From: a virus
Taxonomy: Duplodnaviria; Caudoviricetes
Direction: 5' to 3' (one strand)
Virus record (IMG/VR): IMGVR_UViG_3300044648_000159
Coordinates: 1-58,566 of that record
Length of the DNA: 58,566 bases
In this document: positions 1 to 58,566 of the stretch, piece by piece
Layout of the letters: the number at the start of each line of letters is the position of its first letter
How positions within the stretch are numbered: the stretch's first letter is position 1
Position numbers and translations under genes: made by a program
The notes under the pieces: model-generated
What the model was told of the DNA's origin: nothing
Databases searched by the model: none
The model's input: only the letters and a program-made list of their open reading frames with translations

Positions 1-127
1 TGTCTCGCGCACCTTTCCGAGCTGGAAGCATGACTCCGGACGGTTGGCCGCTGCCGAAGAGAAGCGAGCGCGCAAGAAGGCTAAGCGGCTGCGCGATATG
101 CGTGGCTACTGATTAGCCCACACGAAC
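1..127. repeat. Terminal direct repeat (copy 1), probably assembly overlap of a circular contig
   Basis: Identical to 58440-58566; 127 nt matches a common assembler k-mer length. Confidence 0.95.
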
Positions 128-148
128 TGAAATGAGTAGGAAATAACA

Positions 149-661
149 ATGAGTAACGTGATTGAAATCGAGCCGCAGGCTGTAGACCTGGATCCAGTGT
201 TCGCCAAGCTGAGCGACGCTCACGGCAAGCTCGCGCGCCGAGCGAATGAATGGAACCGTTGCAAGGACAAATACCTGAAGTTTGTACAGGAAATGATCCT
301 GCTCGGCTGCGAGCTAAGCACCGACTCGGAGTTCGATTTCCATTTTCGAGTGGCAGGCGACAAGCAGAAGTTTCTCCAGCTCGTCCGATGTCATCGCCGG
401 TACGGCTTCAAGCCGGATATGCCAGCCAAGGGCGCCACATCCGCGTTCTGGCGGATCAATGACTATGCCGAGCAACTAGGCATGTACCTGTCGTTCAGTT
501 CGACCGTCTGCCATCGAGTGAAGGTCGGCACAAAGACGGTTGAGCAAGACGTATACGAGACTCGTTGCGAAAGCTTCGTCCCGGATGACGATCCACAGTT
601 ACAGGCCCCGGCATCGCCTGTAGCAGTGTTGACATCGTTCGGCGACGACATCCCCTTCTGA
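149..661 (+). CDS. Hypothetical protein with an SSB-like acidic C-terminal tip (GDDIPF)
   Basis: 170 aa ORF, AGGA RBS, ends LTSFGDDIPF; no OB-fold recognised. Confidence 0.75.
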   Translation: MSNVIEIEPQAVDLDPVFAKLSDAHGKLARRANEWNRCKDKYLKFVQEMILLGCELSTDSEFDFHFRVAGDKQKFLQLVRCHRRYGFKPDMPAKGATSAFWRINDYAEQLGMYLSFSSTVCHRVKVGTKTVEQDVYETRCESFVPDDDPQLQAPASPVAVLTSFGDDIPF

Positions 662-683
662 CCGTCATCGCAGGAGAAAGGAT

Positions 684-1115
684 ATGACGCAGACAATGAT
701 GAAGTGTGGATGCGCGGCGCAAGGTCATCGCGTGATGAAGGACGATAGTCGCATTCCGGCTTGCCTCATCCATGACTGCGTTGAGCCGGCCGTGTCTGCT
801 CCTGATCTCACAGACCGTAAAGCACGCTGCGCCTACTACGGCAAGAGTACCGCTAAGCGCGGCAGCTATGGCGGCGGCAACGAGTGCAACTATGGTCAGA
901 GCAAAGCTCCCATCTGCACCTGCGAGCAGCCGTCCTCTCCGAAGCTTCCGTTCTTCGAGTACTGCGGTGACGGATCCACCGAAGCAAAGAAGTGCAAGTG
1001 CGGCTATTACGAGTCTGCGCACACGCCGGGATCGAGCATCCAATGCAGGAAGTTTGAACCACACGGCTCGCACGAGTTCGACAAGTTCTACTGCGGCTGT
1101 CACGGCTGGGATTAA
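684..1115 (+). CDS. Cys/His-rich hypothetical protein, probable metal binder
   Basis: 143 aa with 14 Cys and several CxC motifs; AGGA RBS. Confidence 0.7.
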   Translation: MTQTMMKCGCAAQGHRVMKDDSRIPACLIHDCVEPAVSAPDLTDRKARCAYYGKSTAKRGSYGGGNECNYGQSKAPICTCEQPSSPKLPFFEYCGDGSTEAKKCKCGYYESAHTPGSSIQCRKFEPHGSHEFDKFYCGCHGWD

Positions 1116-1118
1116 GCC

Positions 1119-1418
1119 ATGGACATCGAAGTTCGAGCAGATTTTCGGAACCGGGGCTTCTGCCTGTTCGTGAACGGCGAAGCGATCGGCCAAGTGTTCA
1201 CAAGTTACAAGCTGCTCGCGATTACCCGCGACTGGCTGAGGTCTGAGGTCGAGCACATGAAGATGTATCCCGACGAGATGAGCAACCGCAGCCCACAGTG
1301 GCTGGAGTTCATGGCGAGCCTGGAAAGCGGCTGGCTGGATCGTGAGCCGCACCAGATCGTCAGCCGTGACTTCGCCTCGGGGGTGGCCGACGAGCCCGCC
1401 AAGGAGATTGCAGCATGA
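1119..1418 (+). CDS. Hypothetical protein
   Basis: 99 aa; tightly packed, ATGA overlap with next gene. Confidence 0.65.
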   Translation: MDIEVRADFRNRGFCLFVNGEAIGQVFTSYKLLAITRDWLRSEVEHMKMYPDEMSNRSPQWLEFMASLESGWLDREPHQIVSRDFASGVADEPAKEIAA

Positions 1419-1750
1419 GCGCCGTACCGAAGTGGCGATCCATCCGCCAGCAAGTGCTCGATGACGCGCGCTGGGGCACGGGTGAGGCTCATCTAGAGCC
1501 GACAGAGGTGCCACAGTGGATCGCCGAGGCTGGTGACGAAGATGTCATAGCGACGCTCAGCGCGGCTCTCACCGAGGTCGAGGGAAAAGACAACGCGAAG
1601 CTGTGCGCCCTCCTCGACCTTCTGTGCGAGCGTGGCGAGGACTTGGCCTTGAGCAAGGTCGATGACCTGCTGGAGATGCTCCGCACGGCGTTGACCAACC
1701 ATTGCATCCGCCAGGCACAAAAGATGGTCGACGCGGAGCTCGTGTCATGA
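1415..1750 (+). CDS. Hypothetical protein
   Basis: 111 aa; ATGA overlaps at both ends. Confidence 0.65.
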   Translation: MSAVPKWRSIRQQVLDDARWGTGEAHLEPTEVPQWIAEAGDEDVIATLSAALTEVEGKDNAKLCALLDLLCERGEDLALSKVDDLLEMLRTALTNHCIRQAQKMVDAELVS

Positions 1751-1839
1751 GCACAGCCGCGAAGATCGGAGTGATTCTAATCCTCCTCGCCGCCGGCGCG
1801 TGGTTCGGCGTAAAGCTTGCTGAGTGGGTGGCGCCATGA
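1747..1839 (+). CDS. Small membrane peptide (30 aa)
   Basis: Hand-translated MSTAAKIGVILILLAAGAWFGVKLAEWVAP; ATGA overlaps on both sides. Confidence 0.55.
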   Translation: MSTAAKIGVILILLAAGAWFGVKLAEWVAP

Positions 1840-2012
1840 ACTTTAGAGCACAAGCAGAAATGTTAGTCCTGTTCCCGAAACGCATTCTGGCGGTCTGGAA
1901 GGACAACACCATGCCGAAGATCGACTGGTCGAAGTACGACAGCCCGCCAGACCAGGTGCGACGAGCAAACGTCGCGAAGTTGAAATTGGACCGTGTGAGG
2001 AAAGGACGATGA
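1836..2012 (+). CDS. Hypothetical protein
   Basis: MNFRAQAEML...; ATGA-coupled to both neighbours. Confidence 0.55.
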   Translation: MNFRAQAEMLVLFPKRILAVWKDNTMPKIDWSKYDSPPDQVRRANVAKLKLDRVRKGR

Positions 2013-3127
2013 GCCTATTTATGAAATCAGAAGCCGGTCATTCGCACTTAAAGGCGGGCCTGTTGGGTCTCGCCGGCTCAGGCAAGACCTACACCGCCAG
2101 CTCGATTGCTGTCGGTCTCGTTGGCTACATGCAAGAACGCGGTGTCTCGGCAAAGAAGCAGGTAGCGTTCGTTGATACAGAAAACGGCGCGGCCTGGGTC
2201 ACACCTCGCTTCAAGAAGGCAGGCATCGAGCTGATGGTCGCCCGAACTCGTGCGCTCACCGACCTCCGAGACGCCATTCGCTGGTCTGTTGACAACGCCG
2301 ACGTGCTGATCATCGACTCCATCACCCACTTCTGGACAATCTTTTGCGACGAGTACGCGGTTCGGAAGAATCGCAAGCGCGGGCTGGAGTTCTCTGACTG
2401 GAATCTGGTCAAGCGTGAGTGGCGCGAGAACTTCACCGACCTGTACCTCAACACCCCGCTGCACATCATCATGTGTGGCCGTCAGGGCTACGAGTATGAC
2501 ATGCAGGTCAACGATGCCGGCAAGAAGGAGCTCGTCAAGACTGGTGTGAAGATGAAGGCGGAGGGTGAAACTGGCTTCGAGCCATCCCTACTCGTCCAAA
2601 TGGAGCAAGAGCAGCTTCTTAAGGATGGGTCCGTCACTGGTGTGGAGCGCATCGCATACGTGCTCAAGGACCGTTCTACGTTCCTGGATGGCAAGACGTT
2701 GCGAGACCCGACATTCGCAGACTTCCTGCCGCACATCTCCGCTCTCGACATCGGCGGAGTCGGCGTTTCCGTCAACACCAACCGCAACAACGGTACGTTA
2801 TTCAGCCAAGACGGTAACGACACCGAGTGGAAACACCGCGAGACACAACGTGAGATCGCGCTTGAGGAGATCCAGGCTGAGATCGACAAGATGTTCCCAG
2901 GACAGAGTGCCGACGTTAAGGCCGCTCGTGGGGCGTATGTTGAAGAGATCTTCCAGACTCGGTCGAAGACCGCCATCGAGCGGAAGTCCTTGGATGAGCT
3001 TGTCGAAGCGCGAAACAAGGTTTGGATGAAGTCTCGTGGCCACGAATATGGCGTCCAACCACCGCCAATCGAATTGAAGCTTGAGGTTGAAGTGCCGATC
3101 GAAGCGCCGAAGGAGAACGCGGCGTGA
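2009..3127 (+). CDS. Sak4-like / AAA_24 recombination ATPase
   Basis: Walker [13 protein letters not shown], Walker [11 protein letters not shown]; adjacent to SSB. Confidence 0.8.
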
Positions 3128-3546
3128 GCGGCCTCAACAAAGTTCAGATCATCGGCCACCTCGGCGCGGATCCCGACACGCGCTACATGCCGAGCGGCAA
3201 GCCGGTGACAAACATCCGCGTGGCCACGTCCGAAACCTGGAAGGACAAAGAGAGCGGTGATCGCAAGGAGAAGACTGAGTGGCACTCAATCGTCTTCTTC
3301 GACAAGTTGGCTGAGATCGCCGCCGAGTACTTGCGCAAAGGGTCGCAGGTGTATGTCGAGGGCAAGCTGCAAACGCGGAAGTGGCAGGACAAGGAAGGCA
3401 AGGACCGCTACACCACCGAGATCATCGCGCAGCAGATGCAGATGCTTGGCGGCAAGCCGCAGGGGGAACGCCCGGCGAAGTCGCAGCAGGAACGGTCAGT
3501 GCCGCCTGCTGATGATGGTGGCTTCGACGACGACATACCGTTCTGA
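3124..3546 (+). CDS. ssb: Single-stranded DNA-binding protein
   Basis: [36 protein letters not shown]-terminal FDDDIPF. Confidence 0.97.
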
Positions 3547-3554
3547 GACCGACC

Positions 3555-4241
3555 ATGAACGACGAAACACAAGGCGTTATCCGCGCAACCCGCGGTCCCA
3601 TCCTCAAGGAATACGAGGATGGGTCACTCGCGGTTCGCGTCCTGATCGCGCCGCCCGACAAGCAGACGTTTATGAAACTTCTGCCGGATGTGAACCTGCC
3701 GATATTCATCGCCGCTGAAACGATGGATAGCGCGCAGCGTGGGCTGCAAGAGGAAACGATTCAGACGTTCGGCGAACACGCTCAGACGCTGATGCTCCAT
3801 TCCGACTGGATGGGTAACCCGAAGGTGTGGGAGCAGATCGGCACGGACGACGACTATCTCAAGTGGTGCCGGGAACAGAAGTGCGCCCACTGCAGCAAAG
3901 CCCCGAGGTGGGAGATGGATACCTTCATTCAAAGTGAAGCGGCGCATGTGCGCAGAGTAGCGAACGGCGCGGGAACCGCGATCAAACCGCCCTACTCGGC
4001 TATCCCTCTCTGCAGTGGGTGCCACAGAGATCAGCACCAGCGAGGTGAAGACGCGATCGGTGGCAAGGACAAGCTCGACAGGATGCGCCTGGCTCACGTC
4101 AAGCAGTGGGCATGGGAAACCATGCGAGAAATATTCGATGTTGAATCGATGCGTGAGGCGAACCCGACCGACGTTCTGGCTTGGGCAAAGTCACACGGCA
4201 TCGAGCGATATCTACCAAGTGGATATAGGGACGCGGCGTAA
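3555..4241 (+). CDS. DUF968-like putative HNH-type nuclease
   Basis: YLKWCREQKCAHC...AAHVR...GTAIKP...IPLCSGCHRDQH motif. Confidence 0.7.
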   Translation: MNDETQGVIRATRGPILKEYEDGSLAVRVLIAPPDKQTFMKLLPDVNLPIFIAAETMDSAQRGLQEETIQTFGEHAQTLMLHSDWMGNPKVWEQIGTDDDYLKWCREQKCAHCSKAPRWEMDTFIQSEAAHVRRVANGAGTAIKPPYSAIPLCSGCHRDQHQRGEDAIGGKDKLDRMRLAHVKQWAWETMREIFDVESMREANPTDVLAWAKSHGIERYLPSGYRDAA

Positions 4242-4364
4242 GATCGACGATGTCCGGTTTTTCCACCGAGCATACAAAAATGCAATCAACAACAAATAAT
4301 TACAATTATTCTAATGCTGTGTTTCCCGCTGTGACGTTCTCATGCTCAGCGCAAAGTTGCGCGC

Positions 4365-5192
4365 ATGAACACAGCAACACCGGCCGTCACCGTCAACGAC
4401 ATCCTGGACCGATTCGAATCGGAGTACATCCCTTACGAGCTCAGCCCGCGTACCGCCCGGGACTACGCCAGGCATGTGCGCGACCTGCGCAGATGGTTTG
4501 GCGAGCGGATAGCGGACGAGATGAGGCCGCGGGACTTCGCGCAGTTCATGAATGTGCGCAAGGGGCGTATCCAGCGGAACAAGCAACTGGCCGTTCTCTC
4601 GTGCGCCTTTCAGCAGGCAGTTTCCTGTTGGTTCATCGTAGACCGCAATCCCTGCAGAGATGTGAAGCGGCATCGCTCACGTCCGCGCGATCGATACATC
4701 ACAGAAGCCGAATTCAGGAGCTTTCAGGTGATGGTGCCGAAGCGCATGAAGATCGCCATGGAGCTGTCTCTGCTCACTGGCCAGCGTCAAGGCGACGTGC
4801 TGTCGCTGAGGTGGTCGCAGGTCGATCGTACTGCAGGCTGCATCCAGATTCAGCAGGGCAAGACCGGCAAGCGTCTCGAAATTGGGATCTCGCCAGCGCT
4901 GTCGGACGTGCTCGATCAGTGCGTCGATATGGCGCCTCCTGGCGAGTACGTCATTCGTCGGAGAGACGGAGAGCGCTACACGTCCGATGGCTTCCGAGCT
5001 ATCTGGCAAAGACACCAACGACGCTGGGCTGCGCTAGGGAACACCAGGTTTAGCTACCATGATATTCGCGCGAAATCAGCTAGCGAATGCAAGACGGTCG
5101 AGGAAGCAATGTTGCTTCTTGGCCACGCAAGCATCGGCATCACGCGCCGAATTTATGACCGCGGAGTGCGTCGAGTTCAACCGCTCAGATAG
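4365..5192 (+). CDS. Tyrosine recombinase lacking an arm-binding domain
   Basis: TGQR, QGKTG, HDIR, LLGH and RIYDR catalytic motifs; only 275 aa. Confidence 0.9.
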   Translation: MNTATPAVTVNDILDRFESEYIPYELSPRTARDYARHVRDLRRWFGERIADEMRPRDFAQFMNVRKGRIQRNKQLAVLSCAFQQAVSCWFIVDRNPCRDVKRHRSRPRDRYITEAEFRSFQVMVPKRMKIAMELSLLTGQRQGDVLSLRWSQVDRTAGCIQIQQGKTGKRLEIGISPALSDVLDQCVDMAPPGEYVIRRRDGERYTSDGFRAIWQRHQRRWAALGNTRFSYHDIRAKSASECKTVEEAMLLLGHASIGITRRIYDRGVRRVQPLR

Positions 5193-5575
5193 AGCCGTCC
5201 GAAGCACGATAGTAAGTGAGGTCTCGGGGCACCAGCGCTTCAGGAACGCCCCGTCCATGAGGAGTCATGCCCTCATGGGTGATTGTTTCCAAATACCGGG
5301 TTCAGGTGTGGCAATTCCTTCCCGGACCGTGATCGCCGAAAGGCTATCGAGCATGCGGGGAAAACCGAGTACCCAGATTGGATGATTAGGATAGATCACG
5401 GGGAAAGGCCCTTCGACATTCTTCCGAGAGACCATCGCAGCGATTTGGCAATGAGCATGAACAAAAGAAACCGAGACCGATTGTTAAAACTCGCCGTGCG
5501 CTTGGATCGTTGGGCGCTGCGGATCAGAAGGTATTGCCGTGACAACACGCCAAAGCGCCCGCGCAAGGCGGCTGT

Positions 5576-5749
5576 ATGAGTGCCCTCCTCGCTCAAGAAT
5601 TGGAGAACCGCTTTATGCAGCTGCCGGCGACTCAACGAAAAGATCCACGCTCTCTGATTCGGATCGCGGTCGAACTGACTCGCGACCTGATGAAAGACAG
5701 CCCGGAAAGTGTCGACGAGTTTCTGAGTTTTCTCCGAGGCGTGAACTGA
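5576..5749 (+). CDS. Hypothetical protein (57 aa)
   Basis: Hand-translated MSALLAQELENRFMQLP...; ATGA overlap with upstream ORF. Confidence 0.5.
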   Translation: MSALLAQELENRFMQLPATQRKDPRSLIRIAVELTRDLMKDSPESVDEFLSFLRGVN

Positions 5750-5782
5750 TGGACTCGCGCACACCCGATTACAGGAGCAAAA

Positions 5783-5962
5783 ATGAAAGGCGCTGATTGG
5801 ATTCTAGTTTGGGCGTGGGTGGCATTCCTGCTGCTTATAGGCCCGCTTCTTTTCTCGGCACGAGACAGCCTGATGGTCTTCGTCGGCTTCTCAATCTTCG
5901 TGGCGCTCGCGTACCTCACGCAGCGTCGAGTGGTTCCAATAATCAAGGAGAAAATCAAGTGA
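5783..5962 (+). CDS. Small two-TM membrane protein
   Basis: Hand-translated MKGADWILVWAWVAFLLLIGPLLF...; AGGAG RBS; GTGA overlap with SPFH gene. Confidence 0.6.
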   Translation: MKGADWILVWAWVAFLLLIGPLLFSARDSLMVFVGFSIFVALAYLTQRRVVPIIKEKIK

Positions 5963-6813
5963 AGCGCATCCTGATCCTGTTTCCCATCCTGCTGCTGGCA
6001 GCAGCGTGCTCAAAGGTTCCTGTCGGCAACGTTGGCGTCAAAGCGTACCTTCTTGGCGGATCGAAGGGCGTCGATACCGAGGAGCTTTCGCCTGGCCGGT
6101 ATTGGATCGGCGTGAACGAGGAACTGTTCCTGTTCCCGACCTTCACACAGACCTACGTGTGGACCAAAGAGCCCGTTGACGGCGACGCCACGGACGAATC
6201 CCTAACTTTCCAGAGTATCGAGGGGATGAACGTCAATGCAGACGTCGGCATCACCTATGCGGTCAATCCATCGAAGGTCACAACGCTCTTCGAGAAGTAT
6301 CGCCGGGGCATCGACGAAATCACGGACCTGTACCTGCGGAACATCGTGAAGGATGCGTTTGTCGCAGAGGCCGGAAAGCTGCCCATTGAGACGGTCTACA
6401 AGTCAAAGGAAAAGCTTCTGCTGGACGTTGAAGCGCGCGTTGAGAAGCAGGTCGAGCCGCTAGGGATCAACGTCGAGAAGTTGTACTGGGCCGGTGGGTT
6501 TCGCCTGCCGCCGCAGGTAACGAACGCGATCAATGCCAGCATCGAAGCGACACAGACCGCCATTCGCATTCAGAACGAGGTGGCGCAGACCAAGGCAGAA
6601 GCCGAAAAGACGATCGCCAAGGCCCAAGGTGCGGCGGAGTCGGTTCGTCTGGCTGCGCAAGCAGAAGCCGACGCCATCAGCATCAAGGGCAAGGCGCTGC
6701 GAGAAAATCCAGCCACCATCGAGCTGTCGGCTATCGAGAAGTGGAACGGTGTTCTTCCCACCATCACCGGCACCGCTGCTGTGCCGTTCGTGACGGTCCC
6801 GCAAGGAAAGTGA
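5959..6813 (+). CDS. SPFH/prohibitin (band 7) family lipoprotein
   Basis: GTG start after AAGGAG; lipobox LAAAC; SPFH-like core; Ala/Glu-rich coiled coil; IEKWNGVLP motif. Confidence 0.88.
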   Translation: MKRILILFPILLLAAACSKVPVGNVGVKAYLLGGSKGVDTEELSPGRYWIGVNEELFLFPTFTQTYVWTKEPVDGDATDESLTFQSIEGMNVNADVGITYAVNPSKVTTLFEKYRRGIDEITDLYLRNIVKDAFVAEAGKLPIETVYKSKEKLLLDVEARVEKQVEPLGINVEKLYWAGGFRLPPQVTNAINASIEATQTAIRIQNEVAQTKAEAEKTIAKAQGAAESVRLAAQAEADAISIKGKALRENPATIELSAIEKWNGVLPTITGTAAVPFVTVPQGK

Positions 6814-6815
6814 CA

Positions 6816-7079
6816 ATGGACCCGCTCACTTCTGAGGGCCGAAGCAAGTTCCGACTGCAATTCGGCGCATTCGCTCCAAAACTGCGCGAGCAGATCATCG
6901 CTGCCGGCTTCGAACTCAAAGAGCCCGTCGTGAAGTCCAGCCTGTACCTAACGCATCTGCAGGCTGATGCCGATGCTGTGGCCCGCCTTCGCATTCGAGC
7001 ACGCATCACCGAGGCACAGGCTAGAGCGGCTGAAAGGAAGATTGTCAAAGAGATCGGACAACTGTTGGTGATCCCATGA
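6816..7079 (+). CDS. Hypothetical protein
   Basis: MDPLTSEGRSKF...; 2 bp after SPFH stop. Confidence 0.55.
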   Translation: MDPLTSEGRSKFRLQFGAFAPKLREQIIAAGFELKEPVVKSSLYLTHLQADADAVARLRIRARITEAQARAAERKIVKEIGQLLVIP

Positions 7080-7318
7080 ACGAGCAAGTCTCCTCGGACT
7101 CCTTGAGTACTCTCAAGGCGCGCGCCGAATTGGCACTACAGCTCGGCAAGGGCGCTGTTGTCGATGCCTCTATGGCGCTCGCCCTCGTCGAGTGCGCAGA
7201 GGTACTGAAGGACATAGACGACAACCGCAGAATCATGGCTTCTGGCGGCTGCGAGTGCAGCGACTGCCAGACGGCTCGTCGCATGGAATCCGCGATCGCG
7301 AAGCTGGAGGCCCTGTGA
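7076..7318 (+). CDS. Hypothetical protein
   Basis: 80 aa, CxCxxC; coupled overlaps. Confidence 0.55.
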   Translation: MNEQVSSDSLSTLKARAELALQLGKGAVVDASMALALVECAEVLKDIDDNRRIMASGGCECSDCQTARRMESAIAKLEAL

Positions 7319-7974
7319 CTCAGCCCACCAAAGAGGATCAGGTCGTCTATCGGGCGACTTCGAAAGCCTACCCTCATTCGCATGTTCACTTCGGTGACTA
7401 CGCGGCGGCGAGAGCATGGGCTGGTGATGACGGTTCAGTGGACCCCGTGTCGCTGCGATCGTATGCGAGTCTGCGAACCGTAGAGCAAGCGCCATCGAAA
7501 GAACGGGTCGCGGAGCTGCTGGAGTTTTGGTCTGAGCAGCTTGAAGTATCCATGCGTATGGATGGTGCACGCCACATGCGTGGCGATGCCATGCGCGACA
7601 CGATCACTGTACTCAGGCAGCTGCAGTCATCTCCCGAACCGGCATGTGAGTGCCCGCCACCAGGAACCAGCAGCAGCAGCGTGTCGCCGTTCTGCCGCGT
7701 CCATGCTGTGCGGGCCTGTCGTTACAGCATCGAACCGCACGGCGATGGTCATGCGCTATATCGAGATCGCAGCAGCCAGTTCCACGGCTTCAACCTCGCG
7801 TATATCACTGAGGCCGAGCCGGAGGCGTTGCACCTGATCGAGCGCGCACTGAACGCAGGAGCATCGCAACCGCCAGGACTGCGACATACCTGCACGATCT
7901 GCGGCGGCGATGTCGATCTATCGAACGCGGCCAAGCCTACGACTCAGGTTGGCCCAGGCGGGAAACGGCCATGA
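7315..7974 (+). CDS. Mosaic hypothetical protein
   Basis: GTG start overlapping the previous stop; modules joined by SSPEP/SQPP linkers. Confidence 0.55.
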   Translation: MTQPTKEDQVVYRATSKAYPHSHVHFGDYAAARAWAGDDGSVDPVSLRSYASLRTVEQAPSKERVAELLEFWSEQLEVSMRMDGARHMRGDAMRDTITVLRQLQSSPEPACECPPPGTSSSSVSPFCRVHAVRACRYSIEPHGDGHALYRDRSSQFHGFNLAYITEAEPEALHLIERALNAGASQPPGLRHTCTICGGDVDLSNAAKPTTQVGPGGKRP

Positions 7975-8150
7975 TTGCAGTTGAAGAAGATGGCGATGAG
8001 ATATTCACGCCGATGCCGAAGGAGTGCCACGGCTGGCCGGCCAGGCACGAGCCCGCGCCTGTCGTGCCAATGAATGGCTTCATGCGATGCGAACATTGCA
8101 AGGCGAGTTATGGGCCAGCCCCATCAACTCTAACGAAGGGAGAAGGCTGA
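7971..8150 (+). CDS. Hypothetical protein (59 aa)
   Basis: Hand-translated MIAVEEDGDEIF...CEHCK; coupled overlaps. Confidence 0.5.
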   Translation: MIAVEEDGDEIFTPMPKECHGWPARHEPAPVVPMNGFMRCEHCKASYGPAPSTLTKGEG

Positions 8151-8320
8151 TGCAGCAGTGCAATCCACCCTGCCCGCCGCATCTTTGCGAGCAATGGTTT
8201 CATCACGGCATGTGCGCGCTGGAGCCATGCCCGATCTGCGGCCGGAAGGCATGCCGAGGCCACTATCCTGGCGATGGCGACCCGCGCGACGGAAGCGGCC
8301 GAGCTTCGCAGGGAGAGTGA
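8150..8320 (+). CDS. Small Cys-rich protein
   Basis: MQQCNPPCPPHLC...CPICG; TGATG overlap. Confidence 0.45.
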   Translation: MQQCNPPCPPHLCEQWFHHGMCALEPCPICGRKACRGHYPGDGDPRDGSGRASQGE

Positions 8321-8679
8321 TCGTGTACAAAAGAAAACATCCCGAACGATTCGATGCTTGGTGGCGACCACTCACCCGTCAGGGTGACCCGTCGCACCGA
8401 TACGACCTCGTTGGTGAGGCGTTCGACGCTGGCTACGAGGCCGGCAAGAGCGCCGCCCTGCTGACGCTCGGTCGAAAGCTTATCGAGCAGTATGAGCCCA
8501 CTCCGGAAACGCCAGTGACTCGCTGCTCGTGCAAAGACTTTCCCGGCGCTGACGAGTTCTGCACGGCTACTGCTCACAAAGCGCCGAAAACGCCGCCTGA
8601 GCATGTATGCGGCTTGCAAGGCTTTGGAGCGCCAGGTGACATTTGCCCGGCATGTTCGACAGCGAACCGGAGAGTGTGA
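8317..8679 (+). CDS. Mosaic hypothetical protein
   Basis: GTG start after GGGAG; TPETP/PKTPPE linkers and Cys modules. Confidence 0.5.
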   Translation: MIVYKRKHPERFDAWWRPLTRQGDPSHRYDLVGEAFDAGYEAGKSAALLTLGRKLIEQYEPTPETPVTRCSCKDFPGADEFCTATAHKAPKTPPEHVCGLQGFGAPGDICPACSTANRRV

Positions 8680-8936
8680 TGCCGCTATTGCCTGGAACGC
8701 GCTGGGACTACGTTCATAACGAGGACCCAAAGTGTCCTCACTGCGATCATTGGTGCGATATCAGCAAGAATGAGTGGTGGCATCTCTTCGATAACGACTG
8801 CAATGACCACGACGTGACGTGCCCGAGCTGCGAGAAGGAATTCACCGTGCACGTGCATTGCAAGTTCACGTTCAGCACTGATGACCAGCCCGAGCCTGAA
8901 GACTCAGCCGCGAGAACCGGAGCAGACCATGCGTAG
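8679..8936 (+). CDS. Zinc-ribbon protein
   Basis: CPHC...CPSCEKEF motifs. Confidence 0.65.
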   Translation: MPLLPGTRWDYVHNEDPKCPHCDHWCDISKNEWWHLFDNDCNDHDVTCPSCEKEFTVHVHCKFTFSTDDQPEPEDSAARTGADHA

Positions 8937-9123
8937 CGCATACGACGACTGGAAGCTTGCGACTCCGCCTGAGCACGAAGGCGCGAACGAGGTCGAGTGT
9001 CCGGACTGTAAAGGATTCGGAATGATCTGCGTCGGGACGAGCGGCCAGGACTGCGACGGCAATGCTCCAATTCTTGAGCAGTGTGAAACGTGCGACAGCA
9101 GTGGAACAGTTCTGCGTCGATGA
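8929..9123 (+). CDS. DnaJ-like zinc-finger small protein
   Basis: CPDCKGFG...CETCDSSG. Confidence 0.65.
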   Translation: MRSAYDDWKLATPPEHEGANEVECPDCKGFGMICVGTSGQDCDGNAPILEQCETCDSSGTVLRR

Positions 9124-9130
9124 GTGAGGC

Positions 9131-10051
9131 ATGAATGAGTTGGCTCTTTTCGCAGGCGCTGGTGGAGGCATTCTCGGAGGCGTCCTCCTTGGATGGCGAA
9201 CTGTCTGCGCAGTTGAACGTGATGCCTACTGCGCATCCGTTCTGGCGCAACGACAAAATGATGGACTCCTCCCGCCTTTCCCGATTTGGTCTGACGTTAC
9301 GTCTTTTGACGGCCGACCGTGGCGAGGCATTGTTGACGTCGTATCGGGCGGCTTTCCTTGCCAAGACATCAGCGTCGCAGGATCAGGAGACGGACTCAGC
9401 GGCGCCCGCAGCGGACTCTGGCGAGAGATGGCGCGGATCATTCGCGAGGTTCGACCGCACTACGTCTTCGTGGAGAACTCCCCAATGCTCGTTTCTCGAG
9501 GACTCGGACGAGTTCTTGGAGACTTGGCCGAGATGGGGTGCGATGCGGAATGGGGAGTGTTATCTGCGGCCGACGTTGGGGCCTACCACTTGCGAGAGAG
9601 GATCTGGATTCTTGCCGACGCCCGTCGCGGTGGACACGGGCAGCTATTTCAACCGTAGCGCAAGCGCAGGAGCTGCGAAGCGCCCGACACTTGGAGCAAT
9701 GGCGAAGTACGACCTATGGCCAACACCAACAGCAACGCTCGGAACGAACGGCGGACGAGTGACCCCAAGCAAAGCCAGGGAGGGCGGGACACTTATCGAA
9801 GCACTGAGTGCACGAATGTTTCCCACACCGACAGCGACAAACACCAAGGCGCATCACATGAGAGGCGCGGACAAGGGGAAGGATCGCGAGCCTCGCTCGT
9901 ACGGTGCCCATGGCCAGTTGAACCCAACGTGGGTCGAGTGGCTGATGGGGTGGCCTTTAGGGTGGACCGGATTACAGCCCTTGGAAATGGACAAGTTTCG
10001 CGAGTGGCAGCGACAGCATTCAGGCTGCTGCGAGCCAGACTCATCGCATAG
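9131..10051 (+). CDS. dcm: C5 cytosine methyltransferase main frame, interrupted by one in-frame TAG at 9656-9658
   Basis: Motif I LFAGAGG, IV GFPCQ, VI VENS, VIII RERIW in 9131-9658; the same frame continues to motif X-like RITALGNGQV. Confidence 0.8.
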
Positions 10052-10055
10052 TTGA
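9135..10055 (+). CDS. Overlapping alternative-frame methyltransferase subunit (motif IX-like)
   Basis: 306 codons open in the +1 frame; three xxPTP repeats; LNPTWVEWLMGWPLGWT resembles motif IX. Confidence 0.65.
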   Translation: MSWLFSQALVEAFSEASSLDGELSAQLNVMPTAHPFWRNDKMMDSSRLSRFGLTLRLLTADRGEALLTSYRAAFLAKTSASQDQETDSAAPAADSGERWRGSFARFDRTTSSWRTPQCSFLEDSDEFLETWPRWGAMRNGECYLRPTLGPTTCERGSGFLPTPVAVDTGSYFNRSASAGAAKRPTLGAMAKYDLWPTPTATLGTNGGRVTPSKAREGGTLIEALSARMFPTPTATNTKAHHMRGADKGKDREPRSYGAHGQLNPTWVEWLMGWPLGWTGLQPLEMDKFREWQRQHSGCCEPDSSHS

Positions 10056-10073
10056 TTCCTTGAGTAAGTAAAC

Positions 10074-10892
10074 ATGGCAGAACTAAGCAAAATCGAATGG
10101 ACAGATCACACGTTCAATCCATGGATTGGATGCACCAAGGTCAGTGTCGGGCCGAAAGGCGCCTGCGTGAATTGCTACGCCGAGGTCGCGACTCCTACGC
10201 GTGCGATGCATATCGGCTGGGGTCCTGGGAAGCCTCGCCACCGCACGAGTGCGTCAACGTGGGACATGCCACTGCGATACGAACGCAACGCCGAGGCATT
10301 CCTTGCCGCGCACGGCCGAAGGCAGCGCGTGTTCTGCGCTTCGCTCGCCGACGTGTTCGACAACGAGGTCGATCCGCAGTGGCGCACGGATCTGTTCCGA
10401 TTGATCCAGCAGACGCCGCACCTGGATTGGTTGCTGCTCACGAAACGCATCGGCAACGCCCGGCAAATGCTCAACGACACGATGGCCGCTCTGCATCACA
10501 GCAGCTGGGACGAATGGCCGTGGGCTCACGTTTGGCTCGGATCGACGATAGTCACCCAGGACGAGTTCGATCGCGACGTTGAGAAGCTGATAGAGACGCC
10601 GGCACGCGTGCGATTCCTTTCGTGTGAGCCATTGATGGAATCAATCGAGTTCCCTCTGCCGTGCCGTGGCTCGCTATTCTGGAGCAGCGTGCACTGGATC
10701 ATCGTAGGCGGCGAGAGCGGCAGGAACCCGCGACCGATGGCGCAGCGGTGGGCTGAACGCATCCAAGAGCAGTGTGCCAAGGCCGGCTGCGCGTTCTTCA
10801 TGAAGCAGGGATCGGACGCGAACTGGCCGGCCTACAAAGATTTCAGCCGCTTCGCTCCGCATCTGCAGGTGCGCGAGTGGCCTTCTCACTAA
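10074..10892 (+). CDS. DUF5131 (Gp37/Gp68) family radical-SAM-like protein
   Basis: SKIEWTDHTFNPWIGCTKVS..C.NCYA, RVFCASLAD, FLSCEPL, WIIVGGESG, FFMKQ. Confidence 0.9.
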   Translation: MAELSKIEWTDHTFNPWIGCTKVSVGPKGACVNCYAEVATPTRAMHIGWGPGKPRHRTSASTWDMPLRYERNAEAFLAAHGRRQRVFCASLADVFDNEVDPQWRTDLFRLIQQTPHLDWLLLTKRIGNARQMLNDTMAALHHSSWDEWPWAHVWLGSTIVTQDEFDRDVEKLIETPARVRFLSCEPLMESIEFPLPCRGSLFWSSVHWIIVGGESGRNPRPMAQRWAERIQEQCAKAGCAFFMKQGSDANWPAYKDFSRFAPHLQVREWPSH

Positions 10893-10903
10893 TGGAGACT
10901 TGA

Positions 10904-11239
10904 GTGGGCTACGCAACCGAAGAACAGGCCACAGCGATCATCAAGGCGCTCGATGCGGATAAGGCTAAGCGCATCGACGAGATGCCTGACATAGACGCCG
11001 CGCTCCGTGTGTTTGCGCGCGCGTACCGCAGGCTGATAGAGCTTGGGTTTAGAGAAATCATCTACCACCCAAAGGATGGCAGCACGTTCGAGGTAATCGA
11101 GCCAGGAAGTACCGGAATCTTTCCTTGTGAATTCTGGGAGTCTCCAACGCGCGGCAGCTTCTGGATTCAGCAGGACGGCGGCACTCCTTCGCATCCAGTG
11201 CTATGGCGCCCATCGCAGGGCAAGGAAGTGAAGCCGTGA
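10904..11239 (+). CDS. Hypothetical protein
   Basis: 111 aa; GGAG RBS; PKDGS motif seen in DUF551-like proteins. Confidence 0.6.
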   Translation: MGYATEEQATAIIKALDADKAKRIDEMPDIDAALRVFARAYRRLIELGFREIIYHPKDGSTFEVIEPGSTGIFPCEFWESPTRGSFWIQQDGGTPSHPVLWRPSQGKEVKP

Positions 11240-11337
11240 CCGACTTTCAAGTGACGATGATCGTTTTAGGCGTGGTGGCGATCTTTGCATACCTGCCCGA
11301 CATCATCCGCGCGTGGCGCCACAAAGACTCGGACTGA

Positions 11338-11577
11338 GTGACGGAGAAGACTATGTCAACTGGTGATCCACCGATGATGAGCATTCCCAATACTGCCGGC
11401 ACTAGTCAGTGCCCGTACTGCCATCAATGGTTCATGGGCGGCCACTACTGCGGAGTTCTCCAAGGTCAGGGGAACGGCACGTGGACCCCGTCGCCTATGA
11501 CGGCCGACGAGTTCAGGAATATCCTGCGGGAAGAACTCGAATGGCATCGCAGTGAGATGGCGAAAGACCAGAGATGA
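11338..11577 (+). CDS. Hypothetical protein
   Basis: CPYC...HYC; operon position. Confidence 0.5.
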   Translation: MTEKTMSTGDPPMMSIPNTAGTSQCPYCHQWFMGGHYCGVLQGQGNGTWTPSPMTADEFRNILREELEWHRSEMAKDQR

Positions 11578-11596
11578 ATTGCGAGCCTGAGCAGTC

Positions 11597-11854
11597 ATGA
11601 AGCGCAAACGCAAGCAGAAACGAAAGCAGTTCGAGCACCAGAAGGGCCTGTGCTGCTGGTGTGTCGAGCCGATGATCTGGGGTAATGGATGTCACAACCA
11701 GAAGCTGTCCCCGACATGGGAGCACCTCGTTCCCAGGTCAATGGGCGGCCCGAACGCTTTGACCAACCTCGTACTGGCGCATCGAGCCTGTAACAGTGAC
11801 CGCGGGTTGCGCACTTGGCCGTCCGAGTTCCGGCCCTACTCAACAGCGACCTAG
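11597..11854 (+). CDS. HNH endonuclease
   Basis: CCWC...TWEHLVPRSMGGPNALTNLVLAHRACN. Confidence 0.85.
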   Translation: MKRKRKQKRKQFEHQKGLCCWCVEPMIWGNGCHNQKLSPTWEHLVPRSMGGPNALTNLVLAHRACNSDRGLRTWPSEFRPYSTAT

Positions 11855-11866
11855 GCTTGTGAGCAC

Positions 11867-12187
11867 ATGAACACCTACGACTTACGCGAGGCCGCAAGCA
11901 TCGCCAAGGTGCATTTCCAAACCTTGCGGCAAATGGCGGCCAGCAAAAAGCCGGATAGACCGCCAGGCGCTAAGATCGGCCGCGCCTGGGTATTCCCCTG
12001 TCATTTGTTTGACCGATGGATTGAAGAACAATGCCTCTCTACAAAAGACCCGGGTCCGATATCTGGTGGTGCCGCGGGTCAGTCGCTCGCAAACCGTATC
12101 GCAAAACGACGGGAACAGTTGATCGAGAAGAAGCGGAAGAGTTTGAAGAGCGCGAGCGTCAACGACTCTGGAGACTGCACAAGCTAG
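11867..12187 (+). CDS. xis: Excisionase-like HTH protein
   Basis: YDLREAASIAKVH...PGAKIGRAWVF HTH_17 pattern; overlaps the start of int. Confidence 0.75.
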   Translation: MNTYDLREAASIAKVHFQTLRQMAASKKPDRPPGAKIGRAWVFPCHLFDRWIEEQCLSTKDPGPISGGAAGQSLANRIAKRREQLIEKKRKSLKSASVNDSGDCTS

Positions 12188-13071
12188 GGGATAAATCGTT
12201 CGTCTTGTGGCGAGACGTTGCTGAGCGCTGGATGAAGACGACGACGAAGCGCTCCCGTGACGTCGACACAATGATCCTCAAATGGCTGGAACCGTATATC
12301 GGTGACGAGCCGATCAAGGCTATCGATCGCGACGCGCTTGATGAGCTACGCCAGGCTGCGCTCGGGGAAGGCTGGGCAGAATCTTCCGTTGACCGCTATA
12401 TGTGCCTCGTGCGTTCCATCCTGAAAGCCTGTGTTGATGATTGGGGATTGTTGGACAAAATGCCCAAGGTGCCCATGTTCAACCCCGAGAAGACCGAACC
12501 GCGGTGGCTGACGAAGGACGAGTGGAAGCGGCTCCATGCCGAGCTCCCCGAGCACTTGCAGTTTGCCGCGCACTTTGCGGTGCTGACTGGTCTGCGCATG
12601 CGCGCCATGCTGGGGCTGACCTGGAATCGCGTCGACCTCAGTGCGTCCCGCCTGTGGGTGCCCGGCCGGCAGCAGAAGGGTAAGCGGACGCTGGGCATCC
12701 CGATCTCTGCCGAGGCGATGCGCGTGCTAAAGAAGCTGCGCAAGCTCAATCCCGAAGGGGATCACGTTTTCCAATGGCAGGGGCAGCCGATCAACGACGT
12801 CAACGGCAAGTCGTACCAGGAGGCGCTACGGCGCGCGGGAATCGAGGGAGCGAACTGGCACACCCTGCGCCACACGTTCGCTTCGTGGGCCGTCCAGGCG
12901 GGCGTGACGCTGCAAGAATTGATGGACCTTGGGGGCTGGCGGGACATCCGATCGGTGCTGGTTTACGCCCACCTTGCGCCCGACCACCTTGCTCAGGCAG
13001 CATCAAAGATCAGTACAAAAAAGGCACAGTCACGGAAAGCGGCAAAACACCAAGAGAGCGAAAATGCTTAA
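12031..13071 (+). CDS. int: Phage integrase (tyrosine recombinase)
   Basis: TGLR, HTLRHTFASW, LGGW and YAH motifs; directly upstream of attP. Confidence 0.93.
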   Translation: MPLYKRPGSDIWWCRGSVARKPYRKTTGTVDREEAEEFEERERQRLWRLHKLGDKSFVLWRDVAERWMKTTTKRSRDVDTMILKWLEPYIGDEPIKAIDRDALDELRQAALGEGWAESSVDRYMCLVRSILKACVDDWGLLDKMPKVPMFNPEKTEPRWLTKDEWKRLHAELPEHLQFAAHFAVLTGLRMRAMLGLTWNRVDLSASRLWVPGRQQKGKRTLGIPISAEAMRVLKKLRKLNPEGDHVFQWQGQPINDVNGKSYQEALRRAGIEGANWHTLRHTFASWAVQAGVTLQELMDLGGWRDIRSVLVYAHLAPDHLAQAASKISTKKAQSRKAAKHQESENA

Positions 13072-13086
13072 ATTACTGGAGAGAAG

Positions 13087-13137
13087 TGGTGGACCCGAGG
13101 AGGATCGAACTCCTGACCTCCTCATTGCGAACGAGGC
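13087..13137 (-). other. attP core: 3' half of tRNA-Ala(CGC)
   Basis: Minus strand GCCTCG-TT-CGC-AA-TGAGG-AGGTC-AGGAG-TTCGATC-CTCCT-CGGGTCC-ACCA: anticodon arm, T arm and CCA; 5' half absent. Confidence 0.9.
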
Positions 13138-13149
13138 CACAGTTAGCAA

Positions 13150-13162
13150 TATCAACGAGTTA
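13150..13162 (+). promoter_or_regulatory. IHF binding site in attP
   Basis: TATCAACGAGTTA matches WATCAANNNNTTR. Confidence 0.7.
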
Positions 13163-13332
13163 GACTGCTTCTGCGGAGCAATAAATCGCGGGAAAACGGG
13201 GGGTGAATGTACAAATAGAGCACAGCGAAATTGTCACCCCTTCCCCGTAGTCCGTTCATTTGCTGCAAACCACATGCGGCCGCCAGCCTATAGTCGGCCC
13301 GCGGGGGAAACAATTACAAACAGGGGGCCAGG

Positions 13333-13524
13333 ATGAGCACTCCAGGCGAATGGGTCGCGTACACGCTGACGGCGGTATCGATATCAACGGTCGTCGCGGC
13401 TGTGGTCTATGCATGGGCCCGCGATCCTGACAAGGACCAGTATTGCAGCCGCTGCCAGGACGTCACGCCGTGGCATCCTAAGAGGGGATGCACTGTGTGC
13501 CACAGCACGGATTCGATTTTGTGA
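13333..13524 (+). CDS. Small TM plus zinc-finger protein
   Basis: N-terminal hydrophobic helix, CSRC...CTVC. Confidence 0.5.
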   Translation: MSTPGEWVAYTLTAVSISTVVAAVVYAWARDPDKDQYCSRCQDVTPWHPKRGCTVCHSTDSIL

Positions 13525-13558
13525 GTATCGGACGATTAAAATTCAAAAGAGGTGTCGA

Positions 13559-13825
13559 ATGAATAACTATGTATTCGGGTTCTTCTTGGCTGTCATTTCC
13601 GCATCTACGGCGCTTGCTGAGGACTTGGGGCCGTCCCGCGCTGACTGCGTGGCGTTCATCTACAAGTACCAAGACTGCATGGAAAACCCCAGGTGCTTTC
13701 TTACGCAAGAGTACTTGGACAAAAGGCATGCATGCGACTCCGCTTACGACCTGGTAGACGAGGCACTGCGCGCCATCGATATCGCCGAAGAGAAGTACGG
13801 GAAAAAGCCAGATCGTCTGATCTGA
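13559..13825 (+). CDS. Secreted hypothetical protein (moron)
   Basis: GAGG RBS; signal peptide ending ALA-E; 4 Cys. Confidence 0.6.
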   Translation: MNNYVFGFFLAVISASTALAEDLGPSRADCVAFIYKYQDCMENPRCFLTQEYLDKRHACDSAYDLVDEALRAIDIAEEKYGKKPDRLI

Positions 13826-13837
13826 ACGGAGCTGACG

Positions 13838-14164
13838 ATGCTTGAGCAATACACTCAGCCAGCCATGGCCGATCTGGTGAGCAAGAAGGAAGGCATCATC
13901 AAGGAAGTGCTCGACGCGTGCATCCCTGGCTGGACGATGGAAAGCATCCCGACTCGTTGCAGGTGGGTTCGCTATGCCGGCAGTCCTGTTGAAACCCTGC
14001 AGGTCGACGGCGAGGATGTGCTTGAGGTGCATCCGCTCCAGGTCTCACAGGCCGAGCGGGACGGCGAGCAGTTCGTGATGCGCGTCAGCCAATCGTATCG
14101 AAAGCTCGGCAGAGCAGTTCGTCAGGAGGGGGCCGCTCCCAACACACAATCTGAACAGAGATAA
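13838..14164 (+). CDS. Hypothetical protein
   Basis: 108 aa; GGAG RBS. Confidence 0.6.
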   Translation: MLEQYTQPAMADLVSKKEGIIKEVLDACIPGWTMESIPTRCRWVRYAGSPVETLQVDGEDVLEVHPLQVSQAERDGEQFVMRVSQSYRKLGRAVRQEGAAPNTQSEQR

Positions 14165-14218
14165 GACGCAACGCACCGCCGATCAAAGGGTAGGCAAATA
14201 CCACAATAAGGGCTTTAC

Positions 14219-14500
14219 ATGGGGAGCAGCTGGGGTGAAGAAAAGCGGGAACCTTATTGGAAGTTGTTGCTCCACCTAGTTGGCCATCTCATCGGAACCG
14301 CGCTGATTTTCGTGACGTTTTTCACAATAGCGTGGTCTCTTTCAGCTCTGGTTGGCTATTTGCACGGGATACACGCACTCCCGGATGCAATTTTTCGATT
14401 AGTCTCCAGAATTGAGGTGGTTATTGTGTATGCTGATGCCGCGCTCTGCGGGACTGTGCTACTTGCATGCACATGGCGCTTTATCCGGGGGTTATTATGA
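14219..14500 (+). CDS. Two-TM membrane protein
   Basis: Two long hydrophobic segments. Confidence 0.65.
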   Translation: MGSSWGEEKREPYWKLLLHLVGHLIGTALIFVTFFTIAWSLSALVGYLHGIHALPDAIFRLVSRIEVVIVYADAALCGTVLLACTWRFIRGLL

Positions 14501-14679
14501 ACGTCGTAAAGCCGATCGCCGAGGGCATCAAAGAGAGCTTCATGCTCGCCGCAAGTATCGTGGTGGCTGTCGTCACGGTAGTCTCTTCGTTCGCGCATCA
14601 CTCGGTGACCTTCAAGGGAGCCAACCGATGCGCATCACGGGACAGCGCTTCCATCGAGCCACGGACGAAGAACGCGTAA
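14497..14679 (+). CDS. Small membrane protein
   Basis: MNVVKPIAEG...MLAASIVVAVVTVV; ATGA overlap. Confidence 0.5.
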   Translation: MNVVKPIAEGIKESFMLAASIVVAVVTVVSSFAHHSVTFKGANRCASRDSASIEPRTKNA

Positions 14680-14843
14680 GCCATCGCCGGCATGCCCTGC
14701 CCTATCTGCCGCGGCGAGCGCTGGGTTTGTGATGCCCACCAGCTCACACGGTGGGGCGAGTGCTGCGGTGAGCCGGGCGTCCCCTGCCGCTGTAATCCGG
14801 CCTCCGCATATGCCGCCCGGGTTCCGGGAGATATGCTCGACCA

Positions 14844-15020
14844 ATGACGAAGTGCATCCAGAAGCAACTGAAGTTCCATACTCTCGCGCGTGAGGCAGCG
14901 CTACGGGGACTGAAGGCCGCTGACGAGGGCAAGCGCAAGGAAGCCATCGCCGCTCAAGTCGAAGCCGAACGCTACGTGCGCATGTACCGGAAATACGGCG
15001 GGACTCGACCGATCACCTAG
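14844..15020 (+). CDS. Hypothetical protein (58 aa)
   Basis: Hand-translated MTKCIQKQLKFHTLAREAALRG...; stop overlaps the convergent gene. Confidence 0.45.
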   Translation: MTKCIQKQLKFHTLAREAALRGLKAADEGKRKEAIAAQVEAERYVRMYRKYGGTRPIT

Positions 15021-15301
15021 TCTTCCTCCCACACCGGGAATCCACGCTCTCTCAACATCTGGTCAGTCGTCGTCGAGTTGAGCCAGAGCGTCATTACGGT
15101 TTTCTTCGTGCTCCCGCATTCACCGCAGGGCAGGCGCTCAAGCAGGTCACCGACCTGTGTCTCCGCGGGATAGTCGGCCGCGATGCGCGTGAGGTTCACC
15201 CGCTCTTTGAATCCGCACGCCTGGCAGTAGTAGCAGTACGCGAGCTGGCCCGCCGCCTCGCTCAGCGTAAGCGCTGCGCCGCTACCGGGGAAGTAGCTCA
15301 T
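15017..15301 (-). CDS. Zinc-ribbon protein
   Basis: CQAC...LPCGECGS; coupled to the HTH gene. Confidence 0.7.
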   Translation of the reverse strand: MSYFPGSGAALTLSEAAGQLAYCYYCQACGFKERVNLTRIAADYPAETQVGDLLERLPCGECGSTKKTVMTLWLNSTTTDQMLRERGFPVWEED

Positions 15302-15528
15302 TTTAACAGCTTGCCGAAGGTCTTTCGCGGATCCAATCCTAGTGCCTCGGCGTACTCGATGAACTCCAGCACGTCGAGCATGACCGTGCCAGTCTCAATC
15401 TGCGACACGAATAGTCGATTACGTTTGAGCCTCTTGCAGAGCTGTGCCTGAGTAAGACCAGCCGCAAGGCGTGCTTCTCTCAAAGTCGTTCTCAGCTTGT
15501 TGTGGCGCTGGCTGTAGCGGTGCTTCAA
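15298..15528 (-). CDS. XRE-family HTH regulator
   Basis: LREARLAAGLTQAQL...FVSQIETG...LDVLEF. Confidence 0.85.
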   Translation of the reverse strand: MKHRYSQRHNKLRTTLREARLAAGLTQAQLCKRLKRNRLFVSQIETGTVMLDVLEFIEYAEALGLDPRKTFGKLLK

Positions 15529-15577
15529 TCCGTTGCGGTCCTGGCAAAAGACCGCTCGCTATTAACCATCAGATACG

Positions 15578-15600
15578 TGATTCTCATAATCTGAGAATCA
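15578..15600. promoter_or_regulatory. Palindromic operator candidate
   Basis: TGATTCTCA-taatc-TGAGAATCA, a perfect 9-bp inverted repeat between divergent genes. Confidence 0.65.
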
Positions 15601-15648
15601 TTCACCTGTGGCACACTACCCCGTACGAGCTACGGAGAAAGCAGCCTT

Positions 15649-16029
15649 ATGACGCGAAGCAGCATATCGGGTCAGGATGACGGGAATCGTGACGCCAGTC
15701 TCACGGAGGAGGTAAGAGACGAGGTTGTCCGCCGGCTACAGCGGTCGCTGGAGATGGACGGCGATGCGCCGATTGATCTGGCGCCAATCCATGAAGCAGC
15801 GGCCGACGCACCACCGCTGAGCGAGAAAAAGATTGCGCGAGCTCGGCGCTATGCCGATTCACTCGCCGAACCGCAACGCACGATGTTCGCTCAATACCTC
15901 GACGGCATGACCGCAGCCCAGATTGCGGAGTCAATGAGCCTAAAGCCGAAAGCCGTGGCTAAGTCCCTAGCGAAAGCCTACGTATCCTTGAACGCCATCC
16001 TCAATCACATGAGCAATGGTGGTGACTAG
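15649..16029 (+). CDS. Sigma70 region 4 / ECF-like HTH protein
   Basis: LAEPQRTMF..YLDGMTAAQIAESMSL..KAVAKSLAKA. Confidence 0.65.
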   Translation: MTRSSISGQDDGNRDASLTEEVRDEVVRRLQRSLEMDGDAPIDLAPIHEAAADAPPLSEKKIARARRYADSLAEPQRTMFAQYLDGMTAAQIAESMSLKPKAVAKSLAKAYVSLNAILNHMSNGGD

Positions 16030-16196
16030 CCCTGTAGTTTAGCCAAGGCCACATCCGCTTTGACGCCTGATGCGTCGACTTCTGCATCCGTCACATCCCG
16101 ACCTTCGGCATTGGCGACGGCGAATAGCTGGGCGATTTCCTGAGCCTTGGTCGCGTACTGCAAAAGCAGTTGAGCGAGGATGAGGGCGTTGCTCAT
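16026..16196 (-). CDS. Small lysis-region protein (56 aa)
   Basis: Hand-translated MSNALILAQLLLQYATKAQEIAQLF...; GGAGG RBS; ATGA overlap. Confidence 0.6.
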   Translation of the reverse strand: MSNALILAQLLLQYATKAQEIAQLFAVANAEGRDVTDAEVDASGVKADVALAKLQG

Positions 16197-16522
16197 TGCT
16201 GGGCCTCCAAACGGGTTTGCACTGCCGTCAGCGCTACGATGATGGTGTTGAGTCGGTTCTCGGCCGCCAGCGGATCAGTCGCATGCAGTTGGCGGACGAT
16301 CTCAATCGAAGCTCGAGCCTGCGTCCCTTGGTTGTAAACGTCAGTCCTTGTGTCATCCGAGATCTTCCCGGCGGCGTGAAGTGATGCGGCGGTCGTAGCG
16401 ATCGATTCGACTATGCTATTGGCGACGACGACCTGCTTGTTGAACGTGTCGGCCTTGGGCACGCCGAGAGCGGCGCACGCGGCGAGCATCAGGATGAGAG
16501 GGAGAAATAGAACTTTACGCAC
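16193..16522 (-). CDS. Lipoprotein (possible spanin component)
   Basis: GTG start, MRKVLFLPLILMLAAC lipobox; downstream of endolysin. Confidence 0.65.
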   Translation of the reverse strand: MRKVLFLPLILMLAACAALGVPKADTFNKQVVVANSIVESIATTAASLHAAGKISDDTRTDVYNQGTQARASIEIVRQLHATDPLAAENRLNTIIVALTAVQTRLEAQQ

Positions 16523-16703
16523 TGGTAGCTCCGTTTGGGATGAAGTATTGAACGCCGAACACGAACACCGTGTTGATCGCCAATGCGATCTCTGCTGGGA
16601 CACTGATTCCGGTCCCCTGCTCGAGCGCCCACACGGCGATGGTGCTGACTGCGCCGGCAAACCCACCGGCTACGATCTTTCGTTGGGGAGTGCTTGGATT
16701 CAT
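16515..16703 (-). CDS. Holin-like two-TM protein
   Basis: MNPSTPQRKIVAGGFAGAVSTIAVW...VFVFGVQYFIP. Confidence 0.65.
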   Translation of the reverse strand: MNPSTPQRKIVAGGFAGAVSTIAVWALEQGTGISVPAEIALAINTVFVFGVQYFIPNGATSA

Positions 16704-16717
16704 AGGAACACCAATTG

Positions 16718-17188
16718 CTAGATGAAAATGAGCTGGTAATGCGGGCCGTCTAGGAAGTCCGGGCCGGGGTGGCGCTTTGCGTATTCGCCGACGTCGCGCT
16801 TGATGGTCTCTGGCGTTTCGCCGAGCTCGCTCATCATGCGATCCCATACGCCGCCCCAGATCAATTCTGTTTCCAGTTCGATAGCGGCCTTACGCACCGC
16901 CCACGCAATCGGGTAGATCGCCGGCCATTCCCAGCGCAGCTGCCCATCGATGTATGGAACCAAGTCGACCGCATGCCCGTAGCCGTCTGGCTGCACTAGG
17001 TGCTTGCTGTTGAGCGTTCGCGAGGCACCCGAGAGAACGTAAGCCTTCTGGCGCTCAAGCGTTCTAACGCCTTCGTGGACACCGAAGTCTACGGAGGTGT
17101 ATCTGATGGCGCGTTCAACGATAGATGCGAGATTTGGGTGGACACCCGAGAGATTGGCGCGTGATTTAGCGCCTAGGATAAAAGTCAT
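16718..17188 (-). CDS. Endolysin, peptidase M15 (L-Ala-D-Glu peptidase-like)
   Basis: LSGVHPNL, EGVRTLERQ, SKHL..GHAVDL, WGGVW, DGPHYQL. Confidence 0.92.
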   Translation of the reverse strand: MTFILGAKSRANLSGVHPNLASIVERAIRYTSVDFGVHEGVRTLERQKAYVLSGASRTLNSKHLVQPDGYGHAVDLVPYIDGQLRWEWPAIYPIAWAVRKAAIELETELIWGGVWDRMMSELGETPETIKRDVGEYAKRHPGPDFLDGPHYQLIFI

Positions 17189-17254
17189 TGTGGTTGCTTA
17201 TGCCTCCAGCCATGAATGCAGATCGTCGCGAACAGCGCTACAAGAAATGCAAGC

Positions 17255-17569
17255 TCAGCGATCACGATCGGTGAATTGCTTCACTATGTTGACGTACCAA
17301 TTGCCGAGCGTCGTAGAGATCTCGCTACGCAGGTCGTGCCAGCGCTCTCGAATGCTGATGACTTCACGCTCAAGATTGTCGACCTTGGTCTCCACGGCCC
17401 GGAGTCGCTCGTGTGCAGAAACATCATCCCTAACATGATCCGCTAGCGCCCTTTCGTTTCGCTCAGCCCGTGCGTCCTGTTTGTCGTCACGGCTCTGGCC
17501 GGCCCAGTAGATGATTCCCACTAGGCCGGCGGCGATCGTGATCGCTATCGCCCAGACCCACGGTTCCAC
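17255..17569 (-). CDS. Single-TM coiled-coil protein
   Basis: N-terminal TM followed by a heptad-rich segment. Confidence 0.65.
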   Translation of the reverse strand: MEPWVWAIAITIAAGLVGIIYWAGQSRDDKQDARAERNERALADHVRDDVSAHERLRAVETKVDNLEREVISIRERWHDLRSEISTTLGNWYVNIVKQFTDRDR

Positions 17570-17572
17570 GTG

Positions 17573-17758
17573 TCAATCCCCCTCGTGATCGGCACCCTCA
17601 AGGCGCCTGTACGCCTTGCGGACCAGCTCGCCAACCTGAGCTGGTGTTGTCCCGTGCGGTATGGGCATCTCGTAGCTGTACGAAAGTTCCGGTTCGCGCG
17701 GTGTCGCCGCCTCCGTGAATGGACGCGCTCGACTGATGATGATGGTCACATGCGACAT
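17573..17758 (-). CDS. Hypothetical protein
   Basis: 61 aa; AGGAG RBS. Confidence 0.5.
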   Translation of the reverse strand: MSHVTIIISRARPFTEAATPREPELSYSYEMPIPHGTTPAQVGELVRKAYRRLEGADHEGD

Positions 17759-17766
17759 AACGACTC

Positions 17767-18192
17767 CTAGTGATCTGATACAGGGATGCCACGCTTGGCG
17801 AGCTCAACCTTGAGATCGTTCCAGCGTTCCTGTGTGACGCGATTCTCACGCTCGACGAGAGCGAACTTTGCCGCCAATTCCTCAAACCGAGCGTTGGCAT
17901 GCATACGCATATCCTCCGCTCTCTTATCAGCCGATTCGGCTCTGTCGTATGCTGACTTGGCAACGATGCAGGCTACGAATGCTCCAACGATGGCAAGGGC
18001 CATCACCGCAACCACCCAAATCGCAACCTTACTTGCGCTTTTGTCGATCGTCAGCGTCAGGCTGATTGGCCCTTTCTGCTCGCTCAAGTTCGGTAACGCG
18101 ACTATCGAGTCCCCGGAGTTCGGTGTCGTGTCTGGAGTCCGAGCTGTCGTGGCGGGCGTCGGCTGACTCGAACCTTGCAACATCTCTTCCAT
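17767..18192 (-). CDS. Single-TM coiled-coil protein (start uncertain)
   Basis: VAIWVVAVMALAIVGAFVACIV plus coiled coil. Confidence 0.55.
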   Translation of the reverse strand: MEEMLQGSSQPTPATTARTPDTTPNSGDSIVALPNLSEQKGPISLTLTIDKSASKVAIWVVAVMALAIVGAFVACIVAKSAYDRAESADKRAEDMRMHANARFEELAAKFALVERENRVTQERWNDLKVELAKRGIPVSDH

Positions 18193-18400
18193 TCTGCTTC
18201 TCCCTTTCGTTGAGCATCACCCGGATTTCGGCAAACGAGCTCGCGAAACTCCACATGATGCCAAAAAGCGCAACTATGCCAGCAAGAATAAGGGCTTGCA
18301 GCAGCTGCATAATCCATTGCCTCCCTGCGCTATCTCCGCTCACTGCAAACATCGTCTCCCTCTCATACGGGTCGAAATCCTCTGGAAGCTGCTCACGCAT
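18029..18400 (-). CDS. Single-TM coiled-coil protein
   Basis: GGAG RBS; WIMQLLQALILAGIVALFGIMW TM segment. Confidence 0.6.
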   Translation of the reverse strand: MREQLPEDFDPYERETMFAVSGDSAGRQWIMQLLQALILAGIVALFGIMWSFASSFAEIRVMLNEREKQNGRDVARFESADARHDSSDSRHDTELRGLDSRVTELERAERANQPDADDRQKRK

Positions 18401-18498
18401 AGACCAGGCTCCCTTCGGTACTAAGTAAACAGGCTGGATTGGTGCGGTGAACAGGGATAGCGTTAGGCTCCCTAGTTCGGATAAATCGCCAAACCACC

Positions 18499-18675
18499 AT
18501 GAAGAAGTACAACTTCGACCCGCTCTGCCTCGATCTGGCAAGCCATTTTCTGGCGGACAGCGCACCAGAAGATGCAAAGAACGATCTGGCACAGGTCATA
18601 CAAGATGCTGTTGATGCTCATCGCCTTAAGACAGACAGGCCACCGCTGGCATCTTTTGAGAATCGACTGCAATGA
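18499..18675 (+). CDS. Small hypothetical protein on the opposite strand
   Basis: Hand-translated MKKYNFDPLCLDLASHFLAD... (58 aa). Confidence 0.5.
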   Translation: MKKYNFDPLCLDLASHFLADSAPEDAKNDLAQVIQDAVDAHRLKTDRPPLASFENRLQ

Positions 18676-18815
18676 CCAAACTTGAACGCATCGCAGGCTT
18701 GACCATCCTTCTCGGGTTCATCTGCACTCTGGACGTCGCCTTTTTCGACCATCTCTCCGCACAACTCTCTGCAGTGATTGGCGAACTCGCGCAGGCCGTG
18801 TCGCTCAAGAATTAG
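18672..18815 (+). CDS. Small membrane protein on the opposite strand
   Basis: Hand-translated MTKLERIAGLTILLGFICTLDV... (47 aa); ATGA overlap. Confidence 0.45.
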   Translation: MTKLERIAGLTILLGFICTLDVAFFDHLSAQLSAVIGELAQAVSLKN

Positions 18816-19711
18816 CAGGCGATCTGTATCTGCCGGTACTTGTTCGCGTTCGTGAGCGACGGCCATGGGTCACCGGATAAGACCTCAAGCGCAACCTGAG
18901 TGATGTACATATCCTGCGTCTGAGGCGTCACAGTCTCCAACGCAACCTGCGTAATCACTGCGTGATTCGCAAACGCGCTGACAGCTTCGATGGCAAGCTG
19001 CGTCGCTATCGCGTTCGGACTGATGGTGTTGACGACTTCTACTGCTTCTTGAGTTTGACGCGCAACTGTCGCTATGGCGCCTTCCGGAACAGCTATCGTG
19101 TATGCGACCCAATCCTCGTTCGCGCTCGTGAAAGTGCCCGGATCATCTGCCGTGTCGGCGAGCGACGCTAAATCAGCAACGCTGACTCCGGCTCCCGAAG
19201 CTCCACCAGCCTGCGACGTTAGATTTCCGTATCCAGCTGGAGCAACACTTGCGGTTACAGTCGCATCAAAGCACGCCGCCGCGATAAACAGTAAGTCCTG
19301 AGATGCGCCCGAAATAGATACATTGGGTGGGTTCGCATTAGTGCTACTGCCCGACGCGCTGGCAATGAACACGGCCCCGCCGTGCCCAGTGATGCGAATA
19401 CAGATGTGCGAAGACTGCTCATCATTGTCTGGCGTGTAGTATCGGAGTAGGTCAAGACCCCCTCCTTGGGCAATCTTCCAAACAACACGAGCACTAACGC
19501 CGCCCGCCGTGACCTGCACGGTAGCGGTACGATTCCATAGTGGGCCTGAATATCCTTCATCGAAGGAAACACTTGAAATAGTGCCGCCATCGAACGCGCT
19601 TACTACAACAAGCAGGTCGCCTGCATTCGGACTGCCGAGATTGATCGCATGGTATGTCGAGTTAGAATTTACAAGCGTCGCTGTCCGCGCCGCTATGACC
19701 GGCGCGGTCAT
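18812..19711 (-). CDS. Virion protein (beta-rich tail appendage candidate)
   Basis: GDLLVV, DDPGTF motifs; repeated xTQxAxEV C-terminus; tail operon position. Confidence 0.65.
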   Translation of the reverse strand: MTAPVIAARTATLVNSNSTYHAINLGSPNAGDLLVVVSAFDGGTISSVSFDEGYSGPLWNRTATVQVTAGGVSARVVWKIAQGGGLDLLRYYTPDNDEQSSHICIRITGHGGAVFIASASGSSTNANPPNVSISGASQDLLFIAAACFDATVTASVAPAGYGNLTSQAGGASGAGVSVADLASLADTADDPGTFTSANEDWVAYTIAVPEGAIATVARQTQEAVEVVNTISPNAIATQLAIEAVSAFANHAVITQVALETVTPQTQDMYITQVALEVLSGDPWPSLTNANKYRQIQIAC

Positions 19712-20736
19712 GCGGCTACCTTCACTCCAAACTCAGCGGAATTCAGGTTTGTTCTAGTCCACGCCGCTGCCGTATTGGGGTCAGTTTCTCTGATCTCACG
19801 ATAACAAGCGTACGTCGTACTGAGCGCTTGTGCAGATCCATCAGTATCGCTTCCGCCGGAACGAACTACCGATTGAATCGAACGATTGCCGGAGTCGTCC
19901 TTCTTGGCAACCATATTAATCTGGAGACCAAAGATACTGCTCGGCGTATGTGACATGTCAGTGTAAGCATACGTATCCTTCTGGGCTACAGTCGCAGACT
20001 GAACATAGTCTGTATCCCCATTTTGGGAGGCTTCATCAACGAGGGCATAGTTGTCTGTACTATTTCCGTCGGAGCCCGTTAGCTGCGAGCTATTGCCGTT
20101 ACCGCTGGGAAGATAGCAGTCGACTCGAACATCTCCCAGGAAATCGTTATTCGTGGAGCCTTGCCCGTCACAAATAACCAAATCATCGAAGTCTGTGTTG
20201 CTTGTCGCGATGCCACTTATCTGAATCACATTGGCACTGGCATTCGCCGTGTTCTTCGTGTCCTGACTCGTGATGTTTATCCAACCAGTGCTAGATCCGT
20301 TCACCTTCACTTCAACGCTGCCGGTGGTGTCATTGATCGCAACCTTAGTCTCAATGAAGTACTGAGTACTTATAGATAACGAGCTAGAGCTGGTTGCGAG
20401 AGTTGTGCCATTTCTAGTAGCACGAATAGTGCCATCTGGACGAACCCGAATGTCAACTTGAATACTTCCCGCATCCAGGAATGTCAGGAATGCGCGATCG
20501 TTCGAACCGTCGAACGCGCTGGTGCGAAAAGAATGTGACACAATCCAAGTGGCTTGTGCGTCTAGCGTCTTAGAAGCCGATCCACTGCTGGATGGAATTC
20601 GGAGAGAGTTTGTACTGCGCCTGCCATTTCCCGAAGAAATGGCAGGGCCACTGCCGCCGCCTGCTGTCGACGTCCATTTCTGCGTGATGTCAGCCGTTGC
20701 GTAGTGATCAAAGCTATCGACGAATCGAAGTGTCAT
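19708..20736 (-). CDS. Virion protein with lectin-like beta-sandwich
   Basis: Ser/Thr-rich, FDDLVI; C-terminal DPNTAAAWT..LN.AEFG seen in phage structural proteins. Confidence 0.65.
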   Translation of the reverse strand: MTLRFVDSFDHYATADITQKWTSTAGGGSGPAISSGNGRRSTNSLRIPSSSGSASKTLDAQATWIVSHSFRTSAFDGSNDRAFLTFLDAGSIQVDIRVRPDGTIRATRNGTTLATSSSSLSISTQYFIETKVAINDTTGSVEVKVNGSSTGWINITSQDTKNTANASANVIQISGIATSNTDFDDLVICDGQGSTNNDFLGDVRVDCYLPSGNGNSSQLTGSDGNSTDNYALVDEASQNGDTDYVQSATVAQKDTYAYTDMSHTPSSIFGLQINMVAKKDDSGNRSIQSVVRSGGSDTDGSAQALSTTYACYREIRETDPNTAAAWTRTNLNSAEFGVKVAA

Positions 20737-20754
20737 GGTTGAAGCCTCACTCTT

Positions 20755-21435
20755 TTACCGAGTGCCCGCAAGAATGAAGGAAATATCGGACAGCGACGCG
20801 TCCGGGGAGCTCGGAGCAATCACGGTCAGCACATCGCCCACCGCGAAAACAGTTTCGGATGCCATGTCAAAAGTGGCAGCTGTTGCAGCAGCGGCGAAGG
20901 TCATGGTGCCCACCGATACACCGTCTTGCTGGATGTCGAAGTCGGCATCCGAGGTTGCCGCGACACCGGCCACGCCTTGCGATGGCGATAGCCCCGCCGC
21001 GAATGTGACCTCACGCGGAAACGCGTACCGCAAACAAACTGCGCTAGCGTCAGGAACTCCGGTGACCATGGCACCCACATCGTATGGTGGCGCCCCTCCT
21101 CCACCGCCTGGCTCCCAATATCCCGAGCTGCTCTCGTCATACACGTACTCGCTATCACCAGGAACATAGGCACGCCATCCCGGCAGTGGCACCAGGAATT
21201 GCCAACCTCCCGAGTAGTACGCCACTTCCTGGGCATGACCAACCCACGCCCCCGTCGGCGTCGCTCCCACCAAGTACCGATCACCCTCAGCAGGCGATCC
21301 CGGGGGATCGTCCTGGTATCCGAGTGCGGATATCTGCATCGCCGCCTCAAGCGCACGAAACGCCGCATTGACGATCACCTCGGGCTGGCTTTGTGCTGCC
21401 GCGAGTTCGTCCATTTCAAGAATCGGCGTCGTCAT
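20755..21435 (-). CDS. DUF2793-containing tail protein
   Basis: QSQPEVIVNAA, PPGSPAEGDRYLVGATPTGAWVG, GWQF..P.PGW. Confidence 0.85.
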   Translation of the reverse strand: MTTPILEMDELAAAQSQPEVIVNAAFRALEAAMQISALGYQDDPPGSPAEGDRYLVGATPTGAWVGHAQEVAYYSGGWQFLVPLPGWRAYVPGDSEYVYDESSSGYWEPGGGGGAPPYDVGAMVTGVPDASAVCLRYAFPREVTFAAGLSPSQGVAGVAATSDADFDIQQDGVSVGTMTFAAAATAATFDMASETVFAVGDVLTVIAPSSPDASLSDISFILAGTR

Positions 21436-24400
21436 ACGATTGATTCCCCAGGCGTGCCGCGGCCCACGATCGCGGACAGTTGATAGACTCGCACCGTTAC
21501 AGCAGCTACAGGACCGCCGAAATCAGTTGTTTGCTGGGCTGAGGTGTAGACGACTGATGTCGTAGAACTAGTTAGCGTGCGAAGAACAGTCACATCGTCT
21601 ACATCGATGATGTCAATGGAGTACGACTCGCTTGCTTCAGAGTTTGGCACCTCGATGCCGCTGCTCATGGTCTGGTGTAGACGGTCGCGGCGAATCCACG
21701 TAATGGTCAGGTCATCTGTCATTTCATCCCGTGACCCAAGAATATGCACGGGCGAGAATGTTTCTAGCGCCATTCCGTTTCCGGTAAACGCTTGACTTAA
21801 GGCTCCGATGAACTGCGATCCAATCGTGACTGCGCGATAGATCAGCTCGGCGCCAATCTGTGCCGTCGTCAACGGCAGGCGAATTATTCCTGGCCCCGAG
21901 ACCAACACAAAATAGTCATTAGCGGCGCTTGTTCCGACGATATGCTCAGTTCCGCGACGTCCACGCAACAGCGTTGTCAAGCGATAGCGGTTGGCTGAGA
22001 TGACTTCCGCATTCAAGAACTGAACAATCTCCCATCGTCCATTGACGCCGATCGCCGCCGCATTCGCCCCAAGCAACACTGCCGCTTCGGTCCGACTTTC
22101 CAGCGTCGTTCCTGTGGGAACTACCACGTCAATTTCATTCTCGTAGTCCCATGTACTCGTGATTCCAACGGGAAGTGCTGTATTCACGCGTCCTACCGTT
22201 GCCTCATTGGCCACAGCGCCTACCTGGACCCACGATCCACCACCATCAGCGCTACGGTAGATGACCGCCCCATTCCACGTCGTGCCGATCCCAGTACGCC
22301 TTGCTGCGGCATAAAATCCAGCGTCGTCGTCCTCCTCTCTGAGCGCCGGCAAATCCATCAACAGGATCTCGGTGGCCGCATTCAACGTCAATCTACTTGG
22401 CGGACGTGCGGGAACATCGGCCACTGCAGTCGACTCATAAGAGCCGTCATCATCGCGAACCAATTCTGCACGTCGCAGGATTAGATCAGATGCAGTGAGA
22501 GTTGCGATTCGCATTCGCTCATTGCGCCCGTCGACGGGCACAATAACCGCATCTGCAGGCTCCAACTCCGTCCAATAACGATCAAACGATATGTCGTGCA
22601 CCCACCTGGCCCGCCAGGCGTCTGCCCAAATGATCTCGGCAATCTGCGCCGCCTGGTCGTCATCGAGCGCGGCTACCAGATCAACGTCCACATCGTTCAC
22701 AGCGTCAGTTGTTAAACGAACCGGGCTGATTTGTTCCCCCGGCTCGTAATCACGACTTGGCGCCATGTAGTGAACGCGTATCATGCGCGGCAATTCAACC
22801 GCATCGATCTTGCGAGTGGTCACCGCTGGCGGAGCCTCTTGCCCACTCTCGTGTGCACTGAGCTCGTCAGCAGTGACTGTCGCTACCGCCGCCTTACCTC
22901 GAGTCACAAACTTAAGAACCGAGTCAGATTCGACGGAATCCCAGAATCCTATCATCCGCGTCGGCTCTATCGTGGCACGACCACTCATGGGTCTAGTGCG
23001 CGCATAGCCGTGTACAAAGATGGTCTCTAGATCGGTGACATTAATATCATCGTCCGTAAGGCCACAGTCATCACATACGCGTGCAACAATCGTTGCTAAC
23101 GACACATCCTCTGGAGATGGATGACCAAACTCCAACACAACGGGGCCGACCGTTGACTCGAACGTAATCATGCGATTACTGCCACCATCGAATACGCTTT
23201 CTCCATTGAACGAGCCAACTTGGCCCTGTGGCCCCCAATCAATGTCAACGTATGTTCCGTCCCTCGTATCTAGATAGCGCGTCGATGTAGTACGAGCCCA
23301 CGCTAGCCTGTGATTCTGCACACGGTCGAGATTATTGTTAGAATGAAACGCAGGCAGAGACGTTTCAATATTCCAAATTATCGCGTCTGTTTCTGGATCC
23401 CACTTGATCAATCGTTCTGTAGTGCTGCCAGCCGGTCCGCCAACCACACCAATCAGTAACGTTTGATCCCAGGCGTCGAATAAAAACAATCGAATATCGG
23501 AGAATCTGGTCCACGTCGCATCGATCGCAGATGCAGCGATACTGCCTATCTGTTCATCCTCAAACGCTAAAACCAATAATAGTGGATGGAATACTGCGCT
23601 AGGGCGATGAATCAGGAGTGGCTGTGATGTCGTCGTACTGTGATCACATGCAATGGCATATGCATAGGCACGACCAAGTAACGAAGTCAGTCCGCGGCAG
23701 ACCTTGCCATCGTCATATCCTGGAGGCGGCGTCCAGAACATACCTCCGATCATAGTCGTCCCGTCGTATCGGGAGAAATATGGCCCTGTCACCGAGACCG
23801 AGTAAATTACATCTCCATATCCCGGGACATATACCGTGACCGCCTCATCCCAAAAGTCGGAGGCCCCTCCCGCCGCACGCTGCATCTCCATCAACAACGT
23901 GTCCGGATTAAGACGAGCGATTGCTAAGTTGTCCCCGCTCGTAAACCACGGGAAATATATGTGCCCTAGATAACCAATCGTCAGCGCACCGATACCAATG
24001 TTAGGATACGGCCGCGGTGTCCCGGCTAACGCATCCGTGAACAGCACTTGCAGTATTTCAGTGTTGTCGGATGTTCGATAAACTCGGAATCCTTCCTCGT
24101 CTTCTCCACCAGACGTGTCCATGACAACATAGCGACCGCGAGCCCAATCGACTACCAACGTGCTACTAAAGTTTTCCTCCAGGATGCCACCCGGCAGGAA
24201 CGTTGGTGGAATGCGTTCGCGATCGGTCACGCCGTCATATACTTCAAATCTCCACTGCGGATGACGACGCGCTTGTTCGTCCGATAGGTGACGTTCATAA
24301 AATACAACGTAGGCCAGGTCCCGAAACGCGGGTACGTTACCAACGCCTTCGACCTGTTCGATGACTGGATCCGGGAGCTGATCGACTGCGCCTGTATAGA

Positions 24401-24908
24401 CCGTCATGCGAGCGGTATACAGAAATGAAGCTTCTGTGCGTTCCAGATACTCCTGAGCGGTCTCATCATCCTGCTGCGGCCGAACGTCATAGACCAGTTT
24501 GCCGTTTTCCCAGATTCTTAGGATGCCTCCGATTGGCCTGTCGAACGACCCACACAGCCCAACCGCGATAGATTGGAAGTAGGTATACGTTGTCTGTGTC
24601 TGCTCAGGACCGCCCTTACCTCCAACTTCTTCGGTCGTCACAATTTCGATGCGGGGACCCAGCCACATCACCGTGCCGGGAACTGTGATGGTCCCCCACG
24701 TTTCAATTACAGGTACACCGACCTGAGCGGTCGTGCTCTGCATGTCCTCCATGCGAGGACCGAACTGCTGTGGAAGTTGGGTTGGGAACAGCACCGTTCC
24801 AGCCAGCAGACCGAGCTGGATGCCATACATCGCACCAGTCGGGCCACCGACGAAGAATCCGATAATTCCGCCGATGATCGCCGAGCCGGCTTGCCCCGAA
24901 TTACTCAT
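21432..24908 (-). CDS. Tail tip / central fibre protein (GTA-like)
   Basis: GPRMED, IWENGK, VPAFRDLAYVVF, LLRGRRGTE, LTITWIRRDR; 1158 aa. Confidence 0.88.
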   Translation of the reverse strand: MSNSGQAGSAIIGGIIGFFVGGPTGAMYGIQLGLLAGTVLFPTQLPQQFGPRMEDMQSTTAQVGVPVIETWGTITVPGTVMWLGPRIEIVTTEEVGGKGGPEQTQTTYTYFQSIAVGLCGSFDRPIGGILRIWENGKLVYDVRPQQDDETAQEYLERTEASFLYTARMTVYTGAVDQLPDPVIEQVEGVGNVPAFRDLAYVVFYERHLSDEQARRHPQWRFEVYDGVTDRERIPPTFLPGGILEENFSSTLVVDWARGRYVVMDTSGGEDEEGFRVYRTSDNTEILQVLFTDALAGTPRPYPNIGIGALTIGYLGHIYFPWFTSGDNLAIARLNPDTLLMEMQRAAGGASDFWDEAVTVYVPGYGDVIYSVSVTGPYFSRYDGTTMIGGMFWTPPPGYDDGKVCRGLTSLLGRAYAYAIACDHSTTTSQPLLIHRPSAVFHPLLLVLAFEDEQIGSIAASAIDATWTRFSDIRLFLFDAWDQTLLIGVVGGPAGSTTERLIKWDPETDAIIWNIETSLPAFHSNNNLDRVQNHRLAWARTTSTRYLDTRDGTYVDIDWGPQGQVGSFNGESVFDGGSNRMITFESTVGPVVLEFGHPSPEDVSLATIVARVCDDCGLTDDDINVTDLETIFVHGYARTRPMSGRATIEPTRMIGFWDSVESDSVLKFVTRGKAAVATVTADELSAHESGQEAPPAVTTRKIDAVELPRMIRVHYMAPSRDYEPGEQISPVRLTTDAVNDVDVDLVAALDDDQAAQIAEIIWADAWRARWVHDISFDRYWTELEPADAVIVPVDGRNERMRIATLTASDLILRRAELVRDDDGSYESTAVADVPARPPSRLTLNAATEILLMDLPALREEDDDAGFYAAARRTGIGTTWNGAVIYRSADGGGSWVQVGAVANEATVGRVNTALPVGITSTWDYENEIDVVVPTGTTLESRTEAAVLLGANAAAIGVNGRWEIVQFLNAEVISANRYRLTTLLRGRRGTEHIVGTSAANDYFVLVSGPGIIRLPLTTAQIGAELIYRAVTIGSQFIGALSQAFTGNGMALETFSPVHILGSRDEMTDDLTITWIRRDRLHQTMSSGIEVPNSEASESYSIDIIDVDDVTVLRTLTSSTTSVVYTSAQQTTDFGGPVAAVTVRVYQLSAIVGRGTPGESIV

Positions 24909-25375
24909 GCAGCCCCTCTGAAGCTGCGGTGCGGCGGGCCACTCCAGTCAATTCCTACACTTGTAATCGGCACGCCATCTCGCCAACGCTGCAAAGAGAT
25001 AAACGCGCCGCCGCCGTCATGAACAATCGCGCCATGAGATACGCCAGCGCCTACCCCCACCATCATTCCCTGTGTCGACGTGTTACTTGTGAACACCTCG
25101 GGCGGAAACATCGATCGGCCACGCACCGTGAATTGGATATGTCCGGCAAGCATGACTTCAATTGAGTTGACGTTAGGGTGAGCATGTTCGGGGAACACAC
25201 CCGCATCCGTACTCATGAATAGTTCTGCTTGATAAGGAGCCTCTCGATATAAGATCACGCTGCTTACTCGGCTTCCTTGTGCTTCGAAGTCATAAGTCGC
25301 GGAGCGCGGAATGCGCCAAGCGGTCGGCGGAGTTTTCATAAACCATCGCGCGAAAGCTGCGAGGTTTCTATGCAT
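24905..25375 (-). CDS. Cupin-like hypothetical protein
   Basis: PEHAHPNVNSIE...GVSHGA (HxH..E..H); start uncertain. Confidence 0.5.
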   Translation of the reverse strand: MHRNLAAFARWFMKTPPTAWRIPRSATYDFEAQGSRVSSVILYREAPYQAELFMSTDAGVFPEHAHPNVNSIEVMLAGHIQFTVRGRSMFPPEVFTSNTSTQGMMVGVGAGVSHGAIVHDGGGAFISLQRWRDGVPITSVGIDWSGPPHRSFRGAA

Positions 25376-25796
25376 ACGAAACGCCCGGAATCTTCCACAG
25401 AGAATGCTGGCAGCGCTGCCAAAGACCACGATAACCACACTCGACCACCTGACCAGCACGAGCGTCCGAATGAATAATGTTCCCGCCCGCATAGACGCCG
25501 AAATGGCGGGGGAATTTCTCTTGCGGAAACTTCATGACGATCAGACAGCCATCGATCGGCTGCGAGATCGGCGTGCACAGTTCTCGTACGCTACGAAGCA
25601 AATCCGGGTGAGCGCCCCGACCATAGTTGCGCTTGTCCGTAATGCCGAGAAACTGCGCTAAGTCGATGCCAGCACCTTTGAACGACAGGTCAATAAGTCC
25701 AATGCAATCCACGCCGCACAGTCCGCGGCCTTGATGCTGCCAGGGCACACCAATCAGCGCGCGTGCCTGTGCGACAAATTCTTCCGCAGTTATCAC
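25368..25796 (-). CDS. NlpC/P60 tail-associated peptidase
   Basis: ARALIGVPWQHQGR..GVDCIGL, HFGV, IIHS. Confidence 0.9.
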   Translation of the reverse strand: MITAEEFVAQARALIGVPWQHQGRGLCGVDCIGLIDLSFKGAGIDLAQFLGITDKRNYGRGAHPDLLRSVRELCTPISQPIDGCLIVMKFPQEKFPRHFGVYAGGNIIHSDARAGQVVECGYRGLWQRCQHSLWKIPGVSYA

Positions 25797-26686
25797 GTTG
25801 GCCCTCGCAGGATTGCAAGAACACCCGGAATGAAAACACCGAAGCCGCGAAAGTTGATGATGTTGTCATGGACATCTCGACACGTGCTCAATCGCCTGTC
25901 GCATGCCGGCGGCAACTCAAGTGTATCTCCCACCACCGGGTCAGCAGGAAATTCATCCCAGGTTGTAATTGTAAGTGTAGTTCCGACGATTACCGCTCGT
26001 TTAACCTCTCTGAAGAAATCTTCATTTTCACCAGATGTAAATGTCAGCTTCGCCCCATCAAAGTAAGTCGGATTCGGTGCAGCTGCGCCAGCGGTGATTT
26101 CTATGTCGAATCTTCTGCGACTCGTGACCGCTGTAACGATTGCTTGACGTGTTGCCGCAGGTAGATTGAAGCCGCATCGAATGTCGCCAAACTCAACCAC
26201 ATTGCAACGCTCGGAGTATGTCCATCCGATGTTTTGCGAGAGTCTCTGAGTCAATCCACGTACTTCAACCTTATAACGCCCATCCGAGTCTCTGGACGGG
26301 ATGCCAAGGTATCCACGACGCTCAACCAGCTGGCCATCGTCAGGGCTCAAATAATTAATACCGAAAACATGAACTGGTGCGTTGTCCAGCAATCCTGCCT
26401 CGATCTCCGCTACCGTAATATCTGGAATCTCGTATTCGTCCGGGAGCGCGCCATCAACTTCCATATTGTCGACTGACATATCGCTCGTAGAGCGAATGTC
26501 TGAACCGGTGATATTTGCTACTGATCGATACACACCCAGGTGTGATCCGACAGTAATCTCAATATCTTGATCGTGATCTGTCGACCGAATTATTTCGCCG
26601 TTACCTTTCTCGATCGTCCAACAGATAGCTAGCGTGCTAACTTCCTGGCGAAGATGCGCCAGCAGCGGCGCTGACACTGTTCTCAT
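25793..26686 (-). CDS. Baseplate hub, DUF2163/BR0599-like
   Basis: TDHD, C..EFGD.RC, CDRRLSTC..NIINFRGF..IPG. Confidence 0.88.
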   Translation of the reverse strand: MRTVSAPLLAHLRQEVSTLAICWTIEKGNGEIIRSTDHDQDIEITVGSHLGVYRSVANITGSDIRSTSDMSVDNMEVDGALPDEYEIPDITVAEIEAGLLDNAPVHVFGINYLSPDDGQLVERRGYLGIPSRDSDGRYKVEVRGLTQRLSQNIGWTYSERCNVVEFGDIRCGFNLPAATRQAIVTAVTSRRRFDIEITAGAAAPNPTYFDGAKLTFTSGENEDFFREVKRAVIVGTTLTITTWDEFPADPVVGDTLELPPACDRRLSTCRDVHDNIINFRGFGVFIPGVLAILRGPT

Positions 26687-27324
26687 ACGCGCGGTATCCT
26701 GATCTCAGCAATCGAGAAGTCACACGCTTGCAAGCGCTGTTCTGAAATCGCGATATCCAACACGCTGTCAAAGCGTGCATACACGTAGAATTCACCACCC
26801 CACGCTGTCGGAGTTCCTACGAATGATTCTTCTGGCGTTAGTAGGCCAGTCCCCTCGTCTAGCGTCCACGAACTCTCAGGTTGCTCAACGCCAGACTCAT
26901 TCGCCACACGGATTGTGTCGCCCTTGGGCTTGTATATTTCTCGAATCTGCAGAAGCGATCCGAATGCGTATGACTTCACCAATTGATAACCAGACGGGCT
27001 GTCTTCCTCGAAAACTAACCCCTGGTCCAAGGGCGTCGGCGTCTCATGAGTTTTGCAGCTCTTGTAGTCTGCGTGGTCCTTGAGACGGAAGCCAGTGGCC
27101 ATACCGCCCATCGCATGCCAGAAATACAGGATCTCCTGGATCTCTTCCTCAACACGGTTTCCCATCGGCACGGCCACGTAGCGATGCAATGGTCTAGACC
27201 ATTTTCGAGTGCGGCGTTCGTGCCCGCCCTCGCGCTCTATGATCTTGACTTTGTAACGGGGGCCGCTTGTGAAGCCGAACGAAGGACATCCGGGGAAGAT
27301 TTCCGTCGTGTCAGGTATCAGCAT
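26683..27324 (-). CDS. Distal tail protein, DUF2460-like
   Basis: GGHERR..WS.PL, GFRLKDHADY, GEFYV.ARFD. Confidence 0.85.
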   Translation of the reverse strand: MLIPDTTEIFPGCPSFGFTSGPRYKVKIIEREGGHERRTRKWSRPLHRYVAVPMGNRVEEEIQEILYFWHAMGGMATGFRLKDHADYKSCKTHETPTPLDQGLVFEEDSPSGYQLVKSYAFGSLLQIREIYKPKGDTIRVANESGVEQPESSWTLDEGTGLLTPEESFVGTPTAWGGEFYVYARFDSVLDIAISEQRLQACDFSIAEIRIPRV

Positions 27325-29552
27325 CAGTTATTACGCCTGCTGGCCATGGCCATCCCACGAGATGCCGCGGCCGCGATCTGCTGCTCGGTGCTTCGACTGA
27401 CGCGCTCACCAGTTTCGGCGCGAACGCTGAAGGTCTGATTCACGACCATGCCACCACCCATGTTCGGCATCTTAGACAGCGGGATGATGTCGCCGCCCAC
27501 TCGAGGACGAAAAAATTCCGGCTCTCGCTCGTTGACGCGGTAGTTCATGCCAGCAAGCACGGGACCGCCAATCGCCCGGGCACCTCCGTAACCCAGTGCC
27601 CCTGCAGCCATGCCGATCCATCCGCCTCCGGTACCGCCGCCAGCTGCGCCGAAGAGTCGTTTTGCAATGTCAGCAGCCACAGCTTGAGCAATAAGCTTCT
27701 TGATCATCTCACCGAAAGATTTCACCACCCCATCCAAACCCTCATCGAATCCAGACACAAGCGTGTCCGCAATGATGTCCTGCGTATTACGCGCCGCCTG
27801 CTCCTGAAAGATTGTTAGAGTATCGAGACCATCAAGGAACCGTTTCTCGAAGTCCTTCTCGAAGGACTCAATTCCCTGGTCCAGGCTTTCGCTATTCTGG
27901 CTCGCGAATTCGGATACCGCCTCGGCCGCACCATTAGCAGCCTCGGTCATTATCTCCAGTTGTAACGTCAGGTCGAGCAACCTCTCCTTCAGCATCTCGC
28001 CGTTCTCGCCTGCCTGCGTAAATGCCACGGCCAGATCGCCGTGCGCCACTCGATAGGCAAGGGTTGCCGTCTCGCCCATCTCGAATGTCGCAATCTGCTG
28101 CTCCAGCGATTGCGTCATTTTCTGCACTTCTTCGACCGCCTTCTGCTGCTCCTCTGCTGCCTTCTTCTGCTCCTCCACGAATTTCTTTTGAGCTTCGGCA
28201 GATTTCACAACTGTGTCATAGCGGCGAGCCAGTGCCAGAATCTGTTCCTGTTCCGACTTGCTTAGCTCATCTAATGCACCTGACTGAATCTGATAGCTGA
28301 TCTCCGCGGCCTTACCGACCTTGCCATAAAGCGCGATTTGCTCATTGAGTTTGTCAGAGAGCTTTACGAACTCTTCGGATGGGGGAAGAGGAGCTGGAGG
28401 TCCACTGCTAGATGACGGCTTCGGAGCCTTGGCATCCTCGATCTTCTTTGTGAGTGCCGCGATCTCGGCATCTAGCTCTTCATCGCTATACCACTTGACG
28501 ATTCCATCCTTACCAAAGAACACGAGCTTCTTATTTGCTCTGAGGCGCATCGCACGCGCTAACGCCGCCTCTAGTTCCGCGATATCCGCATCACTTGGTT
28601 CTTGCAACCTGACCTTCAGATCAACCGGGAGTTCATCTCCAAACAACTTGTTGTCTATCAAAGATCCAACGTTCGAGAACACTTGAACAAAGTTCCCGGC
28701 CGCCGCCAGTAGCTTTAACGCTGCTCCGCCGGCCGCCAATAACCCACCGGTCAACCCGTCCAACCCGCTTTTCAGCCCTGGATTCTGCAGCGATTCCTCA
28801 AGCTCATGAAGGGCCGATATCGCACCTGGCAGCCCGCTTTTTTGCTCCAACAAATCTCCGAAAGCGTTCTTTACTCCCTCAAGTGCTCCGCCGAACGTAT
28901 TTCTTGCGGCTTGTGCAGCTCCTCCGAAACGTGCCTCCAACTGTTCTAACAGCAGGCCCTGTGCTTTGGACATCTGCCCAGTTTCGGCGAGCTGCTTAAT
29001 GAGTTTCTTCTGGTCGTCAGCAAGTACAACACCAGCCCGAGATAGCCGCTTCATTCCAGCGACCGGGTCAGCAAGCGCGCGGCCGACAAGCATGGCCGCT
29101 GAATTGAGGTCCTGACCGAGGGCAGTAGATAGATCAAGAATTGCAGACTGGGCTCGCTTGAACTCCGTTCCGCCAATCTCTTTGAATGTGAGCAGAAGCG
29201 ACTGCATCCCCATGATCGCTTCATCGTCGAACGTAGACAGCTTCTGGAGTTCCGAAGCCATGTTCGCTAGTTCTGATGTCGTTAGACCAGCAGCGCCGGC
29301 GTTGTTCTTTACGGCGACCTCCAGCGCCGCCATCGCTTTTTCTGCCTGCGCGGTAGCATCAACGATGGCAGCAAATGAAATTCCAAGTCCAAGACCGCCA
29401 AGAGCGCGACTTATCTTGGAACCCATCGACTGAAATGATTTCTCTATCTCCTTTGCGCGCCGATCCGCAAGACGCGCGTTGCGCCCCAAGTCCGTCTCGA
29501 ACTTGCCAGAGCGCAGCAGAAGATCAATAAAGAGACTACCGAGACCGGCCAT
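27324..29552 (-). CDS. Tape measure protein
   Basis: 742 aa helical Ala-rich; C-terminal RAIGGPV..G..Y.VNE..PE.F.P. Confidence 0.93.
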   Translation of the reverse strand: MAGLGSLFIDLLLRSGKFETDLGRNARLADRRAKEIEKSFQSMGSKISRALGGLGLGISFAAIVDATAQAEKAMAALEVAVKNNAGAAGLTTSELANMASELQKLSTFDDEAIMGMQSLLLTFKEIGGTEFKRAQSAILDLSTALGQDLNSAAMLVGRALADPVAGMKRLSRAGVVLADDQKKLIKQLAETGQMSKAQGLLLEQLEARFGGAAQAARNTFGGALEGVKNAFGDLLEQKSGLPGAISALHELEESLQNPGLKSGLDGLTGGLLAAGGAALKLLAAAGNFVQVFSNVGSLIDNKLFGDELPVDLKVRLQEPSDADIAELEAALARAMRLRANKKLVFFGKDGIVKWYSDEELDAEIAALTKKIEDAKAPKPSSSSGPPAPLPPSEEFVKLSDKLNEQIALYGKVGKAAEISYQIQSGALDELSKSEQEQILALARRYDTVVKSAEAQKKFVEEQKKAAEEQQKAVEEVQKMTQSLEQQIATFEMGETATLAYRVAHGDLAVAFTQAGENGEMLKERLLDLTLQLEIMTEAANGAAEAVSEFASQNSESLDQGIESFEKDFEKRFLDGLDTLTIFQEQAARNTQDIIADTLVSGFDEGLDGVVKSFGEMIKKLIAQAVAADIAKRLFGAAGGGTGGGWIGMAAGALGYGGARAIGGPVLAGMNYRVNEREPEFFRPRVGGDIIPLSKMPNMGGGMVVNQTFSVRAETGERVSRSTEQQIAAAASRGMAMASRRNN

Positions 29553-29844
29553 TCTTCACCATGCCAAAGGCTTTGACGACGTCATCTAGGTTTAGACCTT
29601 TCGGCTTCGGCTTGTACGGCAGGAAATCTTCCATGTTCCCAGTACCTCCCAACGCCTTAGCCACGATTGAGCACAACTGCGCAGATCCCCTGTCGTAGAG
29701 ACGAATGGGGTCGAGCCTGCCATTCCTCTCGAAATACTCGATCCAGTCGATCCACTCTTTGTGAGTAAACGTTCGTTTGCATTCGCGTACCGGTCGCCCA
29801 ATTGCGCACGCGATCTCGTGCCAAAGATCGACGACCGTTAGACG
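29536..29844 (-). CDS. Tail assembly chaperone extension (gpT-like), reached by -1 frameshift
   Basis: Open frame RLTVVDLWHEIACAIGRPVRECKRTFTHKEWIDW...DFLP... with no early ATG, directly after the slippery site. Confidence 0.75.
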   Translation of the reverse strand, partial: RLTVVDLWHEIACAIGRPVRECKRTFTHKEWIDWIEYFERNGRLDPIRLYDRGSAQLCSIVAKALGGTGNMEDFLPYKPKPKGLNLDDVVKAFGMVKNGRSR

Positions 29845-30212
29845 TTTCCCGCGCTATCTCCCTGCGAGGCCGCATCAGCCTCTGGAGACGCTTCATCTGA
29901 AGCCTTTTGCAAGTCAATCCCTTGAGCCTTCATCGCTGCGTTTGTCAGCACAGTGGCAGGTTCTTTCGGGAGCCTCTTCCATGTCTCAAGTGTGAACACT
30001 CGACTACCGGCCTTGTCCTCAATCGCAGCCACTGCAGTGTCGTGCAAGACCTTCAGTCCACGACGATCGCTGTCGTCGCTGTCCGGGTACGCTTGTGCCG
30101 CTTCCCGGTTGAGTTCCTGGAACTCGTAGTACCCAAGTTCCCGGATGTAGTAAGTGACTTCCTTACCCTTGTGCTTCACCGTCACTGCATGACGTTCAGT
30201 ATCGAAGTCCAT
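29838..30212 (-). CDS. Tail assembly chaperone (gpG-like)
   Basis: Between tail tube and TMP; ends G-GGA-AAC-GTC-TAA. Confidence 0.8.
   Translation of the reverse strand: MDFDTERHAVTVKHKGKEVTYYIRELGYYEFQELNREAAQAYPDSDDSDRRGLKVLHDTAVAAIEDKAGSRVFTLETWKRLPKEPATVLTNAAMKAQGIDLQKASDEASPEADAASQGDSAGNV
29844..29850 (-). other. -1 ribosomal frameshift heptamer GGGAAAC
   Basis: X XXY YYZ pattern in the correct phase just before the chaperone stop. Confidence 0.8.
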
Positions 30213-30213
30213 A

Positions 30214-30696
30214 TCAGCTTTCCGTCCGCGGGAAGATTTCCGGGAAGTCGGAGACTTGAATGCTGATGTTTGACGTCACCACCGTGTTGAGCGCGAAATC
30301 AAACGGCACGTCGGATACGAAACCGTTGAAGAGAATCCACGAGCGCGTTTCTGGAAGGTCGAAAACATCATCAGACCCTAGCGTCGGAGCGGTAGTGCCA
30401 TCCGACCAGCCGATCGCCCAATCAACCTTATCTCCGGAACGGAACAATTGATGGACCGCGAGATGCGTTGCATCCTCCGGATCAAAGTTCACGGTGAATG
30501 TCGCCGTGCCTGGCGTTGGCATGCCGGCTTCGTACGTACGCGCCAGCGATTCCAAGCACGTCGTCTCGATCTGATCGCGCGAAGCGCTCACACCAGTGAG
30601 ATTCGTCACGCACCCGATCCGCAGTAGTTCTGCAGGGTTCGACTCATCGGCCGGCACGATGACATACAGCATCGTGCCCTGTGTTCGCTTCGCCAC
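30214..30696 (-). CDS. Tail tube protein
   Basis: TQGTMLY, DQIETTCLE, GWSDGTTAPT, FPFDF-like VPFDFALNTVV. Confidence 0.9.
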   Translation of the reverse strand: MAKRTQGTMLYVIVPADESNPAELLRIGCVTNLTGVSASRDQIETTCLESLARTYEAGMPTPGTATFTVNFDPEDATHLAVHQLFRSGDKVDWAIGWSDGTTAPTLGSDDVFDLPETRSWILFNGFVSDVPFDFALNTVVTSNISIQVSDFPEIFPRTES

Positions 30697-30715
30697 GTTT
30701 CAGTCTCCCAAAATG

Positions 30716-30764
30716 AAAAAACCCGCACGTGGCGGGCACAAAAAAGCCCGCTCAAGACGGGCTT
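30716..30764 (-). terminator. Two tandem intrinsic terminators
   Basis: GCCCG/CGGGC and CCCGC/GCGGG stems, each followed by a T run on the minus strand. Confidence 0.65.
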
Positions 30765-30792
30765 CTCAACAGGTTACAAACTCAACTTGAAA

Positions 30793-31269
30793 TCATCTGC
30801 GACGCGCTTTCTTCACTGCGCGATCGATGGCCTTTCTCGACTCCGAAATAAATACGCTCAGCGCTTCGGACGATTTCTCCGGCACCACCGGGCGCAGCCA
30901 AGGCTTTGCAGGAACTTGCTCATTACCAAACTCAAGCATTCCGCCGTATGCATGCACCGAAGCTCCATTCGGCGCACGATCCTTTCGCCTTAGCCTCACC
31001 AGAACGCGCTCGTTTGCGCCGGATCTCTGGGGGTTCGGATCTCTGCTGACAATCACAGCCTTCTTTAGCGTGCCGGTAGACACACTCGGACGGCCGTCTT
31101 TGTTAGGTTCCGCGACGATGCGATCGATGTTCGCCTTGGCGGCCCGCTGAAAAACTTGTCCAGCCTTTCTAAGTCCGACTCGGACTGGACCACCCTTGAC
31201 GCTCACGATCTCTCGCGGGAGCGCCTCAAGTGTCCTTAGGAGTTCGCCGAGACCTTCAACTTCCGCCAT
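30793..31269 (-). CDS. HK97 gp10-like tail completion protein
   Basis: VEGLGELL..L, TGTLKKAV, LEFG...PAKPWLRP. Confidence 0.88.
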   Translation of the reverse strand: MAEVEGLGELLRTLEALPREIVSVKGGPVRVGLRKAGQVFQRAAKANIDRIVAEPNKDGRPSVSTGTLKKAVIVSRDPNPQRSGANERVLVRLRRKDRAPNGASVHAYGGMLEFGNEQVPAKPWLRPVVPEKSSEALSVFISESRKAIDRAVKKARRR

Positions 31270-31348
31270 CGTTGTTCCAGTCGTTCCAGGCGCTCACGAA
31301 GCTTCTGTGGCATGAACCGACGGGCTGCCGCGCATGGCTTGCATGACG

Positions 31349-31873
31349 TCACAGCACGTCGAACAGGCTTGCGGTCTTGAAGCAAGTCAGTGCGCTCCCC
31401 GGAGAACAATTGATTACTTCCGCGTCAGACTTCCAGCGCTGGAACTGCCGCAGCATGCGATGAAAATCAGCGGGAGTTGAGTTCTTCAGTCCCGCTGGGT
31501 GCTTGCCGAAGTAGTGCGTACCGCGCATATCGAGGCCGAGCAGAATGATGCGTGTCGCACCCAACATCAGAGCTACGCGCATTCCCTGTAACCCACTGTT
31601 TGATCCAGTGGGGAACATTGGCTCGGGCTTAAGCCTCTCAGTTCCCCTGTGTTCGCCTCCGCAAAACTTGCGCCCGCCAAACTTCAGTGCGTCGGGGTGC
31701 TGCTTCCACCATTTGATGTCATTGCTCACCATCGCATTCGCCCAAGGCGCGAGCTGGTAGGCATTCGAGACCGCAACGGCTTTGCAGCGCTGCTCGTCGT
31801 GCGCCTGCCTTACGTGCTCGATCTGCTCGGGCGATAAGCTTTGTCCCGTGGCAAGCACCACGCATGTCGTCAT
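31349..31873 (-). CDS. MptE/Maf-like (sialyltransferase-like fold) putative transferase, paralogue 2
   Basis: VVLATGQS, GSNSGLQG..VA..LGA.RI.LLG.DM..THYFG.HP, VINC.PGSAL. Confidence 0.65.
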   Translation of the reverse strand: MTTCVVLATGQSLSPEQIEHVRQAHDEQRCKAVAVSNAYQLAPWANAMVSNDIKWWKQHPDALKFGGRKFCGGEHRGTERLKPEPMFPTGSNSGLQGMRVALMLGATRIILLGLDMRGTHYFGKHPAGLKNSTPADFHRMLRQFQRWKSDAEVINCSPGSALTCFKTASLFDVL

Positions 31874-32238
31874 CGATCTGTGAAGAACTCGAAATCGAGC
31901 ATGTAGCCGTAATTTCGGGTCGTCGGATCACGAGGGCGCTGGATGGCGTTGACCATATGAGCGTGCGGCTCGATTGCATTTCGAATGGCGACCGCAGCCG
32001 CATCGGTAGTTGCCTGGGTAGCGCCGTACACGTCGATCTGCACGCGAGAATCGTCCAGATCCGGAAGCTGACCGAGATAGTTGGCCGGCGTGCTGAACGG
32101 CATTTGCCACACGGCATACACAGGAGGCTTGTCCTGGGGCGCTTCACCGAACGGATAGAAGCGCATGTTCGGCGGCGATCCCAGCGCCGCTCTACAGGGC
32201 GCGGATGCGGCGACGATGGCAAAGACTGCGGGCGTCAT
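31870..32238 (-). CDS. Tail terminator, DUF3168-like
   Basis: RFYPFGEAPQ..PYAVWQ, P.NYL..PD.D..RVQIDVY. Confidence 0.85.
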   Translation of the reverse strand: MTPAVFAIVAASAPCRAALGSPPNMRFYPFGEAPQDKPPVYAVWQMPFSTPANYLGQLPDLDDSRVQIDVYGATQATTDAAAVAIRNAIEPHAHMVNAIQRPRDPTTRNYGYMLDFEFFTDR

Positions 32239-32240
32239 GT

Positions 32241-32960
32241 CTAGTAGTAGTGATCGTGAATCCAGGGCGACGCCTGAAGCGCCGAGTAACACCAAGGATC
32301 CGGCCGGCCATGAAAAATCACGATGCGGGCACCTTTGGGTAACTTGCTCTGGAATTGCTTCACGCAGTGGTCGCGATAAGAGTAGACACCGTGCTTTGGC
32401 CCCCAACCCGCTAGCTTCTTCCGCATGACGTAGTAGAGCCACGATTGATCGGAGCCCTTCATCTTGCCGTCTTGAGTCGCGAGGCGCGGCGATTTCACCG
32501 GATCGAAGGTGTCCCATATGTCGGTGTGGGCGCCCGCGGTAGCCATCACCATTGACGCGCAGTGCGTGATTGCCGGATTCCCGGTCTCCCACATCAGGAA
32601 GGGTTCTTCGCGGTGGAAAATCGGCGTCAGGTCGTCAGTAACCACTACATCCAGATCCATGAGCACCATGCGCGTGCCGCGGCCAATCAGATCGGCAAAC
32701 CAATCGGAATGCACCTTCAGCCGTCGATAGCAACTCGGGCCGGCGGGCCATGAAGGATTCGGGATGGCGGCGTGGTCGTCCCACAGCGGAATGTGCTCGA
32801 CCTCAGGATCCAGCCCAGTCGCATCGTCCGTCACGCAGATGAAGCGGAACGGATGCGGATAGTGGCGCGCCACCATGCGCCGGAGCGTGTTTACATGGAC
32901 CGGTAAGAACGTGCTGCGGTAGCCAGGCTTTGACCACTTAAACGCGATAACAGCAATCAT
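32241..32960 (-). CDS. GT-A fold glycosyltransferase-like protein
   Basis: FICVTDD, MDLDVVV (DxD), GSDQSW, IVIFHGRPDPW. Confidence 0.8.
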   Translation of the reverse strand: MIAVIAFKWSKPGYRSTFLPVHVNTLRRMVARHYPHPFRFICVTDDATGLDPEVEHIPLWDDHAAIPNPSWPAGPSCYRRLKVHSDWFADLIGRGTRMVLMDLDVVVTDDLTPIFHREEPFLMWETGNPAITHCASMVMATAGAHTDIWDTFDPVKSPRLATQDGKMKGSDQSWLYYVMRKKLAGWGPKHGVYSYRDHCVKQFQSKLPKGARIVIFHGRPDPWCYSALQASPWIHDHYY

Positions 32961-33601
32961 TGCATCAACTGCCGCACGCGCATCGTCTCTAGCAGGTGCA
33001 CTCCGTACCCCATCAGGCGCGCAGCCATCGCCCTATCCGCGACTTCGTATGAAACCCATAGGAAGCCGGGCCACACCTGCCCCGTAACGTGCTTCTGGTC
33101 AATGAACACGTACTCGGGCTTGTGTACATCGCAGGCCGCCTGACTTTTCGGGCCTAAGTCGGGAAGGACGAAGCCAATCCGATAACCCTTGACCCGAGCA
33201 AGTAGCGCCGCATCGTGATCGAATGAGACGATCACGCACCGATCCGGGGGGCACACCTCGCACACCCGATCCACGACCGTTCGTGCGCCGAACTTGGTCA
33301 CGCCGTCGCGCTTGATCTCTATGAATGCGGTCGCCTCTCCCAACGCCGCAATGCCTTCCGACAAGGTCTCGACACCGAGAAACTTCAATCCTTCGGCGCT
33401 CGTATCGAACGAATCACGGTCTTTGCCGAACAACCTGAGCAAACAAGCGTCGTGCATCAGGACGGGCACTTGGTCGCTGGACATTTGGACGTCTAATTCG
33501 ACAAACCGAGCACCGAGTTCAACGGCAGAGCGTATTGCGGCGACTGAGTTTTCCCGGTGCTCAAGCGCATTGCCGCGGTGAGCGACGATGCGGTCTCTCA
33601 T
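32957..33601 (-). CDS. Glycerophosphodiester phosphodiesterase family protein
   Basis: IVAHRG..ENS..VELDVQMSSD.VPVLMHD..L.R. Confidence 0.88.
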   Translation of the reverse strand: MRDRIVAHRGNALEHRENSVAAIRSAVELGARFVELDVQMSSDQVPVLMHDACLLRLFGKDRDSFDTSAEGLKFLGVETLSEGIAALGEATAFIEIKRDGVTKFGARTVVDRVCEVCPPDRCVIVSFDHDAALLARVKGYRIGFVLPDLGPKSQAACDVHKPEYVFIDQKHVTGQVWPGFLWVSYEVADRAMAARLMGYGVHLLETMRVRQLMQ

Positions 33602-33801
33602 GTGACTATGCCGTTGCCTGCGGCATATGCGCGATCCTGCTCCGTTAGAACCTTCGGGTTGTCGCCGGATGGAGGAACCTGCCCGTAGCCACCACATCGT
33701 GGACAGATGTGATTGTTCACTCGCATGACAAGCCCGCTTCTATTATCCCCTGTACCGGCGCATAGCCGACACCGACAAGATGTATCTGTCAAACTCAGCA
33801 T
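33598..33801 (-). CDS. DnaJ-like zinc-finger small protein
   Basis: CRLCAGTG...CPRCGGYG. Confidence 0.55.
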   Translation of the reverse strand: MLSLTDTSCRCRLCAGTGDNRSGLVMRVNNHICPRCGGYGQVPPSGDNPKVLTEQDRAYAAGNGIVT

Positions 33802-34115
33802 GGATAGAGAACCTCTCGCGCCCGGTGCTCGCACTTGTACACCTCGACACAGTGATCGGGTTCCCAGAAATAGATGTAGTCCGCGAGCGCGCCCAGAAAC
33901 AACCCGGCGGCGCGCTTCCATCCACGTTCGGTCGAGATCCAGCGGCCCAGCAGCCCTGAGATGGTTTCGCGAGGCAATGCCCACGGCAAGAACACAACCG
34001 CACAGAGGGCCATGTTCAGAACGATGTATATGACGAACACTCGCGAAAGAAATCGACGCCACAGCGGACGACGTGCGGCGATTTGGGTTGCTATCGCTAG
34101 TGCTTCTTCTGCCAC
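33795..34115 (-). CDS. Membrane protein
   Basis: TM segment, RETISG..GR, WEPDHC. Confidence 0.6.
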   Translation of the reverse strand: MAEEALAIATQIAARRPLWRRFLSRVFVIYIVLNMALCAVVFLPWALPRETISGLLGRWISTERGWKRAAGLFLGALADYIYFWEPDHCVEVYKCEHRAREVLYPC

Positions 34116-34990
34116 GTTCCAGCCTCGAGTTCGTCCAACATCACATCCCAAATCTGATTCCACGTCTTCCCAGATCCGAAAAACGGGGCAGCGCCACACG
34201 CTCCGGGCGATGGCCAGGGAAAAGCCAAACTGGATTCGATAAATCGCCACTGGTCGCCGTCCTGCAAGACGTCGATTGCACACCAACGTGTGTCGATTGC
34301 AGCAAACACCTGATCGGCATACGCGAGCAGCGACTGAACCTGCGGCGTCACCGTCATGACCGGCCCGACGTTTCCGGTCTGCGCGACTGGTTTATCTGGG
34401 TAGCAATACCGCATGAATGCCGCTCGCTTCGTTCCAACTGCATTCACACGCCACGTCACCGTGTGCGGAATGAACTGCTGCAGAAGTGCGTAGCCTTTCT
34501 GCACCGATCGTGCATTCCCGGCGCAGTGATGCACTGGAACGCCCGCAGCGAACAGCGACGCCACGTGCGCAATCGCCTCGTGCTTGTTCTTCAGGATGCG
34601 AACGTTGACAGAGCTGGCGCCTACATCCGCCTTGCTGACCAGCGGATAGGGCGCGGACTGCTCGCAAAACTGCAAAGCCTCGTCGCGATCCGTGAATCGC
34701 CACGTCGGCGGCATCCATTCCGACCAGCGCCGAAACTGTTCGGACTTGGCCTCGTACACCCTGACCTGTGCCTCGTCCTGAACCATCGTCAATCGAGCGG
34801 ACATCAGGTCGTAGTCGCGCTGGTTCCTCTGCAGCGCCTGCGGCTCGGCATGGCACCGAATGAAGCCGACGCCGTCTGTATTCACTTCCTCGCCGCGGAA
34901 GATCCGCCGGGCATCGTACCCGCGGGCCTTTGCCGCTTTGATGAGCGACTCGAACCACACGTGACGCTCGTCAAGAACAAATAACTTCAC
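34097..34990 (-). CDS. ATP-grasp (RimK-like) ligase
   Basis: PPTW, YPLVSKADVGASS.NV, LLQQFIP, AIDVL..F.E. Confidence 0.8.
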   Translation of the reverse strand: MKLFVLDERHVWFESLIKAAKARGYDARRIFRGEEVNTDGVGFIRCHAEPQALQRNQRDYDLMSARLTMVQDEAQVRVYEAKSEQFRRWSEWMPPTWRFTDRDEALQFCEQSAPYPLVSKADVGASSVNVRILKNKHEAIAHVASLFAAGVPVHHCAGNARSVQKGYALLQQFIPHTVTWRVNAVGTKRAAFMRYCYPDKPVAQTGNVGPVMTVTPQVQSLLAYADQVFAAIDTRWCAIDVLQDGDQWRFIESSLAFPWPSPGACGAAPFFGSGKTWNQIWDVMLDELEAGTWQKKH

Positions 34991-35498
34991 GCAACTCGCC
35001 CATTGGAAACCGTTTCAGCGCCGAACCCGGCGTGCAGTTGATGACCTCGCCCTGACGCCAGCCGTCGAACTGCTTTAGAAACGCCGCGAACCTTGCGGGC
35101 GTCGTGTTCTTCAGTGGCTCGGGGTGCGCGCCGAAGTAATGCGTGCCGTGCATGTCGAAGCCGAGCAACAGGATACGGCTCGCGCGAAACACGTCCCGCG
35201 CAACGCGCATGCCTTGCAGGCCGCTGTTCACCCCGGAATTGAACTCGCCGGTCTGCTCCAGGCGCTCCACACCGGGATAAGGCACGCCACAGAATCTGCG
35301 ACCCTGGAACTTCGACGCGTCCGGGTTGTTCAACCACCAGTTGCTGTCGTTGCTCACGATCGCATCGGCCCATGGCGCCAGCTTGTACATGTCCGAGATG
35401 GCCACAGCGCCGCACTTCCCAGCTTCATGCACTTCGCGAACGTATTCCACTTGCTCAGCCGTTACCGACTGACCAGTGGCGAGCACGACGAAGTCCAA
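34971..35498 (-). CDS. MptE/Maf-like putative transferase, paralogue 1
   Basis: VVLATGQS, LAPWADA..SND..WW, NSGLQG, LLGFDM.GTHYFG.HP. Confidence 0.65.
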   Translation of the reverse strand: MDFVVLATGQSVTAEQVEYVREVHEAGKCGAVAISDMYKLAPWADAIVSNDSNWWLNNPDASKFQGRRFCGVPYPGVERLEQTGEFNSGVNSGLQGMRVARDVFRASRILLLGFDMHGTHYFGAHPEPLKNTTPARFAAFLKQFDGWRQGEVINCTPGSALKRFPMGELREVICS

Positions 35499-35852
35499 TC
35501 ACGCTCCGTCGTTCACGCCTTCACTGCACGGGGCAGTGACGTATTCGAGGCCGCTGTCAGGGTCTGCCAGCCATCCGGCAGGGTTGTATATCTTGCCGGT
35601 GCTCGGATGAAGGATGCGCATTTGCGCAGTCAGCCCCTGGCGATGACGGATCGTGATTCGTGCGGTGATCTGGCTCTGCATCTGCTGGCTTGCGATAAAC
35701 TCGCGCACACTCAATGGTTCGATCGCTGCGGCCACATTCGTTGCGAAGTCCTGCCAAACGGTTCGCATCTCGCCCGTCGCAGGATCCTGCGCGTTGTGCT
35801 GCCTTTGAATGCTTATTCGGTGCCGAAGGCGACCAGCTGCTAACGTCGGCAT
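35499..35852 (-). CDS. Head closure protein (SPP1 gp16-like)
   Basis: AGRLRHRISIQ, AAIEPLS.RE, ITIRHR. Confidence 0.9.
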   Translation of the reverse strand: MPTLAAGRLRHRISIQRQHNAQDPATGEMRTVWQDFATNVAAAIEPLSVREFIASQQMQSQITARITIRHRQGLTAQMRILHPSTGKIYNPAGWLADPDSGLEYVTAPCSEGVNDGA

Positions 35853-35854
35853 GA

Positions 35855-36223
35855 CTAAGCCAACGCTGGATCGCGCAACGGGTAGAGGATGGCCGTCACG
35901 GGCATCGGCAGATGCCCCTGATCAAATACCGGCCTGAAGCTACCTTCTCCACCCTCGTCCCGGTTGCGCCACAAGTATCCGACGAGAATCTTCGTGGCCT
36001 GCTGCACCTCCGGCCGGACGACCTCGGTGTAGACGATATCGTCATTGCTATCGACCACCGGATCGCCGGCGCTGTCGATCTCCGCCACATATGGGGATGC
36101 GCTCTTGAGATAGTTCAGCACCATCGCTGAGGCGGCATCGACGACTTCCTGGAGCTCGTCCTCATCGACCTCGTCGCCGCCACGGATCTGCAGCAGCGCT
36201 TGCTCAACGGTGATGAGCGCCAT
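35855..36223 (-). CDS. Head-tail connector (HK97 gp6-like)
   Basis: AAS..VLNYL, VQQAT..LVG.L.RNRD, LYPLRDPALA. Confidence 0.88.
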   Translation of the reverse strand: MALITVEQALLQIRGGDEVDEDELQEVVDAASAMVLNYLKSASPYVAEIDSAGDPVVDSNDDIVYTEVVRPEVQQATKILVGYLWRNRDEGGEGSFRPVFDQGHLPMPVTAILYPLRDPALA

Positions 36224-37158
36224 CAGGAGCCCCTCCCGTCACGACCTTTCTTCACGGCAAGGCGCCAGTCAGGTGACTGACCGGGCTTCCCACTCGGCGC
36301 GTCCTTCTGCGAGATCCAGTAGCTACCGTCGGCCGTCACCGCATCACCGCGCTCGTATGTGCGATCGGCCTTGTATACACCGCGCTCGAGCACGACCGGA
36401 ACCGTAAATTTGAACTCTTTGCGCTGCTCGCCCCGTTCGTGGATAAACGTGAAAGCGCGCTCGCCGTCGTGCTCGACGCGCAGATCATCGAAACCAAGGC
36501 CGTCTGCCCCGTCCTTTCCGTTCACACCGTCACGGCCATCCTTCGGTTTGTCGAAGGACGCCAGCAGACGCGTGTGGATGTCCTGTGCGCGCCGCTCGAA
36601 ATCTAGCGCCCACTTGTCGAACGCTTGCTGGAAATGCGGAAGAACATCGTCAACGGTGACTGACTTGCCGTCGGATCCGCGCTCGCCATCGCGCCCGTTC
36701 TGCGGCAACGGGATGGACTTGAGAAAACCATCGATAATTGGGCGTACATCGTCGATGGTGATGCTCTTGCCGTCGACCCCATCGCGGCCAGGGATGCCAT
36801 CTTTCCCATCAACACCGTCACGACCATCCTTGCCGTCTGCTCCAGGCTGTCCCGGTGCTCCGTCTTTTCCATCAATACCGTCTCGGCCATCTGTGCCAGA
36901 CGCACCATCCTTACCGTCAACACCGTCTTCTCCTTTCTCGCCCCGATCTCCGGGAGGGCCCACCTCACCCTTCTCGCCCGGATCACCCTTGATGGACTCG
37001 CCGGGAGCGCCACGCTCGCCGGGATCGCCTTTCTCGCCCTTCTCCGGCTGGAGCTGCTCGAGCGCCGTCAATCGCTCGACAATCGGCCCAATGGCTTTCC
37101 CACAGTACTCCTTGACGATGGCCGCAACTGACTTGGCCCATTCAACCGGGTCGTTCAT
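36223..37158 (-). CDS. Collagen-like (Gly-X-Y) virion protein
   Basis: Long GEK/GRD/GKD triplet run; C-terminal GVY..YERGDAVT..GS.W..WRLAVKKGRDG. Confidence 0.85.
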   Translation of the reverse strand: MNDPVEWAKSVAAIVKEYCGKAIGPIVERLTALEQLQPEKGEKGDPGERGAPGESIKGDPGEKGEVGPPGDRGEKGEDGVDGKDGASGTDGRDGIDGKDGAPGQPGADGKDGRDGVDGKDGIPGRDGVDGKSITIDDVRPIIDGFLKSIPLPQNGRDGERGSDGKSVTVDDVLPHFQQAFDKWALDFERRAQDIHTRLLASFDKPKDGRDGVNGKDGADGLGFDDLRVEHDGERAFTFIHERGEQRKEFKFTVPVVLERGVYKADRTYERGDAVTADGSYWISQKDAPSGKPGQSPDWRLAVKKGRDGRGS

Positions 37159-38513
37159 GCGGCTAACAGCTCCAACTTGAGCGCGTCGAGTGATTTTCGA
37201 TTCCACTCGGCACGACGTTCCTCTGACTCATCATTGACCGGCGGCGCGGGCGCTGGTGCGGGTGTATCCGACTTGCCGAACGGATCGTCTTTTGCGTCTC
37301 GCTTGGCGAGAGCTGCAAGGCTGAAGTTCTGCTGCTGCAGGTAGAGCACGTCGCCTCCTACCTGAGGCGCCCAGTTCTCCATGCGACGCGCTTCGTTCGG
37401 CGCGAGCAATGCGCCGCTGATCGCCTTGATGTGCGAATCCAGCCGAGTCGCCGGATCCATTCGCAGCAACACCCCTTCGTCGAGCCACACTTCAGACGGA
37501 TCGCCCACCTCAAGCCCTTCCTTGAGGCGACGCTCGATGTTCTCGACGATCGGCTGCAGCGCCTGGTCGTAGTACTGTTGGTTCAGCGCCGCCACGTTAT
37601 TCGTCGTTGGCATCTGTCCCAGCCCTAGTTTGTACGGCGGGACGTGAAACGTTGCGCAGATCATCTCGCCGGTGAACTTCAACTGCTCGATAAGCTGCGA
37701 GTCCTCGGCAGTGATCGTCATGGCTTCGTACTTCAGGCCATCGCCGAGCACTGCAACCTTGCCGAAGTTGGCACCGCTGTAGTTCTCCTGCCAAGCGGTC
37801 TTCAATCGCCCAGCAGTCTCATCGGAAATGGAGCCCGGCGCGGTGAGCAAACCGCTCGGCCGGCTCATGTTTGCAAACAACAGTGCACTGTTCTGCTGGA
37901 TCGCTGCGCCCTGCATGGCGGCGATACCACAGGCGAATATTGGAGATACACCTATGAGCGGGTGGTACAGCGTCCACAACCGATCGTGAATCATCTCACT
38001 CGCAGGTACGACGATGCTTTCTTCGACATTGGAAAGCCGATCCTCACTGAGTTGGTAGTAGATACCGCCATCCTCAGTGATTAAGGGCATCACTTTGCAC
38101 GGATCCAGGATATACAGTGCAACTACGAAGCCACGCTCGTCACGCTGCTTGAGGATGTAGGTGTTGCCATTCAAAAGCAGTGACAGTACCCATAGCCGCA
38201 TGAACTCGCAGTAGGTCTGATAGCGATTGGGCTTACGCAGTAATGGACGCTCGCGCGTCGCTACAAAAATGCGTTGTGTGCTGTCGTAGTTCATCACCGT
38301 CGCCGGCATCTTGCCGATGTCGCCGGCAATCAGCGTCGCACACGAAAATACAGCCCAGTTTTGTACGACCGTTGCGCGGTCTATTTCAACGTTCTGTTGC
38401 CAGGCGCCCGTAAAGGACTCGAGCACGCGCGGCCACCATGACCACGTGCTGCCTCCGATGGGCGAGAGATACGAGGCCGCTTTATAGAACAGGGCGGCGA
38501 CCTGCTTCTTCAC
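37155..38513 (-). CDS. Portal protein (HK97 family)
   Basis: LLRKPN, LLNGN.Y, G.SPI, GKVAVL..GLKY, FHVPPYKLG, PNEARR. Confidence 0.95.
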   Translation of the reverse strand: MKKQVAALFYKAASYLSPIGGSTWSWWPRVLESFTGAWQQNVEIDRATVVQNWAVFSCATLIAGDIGKMPATVMNYDSTQRIFVATRERPLLRKPNRYQTYCEFMRLWVLSLLLNGNTYILKQRDERGFVVALYILDPCKVMPLITEDGGIYYQLSEDRLSNVEESIVVPASEMIHDRLWTLYHPLIGVSPIFACGIAAMQGAAIQQNSALLFANMSRPSGLLTAPGSISDETAGRLKTAWQENYSGANFGKVAVLGDGLKYEAMTITAEDSQLIEQLKFTGEMICATFHVPPYKLGLGQMPTTNNVAALNQQYYDQALQPIVENIERRLKEGLEVGDPSEVWLDEGVLLRMDPATRLDSHIKAISGALLAPNEARRMENWAPQVGGDVLYLQQQNFSLAALAKRDAKDDPFGKSDTPAPAPAPPVNDESEERRAEWNRKSLDALKLELLAA

Positions 38514-38701
38514 TATCGATCCTCAGCCGTCATGTCGCGGCGCTTGTATCCGCGATTCTTGCGCCGGCCTTCGACTTCGGTCTTCCGCGCTGCCTGAGCC
38601 AACAAGAGCACATCGACAAACTTCTCATCGCAATCGAACTCTTCATCGGCCACGATGATTCTGCCCCCGTAGTACATCTCTTTATTCGCGATGAGTTTCA
38701 T
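38513..38701 (-). CDS. Small head-associated protein
   Basis: 62 aa ending YKRRDMTAE, between capsid and portal. Confidence 0.7.
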   Translation of the reverse strand: MKLIANKEMYYGGRIIVADEEFDCDEKFVDVLLLAQAARKTEVEGRRKNRGYKRRDMTAEDR

Positions 38702-38719
38702 GAATACCTCGGGAAAGAG

Positions 38720-38745
38720 GAGCCCGGTCGCCCAGGCTCCTCGGA
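38720..38745 (-). terminator. Probable terminator after the major capsid gene
   Basis: GAGGAGCC...GGCTCCTC stem followed by TTT on the minus strand. Confidence 0.5.
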
Positions 38746-38752
38746 GTTGGGC

Positions 38753-40177
38753 TTACTCGCCCCAGTTGACGGAGTTGAGCCACGACACCGACGTCGAACG
38801 GGCCTTCGTCCAGTTAACGAACCGCTCAGCCTTGATGCCCAGCATGTTGTGCTGCCAGAGACTGACCAGAACGGTGGACGCAGTGACCGGGTTGGTCGGC
38901 GCATCGTCCATCTGCAACGATGCCTCGCGGCTAACATCGATCGACACCTGGCCGTCATCCGCCAGCAGGATCTCCGGCGCGTTCGCCAAAATGACGATCT
39001 TGCCGTTGGCCGAGGTATTCAGCAGGCCGTTGGACTGGGAAGTCACAACCGGCAGGCCGAAGAAGCTTCCGCCCTCCGCCGAGATGCCCGGAAACGACAT
39101 CTGACCCAGCGAGTTCACCATGGTGGACAAGCGCATCGCGACGACTGTGGGCATGATCCACACGCCGCCGACGACACCCTTGTTGTTGGTGATCCACTCG
39201 CCGAACAGCGTGTTCACATCCGTTCGGACGTTCGCCTCGGAAGTGCCGCCGCTGCCTGCCGCCGTCACGCCGTTGGTGATGGAAGCGGGCTTCACGTTGG
39301 CGGATCCAGAGTTGTCCGGATCCACGAAGTCCGAATCCATGACTTCGACCACCGCCTTGGCGAGATCACCGCGGATGATGGCTTCGGCCGATGGGCTCGA
39401 GAAGCGAGCCAGTTCCTCGGTAATGGCAGTGATGACCGCCAGCTTGGTGTGGCCAAGCGTGATGGCATCGAACGCCTGACGGCTCAGCGGTTTCGGAGCG
39501 CCCTCACCCACCCACTGGGCGGTGGCACCAGCGGTTTGCCGGGCCATGCGGATATCGAACGGAACACGTCGCAGGTTCGGGATACGACCGATGATCGTCT
39601 GCGGCCGCAGAAAATCGATGAAGTCGTTCACCATGTTGGTGTAGTACACCAACGGCGAAGCGAAATCGGAGTCAGTCGTGGTGCCGACGTCGACCGCGGT
39701 CTTGACGATCTGCTCGGCGGACATGCGCGTACGCAGTTCCAGCGCCTTGTGCAGGTTCGCATCGTCCTTGAATCGCCCTTTCGCGAAACTCAGGGCATCA
39801 GAGATGCTGCCCTTTCCCGCGGCCAAACATCCGACATACCGCGCGAAGTCGAGACCCTTCTCGCGCTTCTTGTCGAGCTGCACGATGTGCGGCGTACCGC
39901 CGCGCTGACGCGAGCCTTCCTTCTCATCGATGCCTGCATCGACGGTGACACGAGCCGCCTTGGAAACGTTCAATCCTTCCAGCTTGCGCAGGCGAACGAG
40001 ATCCTTGTCGACCGATTCGATGTCCGCAGTCAGATCGTCGGCTTCGGTGCCTTCCGCTTCGTCCAGACCACGCTCTTCGTCGATGGTCTTCTGGGTGATG
40101 TCATTGAGACGCGCAAGCTTCGCTGCGCGGGTGTTTTCAAGATCCTTGATTTGATCTTGCAGGGTCTTCTTTGCCAC
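38753..40177 (-). CDS. Major capsid protein (HK97 fold)
   Basis: Coiled-coil delta domain, AQWVGEG, ITEEL.R.S, SLWQ.NM..I.AER..NW. Confidence 0.95.
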   Translation of the reverse strand: MAKKTLQDQIKDLENTRAAKLARLNDITQKTIDEERGLDEAEGTEADDLTADIESVDKDLVRLRKLEGLNVSKAARVTVDAGIDEKEGSRQRGGTPHIVQLDKKREKGLDFARYVGCLAAGKGSISDALSFAKGRFKDDANLHKALELRTRMSAEQIVKTAVDVGTTTDSDFASPLVYYTNMVNDFIDFLRPQTIIGRIPNLRRVPFDIRMARQTAGATAQWVGEGAPKPLSRQAFDAITLGHTKLAVITAITEELARFSSPSAEAIIRGDLAKAVVEVMDSDFVDPDNSGSANVKPASITNGVTAAGSGGTSEANVRTDVNTLFGEWITNNKGVVGGVWIMPTVVAMRLSTMVNSLGQMSFPGISAEGGSFFGLPVVTSQSNGLLNTSANGKIVILANAPEILLADDGQVSIDVSREASLQMDDAPTNPVTASTVLVSLWQHNMLGIKAERFVNWTKARSTSVSWLNSVNWGE

Positions 40178-40781
40178 GGTCGTAATTCCTCGGGATGAGT
40201 TGCACCGGGCCGCGCTTGCGGACCGGAGTGATGTCCCGAGACGCCGGGGAAGATTTGATCAAGGCGACGCCGCCACGCTGCTCACGGCCTGACGCGGCCA
40301 GCAGTTGGCGATCAATCGACTTGATTGTTTGGATCGATGCATCGCCGTTCGCGGCGATAGTGACTCCGCTCAGCTCGAGCCAGAGCCACTTAAGAAATCT
40401 GACGCCGTACGTGCCTTCGATGCGCGCCGCCTCAATCGACTGGAATCCGATTGAAAGACCCCGTACGAGGCCGCTCTTGATATCGGCCCATGCATTGTTC
40501 AGGCGTTCTGCCCAGGCCGGAGGCGAATCTGCATCAGGAGTGACCAACTTTACGGTGACTTCGATGCCTTCTTTCGTGACCTTCGCCTTGGTGACGTGGC
40601 CGATCGGCTTTGTAGCGTCGTGTTGCCACAGAAATGGAATGGGCAACTGAAACTCCGCGCCTTTCGGCTCGACGATGTCGCCCATGCGATCAACGGTCGG
40701 AGTCGTCGCGATTCCAGTGAGCTCACGCTTGTCTTCGTCAAAGGCTTTGATCTCAAGCAGGCTGTGCGCTCGCTTAAGCAT
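40137..40781 (-). CDS. Prohead protease (HK97 family)
   Basis: GIATT..DR.GD.VEP.GA, FLWQH, GLSIGF, LELS.VT..AN. Confidence 0.93.
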   Translation of the reverse strand: MLKRAHSLLEIKAFDEDKRELTGIATTPTVDRMGDIVEPKGAEFQLPIPFLWQHDATKPIGHVTKAKVTKEGIEVTVKLVTPDADSPPAWAERLNNAWADIKSGLVRGLSIGFQSIEAARIEGTYGVRFLKWLWLELSGVTIAANGDASIQTIKSIDRQLLAASGREQRGGVALIKSSPASRDITPVRKRGPVQLIPRNYDRGKEDPARSNQGS

Positions 40782-40800
40782 TTGGACACTCCAGAATTGG

Positions 40801-40823
40801 AAAACCCGCATCGGATGCGGGTG
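40801..40823 (-). terminator. Intrinsic terminator upstream of the protease gene
   Basis: ACCCGCATC/GATGCGGGT stem followed by TTTT on the minus strand. Confidence 0.6.
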
Positions 40824-40837
40824 TTAGAATCGGCCCT

Positions 40838-41074
40838 ATGGCACGCCAACTGATGAGTCAGAAAAACACGCGCAAATTGGCGCAACAGTCCGGTCTGGAC
40901 GTCATTGCAGTCCTCGTGCGCGGCGGGACGGGCCACCGGAAGGATCTCTGCCTTTCCGATGGCACTATCGTTTATCGATATCCAGACGGATCACTGATCC
41001 AGGACCCTTCCACTCGACACCCCTATAGGCGTCTTGCAGATGGAACTGTTCGGCATCAGACAAACATCACCTGA
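40838..41074 (+). CDS. Small opposite-strand gene between terL and protease
   Basis: 78 aa ORF filling the gap. Confidence 0.5.
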   Translation: MARQLMSQKNTRKLAQQSGLDVIAVLVRGGTGHRKDLCLSDGTIVYRYPDGSLIQDPSTRHPYRRLADGTVRHQTNIT

Positions 41075-42729
41075 TACTTCTTCTCGGGCTCGCGAGTACC
41101 GAGTGCACGGCCCATACTCATGACCAAGGCAACTGGACCATCGATCTTGCACCGAGGGTCGTGCTCGTTTTCCTTGCGCGGATAGATGTTCTCTTTCGCG
41201 TCGATCTTCGCCGCGACGTTGCCCATCATCCACGTCATCACCGGGTTGCCGTCATGCCAAAGGCGGCGACTGATGACGCGCGCCTCAACTTCCTTCATCG
41301 GTTCGCTCATGTTGCGCACCGTCTGATTGAAGTTGACGACTTTGTCCTTGAGGCTCGTGCTCTGCAGGCGGTTCATCAGGTCGTTCGCCTGCCAGTCATC
41401 GAAGCCGGCGTCCTGCAGGTCCACGATAGACGCGAACCGCTTGATGTCTTCCTCGATGAACGCGATGTCGGTCTGTGCGCCCGGAGTGACAATCAGATCA
41501 CCGCTCGTCGCAAACTGGCGGTACTTATCGTTCTCCTCAAGCGCTGCCTCGGGAACGTAGAACCGCGGGATGCAAAATGATTCCTGGCCACGCTCAAACA
41601 ACATCACCAGAGCCGCGACGTCCAGCTTGCTGGCAAGGTCCACACCCATCCAGCACGGCACGCCGCGGAAGTCTTCTACAGTCATCACCCGCTTCTGGCG
41701 CTGCCAGGCGAGCATGTTCATCCAGACGGTACGCGCACCAACCCATTCGTTTAGATGTTTGGTGCGGAATGAGTTTTGTTTGGTCGCCGAGCGCTTCGCT
41801 TGCGCGAGCTGCGCCAGCAGGAAGTCTTCAAAGACGCTGACACCGAAATTCGGGTTCGCTTTTTTCAGGCTGGCCGGGTCCTGCCAATCGTCCTCTTCGT
41901 CGATCCCATAAATTATGCCGAACTGCGTCTCGTCTTCGACCTGTCGTTCCAGGATGCGAATCACATCCCTACGTTTTTCGTAACAGGGGCCGCCTAGATT
42001 CGATCCGGCCGTCGTTATGATCGACAGCAATGGCTGCTCGCGAGCGCCCATGCCCGTTCGCATCGCGTCGGTCATGTGGTCACTGTCATGCTCGTGAAAT
42101 TCATCAATGAGAGCCGCATGCGGGCTGGAGCCGTCACCCGGCTTTCCAATCATCGTCTCGAACTTCGACATATCGCTGGTGATGTACAGCGGGCCCGGGT
42201 TCTTCGCATTCCCTGACTGGTCGATGCTGTATCGGTCACGCAGCGCCGGCAGCTTCTGCACCATCTGCCATGCCGGGCGGAAAATCTCGTGAGACTGTTT
42301 TTCAGTCGTCGCGCCGGAGTACACCTCTGCGCCAGCTTCACCATCGGCACAGAACAGATAGATTCCGCGGGCCGCGAGACGGATACTCTTGCCGTTTTTT
42401 CGAGGAACTTCCTCGAAAGACTCTCGAAACCTGCGCTTATCAGTGTCGCGATGGAGCCAACCGAAAAGATTGGCTTCGATGAAACATTGCCACGGCTGAA
42501 ACTTCAGTCGGTCGCGCTGCGCGGCCCATCGACCCTTTGTATGAGGCATTCGCTGCATGAATTCGCACGCGCGATTCGCGGCGTCTTCATTGAAGTAGTA
42601 CGGCCAATCCGTACGCTCCAGATCAGCAAGGAAACGTTGGCACGCCAGGCGAACGTACTTGCCGGCGACGACACGTCCGTCAACTACATCTCTCGCGTAA
42701 TGTTTCGCTCGATCAGATGATGTTTCCAT
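41056..42729 (-). CDS. terL: Terminase large subunit
   Basis: PWQ, VPRKNGKS, LIDEFH, GVDLA..D, KIDGPVA. Confidence 0.96.
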   Translation of the reverse strand: METSSDRAKHYARDVVDGRVVAGKYVRLACQRFLADLERTDWPYYFNEDAANRACEFMQRMPHTKGRWAAQRDRLKFQPWQCFIEANLFGWLHRDTDKRRFRESFEEVPRKNGKSIRLAARGIYLFCADGEAGAEVYSGATTEKQSHEIFRPAWQMVQKLPALRDRYSIDQSGNAKNPGPLYITSDMSKFETMIGKPGDGSSPHAALIDEFHEHDSDHMTDAMRTGMGAREQPLLSIITTAGSNLGGPCYEKRRDVIRILERQVEDETQFGIIYGIDEEDDWQDPASLKKANPNFGVSVFEDFLLAQLAQAKRSATKQNSFRTKHLNEWVGARTVWMNMLAWQRQKRVMTVEDFRGVPCWMGVDLASKLDVAALVMLFERGQESFCIPRFYVPEAALEENDKYRQFATSGDLIVTPGAQTDIAFIEEDIKRFASIVDLQDAGFDDWQANDLMNRLQSTSLKDKVVNFNQTVRNMSEPMKEVEARVISRRLWHDGNPVMTWMMGNVAAKIDAKENIYPRKENEHDPRCKIDGPVALVMSMGRALGTREPEKKYQVMFV

Positions 42730-42732
42730 TCG

Positions 42733-42762
42733 CCAAAGAAAAGGGCGACCGAAGTCGCCCTT
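42733..42762 (-). terminator. Intrinsic terminator closing the repeat-array transcript
   Basis: Minus strand AAGGGCGAC-TTCG-GTCGCCCTT-TTCTTT (UUCG tetraloop). Confidence 0.88.
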
Positions 42763-43221
42763 GTTGCCTCACCGTTTCTCAACTGGCCTCATCTGGCCTA
42801 ACCTCACCTCGCCGGCCTCGCCCGACCAAGCCATGTTCTCCTTGCCGTATCGCAATCGACCGCGCCACGCCCGCCACGCCTAACCCGGCCCGACCAGTCC
42901 GCAACAAGCCCCATCTTGCCCGGCCTTGCCGGTCATGCCTCACCCGGCCGTAACAGACCGCGCCGTTCACTGCCACGCCCAACCAATCCCCGCCTTGCCT
43001 GCCAAGCCACATCTCGCCTATAGCACCTGACCTTATCTCACCGTGGCTGCCTCGCCCGGTCTTGCCCGGCCCGGCCGCACCTAACCCGGCCTGCCTCGCC
43101 AATCCGCGTTAGGCCATACCAAACGCCAACCTCGCCTAGTCCTTCACGCCGCGCCTGCCTAGCCCCGCCACGCCCTCCGAGCCGGACTATACCCAGCCAG
43201 CCCCTACCTAGCCCGCCTTGC
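42763..43221 (-). ncRNA. GGY-NN pentamer array, putative multi-guide non-coding RNA
   Basis: About 90 five-nt periods, ~68 with exact GGC/GGT by hand count, variable NN; 4-nt GGCN breaks every 44-69 nt; bounded by a stop codon and a terminator. Confidence 0.75.
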
Positions 43222-43719
43222 CTATGCGTTCGGCCGATTCTCCGGCTTACGCTTCTCTGCCTTCGACTTCGCGCGGTTGACGCCAGCAATCAGGCGATCA
43301 ACTTCGGAGCGCAGATTCAGCGCCGCCGCGACCTCCTGGGCCCGAGTTAGCGCCGCCTGCGCACGAGCAAACTCGTAGATGATGGCCCTGCGCGCAAGCT
43401 CTTCATCGTCACGAAGTGCCGTGATGCTGATATATCCTTGCTCACGCGCCGGCACAGACGGGTCACGAACGTAAGCAACCGAAGTGACAATTGTGGCGTC
43501 TGTCCTGCTCATCACGCGCACAACACGTATCAATTCGCGGGCTGTGTCGAGCCAGTGCGCATACGAAGCCTTGCTGACATCCCACTCAAATCTGTCATGC
43601 AGCGGGCTATCTGGATCGCGAGCATCTTCGACAACGGCGTCGGGGCGAATGCGCCCGCCACTTCTGGCGGCGATCTCATCTATTCTCTCGCGAATTTGCG
43701 CAATGTTTTCCATTGTCAC
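43222..43719 (-). CDS. Partner protein of the Cas7-like gene
   Basis: PDAVVEDARDPDSPLHDRFEWD..A..ARELIR; GTGA-coupled to the upstream gene. Confidence 0.75.
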   Translation of the reverse strand: MTMENIAQIRERIDEIAARSGGRIRPDAVVEDARDPDSPLHDRFEWDVSKASYAHWLDTARELIRVVRVMSRTDATIVTSVAYVRDPSVPAREQGYISITALRDDEELARRAIIYEFARAQAALTRAQEVAAALNLRSEVDRLIAGVNRAKSKAEKRKPENRPNA

Positions 43720-44480
43720 GCCACCTTGAAACCACGACGCTGCACTTCAACGTCGAACCACGATAAGAGACTCTGCGTTTCATCGTCGTAACACTCGGGA
43801 TTGGCCAGCGCCTCGTCCTGGGCTTTGCGCACGCCCGTCTTTGTGATGCGCCCGAAATCCGGATCTGATGGCGCACACAGTCGAAACGTTCCATAAGAGC
43901 CAGCGCCCTTCTCAACGCGCCAGTCACCCACGCCGGCCGTGATGCCCCCGGCGGCCAGCAGGTTCGCCACCGACTGCTCGCGCATGATCGGCTTCACGAA
44001 CTTGACCGTGATGCGACACGCCCACTCTGGAACGATCGCGCGGCTGCGCACGTCCGGCGTGCGATTCATGTCCGCCGAGCGCGTTACCGACATCAGAAGC
44101 TGCGGCACACCGAACAGGTCGACGCGGTCGCCCTCGATGTACACCAGCCGGCCGATCTGCGCCTTCTTCGCGCCAGGGATATCCAGCGCCGCTGTACGCA
44201 TCGCGCCCTTGAACATCGACGCCAGCAGCTGCAAGCGCGTTTTGCCGCCGTCGCCCTGTGACATGTATGGCGAGGCGCGGAACTCAGCAAGCGGATCGTG
44301 CTTCAAGGTCGAAGCCTTTTCCGCCGCGTTCTTCCGACCCTTCGGCATCAGCAGTTCGCGCTGTGCCTTCTCACTCATCCGGTTCAAGATGATCGGGCTC
44401 GTTCCAATGACGCAGAAGTCCATCGCTCCCTGCATCACTTCCATCACGAAAACTTCGCTCTCGTCTTTCGGCTTTGCCAT
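43716..44480 (-). CDS. Cas7/RAMP-like RNA-binding protein
   Basis: N-terminal IGTSPIILN, FKGAMRTAA helix, C-terminal Gly-rich loop GGITAGVGDWRVEKGAGSYGTF; GGAG RBS before ATG 44480. Confidence 0.7.
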   Translation of the reverse strand: MAKPKDESEVFVMEVMQGAMDFCVIGTSPIILNRMSEKAQRELLMPKGRKNAAEKASTLKHDPLAEFRASPYMSQGDGGKTRLQLLASMFKGAMRTAALDIPGAKKAQIGRLVYIEGDRVDLFGVPQLLMSVTRSADMNRTPDVRSRAIVPEWACRITVKFVKPIMREQSVANLLAAGGITAGVGDWRVEKGAGSYGTFRLCAPSDPDFGRITKTGVRKAQDEALANPECYDDETQSLLSWFDVEVQRRGFKVA

Positions 44481-44521
44481 CACGCTCTCCATTCTTTGGG
44501 TAGAAAGTACCGTCGAATGAG

Positions 44522-44571
44522 AGATTAATACAGCTTTCTGTATTGCTGCAACAGTTTACTGTATTTATTCT
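44522..44571. promoter_or_regulatory. Divergent promoters with two ACAG-N4-CTGT operators
   Basis: AATACAG-cttt-CTGTATT (44527-44544) and ACAG-ttta-CTGT (44551-44562); plus TTGCTG-17-TATTCT; minus TTGCAG-18-TAATCT. Confidence 0.65.
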
Positions 44572-44578
44572 TCAGCCT

Positions 44579-44812
44579 ATGAACGGGACAATGCCGGCCG
44601 TGATTACCGGCCCCAAACTCAAAGCCATCCGAGCGCTACGCGGCATGACGCAGGCGGAGCTCGCCCACCTTGCGGGCATCAGTCCTGTGACCATCGCCAC
44701 CTTCGAAGCTGGAAAATCCCATCTTCGAACCGACACCGTCGTCAAACTCTGTGAAGCCCTCGGCGTGAAGGTCAGCTACCACGTCGACGGCACCGAAATC
44801 TCCGGTCCCTAA
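44579..44812 (+). CDS. XRE-family HTH regulator (possibly leaderless)
   Basis: LKAIRALRGMTQAELAHLAGIS..TIATFEAG...LCEALGV; ATG 7 nt after the -10 box. Confidence 0.85.
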   Translation: MNGTMPAVITGPKLKAIRALRGMTQAELAHLAGISPVTIATFEAGKSHLRTDTVVKLCEALGVKVSYHVDGTEISGP

Positions 44813-45192
44813 AATCGATCGAACTCGTTGCCCTCATCGCCAGGCTTCTCAGTCCCAAGCTTCTGACGATCGGCAGGCGTCATACCGAGCCGAGCCAACA
44901 TTCCTATTAGATGGGTGTACTTGCCAACCGCGAACTCGGGCGGGCTCTTCCGATACTCGGCCAGCAAATTGGCCAATGTTTCCAGCGCAACTCGGTCAGC
45001 ACCCTTCAGCACGCCAGTCGGCGCCAGCGATTCGAGCTCGAACCAGCACGCCTTCGCTTCGTCGGTCAAATGTGCCGGCGCAGTTCCGATCGGCTGCTCG
45101 ACGGCGGGCGGTGTCTTGCGATACCGCTCAGGGTGTTTACGTGTCGCCCCTTTCAGCTCGGCGACTTCGCGGCTTTGCGGGTGACGAGCCAT
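44809..45192 (-). CDS. terS: Terminase small subunit (P27-like)
   Basis: ELKG, APAHL..EAK..W, LGMTPADR.KL...NEFDRF. Confidence 0.88.
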   Translation of the reverse strand: MARHPQSREVAELKGATRKHPERYRKTPPAVEQPIGTAPAHLTDEAKACWFELESLAPTGVLKGADRVALETLANLLAEYRKSPPEFAVGKYTHLIGMLARLGMTPADRQKLGTEKPGDEGNEFDRF

Positions 45193-45339
45193 AATCAAAC
45201 TTTAGTTGATGATCTAAATTATTGACGCGACACAGCGGTTAGCTTCGGCTCATCAAAATGTGCGTGTGCATACGCACTGTTCGGCGCGATTGGGCGGTGC
45301 AGCTTGCGCAGTCGCAGCAAAAGTTAATTCTGGAGAGGT

Positions 45340-45425
45340 GCGAAAAGAGAGGGGCGCGCGTTCGGCAGCGGCGACGGCCGGCAGATCGAAAATACCCCCC
45401 ACCCGATAGGGGTGTCCCCCCTTCT
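45340..45425. other. Candidate cos region
   Basis: G-run-rich intergenic stretch between HNH and terS, the usual cos position in HK97-like phages; exact cut site not determined. Confidence 0.35.
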
Positions 45426-45431
45426 GAGCTA

Positions 45432-45794
45432 TCATGCGATGCCCATACAACGCGGTCGACTCGGGACAGTATTCGGCAACGCAGTGCCTGCCTGCTCTGC
45501 CAGAGTCTTCCTGCTATGACATGAGCGACACATGCTGACCAAGTTGTCGTCGGCCGTTGGATGTCCACCCTGTGCCAGCGGTGTCCAATGGTCGACGTGC
45601 TCGGCCTGTACAGCCCTGCCTTCGCATGCACAGCACTGGCATAGGGGATCACGCCTTAGCTTCGCTTCTCGTGTGTGCTGCCAGAGCGCCGAGTCATAGA
45701 AGCGCTTGCGCGTGCGCTGATCTGCATCACGGCGTGGCGCATGCTGCTTTCCGCTATACGCTGCCGGCTTGTGGTTGCGAGGCGCGGACGGCAC
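45432..45794 (-). CDS. Terminase-associated HNH endonuclease
   Basis: FYDS..W..R..LRRDPLC..C, VDH..P...GG....NL.SMC.SCH.RKT. Confidence 0.9.
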   Translation of the reverse strand: MPSAPRNHKPAAYSGKQHAPRRDADQRTRKRFYDSALWQHTREAKLRRDPLCQCCACEGRAVQAEHVDHWTPLAQGGHPTADDNLVSMCRSCHSRKTLAEQAGTALPNTVPSRPRCMGIA

Positions 45795-45811
45795 CCTTAC
45801 TCTCCAGCTCC

Positions 45812-46237
45812 ATGAAAACCACTGACGACTATTTCACCGACTGGGAATCGCACTACTTTGGCTACGGGTACGGAACCGGTGAGCCACATGTATTCGATTC
45901 CCTCAAACGTTTTTTCCACGCCATCCGTGATGATGGTGGATATAACTACCGAGACCTCGAAGCAGCATGCACACCGGCAGTGGCATGGCTATTGATCTCT
46001 ACTCTCTGTCGAGCGCAGGTGCTCGATTACGGCACATCGCCGCGAGGCGGCTGGCTGACCAGCAACGGTAAAGCACTCTGCGAGTACGTGCGTACCCATT
46101 CAGTAACCCAACTCATCGAAGTCACCGACCGTGACGAGAACTACCACGAATGCTTTCCAGACTATTGCAACTGTGTAGGCCGTAAAGACGACGGGTGTTG
46201 CAATCTGAATCCGTTCTGGTCGAAGAAGCTCTACTAG
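45812..46237 (+). CDS. Opposite-strand hypothetical protein (moron)
   Basis: 141 aa; winged-helix-like YGTSPRGGWLT..G; Cys-rich C-terminus. Confidence 0.6.
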   Translation: MKTTDDYFTDWESHYFGYGYGTGEPHVFDSLKRFFHAIRDDGGYNYRDLEAACTPAVAWLLISTLCRAQVLDYGTSPRGGWLTSNGKALCEYVRTHSVTQLIEVTDRDENYHECFPDYCNCVGRKDDGCCNLNPFWSKKLY

Positions 46238-46398
46238 CTATCCAGCGGCGTACCATCTAGATACGTCGTCGGCGCTGGCGCGTCCTCACTCTCTTCGACA
46301 TACTGAGATGCGATGACGTGGGCCAGCGTGTCGATAGCTTGAGCCTGACGCTCAAGAGCTTCGGCAAGACGAGTAAAGGCTTTGGCTAGTTCATCCAT
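46234..46398 (-). CDS. Small hypothetical protein (54 aa)
   Basis: Hand-translated MDELAKAFTRLAEALERQAQ...TYLDGTP. Confidence 0.55.
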   Translation of the reverse strand: MDELAKAFTRLAEALERQAQAIDTLAHVIASQYVEESEDAPAPTTYLDGTPLDS

Positions 46399-46618
46399 CG
46401 ACGGGCGCAGCCTCAGCTGATTTCTCGTGCATCTGGTACCGCTTGACGACGCTCATCACCTTGTCCAGCTGATCACGCTCAGGAATGAACTCCACTATCG
46501 CATGGACAATCTGGCCTGCACGGAATCGAAGATCAACCGCCGATACTTGATTCATCGGCAGTCCCAAAGCATCACAGATCTCAGGGCCAATCTCGTTGGT
46601 TGTAACCGGGTTGCTCAT
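46391..46618 (-). CDS. Hypothetical protein
   Basis: 75 aa; coupled overlaps. Confidence 0.6.
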   Translation of the reverse strand: MSNPVTTNEIGPEICDALGLPMNQVSAVDLRFRAGQIVHAIVEFIPERDQLDKVMSVVKRYQMHEKSAEAAPVDG

Positions 46619-47106
46619 TTGACCTTCAACTCAATCCGCACTTCGTACTCAAGCCCGGTCGTGGTTGTGACGACGCCGACAATGCGGTACTTCTCGCCTG
46701 CCGTGCCACCAGCAACAGTCACCCGAGCCTCTTGCATGGCCGGTAGGTCGATGACCTGCTCATTGGTCAAGGTGATGCCGTCCGGCGGAGTCCAGGTGAC
46801 GCTGTCGATCCGGTATCGCAGGCTGTCGTAGGTGATCGCCTCCGCCGTCCACGTGAGTGAGCCATCTTCGACCGACTCGCCGCTTTCCGTTGGCCAGTCA
46901 GGCTCGAAGTCATCACCGTTTGTAACACCACCGCTGGACTGGTACTGCCAGCCCGTGCCTCCATCGAAAGATCGCACATGGGCACCATTGGCATAGGGAT
47001 AGTTCGGCTGCCGCAGAATCGCGAACCGCTCAGTCAGGTCAAATGCATAGTCCAGCACCGATAGTGGGCCCTGGCATACCTTAAGCGTGGCGATGCATTC
47101 GGTCAT
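46615..47106 (-). CDS. Fibre adaptor-like virion protein
   Basis: K..P..VLDY.FD, EPDWPT..G.SV.DGSLTW insert, VAGGTAG..Y.I. Confidence 0.6.
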   Translation of the reverse strand: MTECIATLKVCQGPLSVLDYAFDLTERFAILRQPNYPYANGAHVRSFDGGTGWQYQSSGGVTNGDDFEPDWPTESGESVEDGSLTWTAEAITYDSLRYRIDSVTWTPPDGITLTNEQVIDLPAMQEARVTVAGGTAGEKYRIVGVVTTTTGLEYEVRIELKVK

Positions 47107-48974
47107 CTTCGTGGAACTCTAAACCATCGATGTGCCGGAATGATGATCTCCGATTCCTCGGTCGTGCTGGTGAACGTATCCGACACACCACCGATCGTAA
47201 TGACGGTGTTAGTGGCGGTCTCGTAGCTCGCGCTGCTTGTATGCCGGGCTCGGACCGTATCGCCCACCTCAACCGTCCCAGGAGTACTGACGAATGTCCC
47301 CGACCCGTTGATATCGTAGGTGCCACCAGTCACGGAGATGGTCGCAGGGGCATCTATGCCGGCCACGGTAATCGCGGCTGACGTAATCACGGTCGAGCGC
47401 GCGACATCCGTCTGATCAGTGAACGTGAACGCATTGGGCGTGGTGTCTTCACCAGGCTCAGCAGCTTCGGTGGTACTGGTGAATGTGTCAGATACGCCGC
47501 CGATCGTTACGACAGTATTGGTAGCGGTCGAATTGCTCGAACTGCTGGTGTGCCGGGCCCGAACCGTGTCACCGTTACTGACCGTGCCAGACGTGCCAAC
47601 GAAGGTGCCCGAGGCGTTAATGTCGTAGGTGCCGCCAGTGACCGAAATGGTGGCTGGAGCGTCGATCCCCGAGACAGTAATCGCGGCCGAAGTAATGACC
47701 GTCGAAAGTGCTACATCCGTCTGGTCGGTGAAGCTAAACGCATTCGGCGTCGTGTCGTCTTCTGGATCAGATTCGGTGGTGCTTGTGAAAGTGTCAGAAA
47801 CACCGCCAATCGTGACAACGGTGTTGGTAGCCGTTGAATAGCTGGCGCTACTGGTGTGCCGAGCTCGCACGGTGTCGCCATTGTTGACCGTGCCCGACGA
47901 GGTTACGAACGTACCGGAGCCATTGATGTCGTAGCTACCGCCACTGACCGTGATAGTCGCGGCTGCATCGATACCGCTGACGGTAATCGACGCCGATGTG
48001 ATCGTGCTCGAGAGCGCAACGCTTGTCTGATCGGTGAAGCTGAAAGCGTTGGGCGTCGTATCGTCTTCGCCCTCCAGGAACCCCGGCGGCGGCCCGATCC
48101 AATCATTAATCCCCAAGTTCGCCGCAAAAGTCGCGTGCGAGTACATAACATAGTTGCCGACGTTCGCCGTGCCGACCGTGTTGAAGTAAAAGCCAAGACC
48201 TTCAAACTGGCCCGCATATTGCGCGTCGAAATCCCAACTTGGTTCCCAGTTCAACGGGACGCTAAGAGTTCGGACAACCACACCATCACGCGTTGTGACC
48301 CGAACCTTGTGTCTGCCGTTCGCGTTGCCTCGATCCTGACGCAGATCAATCATCTGCTCGAAACACAGCCACTCACCACCGGTTTGCGGAGGACCGGCGG
48401 CATGATTCGCCGAGCCTCGGATCTCAATGAGTTTGTTTGCGTCGGGACCGGAATCGATCGAGCCGGACGTCGGCGGCTCATGAAAGTTCGGGGTGGTAGT
48501 GACGGTTTGGTATGGATATTTCCAATTGTTCCAAACTGGCTGTCGGTGATCGAACACCGCGAGCCGATGATTCTGGCTATCACCAATGACCGTTGTGCAC
48601 TGGAATCCCCAGCATTTTGCATCGGGAGCTAGATCGAAATACCTGGGGCCGTAGTACACCAGGGTCCGAAAATTCATCTGGCCGATGTCGTTGACGCCAT
48701 CGGTGAGATCCAGAAACCGCAGCCAGCAGGCGTATTGCCCCTCACCGCCTACCGTCGCAGTTGGCGGATAGATCCGGACCGCATTCTCAGCGCCGTCGAA
48801 CGAGCCGCCGGCGACGATATCCATCGTCGCGCCGTTGCCAGATGTCAGCTGCTGGCCCAGCCCAGCGAAGCTGCCGCCAACTTCGATCCCAACGGTCTGG
48901 CCATCTGTCGCGAGCGCTGTTCCGATATCGGCAACGTCGCTAATGTATGTATTAGCCCACGTCAACTCCGCCAC
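47103..48974 (-). CDS. Large beta-rich protein with three ~101-aa Ig-like tandem repeats
   Basis: Three copies of DTTPNAF.FTDQT...TIGGVSDTFTSTTE. Confidence 0.8.
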   Translation of the reverse strand: MAELTWANTYISDVADIGTALATDGQTVGIEVGGSFAGLGQQLTSGNGATMDIVAGGSFDGAENAVRIYPPTATVGGEGQYACWLRFLDLTDGVNDIGQMNFRTLVYYGPRYFDLAPDAKCWGFQCTTVIGDSQNHRLAVFDHRQPVWNNWKYPYQTVTTTPNFHEPPTSGSIDSGPDANKLIEIRGSANHAAGPPQTGGEWLCFEQMIDLRQDRGNANGRHKVRVTTRDGVVVRTLSVPLNWEPSWDFDAQYAGQFEGLGFYFNTVGTANVGNYVMYSHATFAANLGINDWIGPPPGFLEGEDDTTPNAFSFTDQTSVALSSTITSASITVSGIDAAATITVSGGSYDINGSGTFVTSSGTVNNGDTVRARHTSSASYSTATNTVVTIGGVSDTFTSTTESDPEDDTTPNAFSFTDQTDVALSTVITSAAITVSGIDAPATISVTGGTYDINASGTFVGTSGTVSNGDTVRARHTSSSSNSTATNTVVTIGGVSDTFTSTTEAAEPGEDTTPNAFTFTDQTDVARSTVITSAAITVAGIDAPATISVTGGTYDINGSGTFVSTPGTVEVGDTVRARHTSSASYETATNTVITIGGVSDTFTSTTEESEIIIPAHRWFRVPRR

Positions 48975-49007
48975 CTACTAACAGTATCTGCCCACGACAT
49001 CAGCTAT

Positions 49008-49307
49008 TCACACGCACTGCTCGCATCGGCCTGCCTCTACAGCCTGCTGATGCCTGCGGATAACGTCCCTATGGCGAGCAGCAATGATGGCCTTCAGGTC
49101 ACGATCACGATCCCCTGTGAGCCGCAACAGACCCTTTTTGTGTGCGCTCGGGAATGCGCGTGCGCTCCGCAATGGCTGATCAAATGGGATACCGCGCCGG
49201 GCGCGCTTCTTCAAAGTTTTCCAGTTGATCCCGGTGATTTTCGCGATCTCAATCAGCGTTAGCTGCTGGCCTTGAAACAGGTGCCGCTTGCGCCGGGCCT
49301 CACTCAT
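49008..49307 (-). CDS. Small basic HTH-like protein
   Basis: FQGQQLTL.EIA..TGI...TL..R.RRG. Confidence 0.5.
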   Translation of the reverse strand: MSEARRKRHLFQGQQLTLIEIAKITGINWKTLKKRARRGIPFDQPLRSARAFPSAHKKGLLRLTGDRDRDLKAIIAARHRDVIRRHQQAVEAGRCEQCV

Positions 49308-50056
49308 TGGATGACCTTGCTCACGACGTTCGAAAGCGCGCTTTCTGTGCCGGCCGATGTATATGCCCTAACTCCGAAGTAGCGCGTACCAGGAGCAAGT
49401 TGTTGGATGACGTAGCGTGTCGTGCCCGGGCTGGCCAGCTGGATAGTCTGCGTCAGTGCGTCGGCCGTGAGCCCGTGGGAAATTCGATATCCGGCGATGT
49501 TGACACTCGCCGTACCGTCGGTGTTAAGCGTCGGCGGCGTCCACGAGAGAATCGCAGTCCCAGGACACACGCGCGTTTGTGGCTGAGTCTCTACCAGAGA
49601 TGGGCAGGCGGCGCCGCCATTCACCGGCTGTGTCACAATGGTCCGAGTTCGCACGACTGACCGGCTCTGCATGCCATCAGCGCAGGCCAGCCAGGCTGGA
49701 TCACTCCAGGCACCCCACGCACTGACCACACAATCAACCGGCGACAGCACCACCGATGAAGGATGGAAGGTGATGATCGAACGCTCTTCGATCTGGCACT
49801 TGTAAGTGACCTTGGATCCCGACGTCTTGGTTGCTGCCTCCGCCTTCCAGCGTTGCTCCTTCAACGCTCTACAAGCTTCAGGCGTGAAGTTGGCGCGGTA
49901 GGTCGAGTGAGAAGGATCGCTCGCGGCAATAATCGTCGTGCCACGATACAGTTTTACCGCCGTCTGCCGCTCCTCAGTGCCGTCCGCCCAAACTACCCCG
50001 GCAATCATCAGGCAAATGCCTGCCGTCACCACCGCAGCAGTGAGGTTGAGACGCAT
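49304..50056 (-). CDS. Secreted protein with a thrombospondin type-1 (spondin-like) domain and an FN3 domain
   Basis: Signal peptide; VDCVVSAWGAWS..C..G.Q.R.R.....P.NGG.ACP.L.E; SWTPP..IAGY.I..L.PG..YF.V.A. Confidence 0.8.
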   Translation of the reverse strand: MRLNLTAAVVTAGICLMIAGVVWADGTEERQTAVKLYRGTTIIAASDPSHSTYRANFTPEACRALKEQRWKAEAATKTSGSKVTYKCQIEERSIITFHPSSVVLSPVDCVVSAWGAWSDPAWLACADGMQSRSVVRTRTIVTQPVNGGAACPSLVETQPQTRVCPGTAILSWTPPTLNTDGTASVNIAGYRISHGLTADALTQTIQLASPGTTRYVIQQLAPGTRYFGVRAYTSAGTESALSNVVSKVIQ

Positions 50057-50144
50057 GGAAGCTCCAAGTTAGAAGGCCGCAACCCGCCCTGTTGTCTAGG
50101 GGACTAACTTAGGGATGTTGGCGGGTGCGGCCGGGACCAGAACG

Positions 50145-50170
50145 AAAAACCCGCCACTTTGGGCGGGTTT
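50145..50170 (-). terminator. Intrinsic terminator after the Q-like gene
   Basis: AAACCCGCC/GGCGGGTTT stem with a T run on the minus strand. Confidence 0.7.
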
Positions 50171-50200
50171 CGGGGGACAGTTAGAGACAATAACCCAACG

Positions 50201-50644
50201 TTATCCTACAGCGGACAACTGTGCAACAGGCTGCTTGGACAAAAATTCTGGGACAGGCAACCCAAGGATCTTGTATCGCGCTCGAGCTAGTCGACGGCGC
50301 AACGATTCCTCTCTGATCCCATAGATTCGCGCCTTCTCTGAGATGGTCCATACGGTTCCGTCTTCCTTCAGCTTGACCGCGAAGAACAGATAAACCGCCT
50401 CCCGCTCATTCTCAGTCAGCATCAGGATGCGCGCATGCGTGGCGTAGATGCCATCCGGCATGTCCAAGCACAGAATTCGGTGGCCAGGTGTACTGCCACC
50501 AGCACCGTAAAGCTGAGCAACCATTGCATTCACGCTTGGATGGCCGGTGTAGTCCGCGTGCCGTTCGATCCACCGACCCCAGCTGTTGAGCTCGCTGTCG
50601 ATCGCCTGCCGCGTGATGCGGTCCATGATGGTTGTCACACTCAT
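50201..50644 (-). CDS. Antiterminator Q-like late regulator
   Basis: L.SWG.W, C-terminal HTH ..GI....RRRL.RAR; last early gene before the late operon. Confidence 0.65.
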   Translation of the reverse strand: MSVTTIMDRITRQAIDSELNSWGRWIERHADYTGHPSVNAMVAQLYGAGGSTPGHRILCLDMPDGIYATHARILMLTENEREAVYLFFAVKLKEDGTVWTISEKARIYGIREESLRRRLARARYKILGLPVPEFLSKQPVAQLSAVG

Positions 50645-50973
50645 AGCTCCACCTTTTCGCCGACTGCGAGCAACGCCTCAAATGCACTCGTCGGCTTGTC
50701 GACGTTCCAGCGTTCGCAAAAGGCGAGCTGCTCCGGTTGATCTTTGCGCTTGCGCGCCTTGCCGGCCTTCCCCTGCGGCGTTTTGCATTCGAGCAGCCGG
50801 ACCTTGACCACATTACCGACGCGCTTGAGGCACAGCAGATCCACGGGTAGCTCGCGGTGAACTTCCCAGCCCGCGCGCTCGAGCGCAGCCACGATGACAG
50901 GCTCGGCGACATCCCGCTTAGCGGCTCGCCGGGTGTACCTCACTGGCCATCCCCACAAGGTTTGGTTGGCCAA
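50641..50973 (-). CDS. PD-(D/E)xK nuclease (resolvase/VRR-NUC-like)
   Basis: RAAKRD..EP.IV.AL..AG..V, PVDLL, LLECK, EQ..F. Confidence 0.7.
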   Translation of the reverse strand: MANQTLWGWPVRYTRRAAKRDVAEPVIVAALERAGWEVHRELPVDLLCLKRVGNVVKVRLLECKTPQGKAGKARKRKDQPEQLAFCERWNVDKPTSAFEALLAVGEKVEL

Positions 50974-51896
50974 CAGATATCGCAGTACGGCTGGATGAGC
51001 CAGTCATGCGGGCATGCAGAGCACATCTCATCGTAGGTGGCTGGTCGAAATTTTCCGCGCATACTCCACGGCCGGCGTACTTCACACAGCATTCCATGTA
51101 TGGAATGCCTCAGCAGCTTGAACTCAGCTCCTTCCGCGCCGGCGTAGATGGAAACGATCTGACCGTCTGTCACCACCTGGCCAAAGGCTAGGTCTGGAGC
51201 ATCTGGCGGAGGTTTGGCTGAGCTGAGCGCTTTCGACTTATCCTGCTCGTAAACTGGCGAGCCAATGTCAGCGATCAAATCATCGCGCCCGGCCCACTCT
51301 GCAGCGATTCGCCAGCCGAGCTCAAAGGCACGGTCTACGCTAACTTCCGGCTGGGTGGCTGGCATCGTCACCCCGCACTTGTGGCACCAGCGGCGAACAT
51401 ACTGACCGCCATTGGTTTCCATCTGATTCACAATGGAGTGATCGCAGGGCTCGGGGGATGACGCGGGCGGGTCTACGGCATTCTGACCCGTGTAACCTAG
51501 CGCCATCCGGAGCGCTTGCAGTTCATAGCCCATGCTCTGGTGATTGTTGGTAGTGCCGTGCCTGAAGGCATCGCGCATTCGCTTCTCCAGTTCGTCATAG
51601 GGAAGCGCGCGCGGCTCGGGGGCGGCTCCACCTAGCGCCAGCGTCGCCGCCCCTCGGCACGCCTCGCAGGTGCTGCAGGACTGGATGCCGTGCAGGGCCG
51701 TGCGAAGGCGCTCGACTGTCCGCGCTGAATCGAGATCGTTGCAAACCGCCTCAAGCGCTCCGGTCTCAAGCTGTAGCAGAGCTTGCAGGCGCTCGATCTC
51801 GTCGGCCGCCTCGCGAAAGCGCAGTTCACCCTTCAGCGCGTACCACCGGCGAAGCCAGTCGGGGAGTTTCTCCTTCGACGGGACCGGGTCGGTCAT
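50940..51896 (-). CDS. Mosaic hypothetical protein
   Basis: EAADEIERL motif; modules joined by APEP/SPEP/TQPE/KPPP linkers. Confidence 0.6.
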   Translation of the reverse strand: MTDPVPSKEKLPDWLRRWYALKGELRFREAADEIERLQALLQLETGALEAVCNDLDSARTVERLRTALHGIQSCSTCEACRGAATLALGGAAPEPRALPYDELEKRMRDAFRHGTTNNHQSMGYELQALRMALGYTGQNAVDPPASSPEPCDHSIVNQMETNGGQYVRRWCHKCGVTMPATQPEVSVDRAFELGWRIAAEWAGRDDLIADIGSPVYEQDKSKALSSAKPPPDAPDLAFGQVVTDGQIVSIYAGAEGAEFKLLRHSIHGMLCEVRRPWSMRGKFRPATYDEMCSACPHDWLIQPYCDICWPTKPCGDGQ

Positions 51897-52372
51897 GGCG
51901 CCTGACCTTTCAAATCCGCCAGTTCGCGCTCCAGCTCCGCGATACGACTCAGACGGCGATCCTCGGCTTCACGTTGACGCCGCTCGCGCATACGGACCAA
52001 CCATTCGCCTTGCAGTTCGGGATCCATCGGCTCGCCATTCAGTTCCCCTCCGCCATCCCAGATGAACTGATTCAGTGGAAAGTGCGCTTTGCAATGGACA
52101 CAGAAGGTGCCGGTGTAGAAGCGAGGGTTTCGCGCGTACGTCTCGGCAATTGCTGTGCCCGTAGTGGTCTCTCCACCGCATCCGATCTGACGCTCGACCT
52201 CACTCGGATATGCGTGGATGTAGGACCGACGCAGCGGCTTTACGAAGCCTTTGGCGCGCTCCTCCGGGGACAGCACCACGTAATCGCGCTGCATGCCCGT
52301 CGCCGGGTTGATCTCAGCGTGGCTGTGATCTGCTGGAACTGACTGGCCACTCACTAGGATTCGATCGCTCAT
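51893..52372 (-). CDS. Hypothetical zinc-binding protein
   Basis: YVVLS.EERAKGFV.P.R.SY.H..CG..T..AETYAR.P.FY.GTFC..C..H. Confidence 0.75.
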   Translation of the reverse strand: MSDRILVSGQSVPADHSHAEINPATGMQRDYVVLSPEERAKGFVKPLRRSYIHAYPSEVERQIGCGGETTTGTAIAETYARNPRFYTGTFCVHCKAHFPLNQFIWDGGGELNGEPMDPELQGEWLVRMRERRQREAEDRRLSRIAELERELADLKGQAP

Positions 52373-52593
52373 GACTTTTTGCTCAGTTCGAAGTGAAAGA
52401 CGCGGCCCTCGACGCGGAAGCTGACGAGATCTCGGCCAGTGTCGTCGACCTCGGCAACAGGAAATTGCAGGTTGTGCCCAAGCGCTTGCAGTCGCTTCAG
52501 GAACACGACGAGCAATTGATCCTTGAGGTCGTCAAGCACGTCGGCGTGGATGCCAGCGTCGGCTGCTCGCGCCATATCAATGCCCTTACCCAT
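52369..52593 (-). CDS. Hypothetical protein
   Basis: 74 aa; AGGAG RBS. Confidence 0.65.
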   Translation of the reverse strand: MGKGIDMARAADAGIHADVLDDLKDQLLVVFLKRLQALGHNLQFPVAEVDDTGRDLVSFRVEGRVFHFELSKKS

Positions 52594-52623
52594 TGCTTCG
52601 CTCCTTTGTCGGCGCTTGCTCGC

Positions 52624-52875
52624 TCATCGCGCCACCCGCTGCGGCCAAAATATATACGCCATGTCGCGCCAATCGCCGCGCTCGTACTGTTTCAGCAATG
52701 AGCACTCCAGCAGGATCGATGACAAGCCGCTGGCCGTGGTCACCAGGTAACGCCACTCGCCTTCGATCGGCGTCTTGATGCTTTCAATCCTGCACGTGCG
52801 GCCGATCATTCGACGATCGTATGCCGCTCGACCAACGAGCGCTTCTTCACCTGGAATGAACATGGGGTTCTTCAT
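52624..52875 (-). CDS. Hypothetical protein
   Basis: 83 aa; ATGA overlap. Confidence 0.55.
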   Translation of the reverse strand: MKNPMFIPGEEALVGRAAYDRRMIGRTCRIESIKTPIEGEWRYLVTTASGLSSILLECSLLKQYERGDWRDMAYIFWPQRVAR

Positions 52876-53048
52876 GCCGAAGGTTCCACGTGAATCTCTT
52901 GCGAGTGTTTCTTAGCCGCGCGATATAACTTCATGCATTGCTTGCACCACGGTTGCTTTCCATCGCGCGTCCACGTCGACTCACTGAAATCAGTGCGAGG
53001 CTTGTGACACTTACACCGGCAGCAGTGCTTGATGTCGGTGATGTTCAT
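52872..53048 (-). CDS. Small Cys-rich zinc-binding protein
   Basis: K.CCRC...KP..DF......DG.Q.WCK.C. Confidence 0.55.
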   Translation of the reverse strand: MNITDIKHCCRCKCHKPRTDFSESTWTRDGKQPWCKQCMKLYRAAKKHSQEIHVEPSA

Positions 53049-53163
53049 GTGCGTCGCTTCCGAAAAGAGCTGACTAACTGGCCCAATAGCACAACGTCGA
53101 ACGTTTCCTCGGTACTCCGATACCACCAGGAGCAGCACCAGTCCCAGCGGAAGCGGGACTTGG

Positions 53164-54084
53164 TCATACAGTCATGCTCCCAATAAACAGCATCGGCTGG
53201 TCGGACTTGTTGCGCATGAACTGACCACTTCGATGCACAAACATCGGAACCCTGCCTATCCAGTTCGCCGGGCGGATGCCGCGGTTCTTCGCCACGATCA
53301 GCATTCCATCAGGCGCATCGAATGCCTTGTCTTCGTTGATGTCGCGCCACACGATGAACGTGTGATGTGACTGATCGACCAATGCGCCGGTGCCGCGGAT
53401 CGACTCACGCCCTGGCACCTGCGTTTCATCGACCTTCACGATGTGATGCACGAGGTGGATGTGGATGTTCAGCTGCATCGCGTAGTTCGTGAGCTGATTA
53501 GCGAACACGCGCTGCCCTTCGTAGTCGTCCTGTGCGAGCCCTGTGCGCATCAGGCTGTCGAGGATGAAGTGCGTGCAGCGCTTCTCTCGGGCGGCGTAGG
53601 CGATCAGTGCGAGCACCCGCTGCGGATCCATCATCCGCGTCTGGTTGTACAGCCAGATCTTCCCTGATGCCCAATTGCACGCAACGTCGATGTAGTCATC
53701 ACACTCGCGTACGTCGACGTCAGGGATCGCCAGCTGCGTGATATCGGCCATCGTCTCTTCAGGCTGCTCCTCCAGGAAGGCTCCGCACACCTTCTCGCCA
53801 CAGCGAGCCAGATGGATCGCGAACTGCTTCAGCATCGCTGACTTGCCGTGAAAGTTGATGCCGGCCCAGATGCTCAGCTGGCCGCCAGGCAAGCGAACCT
53901 TGTCGTGCAGTCCAGCCCAAGGAAGCGTCGCCCCTTGTCTCGCTCCCCGACCATGGAGCACATCGCTGATGCTTGTCACCAGCGTTCGCGGATCGACGAA
54001 ACGCTGTGTGTCCTCCTCGGTGAGCACGTACCGATCCCAGTCGATCGGAGTCTCGCGGATCAGAATTTTCCCGAGTGGATTCAT
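53164..54084 (-). CDS. DnaB-like helicase (C-terminal domain only)
   Basis: Walker A GINFHGKS, FILDSL, HIHLVHH, IRGTG.L.D, V.KNR. Confidence 0.85.
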   Translation of the reverse strand: MNPLGKILIRETPIDWDRYVLTEEDTQRFVDPRTLVTSISDVLHGRGARQGATLPWAGLHDKVRLPGGQLSIWAGINFHGKSAMLKQFAIHLARCGEKVCGAFLEEQPEETMADITQLAIPDVDVRECDDYIDVACNWASGKIWLYNQTRMMDPQRVLALIAYAAREKRCTHFILDSLMRTGLAQDDYEGQRVFANQLTNYAMQLNIHIHLVHHIVKVDETQVPGRESIRGTGALVDQSHHTFIVWRDINEDKAFDAPDGMLIVAKNRGIRPANWIGRVPMFVHRSGQFMRNKSDQPMLFIGSMTV

Positions 54085-54404
54085 GCTGCCTCCCAGACAT
54101 CAACGGCCGGCGTGCGGTTCGTGCTCACGGTGAGCTTCACAGGGTTCGCGTCGAGCAATTTCGCGGAGAAGTCCGCAAGGTCAGATGGCGCTGGGTTGCG
54201 CAAAATCAGGTACACCCACAGCCCTGCAAGCGGCGACCAGTCGTGGTCATGGTCACGCGCATTTCGCACGCGGATCGTCAGCGCCCCGACGTCGTCTGTG
54301 AGGCGCGATGCCCATGCCCAGTCGTCCATCACGAACACGGCGAGCTGGGGGGCCTGACCACGCTGTCGGAGTTTCGCGAGGGCTCGGAGTTCGTACGGCG
54401 TCAC
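54081..54404 (-). CDS. Hypothetical protein between initiator and helicase
   Basis: 107 aa; DWSPLAGL.V; coupled overlaps. Confidence 0.65.
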   Translation of the reverse strand: MTPYELRALAKLRQRGQAPQLAVFVMDDWAWASRLTDDVGALTIRVRNARDHDHDWSPLAGLWVYLILRNPAPSDLADFSAKLLDANPVKLTVSTNRTPAVDVWEAA

Positions 54405-55246
54405 GACAGCGCCCCCTTGTAGCGCGGATCATCCTGCCAACTGTTTGGCTTCGACGAGTCCGCCAATTTGAGGCCCCTGTCGATGTGCTCCGCGTCTCTG
54501 AGAAACAACTCGATGCTGTCGTAAACGGTTTTCTGTTCGTTTTGCCCCATGTGATGCGGCGAACGTTTGTAGCCGCTGATCGACTGGCATAACTGTTCAG
54601 CCGTGTATGCCTTCAGCGCGACGCGGATCACCTTCAGCCGTTTCTTGTCCAGCTGAGCCTTCGGATGTTTGTGCTCTTGCCTCCAGTGATCGAAGACTGC
54701 TTGCACATCGGTCGGCAACGCCGACGAATGTCCGTTATGGTTCTTATCCTGATCCTGATCCTGATCCTGATCCTGATCCTGATCCTGGCTTCGATGGGGC
54801 TTTGAAGGCCCTTCCGAGGGGCTTGTGTTTTGACCATGTTCGATGAGGCAGAAAGCCTTCCCGTGAACAGCCAAAAACCTTGTTTTTAACTGACTTGGCA
54901 TCTTCTCAAGCTCTTTCCTGAGCCACGGCACACGCTTGTCTTTCGGGTCGAGCGCCTCGGCGATCTGATGCGCGGCCATGTTGATGACGAAAACCGTCTC
55001 AGAAGCCTCTTCGTACTCGCAAAATGCCTCATCTATGAGCCTTCGAAGGCCCTTCGATGCCCCTTCTGCCGAGAGGCCGGTCTCATGCGCCATGTACAGA
55101 ATCGGGCAGTGATAAACGCCGGTTGCTGTGGCATGTGGACTGGTCATCAGGTAGGTCGCGAGGATTTGCGCTTCTGGGTGACCGCGCAGATTCTTACCGG
55201 TGGCGCCGATCCAAAATCGAGGGGAAATAATTCCGTAGTCGCGCAC
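54401..55246 (-). CDS. Replication initiator protein
   Basis: MRDYG.ISPRFWIG.TGK..YLMTSPHA..G.Y; (DQ)n linker; VFDHW C-terminal domain. Confidence 0.85.
   Translation of the reverse strand: MRDYGIISPRFWIGATGKNLRGHPEAQILATYLMTSPHATATGVYHCPILYMAHETGLSAEGASKGLRRLIDEAFCEYEEASETVFVINMAAHQIAEALDPKDKRVPWLRKELEKMPSQLKTRFLAVHGKAFCLIEHGQNTSPSEGPSKPHRSQDQDQDQDQDQDQDKNHNGHSSALPTDVQAVFDHWRQEHKHPKAQLDKKRLKVIRVALKAYTAEQLCQSISGYKRSPHHMGQNEQKTVYDSIELFLRDAEHIDRGLKLADSSKPNSWQDDPRYKGALS
54746..54787. repeat. (ATCCTG)x7 hexamer tandem repeat encoding (DQ)n
   Basis: Seven perfect copies. Confidence 0.95.
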
Positions 55247-55434
55247 TAACGCAATCCCCTCTCGCGTTCCATCTGCTCGACTCGGTCGCGTGAGCGCAGA
55301 GCATGCAAGCGCGTCAGCTCCAGCCACGTCACTCGGTTCTCATCAGGCGAGCGATCCTCGCGCAGGAGATCGGCCTGGTGATCGATACGACGCTCCAGTT
55401 CGATATCCGTGTCTTGTGCTTCTGGGTTGATCAT
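55246..55434 (-). CDS. Hypothetical protein
   Basis: Ends RS...VEQMERERGLR, typical upstream of phage initiators. Confidence 0.65.
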   Translation of the reverse strand: MINPEAQDTDIELERRIDHQADLLREDRSPDENRVTWLELTRLHALRSRDRVEQMERERGLR

Positions 55435-55828
55435 GACGCGATAGTCGCTCGAACCTCATATCGCGACCCACACGACTGCTCACTCTGGTCGCTCCCAAAA
55501 AGAAGCCGCCCGTTTCCAGGCGGCGAATGGGGGAACGAGGAAACAAATGGCTGCGCCACACAACGAACTTTCGGCGCAAACTGTGAACTGCCTAGCGAAA
55601 ACTGTCGGGATGCTTTTCGCGTTTGAGGCGAACCCTTAAGCCGTTGACATCGCATCGATGACGACGCATCAGACCCTGCGTGTTTTCCGCTAGTGGGAAC
55701 CTCTTGCAGAGAAGTTAAGTCAGGATTACAAAACAAACGTACGTCGAAAAACACGGATGAGCGGGCGGATTCTTTCCCCGCACTTCCATCAGCGGAGCAA
55801 GTGATGGTGTACGTCTCTCTCATGCGGC

Positions 55829-56089
55829 TCATTTCCGCCGCACTCCGGCATCTGCCGGTCGCGCTCCACCATCTTCCGTCTCGTCTCCAAACAGTTCCGG
55901 CTGGATTCCGTTTGCCTCCAGGCGGCGCTGGATTACTTTGTGCTCATGGATTTTCTTCTTCGCCCATTCCGACAGCACTTCGCGAGCAATGGCAGCTTTG
56001 TCCTTACCAAAGGCCAGCGCCTGCGCGTCCAACATGATGTCGATGGTCTCAGTGATACCCAGACGGAAATCCTTCAGGGGGACCGACAT
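55829..56089 (-). CDS. CII-like regulator
   Basis: MSVPLKDFRLGI...AREVL..WA; directly after cro. Confidence 0.6.
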   Translation of the reverse strand: MSVPLKDFRLGITETIDIMLDAQALAFGKDKAAIAREVLSEWAKKKIHEHKVIQRRLEANGIQPELFGDETEDGGARPADAGVRRK

Positions 56090-56092
56090 GAC

Positions 56093-56293
56093 TTAGGCCG
56101 ACTGCTTCAGATCGGCTTGATAAACCGACGGGTCAACTTTGAGTTTTCCGTTGGTCGCTCGTTCAAGTCGGTATGCAGCTGCCTCCGGGATGATTTCCGG
56201 CCACTGCTGGACGGCGCTGCGCGTGTAGCCGATCGCTCGAGCAACCGCGGCTCCGTTATCGTGGAAATGGGCCAACACATCGGTCTTTCGCAT
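56093..56293 (-). CDS. cro: Cro-like repressor
   Basis: MRKTDVLAHF...VARAIG.TRSAVQQW.E.IPE..AY.LE..T.G.LK. Confidence 0.88.
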   Translation of the reverse strand: MRKTDVLAHFHDNGAAVARAIGYTRSAVQQWPEIIPEAAAYRLERATNGKLKVDPSVYQADLKQSA

Positions 56294-56303
56294 AGCACCG
56301 AAG

Positions 56304-56341
56304 GTACAGCATGCTGAACTGCCTAGTCAAGGATGCTGGAC
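56304..56341. promoter_or_regulatory. OR-like operator pair and cro promoter
   Basis: GTACAGCATGCTGAAC and GTCAAGGATGCTGGAC; minus strand TTGACT-18-TACCTT. Confidence 0.75.
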
Positions 56342-56364
56342 TGGCTGTTATCTATGCTGTGCCG

Positions 56365-56634
56365 ATGGAAACAATGGGCGATCGAATTAGACAGCTTAGG
56401 GTCGCGCGTGGGCTGACTCAGCCGGCGCTGGGCGAACTATGCGGGGGCGTCACGAAGAGTGCTGTCAGCCAGTGGGAAGACGGCAGCACCGAGAACATCA
56501 AACTAAAGACGTTTATCCGTCTGTGCGAAGTGCTCCAGACGGACCCTCAATATCTGATCTGGGGCGCGGATCGCTCTCCGTCTGGGCCTCAGGGGGCGGC
56601 CGCACGCTTCCGCAAGCCCAGCATCGTTCGTTAA
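56365..56634 (+). CDS. CI-like repressor (HTH only)
   Basis: MGDRIRQLR..GLTQ..LG..GVTKSAVSQWE.G; divergent from cro; 89 aa, no S24 peptidase. Confidence 0.85.
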   Translation: METMGDRIRQLRVARGLTQPALGELCGGVTKSAVSQWEDGSTENIKLKTFIRLCEVLQTDPQYLIWGADRSPSGPQGAAARFRKPSIVR

Positions 56635-56783
56635 CGCATGCATGTTCTGGCGGGTGCGGAAACTGCACCCAGATCACATTGTCGGTTCGAAAGACCCTGG
56701 GCCGCCTTGACGGCATAACTCACCCGCTGTTGTCAACTGTGTAGTCCCGGAGACATCCCGGACCACTTTATAACGCCTATTCA

Positions 56784-56823
56784 GTCCAGCATGCTTGACT
56801 CCGGGTTTAGCTTGCTGTACAAA
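56784..56823. promoter_or_regulatory. OL-like operator pair and early promoter
   Basis: GTCCAGCATGCTTGAC and GTTTAGCTTGCTGTAC; plus strand TTGACT-17-TACAAA. Confidence 0.75.
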
Positions 56824-56868
56824 GTCACCCATGCCAACCAACACCGCCAAGCGCATCGGGAGACAGCT

Positions 56869-57033
56869 GTGACCAACGCCGAGAAACAGAAGCTCATCGA
56901 GCGACTGCGCATCATGCGCGATCGGCTGCGAGCGCCGAAGCCTGCTGACATGGACGCGCTCGCGTTCTACGCGCGCCTGTGTGGCGCTGCTGCAGTGCTG
57001 CTCGACGACGCCCTTATCACTTTGAGCAGCTAA
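56869..57033 (+). CDS. Hypothetical protein
   Basis: GGGAG RBS, GTG start. Confidence 0.5.
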   Translation: MTNAEKQKLIERLRIMRDRLRAPKPADMDALAFYARLCGAAAVLLDDALITLSS

Positions 57034-57050
57034 CAGATCGGGAGCTAAGC

Positions 57051-57449
57051 ATGGGCACCAACTACTACTGGTATGAAACAGATATTTGTGCGCACTGCCA
57101 CCGCAGCGGCGAGCGCAAACACATTGGCAAGTCATCTGCAGGGTGGGTGTTTGCTCTGCATGTGTATCCAGACCAGGGCATCAACGATCTGAACGACTGG
57201 ATTGATCGGTTCTACGAGTCCCCCAAGATCGCCGACGAGTACGGGCGCACCGTATCCATAGCCGAGATGCTGGAAACAATCTTGTTACGTGGCCGTAAGG
57301 GCGGTCACCCACCGAACTTTCCATGGGCTGAAAACTACGCCACTCCAGGTCCTCGCGGTCTAGTACGAGCGGATATGAAACGCCCATTTGGGGGAACCGT
57401 TCGCCATGGTGCCGGAACGTGGGATTGCCACACCGGCGATTTCAGCTGA
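57051..57449 (+). CDS. Hypothetical protein
   Basis: MGTNYY...C.HC....HIGKSS.GW.F..DEYG. Confidence 0.75.
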   Translation: MGTNYYWYETDICAHCHRSGERKHIGKSSAGWVFALHVYPDQGINDLNDWIDRFYESPKIADEYGRTVSIAEMLETILLRGRKGGHPPNFPWAENYATPGPRGLVRADMKRPFGGTVRHGAGTWDCHTGDFS

Positions 57450-57485
57450 GCCGCGCACAAATCACACCCTGAGTAGGAAACAAAC

Positions 57486-58067
57486 ATGCAAGCACATAAG
57501 GTACCCGAATCTCTTGCCGCGCTGATGATTGCCGGACTTCCTGGTGCGGTCGAGCGGCAGGAAGCTGCCGGTCAAGCCGAGCTTTGCCGTACTGAAGTCC
57601 TGCCAAAGGACTGCCCTCGCGCCGAGCTGGAGAAGTTCGGTGTGGTGTTCGGCACTGACCACGACGACCTGTTCGTGAACGTCACACTGCCAGCCGGGTG
57701 GAAGAAGCAGGCTACCGACCACTCGATGCACAGCGATCTTCTTGACGAGAAGGGCCGCAAGCGCGGCTCCATCTTCTACAAGGCGGCATTCTACGACCGG
57801 AACGCTGACATGCACCTTGTTAGACGCTACACCGTAGACAACCACTTCTCGTGTGACGAACAAGGCAACCCGGCCGAGTACGGCAAGCACACGCATCTGA
57901 GAACGGTCGTCAAGGACGGCGCGGTAGTCATCAAATCGTTCGATATTCGGCCGAAGGACTACAGCCGAGATAACTACAAGCTTGCCGAACAACATCAGAA
58001 AGACGCCTGCGCCTGGCTAACCGAACACTTCCCGAAGTGGGAAGACGTTACGGCGTACTGGGACTAA
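57486..58067 (+). CDS. Hypothetical protein
   Basis: LP.GW...TDHSM.S.L.DEKGR.R.SIFYKAAFYDR.A. Confidence 0.78.
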   Translation: MQAHKVPESLAALMIAGLPGAVERQEAAGQAELCRTEVLPKDCPRAELEKFGVVFGTDHDDLFVNVTLPAGWKKQATDHSMHSDLLDEKGRKRGSIFYKAAFYDRNADMHLVRRYTVDNHFSCDEQGNPAEYGKHTHLRTVVKDGAVVIKSFDIRPKDYSRDNYKLAEQHQKDACAWLTEHFPKWEDVTAYWD

Positions 58068-58088
58068 CTCCTAGAGCGAGACCGAACG

Positions 58089-58316
58089 ATGTACGAAATC
58101 GAGAAGAACGTTCCGATGCCATCTAACCATGGTCCTAAGCCTGCCTATCCGTGGCGGACAATGGAAGTTGGCGATTCGTTCTTCGTCGCGGTCGACAAGA
58201 ACAGTCAAAGGCATCGGAGCATCTGCGCTCAGTCCAGCATGGCTGGCAAGCAGCTTGACAGACAATTTACAACGCGTTGGGTCGACGGCGGCGTCCGAAT
58301 CTGGCGCACCAAGTGA
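58089..58316 (+). CDS. Small putative DNA-binding protein
   Basis: IEKNVPMP...YPW..MEVGDSFFV...GVRIWR. Confidence 0.75.
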   Translation: MYEIEKNVPMPSNHGPKPAYPWRTMEVGDSFFVAVDKNSQRHRSICAQSSMAGKQLDRQFTTRWVDGGVRIWRTK

Positions 58317-58344
58317 TCATCGCACCCTCAGAGAGATAACGAAC

Positions 58345-58551
58345 ATGCTTACACACAGACGTTCGCACATCGGCGCAATCGCCGCGGCGGCCGGAATTCT
58401 GGCAGCAAGTGAGCCGCTTATCGGAAAGCCGAAAGCAGCTGTCTCGCGCACCTTTCCGAGCTGGAAGCATGACTCCGGACGGTTGGCCGCTGCCGAAGAG
58501 AAGCGAGCGCGCAAGAAGGCTAAGCGGCTGCGCGATATGCGTGGCTACTGA
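58345..58551 (+). CDS. Hypothetical basic protein
   Basis: Ends LAAAEEKRARKKAKRL. Confidence 0.55.
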   Translation: MLTHRRSHIGAIAAAAGILAASEPLIGKPKAAVSRTFPSWKHDSGRLAAAEEKRARKKAKRLRDMRGY

Positions 58552-58566
58552 TTAGCCCACACGAAC
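58440..58566. repeat. Terminal direct repeat (copy 2)
   Basis: Identical to 1-127. Confidence 0.95.

What the first reader, a model, noticed from the sequence alone, without database searches (positions are those of the whole stretch)
42763..43221. The array has a 5-nt period and is split into ~8 guide-sized blocks
Minus-strand example: GGC-AA GGC-CG GGC-AA GAT-GG GGC-TT GTT-GC GGA-CT GGT-CG GGC-CG GGT-TA GGC-GT. A hand count gives ~68 exact GGY units and ~25 degenerate ones that mostly keep phase. Four-nt breaks (GGCA/GGCG/GGCC, one GACC) occur near 43211, 43153, 43089, 43045, 42997, 42928, 42869 and 42811, spaced 44-69 nt. NN strings differ per block, e.g. CG-TA-GC-CG-CG-AA-CG-GA; AA-GG-TT-TG-GT-AG-AC-GC-CT-AC-CG-GA-AT; AA-CG-AA-GG-TT-GC-CT-CG-CG-TA-GT; GA-GA-TA-CA-GA-CA-GA-AC-GA. 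A period of 5 does not fit codon structure, and diverse NN does not fit simple slippage. Inference: the information sits in NN and the breaks mark processing sites.
Basis: partly seen in the sequence, partly recalled or inferred. Interest (0 to 1): 0.9.

Follow-up and report, generated by a model that had tools for sequence, protein, structure and literature searches.

The report
Phage VIPR guide-RNA array
This is the guide-RNA array of a VIPR system, a CRISPR-related phage weapon first described in 2026, and one of its guides spells the catalytic motif of rival phages' DNA-packaging enzyme.

Summary
Window 42763-43221 (minus strand) is 47% G, has strong 5-nt periodicity (lag-5 z 6.4) and holds 68 GGY against 36.4 +/- 3.9 in shuffles. 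Its phase is broken only by 4-nt units.

It is not a new kind of thing. It is the vrRNA array of a VIPR system (bioRxiv 10.64898/2026.04.26.720920, June 2026). The 258-aa gene upstream has a Cas7-type RAMP fold and matches the SUSP1 Vipr G-loop. A conserved 165-aa partner follows it. In 59 of 61 related loci the same gene sits beside the same kind of array.

The array is of the tail-less "staggered" form. The preprint draws that form but reports no RNA sequencing of it.

The last block (10 units, 42764-42813), read by the published rule of two bases read and one skipped, matches six IMG/VR contigs exactly. All six sites lie in terminase large-subunit genes, at the motif DEYHEHDTD[KN], with the skipped base at the wobble position. 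Four control or other patterns of equal size gave no hits. The phage's own terminase matches 17 of 20.

No target was found for the other long blocks, and no RNA data exist.

This scan has already noted VIPR arrays in at least 140 other genomes. Verdict: new member of a known kind.

The parts
43716..44492 (-). vipr: 258-aa stand-alone RAMP (Cas7-like) protein, phrog_4652
   Evidence: No Pfam family; PHROG of unknown function. AF2 model pLDDT 80.3. Foldseek against PDB gives 42 hits at E<=0.001, and the listed ones are Csm3, Cmr4, Cas7-11 and type VII Cas7 subunits. A family profile hits PDB 36pp_D 'SUSP1 Vipr protein' at E 6.8e-4. hhalign to SUSP1 Vipr gives 95.2% probability and E 2.7e-8 over 51 columns that include GVGDWR.
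43222..43719 (-). vap-like accessory gene, 165 aa, phrog_15946; its stop codon abuts the first repeat
   Evidence: It is conserved next to vipr in the 13 loci I aligned, with invariant P39, H41, W46, R61, Y83, Y96 and R126. AF2 pLDDT 88.9. Only weak, non-significant winged-helix-like fold matches. No similarity to SUSP1 vap1 (E 30).
42763..43222 (-). staggered vrRNA array: 82 five-nt GGY-NN units in 14 in-phase runs, joined by 12 four-nt junction units
43052..43091 (-). block of 8 units (candidate guide); no convincing target
   Evidence: Parse. The 8-unit pattern gave 9 IMG/VR hits with no common gene or frame.
42935..42999 (-). block of 13 units (candidate guide); no target found
   Evidence: Units 1-10 gave 0 IMG/VR hits. 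Units 3-11 gave 4 metagenome hits that match only 0-3 of the other 8 positions.
   Evidence: Units 1-10 gave 0 hits in IMG/VR and 0 in metagenome contigs.
42764..42813 (-). last block, 10 units: guide whose NN (GA GA TA CA GA CA GA AC GA AA) spell D/E-D/E-Y-H/Q-D/E-H/Q-D/E-T-D/E-K/N
   Evidence: 6 of 6 exact IMG/VR matches lie in TerL homologues at DEYHEHDTD[KN], on the sense strand, with the skip base at wobble. One 19/20 match lies in a prophage TerL among 802 bacterial genomes searched.
42741..42762 (-). intrinsic terminator hairpin directly after the last unit; possibly also serves as the 3' tail of the last vrRNA
   Evidence: It is identical in the relative L002.
41056..42729 (-). the phage's own terminase large subunit (context)
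   Evidence: Pfam TerL_ATPase and TerL_nuclease.
42077..42106 (-). own TerL codons for DEFHEHDSDH: the near-target of the last guide (17 of 20 NN)
44543..44812 (+). divergent XRE-family HTH gene between terS and vipr (context; possible regulator)
   Evidence: Pfam HTH_3 at E 3.2e-15.
44809..45198 (-). terminase small subunit (context). The vipr cassette sits between terS and terL.
   Evidence: Pfam Terminase_4 and phrog_83.

Best explanation
The array is the guide-RNA (vrRNA) array of a phage-borne VIPR system of the tail-less, staggered kind.

Inferred for this locus: the minus strand is transcribed with or after vipr (43716-44492) and the vap-like gene (43222-43719), and transcription ends at the hairpin at 42741-42762.

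Shown in the literature for the type II system of phage SUSP1: one Vipr protomer binds each pentamer. It buries GGY and presents the NN pair. The filament then reads double-stranded DNA two bases on, one base off, and represses transcription.

Shown here: the array is cut into in-phase runs, typically 8-13 units long, by 4-nt GGCN junctions. A 4-nt junction is equivalent to two pentamers overlapping by one base. The last run behaves as one guide of exactly 10 units.

Inferred: that guide directs Vipr to the Walker-B-type codons (hhhhDE, DEYHEHDTD[KN]) of the terminase large-subunit gene of rival phages that share this terminase family, and so blocks their DNA packaging. The phage's own terminase differs at three amino-acid-determining positions (F for Y, S for T, H for K/N) and is presumably spared. 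The remaining runs would be guides against elements that are not in the searched collections, or decayed guides.
For: Periodicity and GGY excess.

Phase breaks are only 4 nt. This holds in the window (12 of 12) and family-wide (605 of 605). The junction motif GGC-R-GGC is more conserved than ordinary units: C 0.88 against 0.55-0.59. Of 465 runs bounded by two junctions, 247 have 8-11 units, with the peak at 9.

Linkage to the protein. All 25 viral loci found through the 258-aa protein carry same-strand arrays, as do 34 of 36 genome loci.

Protein identity. Cas7-type fold. Profile links to SUSP1 Vipr. SUSP1 residues R138, D177 and R179, which hold the two G's and the Y, align to R151, D190 and R192. 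These are invariant in 25 of 25 family members. W178 aligns to W191, which is W in 17 of 25.

Variability. NN and Y vary while GG is kept between 96%-identical relatives.

Targeting. The last guide gives 6 exact IMG/VR hits. All six are in TerL homologues (39-47% identical to the phage's own TerL), at the same ten codons, on the sense strand, and the skipped bases vary among the six sites. Four other 20-base patterns gave 0 hits each: the reverse-order control, the 2-nt-skip control and two other guides. The codon before the site does not match the preceding junction unit, so the guide starts at the break.

Family-wide skip rule. With 354 unique guides against 0.9 Mb of related loci, only the 1-nt skip exceeds shuffles. 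27 guides reach >=85% NN match against 15.0 +/- 2.3 (maximum 19) in shuffles. Skips of 0, 2 and 3 nt give 16, 15 and 13 against 12.8, 13.8 and 16.3.

Mechanism and staggered arrays are as described in bioRxiv 10.64898/2026.04.26.720920 and .720927 (sections read).
Against: There is no RNA evidence. No RNA run holds this DNA, and the preprint's text says only the ribozyme-interspersed and single-vrRNA architectures were confirmed by sRNA-seq.

Only 1 of 4 long blocks has a target. The 13-unit and 11-unit blocks gave nothing at exact-match level. Hits for the 9-unit and 8-unit sub-patterns look like chance. None of the other guides hits the five target contigs even with 3 mismatches allowed.

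The own TerL site matches 17/20 (85%). That is above the >=80% cut-off the preprint uses to call a target, and equals the best of 30 shuffled guides on this window. Self-sparing is therefore assumed, not shown.

Sequence similarity to SUSP1 Vipr covers only the C-terminal 51 columns. Foldseek TM-scores are low (0.26-0.41). The protein is 258 aa against 195 aa for SUSP1 Vipr.

The accessory protein is unrelated to vap1. No conserved 3' tail separates the blocks.

Several of the family-wide skip-1 hits are 14/16, which is individually chance level.
Confidence: 0.9

Rival explanations
1. The array is a decoy or sponge. Its GGY-NN repeats soak up Vipr proteins of other phages, or redirect them, in the manner of the solo vrRNAs of satellites, rather than guiding the phage's own Vipr.
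For: Solo vrRNAs that redirect a foreign VIPR are reported in bioRxiv 10.64898/2026.10.15.759431 (abstract and passages). Most blocks here have no identified target.
Against: The array lies in cis with its own vipr and vap-like gene. That linkage holds in 59 of 61 related loci. The one identified target is a rival phage's essential gene, not a decoy site.
Confidence: 0.04
2. The signal acts at the DNA level. On this view it is a packaging (pac) or terminase-binding site, or an R-loop-prone G-rich spacer next to terL, and carries no guide information.
For: It lies between terS and terL. The G-rich strand is the non-template strand.
Against: In relatives the arrays sit upstream of vipr, between vipr and vap, or next to a portal gene, so they follow vipr rather than terL. 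Hypervariable NN beside conserved GG is not expected of a protein-binding DNA site. The codon-register match of one block to foreign TerL genes is left unexplained.
Confidence: 0.03
3. It is a slippage-generated simple repeat, or a spurious or novel coding region, with no function of its own.
For: Two ORFs of 107 and 83 aa can be drawn through it.
Against: Tandem Repeats Finder finds no array because the units differ. A period of 5 cannot be coding. The phase rule (only 4-nt breaks, 605 of 605) and the linkage to one protein family across several phyla argue for selection.
Confidence: 0.01

Closest known systems
VIPR systems with staggered vrRNA arrays (bioRxiv 10.64898/2026.04.26.720920, text and legend of fig. 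S18)
   Same: A stand-alone RAMP gene plus an accessory gene in a phage. GGY-NN pentamers. Successive guides offset by a 1-nt overlap (here a 4-nt GGCN junction), so that the end of one marks the start of the next. Targets lie in rival mobile elements and are read with a 1-nt skip.
   Different: I cannot say which of the seven types this locus belongs to, or whether it is among the 667 catalogued systems, because the supplementary tables are closed. The preprint's text reports no RNA sequencing of this architecture.
Type II VIPR of Escherichia phage SUSP1 (KT454805.2, 27499-29511; PDB 36pp)
   Same: Gene order of vipr then accessory gene, with flanking repeat RNA. G-loop GVGDWR and the thumb arginine are conserved. 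One guide targets catalytic-site codons of an essential gene of a competitor with the wobble base skipped. That parallels the satellite recombinase case.
   Different: SUSP1 has four separate ~100-nt vrRNAs. Each has a conserved leader and a hairpin/pseudoknot tail, and the repeats are GGT-rich. Here one continuous 459-nt GGC-rich array has no internal tails. Vipr is 258 aa against 195 aa. The accessory protein is unrelated. The identified target is a terminase gene of other phages, not a satellite.
CRISPR-Cas class 1 backbones (Cas7: Csm3, Cmr4, Cas7-11)
   Same: The RAMP fold, with one subunit per fixed number of guide nucleotides and periodic bases that do not pair.
   Different: No direct-repeat/spacer array. 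The period is 5 nt, not 6. Guide information is interleaved at every unit. No second RAMP and no other cas gene appears among the annotated neighbours.
TIGR-Tas arrays
   Same: Phage-associated tandem guide arrays that are not CRISPR (named).
   Different: An 18-nt period and a Nop-domain effector according to that paper. Neither is present here.
TRAP-type RNA binding (triplets spaced by 2-3 nt); recalled, not from a call
   Same: A protein oligomer reads a triplet every 5 nt.
   Different: This was my first lead only. The partner protein has a RAMP fold, not a TRAP fold, and the spacers carry target information.

Membership tests
VIPR system | Vipr protein: a minimal stand-alone RAMP (RRM core, glycine-rich loop, thumb) | tested here: met
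   AF2 model pLDDT 80.3. 42 Foldseek PDB hits at E<=0.001, and the listed ones are Cas7-family subunits. hhalign to SUSP1 Vipr gives 95.2% probability, E 2.7e-8. PDB 36pp_D is hit at E 6.8e-4. Caveat: TM-scores are 0.26-0.41.
VIPR system | Residues that hold GGY in SUSP1 Vipr (R138 thumb; D177, W178, R179 G-loop; H17 beta-sheet) | tested here: met
   R151, D190 and R192 align to R138, D177 and R179 and are invariant in 25 of 25. W191 is W in 17 of 25. H17 lies outside the aligned stretch. An invariant N37 in a similar GT-P----N strand is my reading only.
VIPR system | Tandem GGY-NN (YNNGG) pentamers in the intergenic DNA flanking vipr, on the same strand | tested here: met
   59 of 61 related loci. 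The two misses are a 34%-GC locus and a 1,020-nt contig.
VIPR system | GGY conserved while NN is hypervariable between close relatives | tested here: met
   Flanks 90-94% identical; G1 85%, G2 72%, Y 55%, N1 47%, N2 54% (one pair of loci only).
VIPR system | Guides of 9-16 repeats | tested here: met
   Window blocks have 8, 13, 11 and 10 units plus one junction unit. Family mode is 9, and 247 of 465 bounded runs have 8-11 units. The 5' half of the window array is broken into runs of 1-7 units.
VIPR system (type II form) | Invariable structured 3' tail after each repeat tract | tested here: not met
   No conserved non-repeat segment lies between blocks. Only the terminal hairpin at 42741-42762 follows the last block. 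SUSP1 shows the tails clearly. The preprint allows tail-less staggered arrays.
VIPR system (staggered array form) | Successive vrRNAs overlap by 1 nt, so the phase shifts by -1 at each boundary | tested here: met
   12 of 12 breaks in the window and 605 of 605 in 60 sources are 4 nt, and none is 6 nt, under equal penalties.
VIPR system | Adjacent accessory (vap) gene | tested here: inconclusive
   A conserved 165-aa partner is present. It is unrelated to SUSP1 vap1 and has no significant fold match. Which of vap1-6 it is, if any, needs the closed supplements.
VIPR system | Natural targets in competing mobile elements, read by the 1-nt skip rule with the skip at codon wobble | tested here: met
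   Met for 1 of 4 long guides: 6 of 6 exact hits in foreign TerL genes. Controls gave 0. The family-wide excess appears only for skip 1.
VIPR system | No self-target at >=80% NN match | tested here: not met
   Own TerL matches the last guide 17/20 = 85%. That equals the best of 30 shuffled guides, so it may be chance or a near-miss allele.
VIPR system | vrRNAs are expressed, processed and bound by Vipr; the RNP binds dsDNA and represses transcription | not testable with these tools
   No RNA holder is listed. This needs bench work.
CRISPR-Cas | Array of direct repeats of about 23-40 nt separated by spacers | tested here: not met
   Tandem repeat and Rfam scans are negative.

The most novel reading that the evidence does not exclude
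In this widespread Vipr clade (1,852 proteins found) guides are stored head to tail with no tails or ribozymes. They would be measured off at GGC-R-GGC junctions by the Vipr filament itself or by the 165-aa partner. The phage would use them for allele-specific exclusion of co-infecting relatives, silencing the rival's terminase at its catalytic Walker-B codons. Its own terminase has moved three amino acids away from the targeted allele. If so, guide pressure shapes a catalytic motif of an essential phage enzyme.
Probability: 0.35. Interest if true: 0.55.

Novelty: new member of a known kind. Interest (0 to 1): 0.3.

Why it matters
It adds nothing categorically new. VIPR was described in June 2026, and this scan has already met it in at least 140 other genomes.

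Its value is as a clean worked example of the least-studied architecture. The staggered array has no reported RNA sequencing in the preprint. Here one guide has boundaries that the target site itself defines: it starts at a 4-nt junction and ends at the terminator.

The target is a terminase Walker-B-type motif of rival phages, with a near-miss in the phage's own gene. This gives a concrete, testable case of how much mismatch VIPR tolerates. It also suggests that packaging genes are a battleground between related phages.

The related arrays I saw in cultured phages of Mycobacterium smegmatis and Gordonia terrae offer tractable hosts for mapping the RNA ends.

Tried and rejected
My first lead was a TRAP-like or terminase-binding RNA/DNA site with a 5-nt register. 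I dropped it once the partner protein proved to have a RAMP fold and the literature search surfaced VIPR.

Rfam at gathering and at E<=10 gave nothing but the terminator hairpin. blastn of the array against 50,697 phage records gave no match.

Target searches that led nowhere:
- 11-unit block, units 1-10: 0 hits in IMG/VR and 0 in metagenome contigs.
- 13-unit block, units 1-10: 0 hits in IMG/VR.
- 13-unit block, units 3-11: 4 metagenome hits. They match only 3, 3, 1 and 0 of the other 8 positions and lie in unrelated frames.
- 8-unit block: 9 IMG/VR hits with no shared gene. One lies in register in a long portal-like ORF. Two others lie in what look like spurious Arg-rich frames.
- The 13- and 11-unit guides against the five target contigs, with up to 3 mismatches: 0 of 5.

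Other negative results:
- A Vipr homologue in those five contigs: 0 of 5, only one of which is >=90% complete. The tool warns that an empty answer shows nothing.
- The last guide in 401 genomes of the phylum of G006: 0.
- The last guide in 401 genomes of the phylum of G007: 1 hit at 19/20, again a TerL. The backwards control also gave 1 hit.
- Self-target scan: no long guide exceeds shuffles on its own genome.
- Sequencing runs: no RNA holder is listed. Two DNA runs of soil metagenomes were listed, one of which may be the source. I did not lay reads, because contigs cannot show RNA ends.
- Fold of the 165-aa partner: no PDB match at E<=0.001. Three uncharacterised viral proteins matched in BFVD.

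I did not use complex prediction, the search of protein representatives, the protein-atlas search or the RNA-model tools.

Full report
What is there. The window is a complete 58,566-bp virus record with terminal repeats. On the minus strand the order is as follows:
- terS (44809-45198);
- a divergent XRE gene on the plus strand (44543-44812);
- a 258-aa gene of unknown family (43716-44492, phrog_4652);
- a 165-aa gene that overlaps its stop (43222-43719, phrog_15946);
- the 459-nt stretch in question;
- a strong terminator hairpin (42741-42762);
- terL (41056-42729).

Checking the observation. The stretch is 47% G. Base identity is periodic at lags 5, 10 and 15 (z 6.4, 5.6, 4.3) and depleted at lags 2, 3, 7 and 8. 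GGY occurs 68 times against 36.4 +/- 3.9 in shuffles. A parse that allowed 4-nt and 6-nt units at equal cost gives 82 pentamers (59 exact GGY, 23 degenerate) and 12 four-nt units, with no six-nt unit. I add four more breaks in the 5' half and near 42841.

Is it conserved? Searching viral contigs with the 258-aa protein gave 25 loci at 40-96% identity. All 25 carry G-rich period-5 arrays on the same strand. The arrays lie after the gene pair, sometimes also just before the first gene, and in one group between the two genes. Of 36 loci from bacterial genomes, spread over several phyla by their record titles, 34 have arrays. The two misses are a 34%-GC locus and a 1-kb contig. The detector flags only two other 100-nt stretches in the whole window. 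The protein family is large: 1,852 proteins at E<=0.001, none with a Pfam domain or an informative name among the 120 listed.

What it is. A literature search found bioRxiv 10.64898/2026.04.26.720920. I read the abstract, Results, Discussion, four Methods sections and the supplementary legends. It describes VIPR systems. These comprise a minimal RAMP protein (Vipr), an accessory gene (vap) and vrRNAs made of 9-16 GGY/NN pentamers. The NN pairs read double-stranded DNA with one base skipped per unit. The companion structural preprint (.720927; abstract and one section) shows one protomer per repeat and names the residues that hold the two G's and the Y.

My tests agree with that description:
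- The AF2 model of the 258-aa protein (pLDDT 80.3) hits Cas7-family subunits at the top of the PDB list. There are 42 hits at E<=0.001, although TM-scores are only 0.26-0.41.
- A 25-sequence profile hits the PDB chain named SUSP1 Vipr protein (E 6.8e-4).
- hhalign to the SUSP1 protein gives 95.2% probability over the last strand and the GVGDWR loop. I read that protein from record KT454805.2.
- SUSP1 R138, D177 and R179 align to R151, D190 and R192, which are invariant in all 25 family members.

How it differs from the studied system. SUSP1 has four separate ~100-nt RNAs, each with a leader and a hairpin tail. Here there is one continuous array with no internal tails. The 4-nt junctions are what a 1-nt overlap of successive pentamer tracts produces. 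That is how the preprint's legend to fig. S18 describes staggered arrays. The text says only the other two unusual architectures were confirmed by sRNA-seq.

The junction rule is strict across the family. All 605 phase breaks in 60 sources are 4 nt. They are mostly GGCA (249) and GGCG (135). The junction GGC is more conserved than ordinary units. Of 465 runs bounded by two junctions, 247 have 8-11 units, with the peak at 9. A minor group of 119 has 0-4 units and looks like decay or misparse.

Between the window and a relative whose Vipr is 96% identical, the flanks are 90-94% identical. Within the array, G1 is 85%, G2 72%, Y 55% and the two N positions 47% and 54% identical.

The accessory protein is conserved. 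It is unrelated to SUSP1 vap1 and has no significant fold match.

Does the code hold here? I turned the long blocks into patterns of two bases read and one skipped, and scanned the collections for exact matches.

The last block (42764-42813, 10 units) gave six IMG/VR contigs. In all six the site lies in a homologue of the terminase large subunit (39-47% identical to the phage's own). It falls at the same ten codons, DEYHEHDTD[KN], on the sense strand, and every skipped base falls at the wobble position. The six DNA sites differ from each other only at those skipped bases.

The motif follows four hydrophobic residues inside the TerL_ATPase domain. From general knowledge of the hhhhDE pattern I read it as the Walker B region.

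Four other patterns with 20 specified bases gave nothing. They were the same guide in reverse order, the same guide with 2-nt skips, and two other guides. A search of 802 bacterial genomes found one 19/20 site, again in a prophage TerL at this motif, against one hit for the backwards control.

The codon before the site does not fit the preceding junction unit. The guide therefore begins at the break and ends where the terminator begins.

The phage's own terL has DEFHEHDSDH at this place, 17 of 20 (42077-42106). TerL genes of other vipr-bearing relatives match 8-17 of 20.

Family-wide, 354 unique guides were searched against 0.9 Mb of related loci. Only the 1-nt skip shows an excess: 27 guides at >=85% against 15.0 +/- 2.3 in shuffles, while skips of 0, 2 and 3 nt sit at the null. 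Many single hits are 14/16 and individually weak.

What speaks against, or is missing. The 13-, 11- and 8-unit blocks have no convincing target. I could search only for exact matches, in collections that sample soil phages thinly. No RNA run holds this DNA, so transcription, processing at the junctions and loading onto Vipr are inferred. The own-gene match of 85% exceeds the preprint's 80% target threshold, so sparing of self is an assumption. The VIPR type cannot be named without the closed supplements.

Verdict. The locus is a new member of a known kind. This scan has already reported VIPR arrays in at least 140 other genomes, including a soil phage whose guides spell genes of related rival phages (e1-6045949, not checked by me). 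The modest added value is threefold. It is a staggered array with one guide whose limits the target itself defines. The identified target is a terminase catalytic motif. And the phage's own gene carries a near-miss allele, which makes mismatch tolerance testable.

Noticed in passing
window 42077-42106 (-): The phage's own terL matches its last guide at 17 of 20 read positions, in codon register (DEFHEHDSDH against the targeted DEYHEHDTD[KN]). This is above the 80% threshold the preprint uses to call targets. It could be an escaped allele, weak self-regulation, or chance, since it equals the best of 30 shuffles.
   Followed up: partly
L083 (Mycobacterium phage Saal, NC_023580.1) 2094-2345: The intergenic stretch just upstream of gene 51 is a dense GGC-NN array with GGCAGGC junctions. 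Gene 51 is a 30%-identical homologue of the 258-aa protein and is annotated as hypothetical. The locus lies in the immunity region between the antirepressor and excisionase genes. 27 Mycobacterium and 5 Gordonia phage records hold such a homologue.
   Followed up: partly
L084 (Gordonia phage Pipp, MN234179.1) about 3071-3220: The strongest 5-nt periodic, G-rich signal lies inside annotated CDS 43 (hypothetical protein), directly after the Vipr homologue (gene 42). That CDS may be a miscalled vrRNA array.
   Followed up: no
window 44543-44812 (+) and 44493-44542: An XRE-family HTH gene is transcribed divergently from vipr, and the whole cassette splits terS from terL. The strict sigma-70 scan found no promoter between 42600 and 45300. 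The operator idea of note e1-6281920 was not tested.
   Followed up: no
window 43100-43221 (-): The 5' third of the array is broken into runs of 1-7 units with several degenerate triplets. The closest relative has insertions of 11 and 24 nt there. It may hold decaying guides.
   Followed up: no
window 42779-43102 (-) and 43038-43289 (-): ORFs of 107 and 83 aa, rich in G and R, can be called through the array. They are artefacts of the repeat and would mislead automatic annotation.
   Followed up: partly
L081 3603-5978 (-): One of the nine chance-like hits of the 8-unit guide lies in codon register in a 792-aa ORF that looks like a portal fused to a minor head protein (my reading of the sequence; not checked against Pfam).
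   Followed up: no
window 48411-48510 (+) and 4367-4476 (-): These are the only other 100-nt stretches of the window that pass the G-rich period-5 detector. I did not examine them.
   Followed up: no
L056 4633 -> L002 3671; L058 4637 -> L021, L022, L024, L025, L026: Guides of two other vipr loci match TerL homologues at 14 of 16 positions, on the sense strand with the skip at wobble. Six shuffled sets gave 0, 0, 0, 0, 0 and 1 guides with such TerL hits. This hints that terminase genes are a recurrent target in this clade.
   Followed up: partly
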